This document shows positions 1 through 64,000 of a stretch of DNA of 64,000 bases, piece after piece. The notes beneath the pieces were generated by a model, which was not told where the DNA came from, did no database searches, and saw only the letters and a list, made by a program, of their open reading frames with translations. Made by a program: the position numbers and the translations under genes. This DNA is from Pristiophorus japonicus (lineage: Eukaryota), in contig NC_091991.1 in NCBI RefSeq assembly GCF_044704955.1, positions 55,242,001 through 55,306,000 on the forward strand. Reading direction: 5' to 3'. The stretch's first letter is position 1. Each line of letters opens with the position of its first letter.

Positions 1-11745: not shown

Positions 11746-13463
11746 CATGACTGCACTCAGTCCTCGAGGACACGAGCCCTCGCTCCGACCTTTCAGATAC
11801 CCCTCTGTTAAACCCTGATCTCGTTATGTTCACTGATGGCAGTTCCTCCATCAACAAGGAAGGAACCCGCATTTCCGGTTATGCTGTTGTCAGTCAAGAA
11901 GGAACGACTCTCGAGTCTGGAGCCTTCCAGGTCCCCCTTTCCGCTCAGCAAACAGAACTTTTTGCCCTCACCCGTGCGTGTATTTTAGGAGAGGATCTCC
12001 GAGTCAATATCTACACTGACTCCCGTTACGCCTTTGGGGTTGTTCACGACTTCGGCCAGCTCTGGAAAAACTGAGGATTCCTAACTTCAACCGGTACACC
12101 AATCTCGAACCAAGTGCTTGTGTCTGACCTATTACTTGCTCTTCTGCTCCCTCGATAAATCGCTGTTATTAAATGTTCCGCTCATACTGCCGGTTCCTCT
12201 CCAATCGATATTGGAAATCGCCGTGCTGACGAGGCGGCTAAGTGTGCTGCAAGGAGTCAGCAGATTGTTGTGCCCCGAATGATGAGGCAGACGTCCAGCT
12301 CTAAACCGAGCTTGTCGGCCCCTGAAAAGCCAATGCCAACCATCAAAGAGGTACTTCGCCTACAGGAGGACGCTCCTGCTGTACAAAAACAACTTTGGAA
12401 CGATCTTGATTGTAAATATGATACTGCCTCCGGGTCACACCCGCTGGTCAAACTTGCATGTCCGATGAATTGGCCCTTTGGGTAATTGAATGTGTTTATT
12501 ATGCCACGCATTGTGGAGCAAAAGCCACTAGTGACCTGCTCCTCCAGACATGGTGGCATCCTAGCCTCCAAATGTTTGCGCAGAATATTATTTCTCATTG
12601 CCTGACCTGCCAACGCCATAATCCTGGAAGGGGGGGCACCATGTTTATTAGGTAAAACACCCTTGCCAGCCGGACCCTTCGAGACTTTGCAGATGGACTA
12701 TATAGAATTGCCACGCTGTCAGTGTTATAAATATGTGTTGGTTATTGTTGATGTTTTTAGTAAATGGATTGAAGCTTATCCTACTACGGATAATAGAGCC
12801 TGTACTGTTAAGATATTGCTGAAGGAAATTATCCCTCGCTTCGGGGTTCCCGGTCGTCTTAGCTCAGATAACGGACCCCATTTCATTGCAGCTGTAAACA
12901 AGGAATTGTGCCAACAGTTAGGGATACATCAACAACTCCATTGTGCCTATCGCCCCCAGGCGGCGGGTCTGGTCGAGCGAACCAATCAGACTCTTAAAGC
13001 CAAGTTAGCTAAACTGACCTCTCAAACAGGGTCGACTTGGTTAAAATTGTTACCTGTAGCTCTTTTTCAGATTCGCTCCACCCCGGCTGAGATCGTGTAC
13101 GGCAGACCTCTTCGCACCCCTTGGGACCACCATTCTCCAGTTGCCGTTTACTTTCATCACATGACTGAGGAGATGACTACCTATGTGTTAGCCCTAACTA
13201 AGGCATTGCAAGCCTCTCGTTCACAGGTTCGCGCCGCTTATGATGACCGTCCCTCCTCTCACGGATCATCCCCTATCGAGCCCGGATCCTTCGTCCTCAT
13301 CAAAAATTGGACACGACGTCATCTCCAGCCCCGATGGGATGGTCCATTTCAGGTCTTACTCACCACCCCCACCGCTGTAAAGGTGGAAGGTAGAGACGCG
13401 TGGGTGCACATGCATCATTGCAAATTGATTACCGGCGGTAATCAAAAGGGGGAGTGGAGATAG
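11746..13463 (+). pseudogene. pol: ERV pol remnant: RNase H + integrase only
   Basis: FTDGSS, SAQQTEL and NIYTDSRYAFG (RNase H); H-H-C-C zinc finger, QMDYI, SSDNGPHF, GLVERTN and WDGPFQVLLTT (integrase). Confidence 0.9.
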
Positions 13464-13673
13464 ACGTGGACTAATAATTGAAGTATCATAATACGTTCAT
13501 TCCCGTCGTTCCGTAACCGTTTTAGCCGTAATTTTAAGCCATAATTTTAATTAATCTAATTATTATATGATTGCTTGTCCTGCTTTTAAGTATTTAGGCA
13601 TAACATGAGGCCTTGGTAGCCACGATAGTAACATGACGGTTTGCAAGCCCCTTTGTCTTTCAGGATTGAAAGA

Positions 13674-14827
13674 ATGCACGGAACCCTGCTGCTAGGAGTC
13701 GTGATCCTGCTGATAACAGTAACAAAAACAGAAGGACGACTACTCAGCTGCCCAACCGATGGCTCACGAGAGCAAATTCTCCGCCTCTGTACGGGAGATA
13801 TAGTACAATGTGGAACCAGGACACCAGACGATCTCGAATCATGGACCATGACTAAAATAAAATCCCGTACGGGTATACTCTCACAGGTTGATCGACAGGT
13901 GACTCAACAGGGCAAAGACCGATGAAATTTGCCATGCCGGTTCAGGGAATGTGAGATGGACTTTGTTTGCCCTGATCAACCTGAAGATGACTTAGTTGAT
14001 TCAAAGGACCAATCCCTGGAATCAGTAACAGGGCAAAGGAGGAAAAGGAACGTGCAAGGGCAACTGGGGAACGATCATAATATATTCCTGAGGACTCATA
14101 AGATCTTATTCGCGCCAGAGTCAGTTGTATGCTACCCTGTTATGTCGGTCACTGAATTGTTTACCCCAACCCCGGTTATGGATCCCAGTCTTTACATACG
14201 AGGATACAATGATACCCCGCCCGCCGAAAACATTACTTTCACATATTCCGATGGCTGAGGCACCCCGGCCACCTGCCTAAACACCACAGGGTCTGGGAAG
14301 GATGGGTACCCACAGTGTTGGAATGGTACAGGATTCGGGTGCGCAGAAGTGGACATGCCCGTTAACCAGTGCCTGTTAACCAGATTTGTCTCACAAAGCA
14401 GTCCAATTATTCCTGTCTTCATGACTCAAACACGGGCATCACCTCTTGCCAGAGTGTGGATACCTGTGTAGAAGTAAGACAAGGGACCCAAATGACCTGC
14501 AGTGTCCTATACCACAGCCAAACTTTTGCTTTACGCCACTACGACCTGTCACGATCGGGCAAGCGCATATCACCCATCCCACACCTAACCGAAGTATTAC
14601 GAGAGTTGAGGCTCAGGGTGGGTCAATCCGTAAAGCTCTACCACCAACTGCAAACTAAAATCAAAGTACTGGAAGAAGATATCGATGTAGACTTACAAAG
14701 TCAGAGTTGGTGGAGAAAGGTCTGGGATTGGGGAATAAATGTGAACATCCATCCTTGGATTCGTATAATTTCACACATACTGGTCGGGACAAAATTGATC
14801 TTAGCAATAACATGGGGCATAATTTGA
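13674..14827 (+). pseudogene. Short env-like ORF (signal peptide, RRKR, Cys-rich region, heptad, Trp-rich segment + TM), disrupted
   Basis: Splice acceptor TTTCAG at 13663, with a candidate donor at 9732; hydrophobic N-terminus; in-frame stops at 13925 and 14258; frameshift near 14360. Confidence 0.65.
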
Positions 14828-14958
14828 TCTAAGCAACCGGGACTCCTGAAACTGCGTGACTGGCCAGCACGTTGAGGCAGGGAGTACCGGGCCGTGCACA
14901 AAATTGAGAGTAAACATTTATGAATGGGAATTTATCATGGAATGATAACAGGAGGGAA

Positions 14959-15435
14959 TGTGAATGTATGTAGAAGAATCATGAAAGGGTTAATAAAATG
15001 GTTCTACGAATCAATAAGAAAATAAGAAAAGACAGAATTGGTTTCCCGTGAGAAAGTAGTGGACAAAGTCATCACTGATGAACAAGGGTTTATGGCCATG
15101 ACTTGAGAAGGAACACATTTGCTTTGTGTGATTAAGCTGGGCTATTCCACTCGTAAAAGCATAAAGTGTTCTAAAGATAAATAGACTGTCAATTCATGAA
15201 GCCCTAGTAACACACTGATTGATGAAGCGGGCCATACCTCCTTCGGTTTGTAAGAATAAAAGGGATGCATCTGTGAGGATAGGCAGACCTTTTGTCTGCC
15301 TGCCCCGGAATCTGTAGACTCTGTGCTGGCAGTTTGGTAACAGGTCCGAAGCTGCTTCAATAAAGATGTAAAGATTGAAGGTATCTGAATCGATTGTTGT
15401 CGAATGCAGCTGACCACCCGAACTAGGACTTAACA
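14959..15435 (+). repeat. ERV 3' LTR
   Basis: Preceded by the polypurine tract AGGAGGGAA and followed by TSD ATTG. Confidence 0.95.
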
Positions 15436-18096
15436 ATTGAATGTTATTTGCCACTTATCAGCCCAAGCCTGATCGTCGTCCAGGTCTTGCTGCGTGCAGG
15501 CATAGATTGCTCCATTTTCTAAGGAGTTGCGAATGGAACTGAACACTGGAGTCATTAGCGAACATCCCCATTTCTGACCTTATGAAGGAGGGAAGGTCAT
15601 TGATGAAGCAGCTGAAGATGGTTGGGCCTGGGACACTGCAATGAGGAACTCCTGCAGCGATGTCCTGGGGCTGTGATGATTGATCTTCAATGACCACAAC
15701 CATCTTCCTTTATTCTCAGTAAGCATGAATATCTTTATTTTTCTCGTCTGAATCTACACAGACTTTCATTTCTATGCTGCTTACGGGATGCTATGAGAGA
15801 AAGAAGTAATGAGACGATGGCATAGGAAGTGATGCAGAACATGGATACAAGAGGATAGCAGGACCAAATGACACCAGAAGCAAAAGCAAAAATGACAAAC
15901 TTCAAGCAGTTAAGTCAGACATACATTTCAGATGATTGCAGGGAGTGCACACAGGTAACATGACAGGTGATTTTCTCCATACCCAGCACTGAAAAATGTG
16001 ATTTGCACCTCTCAACACCTCCTACATTCCCTGTCATACCACCCATAACTTCCCACAGAAAGAGGAAGAAACAAACAAGGAGACAACAATCAGGAAAAAA
16101 TAGAAAAACAAATGATGATCGAATATGAAGAAAACTTGTAAGAGACCCCATAAATTTTGACTTACTATGCACAGCACCATGAGATCCAATTTATTTACCA
16201 ATTGTGGTGTACTGGGATTTCACACTGCTGCTGTTATTCTCTCATATTTCAGTTTTAAATCATCAATGGCATTACACAGCAGCAATGAAGAAAACAAAAT
16301 GTACGCTGGGTGATAGGGAAATCGGCAGAGTAAACGTCCAGTTATTATTTGAAACTGTATATGCTCAGATCAGGGCACACCTTGAGCACTGTGTTCAGTT
16401 CTGATCTCTGTAATACAGGAGAAACATCCAAATCCTCAAACAGTACAAATAAGGGCCATGATGCTGATCTCTAGGATCTGAGGATTCAATTATAAGGAAA
16501 GGTTGGAAAAACTTGGACAGCTCAGCCTTGAAACTGAACAAATGAAAGAGGGTTTCATTGAGATACACAAGATACTGGCGGTACCCCTTTGTATTTGAAG
16601 ATGACGCTTTCAAGTCTTGAGTGCAATTATGTTTATTATGCCTAGACAAAGAGGCATGCTCTCCTGCATACTTCAGACCAAACAGCCCATTTGGGGTCAA
16701 CAGGCTGCTGCTGTTCATATTTTTACATTTTTGCAGTTTCTCCTTCAGAAAATCTAAACTCTAATACTCATACCACCTGACACTAACCTGCATCACTGCT
16801 CACCAGTTTCTTCAAATCACCTCCAAGATTTTCCCAACTGTAGACACATTATGTAGCTTCTGGTAGTGCGAGCGTGCCCTTGCATCTGATTTATTGTCCA
16901 CTTGGATGCTGTTTTCCCTATTAAACTATTTTTGGCATTCTTTAGACTGCCATACAGTTGGCATGTGAAACAGCCAATGACAGTGACCATTCCTGTTTGT
17001 TCTTCTACTTGCACTTTTGTTGGCTGGCTCACATGCCAGCTAATAATGCAGTTTGATTTACTTCTGCTTATAGTTTGATGAAGACCTATATAACTCAACA
17101 GTGGAACAGCAGTAGTTTGCTGCACTGCTCTGCTTTTTCTCTCTGTGCTCATCAGGTTCACACTGCTTCTAATACTACAATGAGCAAAGAAGTGAGCAAA
17201 ATGATTTAAACCAAGTGTTGCTCTTTGGCCATATACTGCAAGGCCACAACACAATGAATTAAATGCACAAATGGGCCGCATTCAGCCCGTGGCCCACAGG
17301 TTGGGCACCAATGACATAGACAATAAGTAATAGACAAATGCACAATATAAGACTTGTGGGCCAATCATAGAATAGCACAGCACAGAAGGAGGCCATTCGG
17401 CCCATCGAGTCTGCGTCGGCTCTTTCGAAGAGCAATACCAGTCAGTGGAAATAAATTATACATTCTTTCAACCGTTTTGCACAATTGAAAAATATACTGC
17501 ATTTTAGAAAATTTGGTCAAAGCCAATCAAAAGATACTCACTCATTCAGAGTTTGTAAGGACACTCATGAAAATGTATTTGAAAAAGCTTCCAACAGATG
17601 TAGTCATGGACAGCAATGTGATACAACAGGTCTCCACAATCTGCCTCACTGGGAGAGAAACTTTCAATATCACACTATTGGGCACAACACAACCTTTTTA
17701 ATTCAAGAGCAGATATGAGGGAGTTATGCAGCCAATGCTAACAGGCGGCAGATCGGAGGCGGGAACTCGAGGTGCGTGGAGATCTATAAAGGCCCAGCGG
17801 CTGCGAGAGGCGGCGGCAGATCGGAGGCGGGAGCTTGAGGTGTGTGGTGAGGCCTACAAAAGGCCTAGCGGCTGCGACAGGCAGCGGCAGATCGAAGGCG
17901 TGTGGTGAGGCCTACAAAAGGCCCAGCTTGTGCAGCTCCAGCCGGGAGAAAAAGCAAAAAAGTAGAAATAAATCAAAAGGTAACGTCACAGCCAAAGGGG
18001 TAAGTGATTGGTGAGTAGCTTTTCTTTTTCTTTTTTATATCAGTAAGTAACCCGTTAACAATGTTTCGCCAAATTAAGCGTAACTAAGGGTTAATC

Positions 18097-19044
18097 ATGG
18101 CAGGAGAGCTCGGTCACGTGATATGCTCCTCCTGTACCATGTGGGAACTCAAGGACACTTCCGGTGTCCCTGACGACTACGTGTGCAGGAAGTGTATCCG
18201 CCTCCAGCCCCTGACGGTCCGCGTTGCGGAATTGGAGCTGAGGGTGGATTTACTCTGGAGCATTCACGATGTTGAGAATGACGTGAGTAGCACGTGTAGT
18301 GAGTTGGTCTTACCGCAGGTGAAGGTTCCACAGCCAGCTAGGGAATGGGAGACCAGCAGGAAGAGCAGTGCAAGGAAGGTAGTGCAGGGGTCCCCTGCGG
18401 TCAACCCCCTGCAAAACAGATACACTGCTTTGAGTACTGTTGAGGGGGATGACTCATCAGGGGAGGGCAGCAGCAGCCAAGTTCATGGCACCGTGGCTGG
18501 CTCTGTTGCACAGGAGGGCAGGAAAAAGAGTGGGAGAGCGATAGTGATAGGGGATTCAATTGTAAGGGGAATAGATAGGCGTTTCTGCGGCCGCAACCGA
18601 GACTCCAGGATGGTATGTTGCCTCCCTGGTGCAAGGGTCAAGGATGTCTCGGAGCGGGTGCAGGACATTCTGAAAAGGGAGGGAGAACAGCCAGTTGTCG
18701 TGGTGCACATTGGTACCAACAACATCGGTAAAAAAAGGGATGAGGTCCTACGAGACGAATCTAAGGAGCTAGGAGCTAAATTAAAAAGTAGGACCTCAAA
18801 AGTAGTAATCTCGGGATTGCTACCAGTGCCACGTGCTAGTCAGAGTAGGAATCGCAGGATAGTGCAAATGAATATGTGGCTTGAACAGTGGTGTAGCAGG
18901 GAGGGATTCAAATTCCTGGGGCATTGGAACTGGTTCTGGGGGAGGTGGGACCAGTACAAACCAGACGGTCTGCACCTGGGCAGGACCGGAACCAATGTCC
19001 TAGGGGGAGTGTTTGCTAGTGCTGTTGGGGAGGAGTTAAACTAA
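18097..19044 (+). CDS. CR1 ORF1p: zinc finger/leucine zipper + SGNH esterase domain, open
   Basis: CSSC..CRKC, heptad VAELELRVDLL, GDSIVRG, PGA, HIGTN, DGLH. Confidence 0.9.
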   Translation: MAGELGHVICSSCTMWELKDTSGVPDDYVCRKCIRLQPLTVRVAELELRVDLLWSIHDVENDVSSTCSELVLPQVKVPQPAREWETSRKSSARKVVQGSPAVNPLQNRYTALSTVEGDDSSGEGSSSQVHGTVAGSVAQEGRKKSGRAIVIGDSIVRGIDRRFCGRNRDSRMVCCLPGARVKDVSERVQDILKREGEQPVVVVHIGTNNIGKKRDEVLRDESKELGAKLKSRTSKVVISGLLPVPRASQSRNRRIVQMNMWLEQWCSREGFKFLGHWNWFWGRWDQYKPDGLHLGRTGTNVLGGVFASAVGEELN

Positions 19045-19385
19045 TATGGCAGGGGGATGGGAACCAATACAGGGAGACAGAGGGAAACAAAATAGAGACA
19101 GAAGCAAAAGACAGAAAGGAGATGAGTAAAAGTGGAGGGCAGAGAAACCCAAGGCAAAAAACAAAAAGGGCCAATGTACAGCAAAATTCTAAAGGTCAAA
19201 GTATAATAAAAAGGCAAGCCTGAAAGCTCGGTGCCTCAATGCGAGGAGTATTCGGAACCCAGGAGAGGGCTCTGAGCTAGTTAGAGTGGGTGAGAGCGCA
19301 GATGAACAGGACCCCAAGAAAGAATGCAAAAGGCAGGAGTCAACAGAGCAGAGTAGCACTGGGGTAAGTGTAAACCACAAGGTGA

Positions 19386-20761
19386 CCTCAGTAGTGGGTA
19401 AAATGATGGAATCAATTATTAAGGATGTCATAGCAGTTCATTTGGAAAGAGGTGACATGATAGGTCCAAGTCAGCATGGATTTGTGAAAGGGAAATCATG
19501 CTTGACAAATCTTCTGGAATTTTTTGAGGATGTTTCCAGTAGAGTGGACAAGGGAGAACCAGTTGATGTGGTATATTTGGACTTTCAGAAGGCTTTCGAC
19601 AAGGTCCCACACAAGAGATTAATGTGCAAAGTTAAAGCACATGGGATTGGGGGTAGTATGCTGACATGGATTGAGAACTGGTTGTCAGACAGGAAGCAAA
19701 GAGTAGGAGTAAATGAGTACTTTTCAGAATGGCAGGCAGTGACTACCGCAAGGTTCTGTGCTAGGGCCTCAGCTGTTTACACTGTACATTAATGATTTAG
19801 ACGAGGGGATTAAATGTAGTATCTCCAAATTTGCGGATGACACTAAGTTGGGTGGCAGTGTGAGCTGCGAGGAGGATGCTATGAGGCTGCAGAGTGACTT
19901 GGATAGGTTAGGTGAGTGGGCAAATGCATGGCAGATGAAGTATAATGTGGATAAATGTGAGGTTATCCACTTTGGTGGTAAAAACAGAGAGACAGATTAT
20001 TATCTGAATGGTGACAGATTAGGAAAAGGAGAGGTGCAACAAGACCTGGGTGTCATGGTGCATCAGTCATTGAAGGTTGGCATGCAGGTACAGCAGGCAG
20101 TTAAGAAAGCAAATGGCATGTTGGCCTTCATAGCGAGGGGATTTGAGTACAGAGGCAGGGAGGTGTTGCTACAGTTGTACAGGGCCTTGGTGAGGCCACA
20201 CCTGGAGTATTGTGTACAGTTTTGGTCTCCTAACTTGAGGAAGGACATTCTTGCTATTGAGGGAGTGCAGCGAAGGTTCACCAGACTGATTCCCAGGATG
20301 GTGGTACTGACCTATCAAGAAAGACTGGATCAACTGGGCTTGTATTCACTGGAGTTCAGAAGAATGAGAGGGGACCTCATAGAAACGTTTAAAATTCTGA
20401 CGGGTTTAGACAGGTTAGATGCAGAAAGAATGTTCCCAATGTTGGGGAAGTCCAGAACCAGAGGTCACAGTCTAAGGATAAGGGGTAAGCCATTTAGGAC
20501 CGAGATGAGGAGAAACTTCTTCACCCAGAGAGTGGTGAACCTGTGGAATTGTCTACCACAGAAAGTTGTTGAGCCCAATTCACTAAATATATTCAAAAGG
20601 GAGTTAGATGAAATCGTTACTACTAGGGGGATCAAGGGGTATGGCGAGAAAGCAGGAAGAGGGTACTGAAGTTGCATGTTCAGCCATGAACTCATTGAAT
20701 GGCGGTGCAGGCTAGAAGGGCCGAATGGCCTACTCCTGCACCTATTTTTCTATGTTTCGAT
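19386..20761 (+). mobile_element. 5'-truncated CR1 family A inserted into the chimeric CR1
   Basis: Near-identical to 3985-5350; GTGA duplicated at 19382-19385 and 20762-20765; removing it restores the frame NHKV-IGRDN. Confidence 0.88.
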
Positions 20762-23051
20762 GTGATAGGAAGGGACAATATGTATGAATATAAAGGGGCT
20801 GCAGGAGGGGTCAAAACTAAAAATCATGGTTTAAAAGCTAGTATTAAAACACTTTACCTAAACGCACGCAGCATTCGAAATAAAGTAAATGAGTTGACGG
20901 CACAAATCATTACAAATGGGTATGATTTGGTGGCCATTACAGAAACATGGTTGCAGGGTGGCCAAGACTGGGAATTAAACATACAGGGGTATCTGACAAT
21001 TCAGAAGGATAGACAAGAAGGGAAAGGAGGTGGGTAGCTCTGTTAATACAGGATGATATCAGGGCAGTTGTGAGAGATGATATTGGCTCTAATGAACAAA
21101 ATGTTGAATCATTATGGGTGGAGATTAGAGATAGTAAGGGGAAAAAGTCACTGGTGGGCGTAGTTTATAGGCCCCCAAATAATAACTTCACGGTGGGGCG
21201 GGCAATAATCAAGGGAACAATGGAGGCATGTGAAAAAGGAACGGCAGTAATCATGGGGGATTTTAACCTACATATCGATTGGTCAAATCAAATCGCACAG
21301 GGTAGCCTGGAGGAGGAATTCATAGAATGCATATGGGATTGTTTCTTAGAACAGTATGTTACAGGACCTACAAGGGAGCAAGCTATCTTAGATCTGGTCC
21401 TGTGTAATGTGACAGGAATAATAAACGATCTCCTAGTAAAAGATCTTCTCGGAATGAGTGATCACAGTATGGTTGAATTTGTAATACAGATTGAGGGTGA
21501 GGAAGTAGTGTCTCAAACGAGCATACTATGCTTAAACAAAGGGGACTACAGTGGGATGAGGGCAGAGTTAGCTACAGTAGACTGGGAACACAGACTAAAC
21601 GGTGGCACAATTGAGGAACAGTGGAGGACTTTTAAGGAGCTCTTTCATAATGCTCAACAAAAATATATTCCAGTGAAAAAGGAGGGCGGTAAGAGAAGGG
21701 CTAACCAGCCGTGGATAACCAAGGAAATAAAGGAGAGTATCAAATTAAAAACCAAGCGTATAAGGTGGCCAAGGTTAGTGGGAAACTAGAAGATTGGGAA
21801 AATTTTTAACGACAGCAAAGAATGACTAAGAAAGCAATAAAGAAAGGAAAGATAGATTACGAAAGTAAACTTGCGCAAAACATAAAAACAGATAGTAAAA
21901 GCTTTTACCGATATATAAAACGGAAAAGACTGACTAAAATAAATGTTGGTCCTTTCGAAGATGAGAAGGGGGATTTAGTAATGGGAAATGTGGAAATGGC
22001 TGAGACCTTAAACAATTATTTTGCTTCGGTCTTCACAGTGGAAGACACAAAAACCATGCCAAAAATTGCTGGTCACGGGAATGTGGGAAAGGAGGACCTT
22101 GAGACAATCACTATCACTAGGGAGGTAGTGCTGGACAGGCTAATGGGACTCAAGGTAGACAAGTCCCCTGGTCCTGATGAAATGCATCCCAGGGTATTAA
22201 AAGAGATGGCAGAAGTTATAGCAGATGCATTCATTATAATCTACCAAAATTCTCTGGACTCTGGGGAGGTACCAGCGGATTGGAAAGCAGCTAATGTAAC
22301 GCCTCTGTTTTAAAAAGGGGGCAGACAAAAGGCAGGTAACTATAGGCCTGTTAATTTAACATCTGTAGTGGGGAAAATGCTTGAAGCTATCATTAAGGAA
22401 GAAATAGTGGGACATCTAGATAGGAATAGTGCAATCAAGCAGACGCAACATGGATTCATGAAGGGGAAATCATGTTTAACTAATTTACTGGAATTCTTTG
22501 AGGATATAACGAGCATGGTGGATAGAGGTGTACCGATGGATGTGGTGTATTTAGAGTTCCAAAAGGCATTCGATAAGGTGCCACACAAAAGGTTACTGCA
22601 GAAGATAAAGGTACGCGGAGTCAGAGGAAATGTATTAGCATGGATCGAGAATTGGCTGGCTAACAGAAAGTAGAGAGTCGGGATAAATGGGTCCTTTTCA
22701 GGTTGGAAATCGGTGGTTAGTGGTGTGCCACAGGGATCGGCGCTGGGACCACAACTGTTTACAATATACATAGATGACCTGGAAGAGGGGACAGAGTGTA
22801 GTGTAACAAAATTTGCAGATGACACAAAGATTAGTGAGAAAGCGGGTTGTGTAGAGGACACAGAGAGGCTGCAAAGAGATTTAGATAGGTTAAGCGAATG
22901 GGCCAAGGTTCGGCAGATGGAATACAATGTCGGAAAATGTGAGGTCATCCACCGTGGGAAAAAAAAACAGTAAAAAAGGGAATATTATTTGAATGGGGAG
23001 AGATTACAACATGCTGCGGTGCAGAGGGACCTGGGGGTCCTTGTGCATGAA

Positions 23052-23476
23052 ACTCTTTTAGAGTCTACCTGCAAAAACATAAAACATTAAATCGTGCCAC
23101 CCGACCTGGGTGACACACCAGACATTTACAAGGCCCTTTTTTCCTTTTTTTTTTTTTTTGAGTTTTTCTTTTTTTTTTGGGCACTAAAATCACAATTTTC
23201 CAGTGCCCCCTATAAAAGGGAAGGGGACACTAAAAGCACTGGCATTTAAAACAAATTAAACTTTAAAACGTAAAATCAAATTAAAATTTGGTTGCCGGGC
23301 GTGATGATGCACTCCAGTCCCTCCGGTGCCCACCTCTCGCGGAAGGCCGCGAGCGTACCGGTGGACACCGCATGCTCCATCTCCAAGGACACCCTGGACC
23401 GGATGTAAGAGCGGAAGAGAGGCAGGCAGTCAGGTTGAACGACCCCCTCGACCGCCCGCTGCCTGGACCGGCTGAT
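23052..23476 (-). mobile_element. Short Tx1-like (L1 clade) retrotransposon copy 1, antisense in CR1 ORF2
   Basis: Encodes ISRSRQRAVEG..DCLPLFRSYIRSRVSLE..LAAFRERWAPEGLECIITPGNQILI*, resembling a Tx1 ORF2 C-terminus; A-rich 3' UTR; flanked by 14-bp direct repeats TCCTTGTGCATGAA. Confidence 0.72.
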
Positions 23477-23490
23477 TCCTTGTGCATGAA

Positions 23491-23945
23491 ACTCTTTTGA
23501 GTTCACCTGTGAAAACATAAAAACAATAAACGGTGCCACCCGACCTGGGTGACACTCCAGACATTTTCAAGGCCCTTTTTTTCCCCCCTTTTTTTTTGGT
23601 TTTTTTTTGTGTTTTTCTTTTTTTTTTTTTTGTTTTTTTTTTTGGGGCACTAAAATCACAATTTTCCCCAGTGTCCCCTATAAAAGGGAAGGGGGACACT
23701 AAAAGCACCGGCAATTAAAACAAATTAAACTTTAAAACGTAAAATCAAATTAAAATTTGGTTGCCGGGCGTGATGATGCACTCCAGTCCCTCCGGTGCCC
23801 ACCTCTCGCGGAAGGCCGCGAGCGTACCGGTGGACACCGCATGCTCCATCTCCAAGGACACCCTGGACCGGATGTAAGAGCGGAAGAGAGGCAGGCAGTC
23901 AGGTTGAACGACCCCCTCGACCGCCCGCTGCCTGGACCGGCTGAT
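23491..23945 (-). mobile_element. Short Tx1-like retrotransposon copy 2, tandem at the same target
   Basis: Same 5' endpoint and coding part as copy 1, divergent 3' terminus; target repeats at 23477-23490 and 23946-23959. Confidence 0.72.
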
Positions 23946-25989
23946 TCCTTGTGCATGAATCCCAAAAAGTTAGTTTGCAGGTGCAGCAGGTAATCAGGAA
24001 GGCAAATGGAATGTTGGCCTTCAATGCGAGAGGGATGGAGTACAAAAGCAGGGAGGTCCTGCTGCAACTGTACAGGGTATTGGTGAGGCCGCACCTGGAG
24101 TACTGCGTGCAGTTTTGGTCACCTTACTTCAGGAAGGATATACTAGCCTTGGAGAGGGTACAGAGACGATTCACTAGGCTGATTCCGGAGGTGAGGGGGT
24201 TACCTTATGATGATAGATTGAGTAGACTGGGTCTTTACTCGTTGGAGTTCAGCAGGATCAGGGGTGATCTTATAGAAACATTTAAAATAATGAAAGGGAT
24301 AGACAAGATAGAGGCAGAGGTTGTTTCCACTGGTCGGGGAGACTAGAACTAGGGGGCACAGCCTCAAAATACGGGGGAGCCAATTTAAAACCGAGTTGAG
24401 AAGGAATTTCTTCTCCCAGAGGGTTGTGAATCTGTGGAATTCTCTGCCCAAGGAAGCAGTTGAGGCTAGCTCATTGAATGTATTCAAATCACAGATAGAT
24501 AGATTTTTAACCAATAAGGGAATTAAGGGTTATGGGGAGCGGGCGGGTAAGTGGAGTTGAGTCCACGGCCAGATCAGCCATGATCTTGTTGAATGGCGGA
24601 GCAGGCTCGAGGGGCTAGATGGCCTACTCCTGTTCCTAATTCTTATGTTCTTATGTCGGAACCGGGCCATTTAACATTTCATCTAATTATAGATTATAAG
24701 CATTAATTTCCTTGTGTTGTCTGTCTTAAGCTGCTTTATGATTTCACAAAGCAGCAGAGCTTTGCGATCACTGTGACATCAGCTTTTATTCTTGAATTAT
24801 AAAAGCCACATAGAAATTGATTTTTTTTTGGTAAGTGAAATGCACTTAATATCTTGTATAGTCCAGGTTATGGCATTACAATAATTTGCTATTACTATGA
24901 TGTAAAAGGTCTGCAACAATAACAAAATGTCACAATAAATTCTTAACTGGCGGAAAAGAAATACTATAAATGGAAGCATCACCAACCTTTAAGCACCATA
25001 TTTTTAATTTAAAAAAGGTCAACTCCAGTTTAATTTGAAAAACTGACAGATAAAAATATTAAACATAAACAGCACACAGAATTGTCAGTTAAAATAACTC
25101 CATCCGAAGGTTCCTGCAGCTGTTTATCCCTTTAAAACAGCATAAAACGAAATTCATAATAGTTCAATGTCCTTATTTCTACAATTTGGGTACCGAAGTC
25201 TTAAGCATGAACAGTGGAATTACAATTTGCAATACCTCTACTACGAATAGCAACTGAGCCACAAGATTAACATTAACTATATCAGCAATCACTGGGGTAC
25301 AGTTGTTTAACATCTCATTCAACAATTTACATTCATAGCAGCAGGGAAAGTGCAATTAGGGAAAGTGTCCAACAGTACACATTCAAAAGGTCAATTTTGA
25401 AAAAGCTTTTGAAGACGTGGAAAGAATTCGCAAGCCGAGGAGCCACTCACTCACCGAGCCAGACATCTAAAATAAATCTAGTTTTGAACGAGGAACTATA
25501 CCTGATATCCATTTTCTTAGAACAGTTGAGGATTGTGCGAGTTGAAATAACTCCACAGTACAAAACTGTAATTTTCAATAAGATACAATATGATTCTGTA
25601 ATATTTATTGTAAATGGATTTATTAACAAGGTCTTTTCTAAAGTGAGCAGAGGAGCAGAAGACTACGTAACACATTTGCTTTCAATATGCCAAGTACAAA
25701 TGAACTTTATGTCGTAAATTAACACAAAAGATAAACTGAAAGTAAAGAGGAAAAGGTCCCATCCTCAGCCTTTCCCGTTTGTTATGCACCGACAAATCTT
25801 CAAAAAATACACCAAAAGTAGAAAAGGAAATCAGTACTGTTCAAAAGAGGATTTTGTCCTAAAATGCGCAACGCCATCTGATGTGTGTTTGCAACAAACA
25901 GCCCTCTATATTGCACACACTGTAAAGTCCACATATCTCATTTGGAGATGAATTACAGATTTTGCCCAAAATGCCATCTGATCAAACAC

Positions 25990-26340
25990 GCAGAGCCAGC
26001 CTCCAGCGACAGCCCACCGCAGAGGCGAGTGCCCGGGGTCCAGCACGGCGCTCACTCGCTGCAGCTGGCACTTAGCGTAAGCGCAAAATAACCCGCAGGC
26101 AATACCCTCCCCCTCCGCACTGCTTCCCGGCCGGTCTTTTCCTACCTGACGCTGTAATAGGACATCTTTGGGCGCCGTTGCTATGGTGTTGGCGGCAGCT
26201 CCCGTCTCCCGCTCCTGGTTCCGTCACTGAATTTCCACTCACTCCAGGAGCCCCGGCCGTAGCAACGCACCCGCCAACAAACACCATTCCCATTGGTCCT
26301 CCGTCTTTCTCCCACCAATACACGTCATCTCATTCAACCA
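25990..26340 (-). promoter_or_regulatory. CpG-rich promoter with RFX X-box-like motifs, CCAAT boxes and a CRE half-site; probably the TULP3 promoter (synteny inference)
   Basis: GTTGCTATGG at 26177-26186, CCGTAGCAAC at 26257-26266, ATTGG at 26292, CCAAT at 26315, CACGTCA at 26321; unique non-repeat GC-rich DNA downstream of RHNO1. Confidence 0.55.
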
Positions 26341-26405
26341 TGGTTAACCCCTGCTGCTTTTCTGATGAAGGTCTAGTTTTCAAGCTGTCTCTTAGTAACG
26401 TAACG

Positions 26406-29400
26406 TGATCCGTCCTTACTATACAGTATAAATGCACACGAGGCCCATGCTTGAGAGAAGATCAGTCTGTGACCTGTCATTTATTCCTTCGCACTCAAGT
26501 GATGAAGGTGGGTGGAGCTTCCCCTTTTATACCTGAAGGTCCAGGTTAGGAGTGTCTCCCACCTAGTGGTCATTGTTCTCACAGTGTACAACTTAGGTCA
26601 GATTATACATGGGTTACAATGCTGGTTGAATACATGACATCACCTCCCCCCAAAGTCTTATTGCGATCACAGGTTGAGTCTCTCTGGTGATTTACGCTCT
26701 CTTGTAGAGCGCCTGAGTTGGGGTTCCGGTTGTTGGGCGCTGGCCTGAGTATCTGCTGTTTGCGGTGCCTCAGGCCTATCCAGACTGCCCACAGTGATTG
26801 GGCTCTCCTCTCTTTGGTTCCGGTGTTCGGTCACCTGTGGTGGAGTGAACTCTACATCGTGTTCTTCCTCTGCTTCTTCTATGGGGTTGCTGAACCAACT
26901 TTTTGTTTGATCCACATGTTTGCGGTAGATTTGTCCATTGGTAAGTTTAACTACCAGAATCCTATTTCCCTCTGGCAATCACAGTGCCTGCGAGCCATTT
27001 GGGCCCTGCAGCGTAGTTGAGGACAAAAACAGGATCATTTACATCAATACATCGCGCCCTCGCATTCCTGTCATGGTAGTCATATTGGTCATATTGTGGC
27101 TGGCGCCTGCTCTCGACAATTTCTTTCATGGTGAGGTGTATAAGGGATAGCCGGGTTTTGAGCATCCTTTTCATTAGCAGCTCGGTGGGTGGAACGCCTG
27201 TGAGCGAGTGTGGTTGGGATCTATAGGCCAACAGGAGACGTGATAATCAGGTTTGTAGGGAACCTCCTTGGCTTCTGAGCATCCCCCGTTTGATTATCTG
27301 CACTGCTCGTTCTGCCTGGCCATTTGAGGCCAGCTTGAACGGTGCCGTTCTGACATGGTTAATTCCATTGCCTGCTATGAAGTCCTGGAATTCACTGCTT
27401 GTGAAGCACGGGCCATTGTCGCTGACCAAGACGCCCGGTAAACCGTGGGCGGCGAACATTGCCCATAGACTTTCTACCATGGCAGAGGCTGTGCTTGAAT
27501 TTAAAATGACACACTCGATCCATTTGGAGTAGGCGTCTACTACAACCAAAAACATTTTTCCCATGAAAGGACCTGCGTAGTCCACTTGGATGCGTGACCA
27601 AGGCTTGGCGGGCCATGGACTAAGGGGGGCTTCCCTGGGCGCATTGCCCAGCTGGGCACACGTGTTGCACCTGCGAACACAAAGTTCCAGATCTGCGTCT
27701 ATCCCTGGCCACCAAACCTGTGACCTGGCAATTGCCTTCATCATGACAATGCCCAGGTGCTCATTGTGGAGTTCTCTGATGAACACCTCTCTGCCCATCT
27801 GGGGCATGACTACGCGGTTTCCCCACAGTAGGCAATCGGCCTGAATCGAGAGTTCATCCCTGCGCCTGTGAAATGGTTTAAATTCCTCAGGGATGCCCTG
27901 TACGTGGCTGCCCAGTCCCCATTCAAGACACATTTCTTGACTAGAGACAATAGCGGGTCTCTATTTGTCCAGACTTTAATCTGACGGGCTGTCACGGGTG
28001 AGCCTTCGCTTCCGAAAGCTTCAACAGCCATGACCATCTCAGCAGCATGCTCGGTAGCCCCCTCAGTGGTGGCTAGTGGGAGCCTGCTGAGTGCATCGGC
28101 GCAGTTTTCGGTGCCCGGTCTGTGCCGAATTGTGTAGTCATAGGCGGCTAACGTGAGTGCCCACCTCTGCATGTGGGCCGATGCGTTTGCATTTATGGCC
28201 TTGTTATCGGCCAAAAGGAACGTTAGGGGTTTGTGATCTGTCTCCAGCTCAAACTTCCTGTCAAACAGGTACTGGTGCATTTTCTTTACAGCATATACAC
28301 ATGCAAGTGCCTCCTTTTCTACCATCCCGTAACCCCTTTCTGCCTGGGACAGACTCCTCGAGGCATAAGCTACCGGCTGTAACTGACGCTTGACATTGAC
28401 ATGCTGCAACACACACCCGACACCATAGGACGACGCATCGCATGTTAACACTATACGACCCATGTAAGAAACTTGTGTTAACAGAGTGTTGGAACATAAC
28501 AAATTGCGTGCTCTATTAAAAGCCCATTCCTGGCTGTCCCCCCCAGACCCATTCGCGACCTTTGCGTAGGAGCACGTGTAGCGGCTCTAGCAGCGTGCTC
28601 AATTTGGAAGAAAGTTACCAAAATAGTTCAGGAGCCCCAGGAACAAACGCAGCTCCGTCGTGTTACGGGGTCTGGGTGCTCTCTGGATCGCTTCCGTCTT
28701 GGACGCAGTAGGGCTGATCCAGTCTGCTGCTATCCTCATCCCCAGGAATTCTACCTCTGGAGCTAGGAAGACACACTTCGCCTTTTTCAGTCGCAGCCCT
28801 AACCGGTACAGTCTGCGTAGCACCTCCTCCAGGTTATGGAGGTGTTCTTCAGTATCGTAACCGGTGATGTGGATGTCGTCCTGAAAAACCACCGTCCCTG
28901 GAATCGACTTGAGGAGGCTTTCCATATTTCGGGAAGATCGCGGCGGCCGAGCGAATCCCGAACGGACATCTGTTGTACTCAAACAACCCCTTGTGTGTCG
29001 TGATGGTGGTCAGCTTCTTCGACTCACTCGCCAGCTTCTGGGTCATGTAAGCTGAGGTCAGGTCCAAATTTGAAAAAGGTTTGCCACCGGATAGCGTCGC
29101 AAAGAGGTCCTCCGCTCTCGGTAGCGGGTACTGGTCTTGGAGTGACACCCGATTGATGGTGGCCTTGTAATCACCACATATCCTGACCCATCCGCCTTCA
29201 CCGGCACGATCAGGCTCGCCCAGTCACTGAATTCGACTGGCGAGATGATGCCTTCCCTCAGCAGGCGGTCCAATTCACCTTCTATCTTTTCCCGCATCAC
29301 GTACGGCACCTCTCTGGCCTTGTGGTGTATTGGCCTGGCGTCCGGGTTTATGTGAATCACTACCTTGGCCCCCATTAAAGTGCCGATGCCGGGTTGAAAT

Positions 29401-30511
29401 AAGAGTCAAATTTGTCCAGGATCTGTGAGCATGATACTCGCTCCACAGAGGAAATTACATTGACATCGCCCCATTTCCAGTTCATGACAGCAAGCCAACT
29501 CCTCCCCAGTAGTGCAGGACCATCCCCTGGGACAATCCAGAGAGGCAACCTGTTCTCCGAATCTTTATGGGTCACGACTACCATGGCGCTACCTAGCACC
29601 GGAATGATCTGCTTTGTGTAAGTTCGTAGCTGTGCATCAATCGGCGATAATTTTGGCCTCCTGGCCTTGGACGCCTACAACTTTTCGAACTGTTTGATCA
29701 GGGACTGGCTGGCCCCCGTGTCTAGCTCCATTGATACTGGGATGCCATTGAGGAGCACTTTCATCATTATCGGTGGCGTCCTGGTGTATGAACTGTATAC
29801 GTGCTCCACATGAACTCGCTGAACTTCAGCTTCCAGCAATTTCCACCAGCGTTCACTTCTGCAATTTCTGCAGGTATTTTGCTCATCTCTGCAAACTCCG
29901 GCTGAGTGTGTGCCTCCACGCTTCCAACATGAGCTGTTGTTTGAAACAAAAGGTCCCTTGCCAGTCGATCATCCCTGACTGCCCCTGTGACTGTCCTTGA
30001 ATGCGCCATTAACAGGTGTTGATGGCCCCATTACTGGTCGCATTGTCCCTTGCAATGGCGTGAATCGCCGTTCAGCTTGGCATTGTCTCTGTCGAACTCC
30101 CCCTCTGGGTTCGACTACATGTTGGGGCATGCCCGATTGCCCTTGTCTGCCTGGAGAACTGTGTGCTGCTTTAACAATGTTGAATCTCTGTCCCAACCAT
30201 TCCTTAACACAGTACCTCTCGTCTGTTCTGCTAGTGGCCATGCTCGCGTGGTTTAAATCCCAGTTTCTCGTCGCCATTGATACGTCCTTACTATACAGTA
30301 TAAATGCACACGAGGCCCATGCTTGGGAGAAGGTCAATCTGTGACCTGTCCTTTATTCCTTAGCACTCAAGTGATGAAGGTGGGTGGAGCTTCCCCTTTT
30401 ATACCTGAAGGTCCAGGTTAGGAGTGTCTCCCACCTAGTGGTCATTGTTCTCACAGTGTACAACTTGGGTCAGATTATACATGGGTTACAATGCTGGTTG
30501 AATACATGACA
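26406..30511 (-). mobile_element. Ty3/Gypsy (Mag-like) LTR retrotransposon, gag partly deleted, pol disrupted
   Basis: 234-bp LTRs at 26406-26639 and 30278-30511; PBS TGGCGACGAG; PPT at 26640-26650; protease (LDTG), RT (FQDD), RNase H (CDASSYG), integrase (VSDNGP). Confidence 0.93.
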
Positions 30512-30789
30512 CGCCCAACGTCCTGAAATCATCCTAATGCCTCGTTGATGTTTATGCAGTTCATGGGCACAATCCAGTGAAAGTCTGGCCATCTGCTCAG
30601 GATTATCCCGATCACTTGTGATGGCTCCCTCCAAGCTGCAATCGATACCCTGTCTGGAGCATGCAGTTCGAACATTTGAACGATCAGGGAGCAATGCACA
30701 GCTTGTCTGGCTTCTCCCTTAATGACCCGCAGTCGGGTCTGCCTATTTGCTAAATGTTATTAACATCCACCCCAAAATGTGCTTCCAGA

Positions 30790-31180
30790 TTTCATTCCTC
30801 ACTGGCCTAGCTCTCAATTATAAGATTGTTCTAGATTCCCCCACCAGAGGAAATAGTACAAAAGCAAAATACTGCAGATGCTGGAAATCTGAAATAAAAA
30901 CAGAAAGTGCTGGAAATACTCAGCAGTCAGGCAGCATCTGTTGAGAGAAAACCAATAGATAACGTTCCTCTCGAATCCCTTTATCATTTTAAACACCTCA
31001 ATTATATCACCTCTCAACCTTCTAAACTCAAGGGAATACAAACCAAGTTTATGCAACCTGTCCTCATAATTTAAGCCCTGGGATAATTCTGGTGAATCTG
31101 TGCTGCAACCCCTCCGAGGCCAATATACCTTTACTGAGGTGCGGTGTCCAAACCTGAACACATCACTCCAGATGGAGTCT
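30790..31180 (-). mobile_element. Old CR1 fragment with an embedded Penelope-like terminal repeat
   Basis: YEDRLHKLGLYSLEFRRLRGDIIEVFK; the Penelope-type repeat lies at ~30860-30965. Confidence 0.65.
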
Positions 31181-32563
31181 GACGTTTGTTACTGAGTTTA
31201 TCATAGTTGACCTTTAATTTGCTTATTTGTCACTCAATGGGAACACTACAGTTGCTAAGCGGAGAGTTGTTTGTCTATTTTCTGCAGAATGTGGATGAAA
31301 AGAAAGCAGTTCATTAAAAACTGAATATTACTGGGTTTTATGACAAGAGATATAGAATATAAAAGTTGAGATGTATTGGTGAATCTGTATGAAACCACTG
31401 TTGGAATACTGTGTGCAGTTTAGACTGCATATTGTAGAAAAGACTGGCACTAGAGATATTTCAGATTTAGCACCAATTCACTAGGATGCAGTCTGATGTG
31501 AGGAAATACAAATATGAAGAAAAAGTTGAAGGAAATGGAGCTTCCAATGAACGGTAGACCATGAAATGCAGTACCAGAGCTAGTGATTGAAGGAGGTGGT
31601 ATAAAAGGGATATGAGAAGAGAGAGAGGGGGCATATGGAATTAGGGCTGCTGCTCAGGCGGAGGACAAAGATCAACACCGACTGGTTGGGTAGAACAGTC
31701 TATTTCTGTAATATATATGTAATTTTAATGATAAAATTTTAAGCTATGGTTACAGTGAGTGATATGGCACAGCAAAATATACTGCTACTTATCCTATGAA
31801 TTTTTACATTTACTGTGTATTGCACCCATACTGCGATTTAACAACAATAAAAAAAAGTCAGAAGCACTGGAATTGGTGGTCTAAAAAGAACTTAGCAACA
31901 ATAAATCATTTGCTATAATCATATTTTTTAAAAGCTTCGAATAGTTTAGTGAAACTAAAAATCCAAAACAAAAGCCAATAGTACAAAAAGCACTCGTACC
32001 CGAGTAATATATCCAGAAGCTGTCCATCTTGCATCCCATCTTGAATAAAATATTAGCTGTTTAACACTGCTTTATCACCACTTTTTTAGGCTTTGTATAC
32101 TGTGCACCAAACCTGCAATATCTGTAAATATGTCCCAAGATATGCCACTGATTCCCAAATCTGTGCCCATCTTTCCCGCAATTCCATGTTTGAATCCCTC
32201 TAAACTGGTTTCCGTGCCTGCCACAGTACCGAAACGGTTCTCATCAAATGACATCCTCGTCCTTCTTGACCTGTCTACAGCCTTTTACACGGTTGACCGC
32301 TCTATCGTTCTCCAACACCTCTCCACCGTCGTCCAGTTGGATGAGATTTCACTTGCCTGGTTCCATTCTTACCTATCTAATCGTAGCCAGAGAATCACCT
32401 GCAACGGCTTCTCTTACCTCTGGTGACCCCCAACAATCTATTCTTGGTCCTTGGCAACATCATAGGAAAACAAAGCGTCAGTTTCCACATGTACGCTGAT
32501 GACACCCAGCTCCACCTCAATACCACTTCTCTCGACCCTTCCACAGTCGAAATTGTCAGACTG

Positions 32564-35500
32564 TATTGTGTTCCTAACAAAGATGAGGCTGCACACAGGG
32601 AGGTTAAAGTAACAGTGACAGTCTTTAATAAGACACTCCAGAGTGAGGAACAGGCTTTAGGGGCCAGCTTATATACAGTGCTCCCAAGGGATGCTGGGAT
32701 CCCTTGGGACTTCCGGGGATGAGCTCCCTGGTAGCGGAACATGGGAGTGCATGCTTTACAGATACACAACATCACTTCCCCTCCAAAGTCAAAATGAAAA
32801 CTATTTACAAGGTGGTCGAGAGCCTTTCTTTCCCTGGTGGATCGCCTCGGTACAAATGTCAGTTCTGGTGTATTGGCTGTGCCCTCGCTGGGCTGGCATG
32901 TTGTTGGCCGTGCAGGGCTGCTAGGTGAGCCTGGCCTTGCTGGGCTGTTGGACGTGATGGGTTCGATTTCCTGGTCCGGCGTGGTGTCGTTGATCCTTTG
33001 GATGTGTGTTGTGGGCTCGAAAAAGGTGGTGCCTGCTGTGGGTTGATCAGGGCAGTCTGTGAACCACAACCTCGTTTGGTCCAGGTGCTTTCTGCAAATG
33101 TTTCCATTGTCTAGTTTGACTACAAACACCCTAACTCCCTTCTTTAGGTATCACCATGCCCGCGATCCACTTGGGACCATGTCCATAGTTTAGCACATAC
33201 ACAGGGTCATTCAGATCAATTTCCCATGACACAGTGGCGCGACCATCGTTTACATTTTGTTGCTGCCGCCTGCTCTCTACCTGATCATGCAGGTTGGGGT
33301 GAACCAGCGAGAGTCTGGTTTTAAGTGTCCTCTTCATGAGTAGCTCAGCCGGGGGCACCCCTGTGAGCGAGTGGGGTCTCGTGCGGTAGCTGAGCAGTAC
33401 TCAGGGCAGGCGGATTTGGAGTGAGCCTTCTGTGACTCGTTTAAGGCTCTGTTTGATGATTTGTACTGCCCGCTCTGCCTGCCCATTGGAGGCTGGTTTA
33501 AACAGGGCCGAGGTGACATGTTTGATCCCATTGCGGGTCATGAATTCTTTAAATTCGGCACTGATGAAACATGGCTTGTTGTCACTGACCAGTATCTCAG
33601 GTAGGCCATGGGTGGCAAACATGGCCCTCAGGCTTTCAATGGTGGCGGTGGTGGTGCTTCCCGACATTATTTCACATTCAATCCATTTTGAAAAAGCATC
33701 CACCACCGCCAGGAACATTTTACTGAGAAACGGGCCCACATAGTCGACAGGATACTCGACCATGGTCTGGAGGGCCAGGACCACAAACTTAGTGGTGCCT
33801 CTCTGGGTGGGTTGCTCAACTGAGCACATACGCTGCGTTGCCGTACACAGGACTCTAAGTCAGAGTCGATACCGGGCCACCACACGTGGGATCTGGCTAT
33901 CGCTTTCATCATTACTATACCCGGGTGTGTGCTGTGGAGATCAGAGATGAATATCTCCCTGCCCTTTATTGGTAGCACTATGTGGTTACCCCACAACAGA
34001 CAGTCTGCCTGAATGGACAGCTCGTCCTTTCGCCGCTGGAACGGCTTGATTGGCTCTTGCATTTCAACGGCCCAGCTCCCATGCAGTACACAGTTTTTTT
34101 TACTTGGTACAGCAAAGGATCTTGGCTGGTCCAAGTCCTAATCTGGCGGGCTGTGACAGGCGATTTATTATTTTCAAACGTTTCCATGACCATCAACAAG
34201 TCTGTGGGTTGCGCCATTTCCACCCCCGTGGTGGGCAACGGTAGCCGACTGAGAGCATCCGCACAGTTCTCGGTGCCTGGCCTGTGGCGGATGGTATAGC
34301 TATACGCTGATAGCGCGAGTGCCCACCTTTGTATGCGGGCTGAGGCATTAGTATTTATCCCCTTGTTTTCAGCGAACAGGGATGCGAGGGGCTTGTGATC
34401 GGTTTCCAGCTCAAATTTGAGGCCAAACAGGTACTGATGCATTTTCTTTACCTCGAACACACAAGCTAATGCCTCTTTCTCAATCATGCTGTAGGTCCTC
34501 TCGGCCTTAGACTAGCTCCTGGAGGCATAGGCGACAGGTTGCAACTTCTCCGCAACGTTAGCTTGTTGTAATACACACCCGACTCCGTACGACGACGCGT
34601 CACATGCTAGCACAAGTCTTTTACACAGGTTATACAATACAAGCAGCTTGTTGGAGCATAAAATGTTTCTGGCTTTCTCAAAAGCAATTACTTGTTTTTT
34701 TCTCCATACCCAGTTCTCACCTTTGCGCAATAACACATGTAGGGGCTCTAAAAGGGTGCTTAACCCCGGTAGGAAGTTACCAAAATAGTGGAGGAGTCCC
34801 AGGAACGACCGCAGCTCCGTGACATCCTGTGACCTGGGCAGGTTCCTGATAGCCTCTGTCTTGGCGTCTGTGGGCCGAATGCATCCGCCGCGATCTTTCT
34901 CCCCAAAAACTCCACTTCTGTTACCATGAAGACGCATTTTGACCTCTTCAGCCGCAGCCCTACGCGATCCAGTCACTGGAGGACCTCCTCCAGGTTTTGT
35001 AGGTGCTCGACGGTGTCCCGACCCGTGACCAATATGTCATCTTGAAAGACCTCCATGTGTGGTACCGACTTGAGTAGGCTCCCCATGTTTCTCTGGAAGA
35101 TCGCTGCAGCCGACCGAATTCCAAACGGGCATCTGTTGTAGATGAACAGTCCCTTGTGCGTGTTGATGCAGGTGAGGCCCTTCAAAGACTCCTCCAGCTC
35201 GTGTGTCATGTAGGCCGAAGTCAGGTCGAGCTTGGTGAATGTCTTGCCTCCTGCCAGCGTCGCAAATAGGTCATCTGCCTTAGGTAGCGGGTATTGGTCC
35301 TGTAGCGAGAAACGATTAATAGTTACTTTATAATTGCCGTAAATCCTGACCGTGCCATCACTTTTGAGTACTGGAACAATCGGGCTGGCCCACTCACTGA
35401 ATTCCACTGGGGAGATGATGCGAAGGCAGCCTGTCCAACTCGATTCCCACTTTCTCCCTCATCATGTGAGATACTGCTCGCGCCTTGTGGTGAATGGGTC

Positions 35501-37181
35501 GTGCCTCTGGGACCAAGTGGATCCGCACCTTCGCCCCAGAAAAGTTTCCAATGCCTGGCTCAAAAAGGAAAGGAAAGGCCTCATCGACATGTGATAGCGC
35601 TCAGATGTCATCTCAGTTCCAGCAGATTTTGCCCAGCCAGCTCCTTCCAAGCAGTGTGGGGCCATCGCCCGGGACAATCCAGAGTGGCAGTTCGTGCACC
35701 GTGCCCTCGTAGGTGACCTTGACCATGGCGCTGCCCAGGACAGTGATTAGCTCTTTGGTGTACGTTCTCAGTTTCGTGTGGATGGGGTCAGGACTGGTCT
35801 GAATGCTTTGTTGCACCACAGTCTCTCAAACATATTTTTACTCCTGATGGATTGGCTAGCACCAATGTCCAGTTCCATGGCTATGGGTAAGTCATTCAAT
35901 TTTATGTTTAGCATTAAAGGTGGACATTTCGTCGAAAATGTGTGCACTCCATGTACTTCAGCATCTGCCTCCTCTCTCTGAGGCTCGAAATTGCTTTGAT
36001 CCACCATGGACCGATCTTCCTCTGCCACGTGGTGGTTAGCAGGTTTTGCAGAGCTTGCAGCTTGTTTGCAAGCTCGTTGGAGTTGCCCCATTGTTACATC
36101 CATCCATCGGTACACCTCTATCCACCATGCTCGTTATATCCTCAAAGAATTCCAGTAAGTTAGTTAAACATGATTTCACAGCTCTTGCAAACATACCCTT
36201 TGAAGTGGCATGAATCGGCTGAATGGAAGCCTCCACAACATCAACAAGGTGTGAATTGCCTTGCATTCATCCTTTGTTGGGGACTCAGTCATCTGCGTCA
36301 CCTGAGGCCTGCTGGCAGTTGCAGACTCGTGGGTTCTGCCCTGTACATTTCTGCTCGCAAACACAGTTCCAGTTAAGTTATGAACACTGCTTGCACTTGT
36401 GTGCCGAGAGATTTGTTTGGTGTTATCACTGGTGGACATAAACGCTTGTGCTATCGCAATGGCCTTACTGAGGATCGGTGTCTCTACAGTCAAAAGTTTT
36501 CGTAGGATGGTCTCCTGGCCAATGCCCAGTATAAAAAAAGTCTCTGAGCATTTGCTCCAGGTAGCCATCAAACTCACATTATCCTGCAAGTCGCCTTAGC
36601 TCGGCGACGTAGCTCACCACTTCCTGACCTTCAGATCGCTGGCACGTGTAGAACCGATACCTCGCCATCAGCACGCTCTCCCTCGGGTTAAGATGTTCCC
36701 GAATCAGTGTACACAGCTTCTCATATGATTTATCTGTGGGTTTCACCAGAGCCAGAAGATTCTTCATGAGGCTGTAGGTCAGTGCCCTGCAGACTGTGAG
36801 GAGGACCGCTCTCCTTTTTGCAGCGCTTCCTTCTCCATCCAGTTCATTGGTGACAAAGTACTGGTCTAGCCGTTTGACATAGCCTTCCCAGTCCTCACCC
36901 TCCGAGAACTTCTCCAGGATGCCCACAGTTTGCTGCATCTTTGCGTTGGATTCGTATTCTCGTCGCCAGTTATTGTGTTCCTAACACAGATGAGGCTGCA
37001 CACAGGGAGGTTAAAGTAACAGTGACCTCAGTCTTTAATAAGACACTCCAGAGTGAGGAACAGGCCTTCGGGGCTGGCTTATATACAGTGCTCCCAAGGG
37101 ATGCTGGGATCCCTTGGGACTTCAGGTGATGAGCTTCTTGGTGGCGGAACATGGGAGTGCATGCTTTACAGATACACAACA
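32564..37181 (-). mobile_element. Ty3/Gypsy (Mag-like) LTR retrotransposon, full structure but disrupted
   Basis: LTRs at 32564-32771 and 36971-37181; 5-bp TSD GACTG; PBS TGGCGACGAG (tRNA-Ser-like); gag from 36938, then protease, RT (FQDD), RNase H, integrase. Confidence 0.95.
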
Positions 37182-37618
37182 GACTGCTTGTCTAACATCC
37201 AGTTCTGGATAAGCAGAAATTTTCTCCAATTCAGTATTGGGAAGACCGAAGCCATTGTTTTCGGTCCCCACCACAAACTCCATTCCCTAACCACTGACTC
37301 CATCCCTCTCCCCAACTTCTGTCTGAGGCTGAACCAAACTGTTCGCAACCTTAGTGTCATATTTGACCCTGAAATGAGCTTTCGACTATATATCCGCAGT
37401 ATAACTAAGACCGCCTATTTCCACCTCTGTATCACCCGTCTCCACCCTTGCCTCAGCTCATCCGCTGCTGAAGCCCTCAGCCATGCCTTTGTTACCTCTA
37501 GACTTGACTATTCCAATGCACTGCTGGCTGGCCTCCCACATTCTACCCTACGTAAACTAGAGGTGATCCAAAACTCAGCTGCCTGTGTCCGAACTCGCAC
37601 CAAGTCCCGCTCACCCAT

Positions 37619-38375
37619 TCATCATCATCATCATCATAGGCAGTCCCTCGGAATCGAGGAAGATTTGCTTCCACTCTTAGCATGAGTTCTTAGGTGGTTG
37701 TACAGTCCAATACGAGAACCAGAGTCTCTGTCACAGGTGGGACAGATAGTCGTTGAGGGGAAGGGTGGGCAAGGAGTCTGGTTTGCCGCACGCTCCTGCC
37801 GCTGCTTGCGCTTGATTTCTGCATGCTCTCGGCGACGATACTCGAGGAACTCAGCGCCCTCCCGGATGCACTTCCTCCACTTAGGGCGGTCTTTGGCCAG
37901 GGACTCCCAGATGTAGTGGGGATGTTGCACTTTATCAGGGAGGCTTTGAGGGTGTCCTTGTAATGTTTTCTCTGCCCGCCTTTGGCCCATTTGCCGTGGA
38001 CGAGTTCAGAGTCGAGCACTTGCTTTGGGAGTCTCGTGTCTGTCATGCGAACTCTGTGGCCTGCCCAACGGAGCTGATCAAGTGTGGTCAGTGCTTCAAT
38101 GCTGGGGATGGTGGCCTGGACAAGGATGCTAATGTTGGTGCGTCTGTCCACCCAGGGGATTTGTGGGATCTTGCGGAGACATCGCTGGTGGTATTTCTCC
38201 AGCGACTTGAGGTGTCTACTGTACATGGTCCACATCTCTGAGCCATACAGGAGGGTGGGTATTACTACAGCCCTGTAGACCATAAGCTTGGTGACAGTTT
38301 TGAGGGCCTGGTCTTCAAACACTCTTTTCCTCAGGCGGCCGAAGGGTGCACTGGCGCACTGGAGGCGGTGTTGGA
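37619..38375 (-). mobile_element. RTE-clade LINE 3' fragment
   Basis: FGRLRKRVF, LLYGSEMW, QLRWAGH, CPTC..H zinc finger, (ATG)n tail; same family as 51470-53710. Confidence 0.9.
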
Positions 38376-39487
38376 ACCTTGGTGTCATCTTTGACCCTGA
38401 AATGAGCTTTCGACCACATATCCGCAGTATAATTAAGACCGCCTATTTCCACCTCTGTGCTCGTTGACCTACATTGACTTCCGGATAAGCAATGCCTCGA
38501 TTTTAAAATTCACATCCTTATTTTCAAATCTCACCTCACACCCCCTCCCCCCAGACCCCCCACCAAAGAGATGTCTGTGCTCCTCTAATTCTGCCCTCTT
38601 GAGCATCCCTGATTATAATTGCTCAACCATTGGTGGCCGTGCCTTCTGTTGCCTAGGCTCCAAGCTCTGGAACTCTGCCTAAACCTCTCCGCCTCTCTTT
38701 CCTCCTTCAAGACGCTGTTTAAAATCTACCACTTTGACCAAGGTTTTGGTTACCTGCACTAATTTCTACTTATGCAGCTCGGTGTCAATTTTTTAATCTC
38801 ATAATACTGCTGTGAAGCACCTTGGGACATCTCACTTCGTTAAAAGGTGCTATATGAATACATGTTGTTGTTGTTGATTCCATTCCTGGACAACAGTCAC
38901 AGGCTGAACTAGCTTGAAACCCTAGTGCCTATTTGACCATGAGCTAAGCTGCTTCTGACTCCATATCTTCTCCATCACAAAGTCTTCCATCCCTATAACA
39001 TTGCCCTACCTCAGAAATATTACATTTCATAAATTATTTCAAAATAAGCCAGGATAATTGGACCAGATATAAACAGAAATTGGAAAAATAAATGTAAAAA
39101 AGATCACAGAAATGCCAGCACGAGGCTATTCTTACCTTTGTGCCAGTGCTCGCTCTATATTATACGAATATCATACACATTACCCAGTCCACATTAATAA
39201 TTTTCCTCGTCAAATGTTTATCAATTTGATTCTTATTTATTAGCCATTTTAAATAATGCATTCTATATTCCAATAATATTGTGTGAAAAAAATGCTTGCA
39301 ACTGCACCCCGGCCGCCTTTATGCTAAATTTATGCCACTTTGTTACCAAATTATAAACTAGTGGAAATAATCTTTAATTTCTAATTCTATCAATCTTTTC
39401 AATACTTTGAACATTTTAATTAGATTGCACTTAAGATGCTTTGCTCTAGTGAATTAAATGCTAGTTTTTCCAGTTTCTCCTAACTAT

Positions 39488-40645
39488 GGGTCCGTTTTTC
39501 GGCACACTTACCGGACTTGTGCCGCTTATTTACGTTCCCAGATGCGGCAAAAAAAAATTGTAACTTTGGCCGCTGTCTGGCCTCGTCACTGCAGTTGCAC
39601 AGCGCAGTGGTGATTCGTGATGTCTGCGCATGCGTTGCAGCGCAACGTATTATTTTGGTGGAGCCACCTTTGGAAGAATACTAGAGAAACTGGGGTAACA
39701 GCCATTGAGAAGTGCTGGGCGTGGGATGATGTGAGTTGTGTAGATTTGCTTACAATACTTCATTTTCTTGTTATGATGAATATTCTACAAAATGTTATAT
39801 TTTCTCTGTAAATGTTTGCCTTGTAAGTGCCATCATTTTTTTAAAAAGACTAAGATGAGGAGTATTGTATTCTCAGCTATTAACTCGCAATTAATTGTAG
39901 ATAAAATAATTTCAAAGTATTAAGATACAGGTGGCCGAGTGGCCTCCCGATGTGATCGATCTCTTAGAAATCACAGGCAGGCAGGAGCACTAAGAGATCG
40001 ATCGCATCGGGAGGCCACTTGGCCAGGGCTAGGGACGGGCAGGAGAACTGCTGGAAATCACAGGCAGGCAGGAGCACTATCAGTGCTCCTGCCCGCCCCT
40101 AGCCCTGGCCGAGTGGCTTCCCAGTGCGTTGTCCCTCCCCTAGCCCAGGCCGAGTGGCCTCCCGCACCGGCCCACTGCCTTCCCAGGCCGAGTTTAAAGA
40201 TGAAGGTAGGACTTCAATTTTTTATTTCTTATTGAATTGCTAGTACTTTTTGTTTGCAAACATTGCTAAGAGTAAGGCTTAGAGGGTTGGTTTAGGTGCA
40301 GGTCCTCTCCACTTCCTGTCCCTATCCCAGGCCGAATGGCCTCCGATGTACCTACCTGCGCCGATTTCTTTAACTCTCCGCAAGGGTTTTCTGAAGTGGC
40401 TACATAAGCTGGCCTAAGTAGAAATGGAGGAACTATTAGCTGGCCAAAGTTGTCTAAATGGGCAGAACTGGCGTTGGTGACTGGTAACGCCTCCTTTTGA
40501 GAAAAAAATACTAACCTAAAAAAATCGTAACTATCTGAGTTACGCTGGTGCAAATTGATTGGGGAAACTGGGGATTTTTAAGTTACGCTAGAAAAATCAG
40601 GTTACTCCAAAAAAAACCGGAGCAACTCCTGGCCAAAATTGAGCA
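39488..40645. mobile_element. Non-autonomous DNA transposon (MITE-like, probably Harbinger-related) with an internal palindrome
   Basis: GC-rich island in AT-rich DNA, degenerate terminal inverted ends, internal inverted repeat at 39939-40019. Confidence 0.5.
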
Positions 40646-40786
40646 TATATATATCTTTCATCGCTGGTATCATCCTTCTAAATCTACATTGATTTTTTTC
40701 CGTGGCTCCAGTATTGTATCTATAATGGGCTACCCAAAACTGCGCACATTACTTCACCTGTAACCTAACCAATGTCCTGTACATTG

Positions 40787-41333
40787 GCCTGGACTTTGCA
40801 GTGGCATTGACGGCAAAACTGTCATTCACTGCTCCACCACAAGTTGCCCTGTGAAACTTTCCATAGCCAGCAATCAGTGAATTCATATGAACAACCGTTC
40901 TGGCCCTGAAAAACTAATTTTATATTTGTGGAATGTCAAATTTCTGCATTGATAAAAATTACTAGATTTTTTAAAAATAAAAAATATTTAATTTTTTTTT
41001 AAGTTTGTTTGATATTTTAGCTTCTCCCTTAACCCCATGTGTATGCCTCACTCTTTATTTCACTCTCTGTAAAATTTTTCAAAAAGTAAATGATAATCAG
41101 TGCTTTTCATTTCCTGGTTTGCTGTGAGAATTCTTCAATGTGATTGGCTACTTGGCTGCTTAGACAGCTTGATGACATTACTGCTGCTGTATCCCCTTTT
41201 GACTGTACTGCAATCAAATTAAGGTCAAGGAAGCTAAAGTTTTCGCCAGAGATCGGGAGATCTTTGTGGGTAGCTTTCTTCGAGGTCAGTGGCGATCGCT
41301 GTCACTTTGCCACTGATCGCAAATTCTGGGCCA
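40787..41333. mobile_element. MITE with imperfect TIRs
   Basis: GGCCTGGACTTTGC ... GCAAATTCTGGGCC. Confidence 0.6.
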
Positions 41334-43629
41334 TCAGTTCCTTGCTTTTGTATTCAATGAACCTCTATCTAAAACCCAGAAGTCCAGTTACCCATTGTAT
41401 GGTCTTATGCAATCCTGCTTTTAGACATTGTTTATTGGTATCCCGCAATCTCATTGTTGCTTCACTTAATTGAAAATTTTAGATTATTTCCATTGTTCTT
41501 TTTCCACAAAATGCATTGCTTCACATTTATCTACATGAACTGCATATTTTGTGATATTTATCATACATCTGTCTACTCTTAACCATATTTTCCTCCAGTC
41601 TTCTGGATTCTTCCTCAGTCTGCCATTACTTGAATTTGATCTCATTATCAAATTTTGATCTCTATTTGCCGATCTGCAAATCTTTTCTGTAATAGCAAAA
41701 ATAAAGAGCTCCCAACAAGGATGGGGCCAGGGTTGAATTTAGGGAGATAGGTGTCATGGAGGGAGGTCAAAGTCTAGGTTTGGCCAACTTGGCACAGCAC
41801 AGCACAGCACAACACAGCCATGACATATCCTCTGATGCTGCACTGCCGTTTGAGTCAGACACAAAACCTCAGTGGGATTGCGATTGGGAATTTAAAAGTT
41901 AAGTGAGTAAATTATCTAGTCAGTTTTGGATGAGTCCTGATATACAAAATTAACCATCCTCAAAGTGACTGGTGAGGGACATGACCACCGCACACCCTGC
42001 GGCTCTGCTGCTGGGTCACAAGTTATCTGGAGCACACCACTAGCTACATCATGTCAATCAGGGAAATATCCAATTATTCATAGTGTCTACTCAATCCACC
42101 CCATCACTTCACTGTTAACACCTGAGCCTTTAATATTCACAGGTCTCTAAGTGTGGTATTATCAGATAGCAGAGGCACTTCTTTCCTTATGCTTGCATTG
42201 GGGTTGTTCTAGATACAGGAGAATTAGGGTATTAAGAGGATTGAGTTTCAATGGACATTTGTCTCTTGGATTTTTCTCGTGTAATCTTTCAGTACTCTAG
42301 TTTCAAATCTGAATAACTTATACAGAAAGCTTTGGCAATTGCATATAAAATATTATATTTGCTGATCAAGACTGAATGTGTCCCAAGAGACCTGCTGCAC
42401 AGGGCACTGCAAACTGCAAAAATGGCCTGTTCCAAAGCTGAATGGAATTGGTTATGCCGGGTGTTATATGGTTGTTTTTAATTTATTAGAACACTCTGGG
42501 GCAAAATTGTCCCTTTTATTGATGGCCGTTAGCGCCTACCGGAACCGGGTATTTTGCCCAGGCGCGGCACAAAAATCACCTCCAGCGGAATTCAGCAGGG
42601 GTTTTGCGGGGGCACCGAGCGACCCACTGGGCTGCGTATCGTGCCCCCCTCCATCCCCACAGAAATTAAATTGCCAGCCACAACCTACCTTAGCACCTGG
42701 CGATGTCAACGACAGCTTGCGCTGCTGAGTTGCCTTGGGAACTGGATGCAGCAGCACTATTTAAAGGCGCCATCTTGGAAACTATTGTCTGTCGGCACAG
42801 GGACAACCACATCAACCTGTTGCCAGCCCTGTGGCGCCGCCTTCCTCTGACAACAGGAGGCCTTACTCTCAGGGTATTCAGCAGCAGTTCTCCTACATCA
42901 ATTTCACTGAGGAGCAGTGTGTGCGAAGGCTGCATTTCAGCAAGGACATGGTCACAGAGCTCTGCCATTTGCTGAAAACAGACCTCGAGCCTCATATCAG
43001 GGTGAGGATATCTCTCTGTGAAAGTCAAGGTCACCATCGCGCTCAATTGCTACACCAATGGATTTTTCCAAGGAGCAACAGGAGACATCTGTAACATCTC
43101 CCAATTTGCCGTCCATTGCTCCATCCGCGAGGTCACAGATGCTCTGTACAGGAGGAGGAGGTACTATATCTCCTCCTCCATGAGCAGAGAAGCAGCACAA
43201 GCATGCATGCGCCTGTGCCATGATAGCTGGCTTCCCCATGGTGCAGGGTGCCATTGACTGCACCCACATCGTTTTGAGGGCGCCGCATCCTGAGATCTTC
43301 TGTAATTGCAAAGGCTACCACTCACTGAATGTCCAGTTGGTGTGACCACACACGCAATTACTCACCATGAATGCCCGCTATCCTGGCAGCGGCCACAATG
43401 CCTTCATCCTGCACCAGACCGTTGTGCCAGCTCTGCTCCAGCCCCAAAATGAAGCTCGCGGTTGGCTGCTTGGAGACAAGGGATATCCACCTGGCTCATG
43501 ACTCCCCTCCACAACCCCACCACTTCTACCCAATACTCGTACCATGAGAGCTATGCCGCCACCAAGAACATCAGAGTTCATCGGCGTGCTGAAGCACTGG
43601 TTCCGCTGCATTAACAGCCGGGAGGAGTC

Positions 43630-43762
43630 ATAGAAACATAGAAAATAGGTGCAGGAGTAGGCCATTCGGCCCTTTGAGCCTGCATCGCCATTCAATGAGT
43701 TTATGGCTGAAAATGCAACTTCAGTACCCCATTCCTGCTTTCTCGCCATACCCCTTGATCAC
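43630..43762 (-). mobile_element. Short CR1 family A 3' end abutting the CR1-B tail
   Basis: Reverse complement of ~5222-5355. Confidence 0.85.
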
Positions 43763-43764
43763 CC

Positions 43765-46531
43765 TATAAGAATTAGGAACAGGAGTAGGCCATCTAGCCC
43801 CTCGAGCCTGCTCCGCCATTCAACACGATCATGGCTGATCTGGCCGTGGACTCAGCTCCACTTACCCGCCCGCTCCCCATAGCCCTTAACTCCCTTATTA
43901 GTTAAAACTCTATCTATCTGTGACTTGAATACATTCAATGAGCTAGCCTCAACTGCTTCCTTGGGCAAAGAATTCCACAGATTCACAACCCTCTGGGAGA
44001 AGAAATTCCTTCTCAACTCGGTTTTAAATTGGCTCCCCCGTATTTTGAAGCTGTACCCCCTAGTTCTAGTCTCCCCGACCAGTGGAAACAACCTCTCTAT
44101 CTCTATCTTGTCTATCCCTTTCATTATTTTAAATGTTTCGATAAGATCACCCCTCATCCTTCTGAACTCCAATGAGTAAAGACCCAGTCTACTCAATCTA
44201 TCATCATAAGGTAACCCCCTCATCTCCGGAATCAACCTAGTGAATCGTCTCTGTACCCCCTCCAAAGCCAGTATATCCTTCCTTAAGTAAGGCGACCAAA
44301 ACTGCACGCAGTACTCCAGGTGCGGCCTCACCATTACCCAATACAGTTGCAGAAGGACCTCCCTGCTTTTGTACTCCATCCCTCTCGCAATGAAGGCCAA
44401 TATTCCATTCGCCTTCCTGATTACCTGCTGCACCTGCAAACTAACTTTTTGGGATTCATGCACAAGGACACCCAGGTCCCTCTGCACCGCAGCATGTTGT
44501 AATTTCTCCACATTCAAATAGTATTCCCTTTTTTTGTTTATTTTCCCCAAGGTGGATGACCTCGCACTTTCCGACATTGTATTCCATCTGCCAAACCTTA
44601 GCCCATTCGCTTAACCTATCTAAATCTCTTTGCAGCCTCTCTGTGTCCTCTACACAACCCGCTTTCCCACTAATCTTTGTGTCATCTGCAAATTTTGTTA
44701 CACTACACTCTGTCCCCTCTTCCAAGTCATCTATGTATATTGTAAACAGTTGTGGTCCTAGCACCGATCCCTGTGGCACACCACTAACCACTGATTTCCA
44801 ATCCGAAAAGGACCCATTATCCCGACTCTCTGTTTTCTGTTAGCCAGCCAATTCTCTATCCATGCTAATACATTTCCACTGACCCCGCGTACCTTTATCT
44901 TCTGCAGTAACCTTTTGTGTGGCACCTTATCGAATGCCTTTTGAAAATCTAAATACATCACATCCATCGGTACACCTCTATCCACCATGCTCGTTATATC
45001 CTCAAAGAATTCCAGTAAATTAGTTAAACATGATTTCCCCTTCATGAATCCATGATGCGTCTGCTTGATTGTATTATTCCCATCTAGATGTCCCGCTATT
45101 TCTTCCTTAATGATAGCTTCAAGCATTTTCCCCACTACAGATGTTAAACTAACCGGCCTATAGTTACCTGCCTTTTGTCTGCCCCCTTTTTTAAACAGAG
45201 GCGTTACATTAGCTGCTTTCCAATCCGCTGGTACCTCCCCAGAGTCCAGAGAATTTTTGTAGATTATAACGAATGCATCTGCTATAACTTCCGCCATTTC
45301 TTTTAATACTCTGGGATGCATTTCATCAGGACCAGGGGACTTGTCTACCTTGAGTCCCATTAGCCTGTCCAGCACTACCCCCCTAGTGATAGTGATTGTC
45401 TCCAGGTTCTCCCTTCCCACATTCCTGTGACCAGCAATTTCTGGCATGATTTCTGTGTCTTCCACTGTGAAGACCGAAGCAAAATAATTGTTTAAGGTCT
45501 CAGCCATTTCCACATTTCCCATAATTAAATCCCCCTTCTCATCTTCTAAGGGACCAACATTTACTTTAGTCACTCTTTTCCGTTTTATATATCTGCAAAA
45601 GCTTTTACTATCCGTTTTTATGTTTTGCGCAAGTTTACCTTCGTAATCTATCTTTCCTTTCTTTATTGCTTTCTTAGTCATTCTTTGCTGTCGTTTAAAA
45701 TTTTCCCAATCTTCTATTTTCCCACTAACCTTGGCCACCTTATACGCATTGGTTTTTAATTTGATACTCTCCTTAATTTCCCTGGTTATCCACGGCTGGT
45801 TATCCCTTCTCTTACCGCCCTTCTTTTTCATTGGAATATATTTTTGTTGAGCACTATGAAAGAGCTCCTTAAAAGTCCTCCACTGTTCCTCAATTGTGCC
45901 ACCGTTTAGTCTGTGTTTCCAGTCTACTTTTGCCAACTCTGCCCTCATCCCACTGTAGTCCCCTTTGTTTAAGCATAGTATGCTCGTTTGAGACACTACT
46001 TCCTCACCCTCAATCTGTATTACAAATTCAACCATACTAAGATCACTCATTCCGAGAGGATCTTTTACAAGATCGTTTATTATTCCTGTCTCATTACACA
46101 GGACCAGATCTAAGATAGCTTGCTCCCTTGTAGGTTCTGTAACATACTGTTTTAAGAAACAATCCCGTATGCATTCTATGAATTCCTCCTCCAGGCTACC
46201 CCGTGCGATTTGATTTGACCAATCGATATGTAGGTTAAAATCCCCCATGATTACTGCCATTCCTTTTTCACATGCCTCCATTATTTCCTTGATTATTGCC
46301 CGCCCCACCGTGAAGTTATTATTTGGGGGCCTATAAACTACGCCCACCAGTGACTTTTTCCCCTTACTATCTCTAATCTCCACCCACAATGGTTCAACAT
46401 TTTGTTCATTAGAGCCAATATCGTCTCTCACAACTGCCCTGATATCATCCTTTATTAACAGAGCTACCCCACCTCCTTTCCCTTCTTGTCTACCTTTCCG
46501 AATCGTCAGATACCCCTGTATGTTTAATTCC
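43765..46531 (-). mobile_element. CR1 family B, 5'-truncated, frameshifted ORF2
   Basis: ORFs 44758-46431, 44456-44791 and 43852-44577; highly similar to 20970-24656; carries an unoccupied TTCATGCACAAGGA site at 44455-44468. Confidence 0.93.
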
Positions 46532-46879
46532 CATGCAGTACTTGCCTGAGTGGGTTTCCCTATTCATCGCCATCTGCTGCACAACCTGGCCATCATGAGG
46601 GCACAGCCATTTCCACCAGGCATAGCTGCACCACCTCAGGAGAAGGAACAAGAGCAGTAACAGCCGCAAGGAGGTCCGCAAACATCTCATCAGAGTTCGT
46701 TTCCACTGATTTCTATCCCACTTCCTGTAGACGTCCTCACATCAATTAGCCCTTCCATACCAAAGCCCCACGACTGAAATGAGAGACTACAGCAAACATC
46801 AACATTTATCATACAACAATAAAATGTATAACTGTGTATTTATTCATCACCCTTGTGAATTTCCTTTTTTGTTGAACTG

Positions 46880-49350
46880 TTCTAATATTCCTCTGCAGTG
46901 TGTCCCCTGTGGCAGTAGAATGGCTGGTGGAAGGCTGCTGTGTGTCACTGCCAGAGACTACAGATAGCCTTGTAGGATGCCCTCGACCAGCTCTGGGCCT
47001 GGCTGCAGACTGCACCAGCTCAGGCTTGGCGGCCGTAGGTCTGGGCTGGCTGGATGACAGGCAGCGACAAATACAATGGCGGAGTGGCAGTGGTTGGATC
47101 AGGAATGCTGTCATCCTGAGAGAGGACAGCAGGTTCCTGCTCCACTGACCCAGTACCACTCCCCTGGGGCAGCACTCCCACCAGTCTGCATGGAACACAG
47201 TTTGCTGGGCTGCTGCAACAGTGTGATCTCCGGTTGACTGTGGTGGACACAGCAGCAATGGCAGCAGTCAGCTTGCGTGACATGCAGCTAAGACCGCATG
47301 ACAGCACCAAGACGTTGCGTGGCATCAAGCTGAGACTGCATGAGAGCAGTCTGAGCTTCCATGCGAGGAACCATTGACTCCACTGCAGCAGCAAGACATT
47401 GCATTGCTTCCGCCTGTGCTGTAATCAAAGCTGCCACATCGCCCATGACACGTCACGAGGTCTGGATCCGCAATCTCTCTGGGAGTCCACCATTGTCTAT
47501 ACACTGGCAATGATAGGCTCCATGATGTGCGCAGAGTTGTGTACAATGCGGGAGGCGGACTCCTCCACGCTCCTTACAACCTCCGACAGGCTCTCGGGCA
47601 CCTTTGCCATTGCACCCATCATGTCGAAGTGCATGGCCATCACCTGGTGTGTGAACGCCTCCCCATCGAAGTCCTCATCCAAGTCCTGTGCAGCAGAACT
47701 TGCGCACGAACTCGCCCTCTGGAGAGATGGCTCCCGCTGTTCCCTGTCCCCTTAACGGTGATGCAGCCCTGGTGTATCACCCAGTGTAGACCCCTCTACT
47801 AAGCTAACCACTAAGACCCCCGTCGTGCCAGTATCTGAGCTGGTGCCTGCGGGTGAGAGAGGCAGTGACGCAATGTTTGGCTGCTCCTCCTCCCCCTCCC
47901 AGTCACCCTTATGACTGGGTTGAGGGGGGAGGCTCAGGCACAGGCTGCTGATCTTCTGCATGGTTATCTGAAAGCATAAATGGCACAAGAGTCATGTTCA
48001 GGTGAAGGCAGGGGGACAGGAATGGAGCAAGGAAGGCAGACAGAATGAGGAACTGTAAAATGATAAGGCCTTCTGGTTTAACGGAGAAGTGTGATAAGAG
48101 GGGATAAAGATACCATTGTTGCCCCCAGTGGGCACTATGTCTCCGCCGGCCACGGCACACACCACCTGCAGGCCAACGAGCCACAGCACTCGCTCCTCCT
48201 GGTCAGAAAGCTGGCGCATTTCAGCTTTCTCCCCTCCAGTCCATTGCTGCTCCATCCTGTTGTGTGCCATCTTGGCCTGCAAAAGAAAGGAGCCTGTGTA
48301 TGTAAGAGTCCAGTTATGTATGTGGAAGATATGCCTGCTGTGGTTAAGTAGCTGTGAATGTTGGCAAGGCATAAAATGAGGCTGTGACTGTGAGTAGGCA
48401 CAGATGTTTGGTGGTTGCCTGTTGGGTTAAGTGCTGGTTTGCAGAGTGTGCACACAGAGGGGGCTAAATTGCCACCGTATCCTTACGGGACTGGGACTTT
48501 TAGCGCCGGCACAGAAGACCCACCCTCTACGCTGAATTGGGCCTATCACCTCTCAAAAGGAAGTGGATCGTTATCTCCGGCGCTCTGCTTCCTGTAGGGG
48601 TGGGTGCCGGGGCGTTACTGTAGCGCTCAGTGGAGCGTCCACGTAGTGCTGATGCGCTACAATGATTAAAGGGGAAGGCCGCCGCGCACTCTACAGGCCC
48701 TTTGATGGCCACCACTGGGCCACCAGGGCAGCGCGAGACCAGGCCAGCAGCCCGGCACCCAAGACAGAGTGCTGGGCTGCATGATGGTGGCCCGGTCCAC
48801 GCTAGGACATCCAATGTCAAGCTGACCAGAGAGTCGGACAACAAAAAAAGATGGCAGCCCGGGGCGCTGTCACCGTCGCCTTCCCCTTTAACTACTGCCC
48901 TGGGAGTGGACATCCACCCACACCAGCTTCACGGCCCGCACGGCGGTTGCGTAGTGGCCCAGGGTGCTAACCGTGTGGTGCGGCGCTGCTGTGCCAGCGC
49001 CTCTGCAACCTCCCGGGCAATTTCCCTGAAGGTGGCAGCGCCCCCCTCCTTCCCGCAGATGCTAACGGGGCTATAAAAAGCAATTTCGCCCCCAAGGGCT
49101 GTTATGCAAGAGTTGTGCAAACATGTGCTCACCTTGACCACCCGACTGAGGTTATTAAATTTCTTGCGGCATTGTGTTGGGCTTCTGTCAATCATGGTGC
49201 TGGCTGACAGCTCCTCAGCTATCTCTGCCCACATGGCCTTAAAAATCTGTGGAGTTGGCCTTCTCCCAAATGGAGGGAACAGCGCTTCCCTCCTTTTCTC
49301 CACTGCACCCACCATTGAAACGAGTGGCCCTTGTATGAGGTCTTAGAGCA
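46880..49350 (-). pseudogene. Harbinger Myb/SANT-like DNA-binding protein gene, intron-containing
   Basis: AVEKRREALF...WAEIAEEL...RSPTQCRKKFNNL|gtgag; next exon AKMAHNRMEQQWTGG at ~48110-48277; further exon below ~47968. Confidence 0.78.
48459..49093. mobile_element. Harbinger-type MITE in the Myb/SANT gene intron
   Basis: TIRs GGGGGCTAAATTGC / GCAATTTCGCCCCC, similar to the host element TIRs. Confidence 0.75.
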
Positions 49351-50419
49351 GCCATCATAGACCTTGTAGCTCTCAGTCAACTCCAGCAATGATGAAAAAG
49401 ACCAGGTGCTACCTGAAACGACTTCCCCTTTTAAGAACTGGAATGAACAGCAGGCTGATCATCAGTGAATGGAAGTCAGCTGAAATTGGGTGCAGCTCTG
49501 GTAATAGCTCCTCTGCAGCACCCCACTGAGGCCATTAGCACCTCAGATACCACCTCCCTTCATTTCTGAGGGAAGTGCCCAATTTCCCACAAATTTACAG
49601 CCCATCTCACAAGCATGGCGCTGCCCAATTTCGCCCCCTCTATTTTTGCACACCATTTTTACTGCTTCACTTTAGCAAGATATCCAGTAGTAACATTTAG
49701 TCAACACTCATTGTACTACTCTCTCTCGATAAATCAATTCTCATGCACCAATAGTGTCTGTCACTATTGGAGATCAATTTTGTAAGAAATGAGCAAGATC
49801 GGATAGGAGGAAGGTTGCTTTTTTTTTAAGAAAAAGTGAGCAGAGATAAAGTCTGATTTAAAAAAAAATCAAATTCAGAATTGAGACTAGAGGGAACTTT
49901 TCTATGACATAAATTGCCATCCAGTGCAGCCAAAATTGGATCTGCAGATTGTTTCAAAAGGAAGTTGGAAGAGGGCATGTACTGTGGTTTTACACCCACA
50001 ATTTCACAGGACCACAAGCTTTTAATTTAGGCTGTGCTGAGGCACCAGAGGAAGCAGAGTACTTCCCAGTGGTGGGAGGGATTATGAGAGCGCCTGACAC
50101 TCAAATCTCATCTCACTCACTCACTTCTCAGCATACAGTTGAAGAATGCTATAGAGCAGCAGGCTATTTCAGTCCTCTCAATCACCAGGGTCTGATGTTG
50201 GTAGCCGCTATGTCACAGATCCAGTTTATCAATTTATTTCTATAAAAATGGAATCAAGCCTCCCTCAATGGCTCAATGCATTTTTTCAGCAAGTGGCTGA
50301 GCCATACATACAAGATAGATCTAGATTCAATGCTTTACTCACTAAGCTTGTGGTAGGAATTGCTACCATTGGCCTCAATGTGCCAGGCTTAGGGAGGTGA
50401 AAAATTGGGGTTTCTGGTC

Positions 50420-50920
50420 CTCATCACCATCCTGGCCGATCTCCCACCTACCACCCTCCGTAAACTTGAGCTTATCCAAAACTCTGCTACCTGCCTCCCA
50501 ACTCACACCAAGTCCTTTGACTTTCGGTTCAGCAATGCCTCCATTTTAAAATTCTCATCCCTGTGTTCAGATCCCTCCATGGCCTTATCCCGCCCCATCT
50601 CTGTATTTCCTCCAGCCCTACAACCCTCCAAGATCTCTATGCTGCTCCAATTTTGGCCTCTAGCATGTCCCCAATTTCTCTCACTCCACCATTAATGGCT
50701 GTGCTTTCAACTGCCTAGACTATAGGCGCTGGAATTCCTTCGGTAAACTTCTCCACCTCTCTCTTCCTTTAAGTCACTCCTTAAAACCTACCCCTTTGAG
50801 CAAGCTTTCAGTCACGCATCCTAATTGCCGTGTCTCGATGTCAAAGCTTGTCTGATAATGCTCCTGTGAAGCGCCTCGAGACGTTTTACTACATTAAAGG
50901 CACTATATAAATGCAAGTTG
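50420..50920 (+). mobile_element. L2 LINE 3' fragment
   Basis: TLRKLELIQNSA and the L2 tail TATAAATGCAAGTTG. Confidence 0.8.
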
Positions 50921-51469
50921 TAAACTTCACAAGAGTACAGGTTTGGCATTGGTTTATATTTTTTGCAGATAAATAACTGCTGACACTCACCGTCAAGACT
51001 CGCACTTGAACAAAGCCATTTAGCTGAAGTGCTGAAAGCTGCTAGCCCTCGTTACCACATGGAACTGTACGACAGTAAGGAGCAAGAGAGAAGAAAATTG
51101 GCATGTAAAGAGAATTTAAAAAAAAAACTGTACTAATGAGTGAATACAGGTACATTCCAACATCAATCCTATGAGAACTGGTCAGCAGATTATTCTCCTC
51201 AATAAGGATTGGTAGAATTGGGAAAATGTTTTGCCATAAGGAATTTTTAATTAATCATTTATTGCAGGTTGTCCAAGCTTTGTCCTTGTGGGCCCAAATT
51301 TAAATCCATGTTCCCATTAATCTGCATGTTTCCAAGTTGCAGATCCTGATGTTCTGATTTAGCATTCATTCACCAATGAGGCAGCAGCACAAGAAACTGC
51401 CAAAATCTCCAGGCAGACAAAATTCAAGAATAAACCAGGGAATCAGAAATATATGCACATATAGGACTG

Positions 51470-53710
51470 AGTTACCAGAGCTTCGATGGCCACAGACTGG
51501 ACACCCTGGTTTATTAGATTGACCAGGAGATCCAAGAGCTAATAAATCGCAAGCATAGGGCATTTCTGAACCTAAAACAACAACCCAACTCGGGTGCAGC
51601 AAAGCAGCTTTAGACAGCTTAAGGCCAAGGTCCAACAAAAAACCCGCGACCTAAAGAATAGATGGTGGGTGGAGAAAGCTCAAGAGATTCAGCAGCTGGC
51701 TGACAGTCATGATGTGCGAGGATTCTTCACCGCAGTCGTCCACCTACAGCCCAAGCACCCAAGGCCCCACACCACTGCTGGCCAAGAACGGGGAGACACT
51801 CATCAAGGACACTGAGGCAGTTAGGACCCGCTGGAAGGAGCACTTCGAAGATCTCCTGAACCGAGACTCTGCCTTTGACACCAGTGTCCTCGACTCCATC
51901 CCGCAGGCATGCTACCTGCCACCACCGCAGCAAAACCCCAGCCCTGCACAAGGTAGAAAAGGCCATCCGTCAGCTCAAGAACAACAGGATGGAATCCCCG
52001 GAGAGGCACTAAAGTATGGCAGAGAGACATTATTGGCATGAATGCATAACCTCATCTCTCTCATCTGGAAGGAGAAGAGCACGCCGGGAGATCCGAGATG
52101 CAGTAATCATGACCATCTTTAAAAAAGGGGACAAGTCTGACCGCAACAACGACAGAGGAATCTCCCTGTTATCAGCCACTGGGAAGGTAATTGCTAGAAT
52201 CCTCCTCAACCGTCTTCTCCCTGTGGCTGAGGAGCTCGTCCCCGAGTCACAGGACGGTTTCCGTCCACTACGGGGTACAACGGATATGATCTTTATGGCA
52301 CGACAACTGCAAGAGAAATGCAGGGAACAGCACCAACCCTTGTACATGGCCTCCTTTGACCTTACAAAGGCCTTTGACACCGTCAACCGTGAGGGACTAT
52401 GGAGCGTCCTCCTCCATTTCGGCTGCCCCCAAAAGTTTGACGCTATCCTCCGCCTGCTCCATGACGACATGTAAGCCATGATCCTGACCAACGGATCAAC
52501 CACAGACCCAATTCACGTCCAGACCGGGGTCGAGCAGGGCTGCGTCATCGCCCCAACCCTCTTCGCAATCTTCCTCGCTGCAATACTCCATCTCACTCTC
52601 AACAAGCTCCCCGCTGGAGTGGAACTAAACTACAGAACCAGTGGGAACCTGTTCAACCTTCGTCGTCTCCAGGCCAGATCCAAGACCATCCCATCCTCTG
52701 TCGTCGAGCTACAGTATGCGGACGACGCTTGTGTCTGCGCAAATTCAGAGGTTGAATTCCAAGTCATAGTCAAGATCTTCACTGAGGCATATGAAAGCAT
52801 GGGCCTTACACTAAACATCCGTAAGACAAAGATCCTCCAGCAACCTGACCCCGCCACACAGCACTGCCCCCCCAGTCATCAAGATCCACGGCGCAGCCCT
52901 GGACAATGTGGACCACTTTCCATACCTCGGGAGCCTATTATCAGCAAAGGCAGACATCAACGACAAGGTTCAACACCGCCTCCAGTGCACCAGCGCAGCC
53001 TTCGGCCGCTTGAGGAAGACAGTGTTTGAAGATCAGGCCCTCAAATCTGGCACCAAGCTTATGGTCTACAGGGCTTTGTGATCCCGCCCTCCTGTATGGT
53101 TAAGAGATGTGGACTATATACAGTAGGCACTTCAAATCGCTGGAGAAATACTACCAATGATGTCTCCACAAGATCTTGCAAATCCCCTGGGAGGACAGAC
53201 GCACCAATGTTAGTGTCCTCGATCAGACCAACATCCCAGCATCGAAGCACTGACCACACTCAACCAGCTCCGTTGGGCGGGCCACATTGGGAGTCTTGTC
53301 AGGCATGCGAACAAAGCAAGCGCTCTACTCTGAACTCCTACATGACAAGCAAGCTCCAGATGGGCAGGGGAAATGTTTCAAGGACACCCTCAAAGCCTCC
53401 TTAATAAAGTACAACATCGTCACCGACACCTGGGAGTCCCTGGCCAAAGACCGCCCTAAGTGGAGGAAGAGCATCCAGGAGGGTGCTGAGCACCTCGAGT
53501 CTAGTCGCCGAGAGCATGCAGAAATCAAGCGCAGGCAGCGGAAGGAGCGTGCAGCAAACCAGACTCCCCACCCACCCTTTCCTTCAACGACTGTCTGTCC
53601 CACCTGTGACAGAGACTGTAATTCCCGTATTGGACTGTTAAGTCACCTAAAAACTCATTTTTAGAGTGGAAGCAAGTCTTCCTCGATTTCGAGGGACTGC
53701 CTATGATGAT
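51470..53710 (+). mobile_element. RTE-clade LINE, 5'-truncated, frameshifted
   Basis: RGISLLS, GFRPLRGTTD, FDLTKAFD, QGCVIAP, YADD, terminal CCHH finger, ATGATGAT tail. Confidence 0.92.
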
Positions 53711-54759
53711 AATTGTTGGATTCTGTGGCAGCTCCTTGTTTTCTCCTTCCCCATATTAGATTTTACTTTCTACCAAGACTAACAATGGCATGTCAGGGTA
53801 TTTAAAGATAATAAAGCAGTTTAAAACATCCGGTTCAAATTATAGGGAACAAGGTTGACAAAGATGGTCAGTTCATTTTTTTTGCACTCCCTACCCCTGA
53901 ATGCAGACTTCAAAAGAAATTCACAATGTTGAAATTGTATTTCATCCTTTGTTCTACGTGGACTTTTTTGTAATTTATTCCCTATTACAGCACATGGAGG
54001 CGAGGGATGTTAGCATTTAGGAGAGGTACATATTCATGTAGAGGGGTAAAACTGACAATTATTCCCAACTTAAATACAAGATGTAGGGTAATGTCGATTT
54101 CAGAAGAAAAACCCCAAACTATACTAGTGTATTATTGCCATTTCTCACATTAGCCACAATTCTGACTTGGATCAAATTGCTAATTTAGTGCCAGATTACA
54201 GGTAGTTTTATGCTATGACCTACACTCACTAGGAACTGGGTTGAAATTAACAAAGCCCAGGAGATAGGACTCTTGCAGCTTGCAGACAGAAATGACTTTT
54301 ATTCTAATAATCTGGAATAAAAGCAAAAATGATTTTAATGCACAGCAGGTTGATAATTTGAAACACGTCACTGATAAAGATATGCAACACATGATTGGCT
54401 CATGCCCACAGCACTTATAATGCTCTTTCACAATTCACCAATCTGAGTATACATTATGTCAAGGCATTTAAAGTGGAATCAGGATCCATGCTGCATTGAC
54501 ATGGAAGATGCTAATGTTGAGGATTAAGATTTCATACTTTGAACCCAATGAGGATCAAAGCACTGCAGGACTGTTTAAGCTGAAAAGCAATATTGACACA
54601 GGCTAAAGGGTAATGCTCCAACAGAACCTCATCCAGCCCAATACGCAGATAAACTGGCCTGGGTTTTCTAATCATAATACCAATGATGACAGATTTCAAA
54701 TGAATAGGTTACTATTTGCATTGCAATGGGAAAATTTTGTCAATGTGCAAGTGTCCCCT

Positions 54760-55671
54760 TTAGGTGCCAACAAGCACATCTGTGCTCGTCAGTTTTCCAC
54801 AGTCTTTCAAGTACTGCATGATGTGTGGCCGTCTTCGCCAGGTTGCTTTGAGTCCGTATTCATGCTCTGGAGTGTCCTGCACCAAAACCTTCGCAGACAG
54901 GGATTCTTCAGAAAAGTCATCTTTTAGACCAGAGCAGATGTCCAAGCAGTCCTGCAGTCTACCATGGAAAGGAATCACATTGTGTCTGTCGGATGCCCTG
55001 TCCCTTAATCCACCAATACTTTTCCTCAAACTGCCAGTTGAAAGTAACCCATCAATTGTGGGAGTGCTAACTTGTGGCAGGATGAATTCCTCATCGGATG
55101 ATTGAGCCAAGTGATCAGAAAGGGAGATCTCCTTATTACCAGAGTCTGCATCAGTTTGGCAGTTGATACAATACACTGGAGGACTGGACCTGGAGCATTT
55201 CACAGAACTATGAGGTATATTCCACCCCGTACTTTTCGCACAGTTCATTTTACCAACCAAGATGCCCTTTGCTACAGACCCTTGCCTGCATTTGAGCTTC
55301 TGCCCCAAAACATCTGAATTCTGAACTCTTCCAAAGGAACGGTCAACTCTACATCCTTGGTAGGTGCTTCCCACAAATGAAGTTTTATTTGTTGGCAGTC
55401 TAGCTTGTGTATGAGTTCCAACTTTGTGGCAGGTGCTAAGCTGAACTTTGTGATTCTCCTTCTGAACAGGTAACTCATCGCTGCCCAGCAAGGTCAAGGG
55501 GACAAAGTTAATGTGTGCTTTTCTCACAGCTCCTGCTTTTGGTGCAGCACTTTGTTTCTTCTTACAGTTCCTACGTTGCTGTGCTGCACTGTCAGATTTG
55601 TTAATACATTTGTGTTGTTCTCGTCTTGGTCCTTGAACTGTCGTGTCTGAAGACTCAAACTGTGGCAACAC
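54760..55671 (-). CDS. RHNO1: RHNO1 last coding exon (303 aa)
   Basis: Acceptor cccttccAG at 55672-55673; starts VLPQFES; C-terminal VLVQDTPEHEYGLKATWRRRPHIMQYLKDCGKL matches recalled human VLVKDTPEDKYGIKVTWRRRQHLLAYLRERGKL. Confidence 0.93.
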   Translation of the reverse strand: MLPQFESSDTTVQGPRREQHKCINKSDSAAQQRRNCKKKQSAAPKAGAVRKAHINFVPLTLLGSDELPVQKENHKVQLSTCHKVGTHTQARLPTNKTSFVGSTYQGCRVDRSFGRVQNSDVLGQKLKCRQGSVAKGILVGKMNCAKSTGWNIPHSSVKCSRSSPPVYCINCQTDADSGNKEISLSDHLAQSSDEEFILPQVSTPTIDGLLSTGSLRKSIGGLRDRASDRHNVIPFHGRLQDCLDICSGLKDDFSEESLSAKVLVQDTPEHEYGLKATWRRRPHIMQYLKDCGKLTSTDVLVGT

Positions 55672-56284
55672 CTGGAAGGGTTGAGCGGAAGAAACACAAT
55701 AGATATCAGATTACACAAAGTAGCAAGACAGTTTCTACCTTCCCTCCCTCACAACAAATGCACTATTTTACATGAATATCGATCAACAGAACCATTTAGT
55801 TTCATCTTAATCCAGGAGAATAAACCTTGGATGATTGATTAACTCCTTGAAGTGATGCTGCTTTGAAATATACCGCACGGTAAATCTACAAATTTAATAC
55901 TTGTGGAATATGTATTTTAGAGGAACGATGTAGTATTTTAGTTACATGCTATTGTCCATGTGCAATACACACACACTTAATAAATCTAGATTTATTTTTT
56001 TGAAATTGAAAACAATTTACTCAATAATTTACAGTATTTCTCCACTAAATACAGGTATGGGGGCAGCAGTGAGTTTCTTCAGTGAATGACTGACATTGTA
56101 GATCTGACCATAAAGACACACAAATTGATTGCTATGGACCTGTGCCAATTACAATGCTGTTTCACAATCTGACAATCTAAATCGACACTGTCAAGACATT
56201 TAAAGTTGCATAGGGGATCATACTGTATTGTGGTGGGGGATTCTAGTGTAATCTTAATACTAAAAAGCACAGAAAATAACACAC

Positions 56285-56449
56285 CCAAGTGAACGAAGAA
56301 CTTTGGTCAACTGGCACACAGGATGCTTGGCGGGGGTTTGCCGCAGATGGTAGAGACAACACTTGCATGGACTTCTCTCCCTTTTGTGGACTTTCCAGAA
56401 ATAGCAACGGTGGCCTCTTGGATTGGCTGGGCTTCTTCTTGCGGGGCAT
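56285..56449 (-). CDS. RHNO1: RHNO1 first coding exon (55 aa)
   Basis: ATG at 56449; MPRKKK..RPPLLFLESP...PVDQSSSFTW, phase-0 GT donor at 56284; joins to give TW|VLPQF (human TSWVSPDF); upstream acceptor at ~56470. Confidence 0.92.
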
Positions 56450-56534
56450 CAAGCACCCAACATCTTGGCCTTGGTAGTCATAGGAATAGAATTTAAAAAA
56501 ATTTTCATTAAAATAATAAACTGGGTTTCTTTCA

Positions 56535-56620
56535 CGCAATAGCTCAGTGGGTGAATGCACTGAAACACAGAGATCAAGATAGCCCCAGTTTTGATTCCTG
56601 ATCTCTGCTGAATTAGTAGA
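56535..56620 (+). mobile_element. Degenerate tRNA-derived SINE head
   Basis: A-box TAGCTCAGTGG and B-box-like TTGATTCC. Confidence 0.4.
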
Positions 56621-56884
56621 TTTCAAGCAATGGAGGTGCTACAATTTTTGGGAGGGATGTGTGTGTAGCGTGTGCTTGATCATAGTCCATTTACATCTGC
56701 TGGAAAAATAAACACACATTGCTGGACAGAGTTGGAGTCAGCCACAAGAAAAATGTAATCTTTTCTACAAGGTACACTTTATGGAACCTTTAAAAGGCAA
56801 TAGTACAAGAATTTATCTAGGAATGAGTGTGAACTTCAAATTCAGTTGGAGGGTGAGAAAGTTAGTTCTCAAACCATAGTCCTA

Positions 56885-59010
56885 AGCTTAAATAAAAGGA
56901 GACTACAAAGGTATGAGGGCAGAGTTGGCTAAAGTGGACTGGGAAAATAGATTAAAGTATGGGACGGTTGATGAGCAGTGGCAGACAGTTGAGAAGATAT
57001 TTCATAACTCGCAACAAAAATATATTCCAATGAGAAGGAAAGACTGCAAGAGAAGGGATAACCATCCATAGCTAACTAAGGAAATAAGGGATGGTATCAA
57101 ATTGAAAACAAGGGCATACAATGTGGCCAAGATTAGTGGGAGGCCAGAGGATTGGGAAATTTTGAAAAGCCAACAAAGAACGAGTAAAAAAAAAAGAGGG
57201 GAAAGATAGATTATGAAAGTAAACTAGCACGAAATATAAAAACAGATCGTAAGAGTTTCTACAGATACATAAAAAGAAAAAGAGTGGCTAAAGTAAATGT
57301 TGGTCCCCTAGAGGATGAGACTGGGGAATTAATAATGGGGAACAGGGAAATGGCAGAGACGTTGAACAAATATTTTGTATCGGTCTTCATAATCAAGGGG
57401 CTATAGGGAGGGAGGAACTTAATACAATCACTATCACTAATGAAGTAGTACTCGGTAAAATAATGGGATTAAAGGCGGACAAGTCTCTTGGACCTGATGC
57501 TTTACAGCCTAGGGTCTTGAGAAGTGGCTGCAGAGATAGTGGATGCATTGGTTGTAATCTACCAAAATTCCCTGGATTCTGGGACAGTCCCAGCAGATTG
57601 GAAAACCGCAAATGTAATGCCCCTATTTAAAAAAGGAGGCAGACAAAAAGCAGGAAACTATAAATGAGTTACCCAACATCTGTCGTTGGGAAAATGCTGG
57701 AGTCCATTATTAAGGAAGCAATATGAGACATTTGGAAAAGCATGATTCAATCAAGCAGAGTCAGCATGGTTTTATGAAAGGGAAATCATGTTTGACAAAT
57801 TTGCTGGAGTTCACTGAGGATGTAACAAGCAGGGTGGATAAGGGGGAACCAGTGGATGTGGTATATTTAGATTTCCAGAAGGCATTCGATAAGGTGCCAC
57901 ATAAAAGATAAAAGTTCACAGGGTTGGGGGCAATATATTAGCAAGGATAGAGGATTGGCGAACTATCAGGAAACAGAGAGTCGGGATAAATGGGTCATTT
58001 TCAGGTTGGCAAACAGTGACTAGCGGGGTGCCACAGGGATCGGTGCTGGGTCCTTAACTATTTACAATCTATAATAATGACTTGGATGAAGGGACCAAAT
58101 GTAATGTAGCCAAGTTTGCTGATGATACAAAGATGACTGGGAAAGCAAATTGTGAGGAGGACACAAAGAATCGGCAAAGGGATATAGAGGGACTAAGTGA
58201 GTGGGCAAAAATTTGGCAGATGGAGTATAATGTGGGAAAATGTGAGGTGATCCACTTTGGCAGAAATAATAGAAAAGCAAATTATAAATTAAATGGAGAA
58301 AAATTGCAAAGTGCTGCAGTACAGAGGGACCTGGGGATCTTTGTGCATGAAACACAAAAAGTTAGTATGCAGGTACAGCAAGTAATCAGGAAGGCAAATG
58401 GAATGTTGGCCTTTATTGTAAGGGGGATAGAATATAAAAGCAGAGAAGTCCTGCTATAACTATATAGGGTATTGGTAAGGCCACACCTGGAGTACTGCGT
58501 ACAGTTTTGGTCTCCATATTTAAGGAAGGATATACTTGCATTGGAGGCTGCTCAGAGAAGGTTCACTAGGTTGATTCCAGAGATGAGGGGGTTGACTTAT
58601 GAAGGTAGGTTGAGCCCATACAGTTTGGAGTTCAGGTGATCTTATTGAAACATATAAGATAATGAGGGGGATCAACAAGGTGGATGCAGAGAGGATATTT
58701 CCACGCAGGGGACATAGTCTCAGAATAAGGGACCGCCCATTTAAAATTGAGATGAAGAGTAATTTCTTCTCTGAGGGTTGTAAATCTATGGAATTCTCTG
58801 CCCCAGAAAGCTGTGACGGCTGGGTCATTGAATATATTTAAGGTGGAGATAGACAGATTTTTGAGCGATAAGGGAGTAAAGGGTTGTGAGGAGTGGGCAG
58901 GGAAGTGGAGCTGAGTCCATGATCAGATCCGCCATGATCTTATTGAATGTCGGAGCAGGCTCGAGGGGCCAAATGGCTGCCTTCTGCTCCTATTTCTTAT
59001 GTTCTTATGT
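56885..59010 (+). mobile_element. CR1 LINE, older degenerate copy (in the presumed RHNO1 intron 1)
   Basis: KSCLTNLLEF, YLDFQKAFDKV, KFADDTK, (TTCTTATG)n tail. Confidence 0.9.
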
Positions 59011-59549
59011 AATTGTAACTCCTGCCTGCCAAATTGTAACAACAGCATCAATGAAGATGACAAATATTTTGCTTTTGTTCAGAAACCAAAGAAATATGTT
59101 TGTCCATGGTATTCCATGTAATAATATCCCTCCCTCTATTAGCAAAGAAGTACTGCTGCAGTTCATTAAAAATATATATACACAAGGGGCTTTACCCTTG
59201 AACAAGCTACACACAATATAGGAGATGCTTAAATGTACACTGTACTGAAATAATGTGTCCCATTTTTACAGCAGCTCTCCATGTCAGAATTGACAAAATC
59301 CTGAGGGCACAGCCTGCTTTAAATGAACATTTTATTACTAATCCCGGTCACAGAATTATTTAAATAATTTCAATAATGAGCAGCATTGATTAAAGCAGAG
59401 TCCAATGGGACTTTCACAACAAGGTAATAAGATACATTATAAAAAGGAAACAATGAATGACTGTAACTGCACACCATTGTCCAAAAGGGGACTCACTAAC
59501 ACTTTAAATAAGTAAATTCAAATAGGGTTAGATAAAAAAATTGTATTTG

Positions 59550-59905
59550 TAAGGCACCTCATCACATTTCTTAGGAATGTCTCAAAGTTTTACATATAAT
59601 GAATTACTGTGAAGTGCACTGCCTATTTTGCAGCCATTTTCACATGGTACGATCCCACAAATAGCAACTGGATGAGTGATCGATTATTCAATTTTTGCTG
59701 CTGTTTGTCAAGGGAGGACTGATGGCTGGAATATTGAGAGAACTCCCTGTTCTTCTTCAAACAGTACCGTGGGATCACGAACATGTAAATAGCATCTCAG
59801 TTTGATATCTTATTCAAAAAGTGTCAGCCTAATTCATGTACTAAAGTCCTGGTTTAAATCCACAACCTTGTGACTCAAACAAAAGAGCTACCAACTGAGT
59901 AAAGT
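59550..59905 (-). mobile_element. DeuSINE (AmnSINE1/SacSINE1-like) remnant
   Basis: Resembles the recalled Deu domain: GATCCCACAAA..., GAGAACTCCCTG.TCTTCTTCAAA.AGT.CC.TGGGATC; tRNA-like head (CTACCAACTGAG) at ~59890. Confidence 0.55.
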
Positions 59906-59989
59906 TGATGCTGTTTGCAGTTCTGCTTACCTATTCATAGGAAGAATATTATTGGGCTTCAGTCGCAAGCAACAAATATTATTTTGGAT

Positions 59990-60415
59990 ATAAAGAACTT
60001 AAGTTATTAAGAAAAGTTAAGGAAATTGGGTTTTCTCTTTCAAAAAAGAGGATTCTGAAGTGATCTAATTGAAGATAAAGGGATTCGACAGGATAGACAG
60101 AAAAACTATTTCCTCTAGTGGGGGAATCCAGAACAAGAGGGCATAATCTTAAAATTAGAGCTAGGCCAGTCAGGAGTAAAATCAGGAAACATTTTTCCCC
60201 CCACACAAAGTGTAGTGGAAATCTCTTCCCACAAAAGGCTGTGGATGCTGAATCAATCGAAATATTCAAAACGGAGATTGATAGATGTTTGCTCTGTAAG
60301 GGTATCAAGGGATCTGGAGCAATGGCGAGTAAATGAAGTTGCAGTACAGATCAATCATGATCTAATTGAATGGTGCAACAGGCTTGAGGGGCTGAATGGC
60401 TGACTCCTGATTTTA
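59990..60415 (+). mobile_element. Old CR1 3' fragment
   Basis: GESRTRGHNLKIR...FKTEIDR and a CR1 3' UTR. Confidence 0.8.
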
Positions 60416-62238
60416 TGATGGAGGCATATGATGAAAGGGGCTATGTGTAGGTATTGTCTGAAGAGAGGACAGGCTTGTTGGGCCTAAAGATTTTGTTGAA
60501 GTTGTTAAAAATTCTTATATCCCAATTAGTCCAAGGACAGTTGAGCAGTGAGAGATGCTCGTAGTCTTGAGGCTGAGGCCTCTATGAATCTAACTGGGCA
60601 ATTACAGAATAAAATCATTTTAAAAAAATGCACATAAATCTGCTTCTCCATTTTCAGGTCTCGAGTATTTCAATATTATAACTTTTAACCACATAAAGCC
60701 AGTGTAGCAGCTTATTTTTGGAGTGACATTACTCAGTTTAGGATTTATTTTGGGTCACTATTGCGTAAGATCGACAGACATAGATGGATTTAAGAAATAA
60801 TCCAAGTGGCATTGCCTGAGGGCAGTGGCTGCATCTCAGTGTCAGAACGAGTTTAAGTTCCCAGCATGTTCCACTTCCCCAGTGATGTCAGAGATTCAAT
60901 AGAAACATACAAATTTACAGCGCAGAGGCTATTTCGGCTCATCGTGTCCGCGCTGGCCGACAAAGAGCCGTAACGGCCCTTGGTCAGCAGCCCTAAAGGT
61001 TACATATAAACCTATAAACAATGACTGAAATGCAAAGAACACCCAACCCAATCAGTCCGCCTCACACAACTGTGGCACCCCTTATACTGAAACATTCTAC
61101 ACTCCACTCCAACCGGAGCCATGTGATCTCCTGGGAAAGGCAAAAAAACACAAATGCTAAAACACAAATTCTCAAACAAGATAATTCGCACCCATATAAA
61201 GCCGATTTGTGCCTGAACAGTCAGTTCCTTATTGAGATAAAAGTTTTTATTTACCTGTCTTTTAAATTAGTGTTCTCAACAACTCTGATGTATCCAACTG
61301 GATGGCACGGTTGGTCTCTTCCCACCTGATATTTTAAGTGTTCTGCATCAAATTGGGAAGATATGATGAAACATCACTTATCACAATGCCCAACCTCTGA
61401 ATTTAACACTGTTCCATTACAATAAATGAACGTTAAGGATATGCTGCCTTCCAGCTTACAATCAACTTAAATCTTTCATGAGACCCCTCAATCTCAAATG
61501 ATGCAACGAGCTGTGCTTTACTGGGCTATTCCTGCTTAATGATGCAGCTCCACCTCCCTGAATGTACTGTACCAAACAGTTGGGAGGCTGGGCAACTCAT
61601 TTCTGTGTATACATTTTAATAATTTGTTTTTGCCTGGGCTATGCTGGATCATAAGCTATGGGCTGGGCCCAGTTCTGATGAAAGATCATCGGCCTGAACG
61701 TTAACTCTATTCCTCTCTGCGCAGATGCTGCCTGCCCTGCTGAGTATTTCCTGTATTTTGTGTTTTCATTTCAGATTTCCAGCATCCCCATTACATCAGT
61801 TGCTCTCTTTCTGCTATACTATTCCATCATCATCATCATGGATGAGATAAGCATGTTATATTAATGTTACGTCTCTCAATGTATTCTGCTACCTATGCAT
61901 TGTCTATAGAATACATTCCAGCTAAAATTACAATGTTAAACAGGCTTATAGATGCAGAACTATCTTGATTGCATGAACTCCTTCCTCCCTGTATAACCTG
62001 TGCTCTTCCAGTCTCAGTAGCAGTGTGCTGCAGGCTCGAAGGGCCGAATGGCCTACTCCTGCACCTATTTTCTATGTTTCAATTTTCTATGTCCTCCTTG
62101 TTCCGTGGTCGCAGTCCAAGCTCTGTGACCCCAGCTGTACTGTTTTAGGCTGTTGTTCTCCCGGGGAGCTAGTACCGGGAGTCCTGGACAGTGCTGGTGC
62201 ACACCATCCCTGGCTCAACCATGTAACAATAAGCCCAG

Positions 62239-62269
<31 letters not shown>

Positions 62270-62339
62270 GTTCTCGTTCTGTCGGTCTGTCCCAGGCTGT
62301 ACTTTCTCGAATTAACCGGCACTATTCCTATCCTTCAAA

Positions 62340-63080
62340 TGTTCCATACTCGACTGTTCCTGTTGGGTCTCTGGGTGCACCCCGCCGGCCCCAACAGTCA
62401 AATGCTCCGCTGCTTCCTATTGGCCCGCAGCACCTTCCAACGTCCCGACCAACTTGGTGCTTTGAGATCGCCCATTGGTCGGCTGCACCCCACCTGACCC
62501 CCATGGCGCTATTCAATTGGTCCATGCTGACAGAACGCTGGAAATTCAAAAAACATCGGACAAGCTGCAAACTGAAACAAAAAAAACCCGACAGCGGAGA
62601 TTCCGGGGCCTGGACAGAGCGGCGACCATCGCCTGGACACTGAGATACCCAACCCCCGGGGCCCGACCAGAGCGGCGACCATCGCCCGGACAGGGAAATA
62701 ATAACCCTCCGGGGCACGGGCCGACGAGATAGGCCACGGGACATCAGCCTAGCCAGGGGCCGAAGGAGAGACAAGCCGCACAGGAAGCTCGGGCCGGGGC
62801 ATTGATATCCCTCCCCAGGAGCGGGAGGAGGAAGCGGGCTGGAGCTGGAGTCGGATCCGCTGTGCGGAGCCCGGTAATATGCAGGTGAGAGCGGGGCCTG
62901 TGTGCCGCGGCGAGGTGACAGTCCCCGCCCCCGGGCCTAATCACATTAGCTTCAGGCTAAAAAAAACTGTAACAACGGCCCTGGGTTCCAGAGCTTCCCC
63001 GCCCGGCGGTTTGTTCCCCGCCCGACCGCCCGCCATCCGATGCTGCTGCTTTGGTCCCAGCGCACACTTGCTCCCGGGTT
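62340..63080. promoter_or_regulatory. CpG-island bidirectional promoter, probably FOXM1(+)/RHNO1(-), with a candidate non-coding exon 1
   Basis: Inverted CCAAT boxes at 62419, 62474 and 62516; TTCAAA (reverse CHR) at 62545-62550; plus-strand donor CAG|GTGAGA at 62885; upstream of RHNO1. Confidence 0.62.
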
Positions 63081-63169
63081 AGGGATGAGGCAGGCTGCCC
63101 AGTGCCATCTTACTGTTACCCAATTTACATTACATTGTCGCTGGATCTGTAAAGAAAGCTCAGCCCTTT

Positions 63170-64000
63170 GACGTAGATTGGGCCTATACTCTCTGGAGCT
63201 TAGAAGAATGAGAGGTGATCTCATTGAAACATAAGATTCTGAGGGGGATTGACAGGGTAGATGCTGAGAGGTTGAGTCCCCTGGTTGGAGAATCTAGAAC
63301 TAGGGGGCATAGTCTCAGGATAAAGGTGGGCCATTTCTGACTGAGATGAGGGAGAATTTCTTCCCTCAGAAGGTTGTGAATCTTTGGAATTCTCCATCCC
63401 AAAAGGCTGTGGATGCTGAGTCGTTGAGTATAGTCAAGGCTGAGATAGATAGAATTTTGGACTCTAGAATAATCAAGGGATATGGGGATCGGACGGGAAA
63501 GTGGAGTTGAGGTTCATGATCAGCCATGATCTTCTTGAATGGCGGAGCAGGCTTGAAGGGCCACATGGCCTACTCCTGCTCCTAATTCTGATCATAGAAA
63601 TTTACAGCACAAAAGGAGGCCTTTTCGGCCCATCGTGTCTGTGCCAACCAACAAGCGGCTATCCAGCCTAATCCCACTTTCCAGGTCTGTAGTCCTGCAG
63701 GTTAAACGGGTCCTTTTCAGAATGGCAGGCAGTGACTAGTGGAGTGATGCAGGGCTCAGTGCTGGGACCCCAGCTCTTTACAATGTACATTAACAATGTA
63801 GATGAAGGAATAGAGTGTAATATCTCCAAGTTTTCAGATGACACTAAACTGGGTGGCGGTGTCAGCTGTGAGGAGGATGCTAAGAGGCTGCAGGGTGACT
63901 TGGACAGGTTAGGTGAGTGGGCAAATACATGGCAGATGCGGTACAATGTGGATAAGTGTGAGGTTATCCATTTTGGGGGCAAAAACACGAAGGCAGAATA
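63170..64000 (+). mobile_element. Cluster of CR1 fragments (3' end 63170-63590, antisense tail ~63592-63680, RT fragment 63705-64000)
   Basis: LGLYSLELRRMRGDLIET; QGSVLGPQLF..KFSDDTKL. Confidence 0.85.

Follow-up and report, generated by a model that had tools for sequence, protein, structure and literature searches.

In the accessible text of PMC4494074 and PMC1950540, the type element of the Tx1 clade of LINEs is Tx1L of Xenopus laevis, whose target is the Tx1D DNA transposon. The element described here resembles Tx1L in having two ORFs and an APE endonuclease, in belonging to the same supported RT clade and in inserting site-specifically into another transposon (PMC4494074, PMC1950540). 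It differs in targeting coding sequence of a CR1 LINE, which it enters in antisense with a duplication of ~14 bp, in its shorter hairpin loop (RPGVG, compared with RVRDGHV in Tx1L), and in its thousands of filled sites and long arrays. Zepp and ZeppL, L1-type LINEs of green algae, also insert into LINE sequence and build clusters, but these nest in their own kind, whereas the host of the present element is a LINE of an unrelated clade, with the entry point fixed at one codon position.

Preferred sites inside another transposon have also been reported for the crocodilian Tx1-Mar, Tx1-8_Crp / Tx1-4_AMi, Tx1-9_AMi and SINEU, which show site preference within Mariner, LTR elements and Harbinger, and SINEU-3 forms tandem insertions that sandwich the TSD (Kojima 2015, PMC4494074). 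The accessible text of that paper names neither a CR1 or other LINE target nor a rule of common starts for these families. R1 of Drosophila is likewise an APE-type site-specific LINE with a 14-bp TSD; its tandem arrays grow at the 5′ TSD, co-transcribed upstream flank leads to precise target deletion, and its transcripts read through into the 3′ flank (Stage and Eickbush 2009, PMC2718515). By contrast, R1 belongs to a different clade and targets rDNA, and the accessible text of PMC2718515 describes neither inheritance of a truncation point nor copying of several units.

The insert pair and its parent element

The window, a stretch of 64,000 nucleotides of Pristiophorus japonicus DNA, contains TCCTTGTGCATGAA exactly at 23038-23051, 23477-23490 and 23946-23959 on the plus strand and once at 44455-44468 on the minus strand; with up to two mismatches there are six matches, compared with 0.79 expected. 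The first three copies border two inserts that are antisense to their host CR1:

20969..23037, plus strand: host CR1 LINE, 5′ part, ORF2 endonuclease/RT region, 95% identical to the sister CR1 (ORFs broken by stops and frameshifts; the element reaches somewhat 5′ of 20969)
23038..23051, minus strand: target/TSD copy at the array 3′ junction, TTCATGCACAAGGA on the element strand
23052..23476, minus strand: downstream unit, Tx1-like, 5′-truncated, 425 bp; ORF2 end at 23476-23276, then 3′ UTR
23477..23490, minus strand: internal target copy between the two units, exact site match
23491..23945, minus strand: upstream unit, 5′-truncated, 455 bp; ORF2 end at 23945-23745
23946..23959, minus strand: target copy at the array 5′ junction, exact site match
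23960..24656, plus strand: host CR1, 3′ part up to its 3′ end, 95% identical to sister 44468-43766
43766..46533, minus strand: sister CR1 of the same young family, target at 44455-44468 empty
58338..58351, plus strand: homologous site with one mismatch in a more diverged CR1, empty

We take the host family to be CR1 from its motifs (DLGV and the 3′ tail) and from the label given in the initial annotation; the sister CR1 ORF matches Pfam RVT_1 and Exo_endo_phos_2, and host and sister are 95% identical on either side of the target, which encodes part of the ORF2 motif DLGVLVHES. The initially proposed inactivation of CR1 by the inserts does not follow from the sequence: they split the C-terminal coding region of ORF2, but the host has stops and frameshifts of its own.

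Both inserts start at the same base, position 6754 of a 7183-bp reference copy, and their first 201 nt, from the ORF2 C terminus to the stop, show 0/201 differences. Outside the A-rich linker, their 3′ UTRs differ at 17 of 186 positions, and the last 92 nt show about 10 substitutions and two single-base gaps. A variant common to the pair at position 6858 is a CpG change that occurs elsewhere too. The downstream unit, whose 3′ UTR ends in a terminal hairpin, lies at least 7 differences from the nearest sampled 3′ UTR and is likely the older of the two; the upstream unit, with 1-2 differences from copies on other contigs, is likely the younger.

The inserts are 5′-truncated copies of a young, autonomous LINE of ~7.2 kb in the Tx1L clade, present in at least 15,776 copies (genome-wide counts are by exact sequence patterns). 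The full element encodes an ORF1 of 698 aa and an ORF2 of 1299 aa. ORF2 is 50% identical over its full length to Xenopus Tx1L, its closest named protein, and 64% identical in the RT. In a midpoint-rooted RT tree of 34 rows (after removal of one row with a short alignment; no labelled Keno, Kibi, Koshi or Dewa rows), it groups with Tx1L and turtle, sturgeon and stingray sequences in a 9-row clade supported at 100/99, in agreement with the initial Tx1 assignment. Pfam places Exo_endo_phos at 6-227 and RVT_1 at 512-761 of ORF2, indicating an N-terminal APE endonuclease followed by the RT; a zf-RVT match is weak and under its cut-off. The predicted endonuclease model, built from a 50-sequence alignment, has a pLDDT of 95.5 (33.7 for a single-sequence fold) and the L1 endonuclease as its best fold match (TM 0.88), and residues E38, D143, N145, D202 and H227 are unchanged across the 50 sequences. 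ORF1 contains CHACREVGHVRKNC, a candidate CCHC zinc knuckle by sequence; no Pfam family matched at E<=0.001. Rfam returned no structured RNA in a 10-kb stretch containing most of the full-length copy L054.

Many full-length copies have both ORFs open, which contradicts the initial suggestion of a non-autonomous element: 21 complete full-length units occur among 50 sampled loci (most of them from the initial 34 Mb of a single contig, and partly picked for non-exact targets or arrays), and both ORFs are open in 6 of the 9 units of a ~60-kb array. Nor does a fixed length fit, as the 5′ ends of copies are spread over the whole element and the window junction falls within this continuum. A fixed-length, non-autonomous short element spreading through read-through transcripts with the target at the 5′ end would be favoured by the recurrence of the window's 5′ junction (22 occurrences at 11 places on 8 contigs, 10 of them independent) and by flank-guided 5′ joining in the family, with 240 copies of one deletion junction. 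However, junctions in the 31-nt stretch around the start of the window inserts are as dense as in a control stretch (204 versus 208), other starts recur more often (a neighbouring position 35 times, compared with 5 for that of the inserts, among the first 100 matches listed), and the 3′ ends of short copies diverge as far as those of unrelated subfamilies do, by a median of 7.4% over the last 86 nt. We consider such an element very unlikely and largely refuted. With junctions similarly dense in both stretches, we also rejected the idea of a hot spot for truncation where the window inserts start.

Target choice within CR1

Insertions of the element lie in antisense at TTCATGCACAAGGA, within ORF2 of a young CR1 family, and carry a duplication of ~14 bp (13-16 bp at 20 of 28 measurable 5′ junctions). 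Genome-wide, 12,128 3′ ends adjoin the exact 12-mer, compared with 16,584 3′ ends in all, the two search patterns differing slightly, and about 20% of exact CR1 target sites are filled. When flanks were tabulated, 90 of the first 100 3′ ends listed lay at the CR1 site (78 at exact and 12 at mutated or clipped copies), which confirms the specificity proposed from the window alone; of the remainder, one lay in another CR1 family, at a nearby TTC, and nine lay elsewhere. In the accessible text of PMC4494074, a Tx1 family counts as target-specific when more than 20% of its flanks fall in one repeat, and the element exceeds this share both among the first-listed 3′ ends (90/100) and in the genome-wide counts (12,128 exact of 16,584). 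A literature search, mostly of open-access papers and not extending to Repbase, turned up no CR1-targeting Tx1 family; the supplements of PMC4494074 may list further targets.

We also considered whether CR1 retrotransposition or segmental duplication had spread a single old insertion as a passenger, or whether the tandem is an assembly or haplotype artefact. Local duplicates do exist (flanks at L085-L089 are 0.8-1% apart, and L096 and C9b are identical), and no piece in four contig sets from sequencing runs spans the window's tandem. Against carriage, CR1 flanks at loci with the short junction are 4.6% apart, like random CR1 pairs, compared with 1.0% in the coding part of the insert. Moreover, 5′ ends are distributed over the whole element, and 23 of 24 deletion-junction copies are intact at its 3′ end, where copying driven by CR1 would often have truncated them. 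Arrays with distinct units also occur at 19 of the 50 sampled loci, partly picked for arrays. We rejected passive carriage by CR1 and regard this explanation as a whole as extremely unlikely. Among the sequencing runs, contigs from a second sample with the same organism code cover the element's 3′ end and the junction region. Two runs with other organism codes gave only 19 and 2 near-identity contigs, possibly traces, and a third such run represents a more diverged relative, with the last 90 nt uncovered.

Common starts and array growth

Adjacent truncated units had a locus-specific common 5′ end in 12 of 17 pairs, compared with 2 of 703 different-locus pairs by chance; the starts differed in the other 5 of 17. 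All 28 clusters of neighbours less than 1 kb apart, from two listed junction sets, had a common junction. Consistent with the initial view that simple tandem duplication does not explain the window pair, 42 of 45 same-start pairs carried at least 5 UTR differences, and their bodies often differed too. In long same-start pairs, the bodies diverged by ~2-4%, beginning 12-167 nt past the start (L107, L113, L122, L124, L128, L131), whereas one pair was near-identical up to the UTR, with 9 private variants in common, indicating that the switch point varies. It could not be located in the window pair because the coding 201 nt are too conserved between copies (median difference 1-1.5%).

Longer arrays showed the same combination of retained and exchanged sequence. 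In an array of the form (a,b,full-x)(a,b,full-y), 2 of 406 positions differed between the two a copies and 1 of 406 between the two b copies, compared with 229 of 6316 for x versus y; elsewhere, one dimer was present three times in succession with change confined to its last UTR. In a duplicate pair that is 99.9-100% identical, one copy had an extra 3-kb unit at the 5′ junction, and at locus A6 the TSD includes the first bases of the downstream unit. At several loci, later units were thus added at the 5′ junction with CR1 flank and target, which upholds the initial proposal of repeated insertion at a regenerated target. Some 5′ junctions carried mini-inserts of 10-45 nt, and one subfamily had a 32-bp target deletion with a single junction at 240 loci. 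Private mutations were more numerous in the downstream unit at 10 loci and in the upstream unit at 2 (p=0.04), a weak asymmetry with ties at 11 of 23 loci.

Probably, then, 5′-truncated copies of an autonomous Tx1L-clade LINE occupy one 14-bp site in CR1 ORF2, and stacked copies have the same start because each new copy was likely finished on the resident copy as template. By homology, the APE endonuclease would nick the CR1 sense strand after ...GTGCATGAA and the RT would copy RNA from the nicked end; this RNA likely extends a few bases into the target, closing the terminal hairpin. An empty site thereby gains a duplication of ~14 bp and a copy with variable 5′ truncation, often at short microhomology, and at several loci later copies have joined at the upstream (5′) junction, retaining the CR1 flank and target. 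The new cDNA would there find homologous sequence just downstream of the nick and could anneal to the resident unit at any point between the unit's first bases and its 3′ UTR. DNA synthesis on the resident strand as far as the nick would then complete the new copy, sometimes with several units duplicated, so that a foreign RNA would supply the 3′ part, and the resident array the 5′ end, the junction and any units in between. For the window pair, the upstream 455-bp unit would be the newcomer, with 201 coding bases either copied from the 425-bp unit already in place or matched to it, and the re-nicked junction would be the array 5′ junction at 23946..23959. In the deletion-bearing subfamily, the RNA may carry upstream CR1 sequence and join by annealing, yielding the 32-bp deletion. 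We infer the nicking and RNA copying, the pairing of cDNA with the resident and the flank annealing from junction anatomy. On this reading, the common 5′ end noted in the initial annotation holds as a common start of the window pair, but would be inherited from the resident neighbour rather than reflect a fixed length. A search of mostly open-access literature returned no account of neighbours inheriting a truncation point.

The same family and target could also have built arrays by DNA-level tandem duplication, through unequal exchange between target copies, with cDNAs primed at internal targets later converting the 3′ part of the unit upstream; duplication and 3′ renewal would then be separate. 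This route formally yields identical sequences, and both pure duplicates (3 of 45 same-start pairs, with fewer than 5 UTR differences) and identical blocks in the C11, C5 and A2 arrays are as it predicts. Going from one unit to two, however, needs exchange within 14 bp, and at L124 within only 4 bp, with the odd junction TTCAAAA repeated. Nearly all duplicates (42 of 45) would also need later conversion, and the direct cases show additions at the 5′ junction. We consider this route unlikely as the explanation of the arrays, although plain duplicates among neighbours, including the C11 tetramer repeat, indicate that ordinary unequal exchange acts as well as the completion of cDNA on the resident copy.

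A sister subfamily and the endonuclease hairpin

A sister subfamily whose endonuclease is 92-94% identical in DNA has an LTR-like repeat as its target. Its endonucleases (n=3, found in 17 further stretches; the two arrays first examined held no full-length sister copy) differ from the CR1-targeting ones at the tip of the DNA-binding hairpin, V196R. From this sequence comparison, V196R is a candidate specificity switch between CR1 and LTR-like targets.

Site choice might instead depend mostly on RNA–DNA pairing, through RNA read-through into the target and pairing of the 3′ end with the upstream CR1 flank, the enzyme needing little beyond TTC. All 80 3′ junctions in the sampled set start with TTC, including those of 8 off-target units; the terminal hairpin reaches target bases in 51 of 51 scored variants (52 collected); and in 23 of 52 variants a stretch of 8-11 nt pairs perfectly within the 30 nt that lie upstream of the nick, a complementarity noticed post hoc. 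Annealing of read-through RNA has been proposed for R1, in the accessible text of PMC2718515. However, in several abundant 3′ variants the complement is no longer than 5 nt, as expected by chance, and the Tx1L endonuclease alone nicks its target almost exclusively, according to the accessible text of PMC1950540. Residue 196 of the hairpin, moreover, tracks the target choice of both subfamilies. We judge pairing quite improbable as the main determinant of site choice.

Our broader proposal is a serious but tentative one: an undescribed Tx1 lineage may parasitise another LINE clade sequence-specifically, with about a fifth of host sites filled; its arrays may arise from single nicks via cDNA invasion of the resident copy, duplicating up to 8 kb; and one or a few hairpin residues (V196R) may switch the target between CR1 and LTR-like repeats. 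If true, the two subfamilies would provide a near-isogenic natural pair for studying the joining of LINE 5′ ends and the reading of sequence by APE endonucleases. Specificity was not transferred when the Tx1L hairpin was grafted onto the L1 endonuclease, according to the accessible text of PMC1950540, so sibling endonucleases that are this similar and have different 14-bp targets would be a much cleaner test, with a possible bearing on RNA-based site-specific gene insertion. Little is understood about how LINE 5′ ends are joined, and thousands of recurrent insertions into a single site offer a natural read-out, in which the start of a newcomer appears to be set by the resident copy, and this copy can itself be duplicated in full. 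A LINE aimed at the coding region of the genome's dominant LINE class would represent parasite-on-parasite control, at a load of about 20% of exact sites.

Identity and insertion site of the element

The array in the window was exactly as the initial annotation had described it, with three copies of a 14-bp target, two antisense inserts in CR1 ORF2 and an empty site in the sister CR1.

23038..23051, 23477..23490 and 23946..23959: copies of the 14-bp target
23052..23476, minus strand: downstream unit, 425 bp
23491..23945, minus strand: upstream unit, 455 bp
44455..44468: empty site in the sister CR1

Both inserts retain the final 66 codons of a LINE's ORF2; the stop is followed by a 3′ UTR containing an A-rich linker. 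They correspond to positions 6754–7183 of a full-length copy. As had been proposed, their coding halves are alike and their 3′ ends differ: the 201 coding bases are identical, whereas the UTRs, leaving out the linker, show 17 differences over 186 positions. The UTR of the upstream unit is 1–2 changes away from copies elsewhere in the genome, and that of the downstream unit at least 7 changes away from the other copies compared. The target 14-mer falls in frame within DLGVLVHES, a C-terminal motif of the host CR1 ORF2. Other LINE copies in the window (2052–5354, with a 997-codon open frame at 2268–5261; 18804–20763; 26905–29399; 33074–35564; 56830–59010) include further CR1-like families, in which the homologous site is empty and departs from the target sequence. 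A tandem repeat with a period of ~20 bp (186–1570) adjoins N stretches.

A 30-mer from the insert had 15,776 exact matches in the 5.9-Gb assembly, and its reversed control had none. Fetching DNA around spaced matches yielded copies of the entire element, about 7.2 kb long; ORF1 has 698 amino acids and ORF2 1299. ORF2 contains APE endonuclease and RT domains and is 50% identical to Xenopus Tx1L along its whole length. In an RT tree (34 rows, midpoint root, labelled Keno, Kibi, Koshi and Dewa rows absent), the element fell in a clade with Tx1L, turtle, sturgeon and stingray sequences (support 100/99), its nearest relative being a stingray sequence (77%), which points to a probable cartilaginous-fish host. 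These copies and the tree bear out the Tx1 origin and the full-length partner anticipated by the initial annotation. Its suggestion of a possibly non-autonomous element was not upheld, as both frames are open in six of the nine units arrayed at a single CR1 site.

We found that 28 of the first 30 copies, which take in array units and local duplicates, directly adjoin TTCATG(C/T)ACAAG. Genome-wide, the exact 12-mer is adjoined by 12,128 3′ ends and the total is 16,584, counts that come from slightly different search patterns. Among the first 100 of these 16,584 ends, 78 are at the exact site. All of the remaining 22 were inspected: the CR1 site is present in mutated or clipped form at 12, one adjoins a nearby TTC of another CR1 family and nine lie elsewhere. 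Eight of these nine begin with TTC, and most have own-site duplications of 11–15 bp. Of the 28 junctions at the CR1 site that could be measured, 20 have a target duplication (TSD) of 13–16 bp; another 16 loci lacked an intact flank–TTC junction (off-target, deleted or filled). By exact 26-mers, 6,844 sites are filled versus 26,800 empty (~20% filled, duplicates included). The proposed specificity for the CR1 site is confirmed by these tabulations, and we regard family identity and target specificity as close to certain. At one off-target site (L084:7992–8607), two stacked units are separated by the site's own 11-bp duplication, so re-insertion is possible without CR1 sequence.

The 5′ junction seen in the window occurs 22 times at 11 places. 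The CR1 flanks at these places are a median of 4.6% apart, equal to random CR1 pairs (one duplicated pair excepted), and the coding parts only 1.0%, which makes passive carriage by CR1 very unlikely; the last 86 nt are 7.4% apart. Some local duplicates are present (L085–L089). A fixed length, as initially proposed, is also very unlikely: 204 junctions fall in the 31 nt around this start versus 208 in a control stretch, the first 100 junctions listed include five at this position and 35 two bases upstream, and element starts in sampled loci range from 129 to 7124. The short copies are ordinary truncations with base preferences.

A sister subfamily with another target

A different 3′ UTR was present in one of the first 30 copies, and its motif gave 289 matches. 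In 15 of 30 loci of this subfamily, the 3′ end is followed by TTGTAGAGCTGTTG (at most one mismatch), which sits in a repeat of ~300 bp that has TGTAAT...ATT(A/G)CA termini and contains an AATAAA. Judged by these termini, the repeat appears LTR-like.

L183–L212, L235, L239, L242, L244 and L246: sister-subfamily loci, inserts at TTGTAGAGCTGTTG in the LTR-like repeat

Shared starts are found in these arrays too (six units at L246, five at L244). GCACCTG lies 17–18 nt upstream of the nick in the CR1 and LTR-like targets alike.

Three sister endonucleases have 92–94% DNA identity to the main family. All three carry R196, I201 and C66; V196 is present in all 56 other reads, some of which come from the same arrays. 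In a structure model of the endonuclease (pLDDT 95.5; best fold match, L1 endonuclease), residue 196 lies between two strands of a hairpin that aligns with the L1 betaB6–betaB5 loop, implicated in target choice (PMC1950540). With three sister sequences, the apparent link between residue 196 and target choice is a correlation, not proof.

Array growth and shared starts

Arrays grow at the upstream junction wherever growth is visible, at several loci. In one duplicate pair (99.9–100% identical), one copy has an additional upstream unit; in array A6, the TSD takes in the first bases of the downstream unit; and mini-inserts are located at upstream junctions. Private mutations are commoner in the downstream unit at ten loci and in the upstream unit at two, with 11 ties. 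The earlier proposal of repeated insertion at a regenerated target is upheld. L096 and L067, ~10 Mb apart on contig C9, are 99.9–100% identical over at least 7 kb save for one 3-kb insertion; either the duplication is very recent or the contig combines two haplotypes, and the insertion event is recent in each case.

Two or more units were present at 19 of 50 sampled loci. Among 17 adjacent truncated pairs, from loci selected irrespective of 5′ end, 12 shared a start, compared with 2 of 703 pairs across different loci; the other five run counter to this same-start rule. A manual count from two junction listings gave a common junction in all 28 clusters of <1-kb neighbours. Unusual junctions also recur within arrays, such as TTCAAAA at L124 and, at C5:136M, a junction with an additional T and a mini-insert. 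Simple tandem duplication had been thought not to explain the window's pair easily, and the wider sample agrees, with at least five UTR differences in 42 of 45 same-start pairs. The bodies of long same-start pairs are ~2–4% apart, with divergence beginning 12–167 nt past the start; one same-start pair is near-identical as far as the UTR, with nine private variants in common. In a repeated trimer (C5:54M), two short units are near-identical between repeats and full-length units differ at 229 of 6316 positions, and in a dimer present three times (C2:200M) the sole change is the last UTR. Plain duplicates are also found among neighbouring units, counter to a same-start mechanism.

The element has a fixed 3′ junction and a 14-bp duplication, and forms arrays whose units share starts but have foreign 3′ parts. 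New units are likely completed on a resident copy as template. A nick at the upstream junction would prime cDNA synthesis from any active RNA, and the new cDNA would pair with the homologous resident unit immediately downstream of the nick; synthesis along the resident strand back to the nick would thus copy the start, the junction and intervening units. DNA duplication with later 3′ replacement, the main rival, yields the same sequences, but it requires exchanges within 4–14 bp and near-universal later conversion. We consider our overall account, resident-templated completion included, reasonably probable.

One junction with a 32-bp CR1-flank deletion is common to 240 copies (L133–L182, for example L165:1025–1050), which are full-length-type and at unrelated CR1 copies. 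Among 24 examined, flanks are 4.5% apart and element ORF2 2.8%, and the element 3′ end is reached in 23. These copies fit an RNA whose upstream CR1 flank would anneal to the target, with 5′ joining via the co-transcribed flank, as is likewise proposed for melanogaster-type R1 (PMC2718515). In all 51 variants scored, the hairpin at the RNA 3′ end needs the first target bases in order to close, which suggests RNA read-through into the target. In many 3′ UTR variants, the terminal 8–11 nt are the complement of CR1 flank sequence immediately upstream of the nick (window 23960–23985); other abundant variants lack this complement. Two truncated copies have a tRNA-Val-like sequence at the 5′ junction (L076:8054–8255, overlapped by a U2 match, and L103, ~75 nt), as if RT had switched to small RNAs.

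Relation to known elements

Site specificity is established for several Tx1 families (Tx1L in Tx1D, Keno, Kibi and Koshi), crocodilian Tx1 families target Mariner, LTR and Harbinger elements, and SINEU-3 has tandem copies around a TSD (PMC4494074); R1 is a precedent for array growth and flank annealing (PMC2718515), and annealed 5′ junctions were shown for R2 (PMC11371274). CR1-group elements are reported to make up 22–34% of elasmobranch genomes (PMC13343379), in passages that do not mention Tx1. We found no CR1-targeting Tx1 in the accessible literature, which excludes Repbase and most subscription papers, and no description of the same-start rule in that literature, most subscription papers again being outside its scope. 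The element is real, and site-specific Tx1 families as such are already known; what makes it notable is less its new target than the way its arrays share starts and the two sibling endonucleases.
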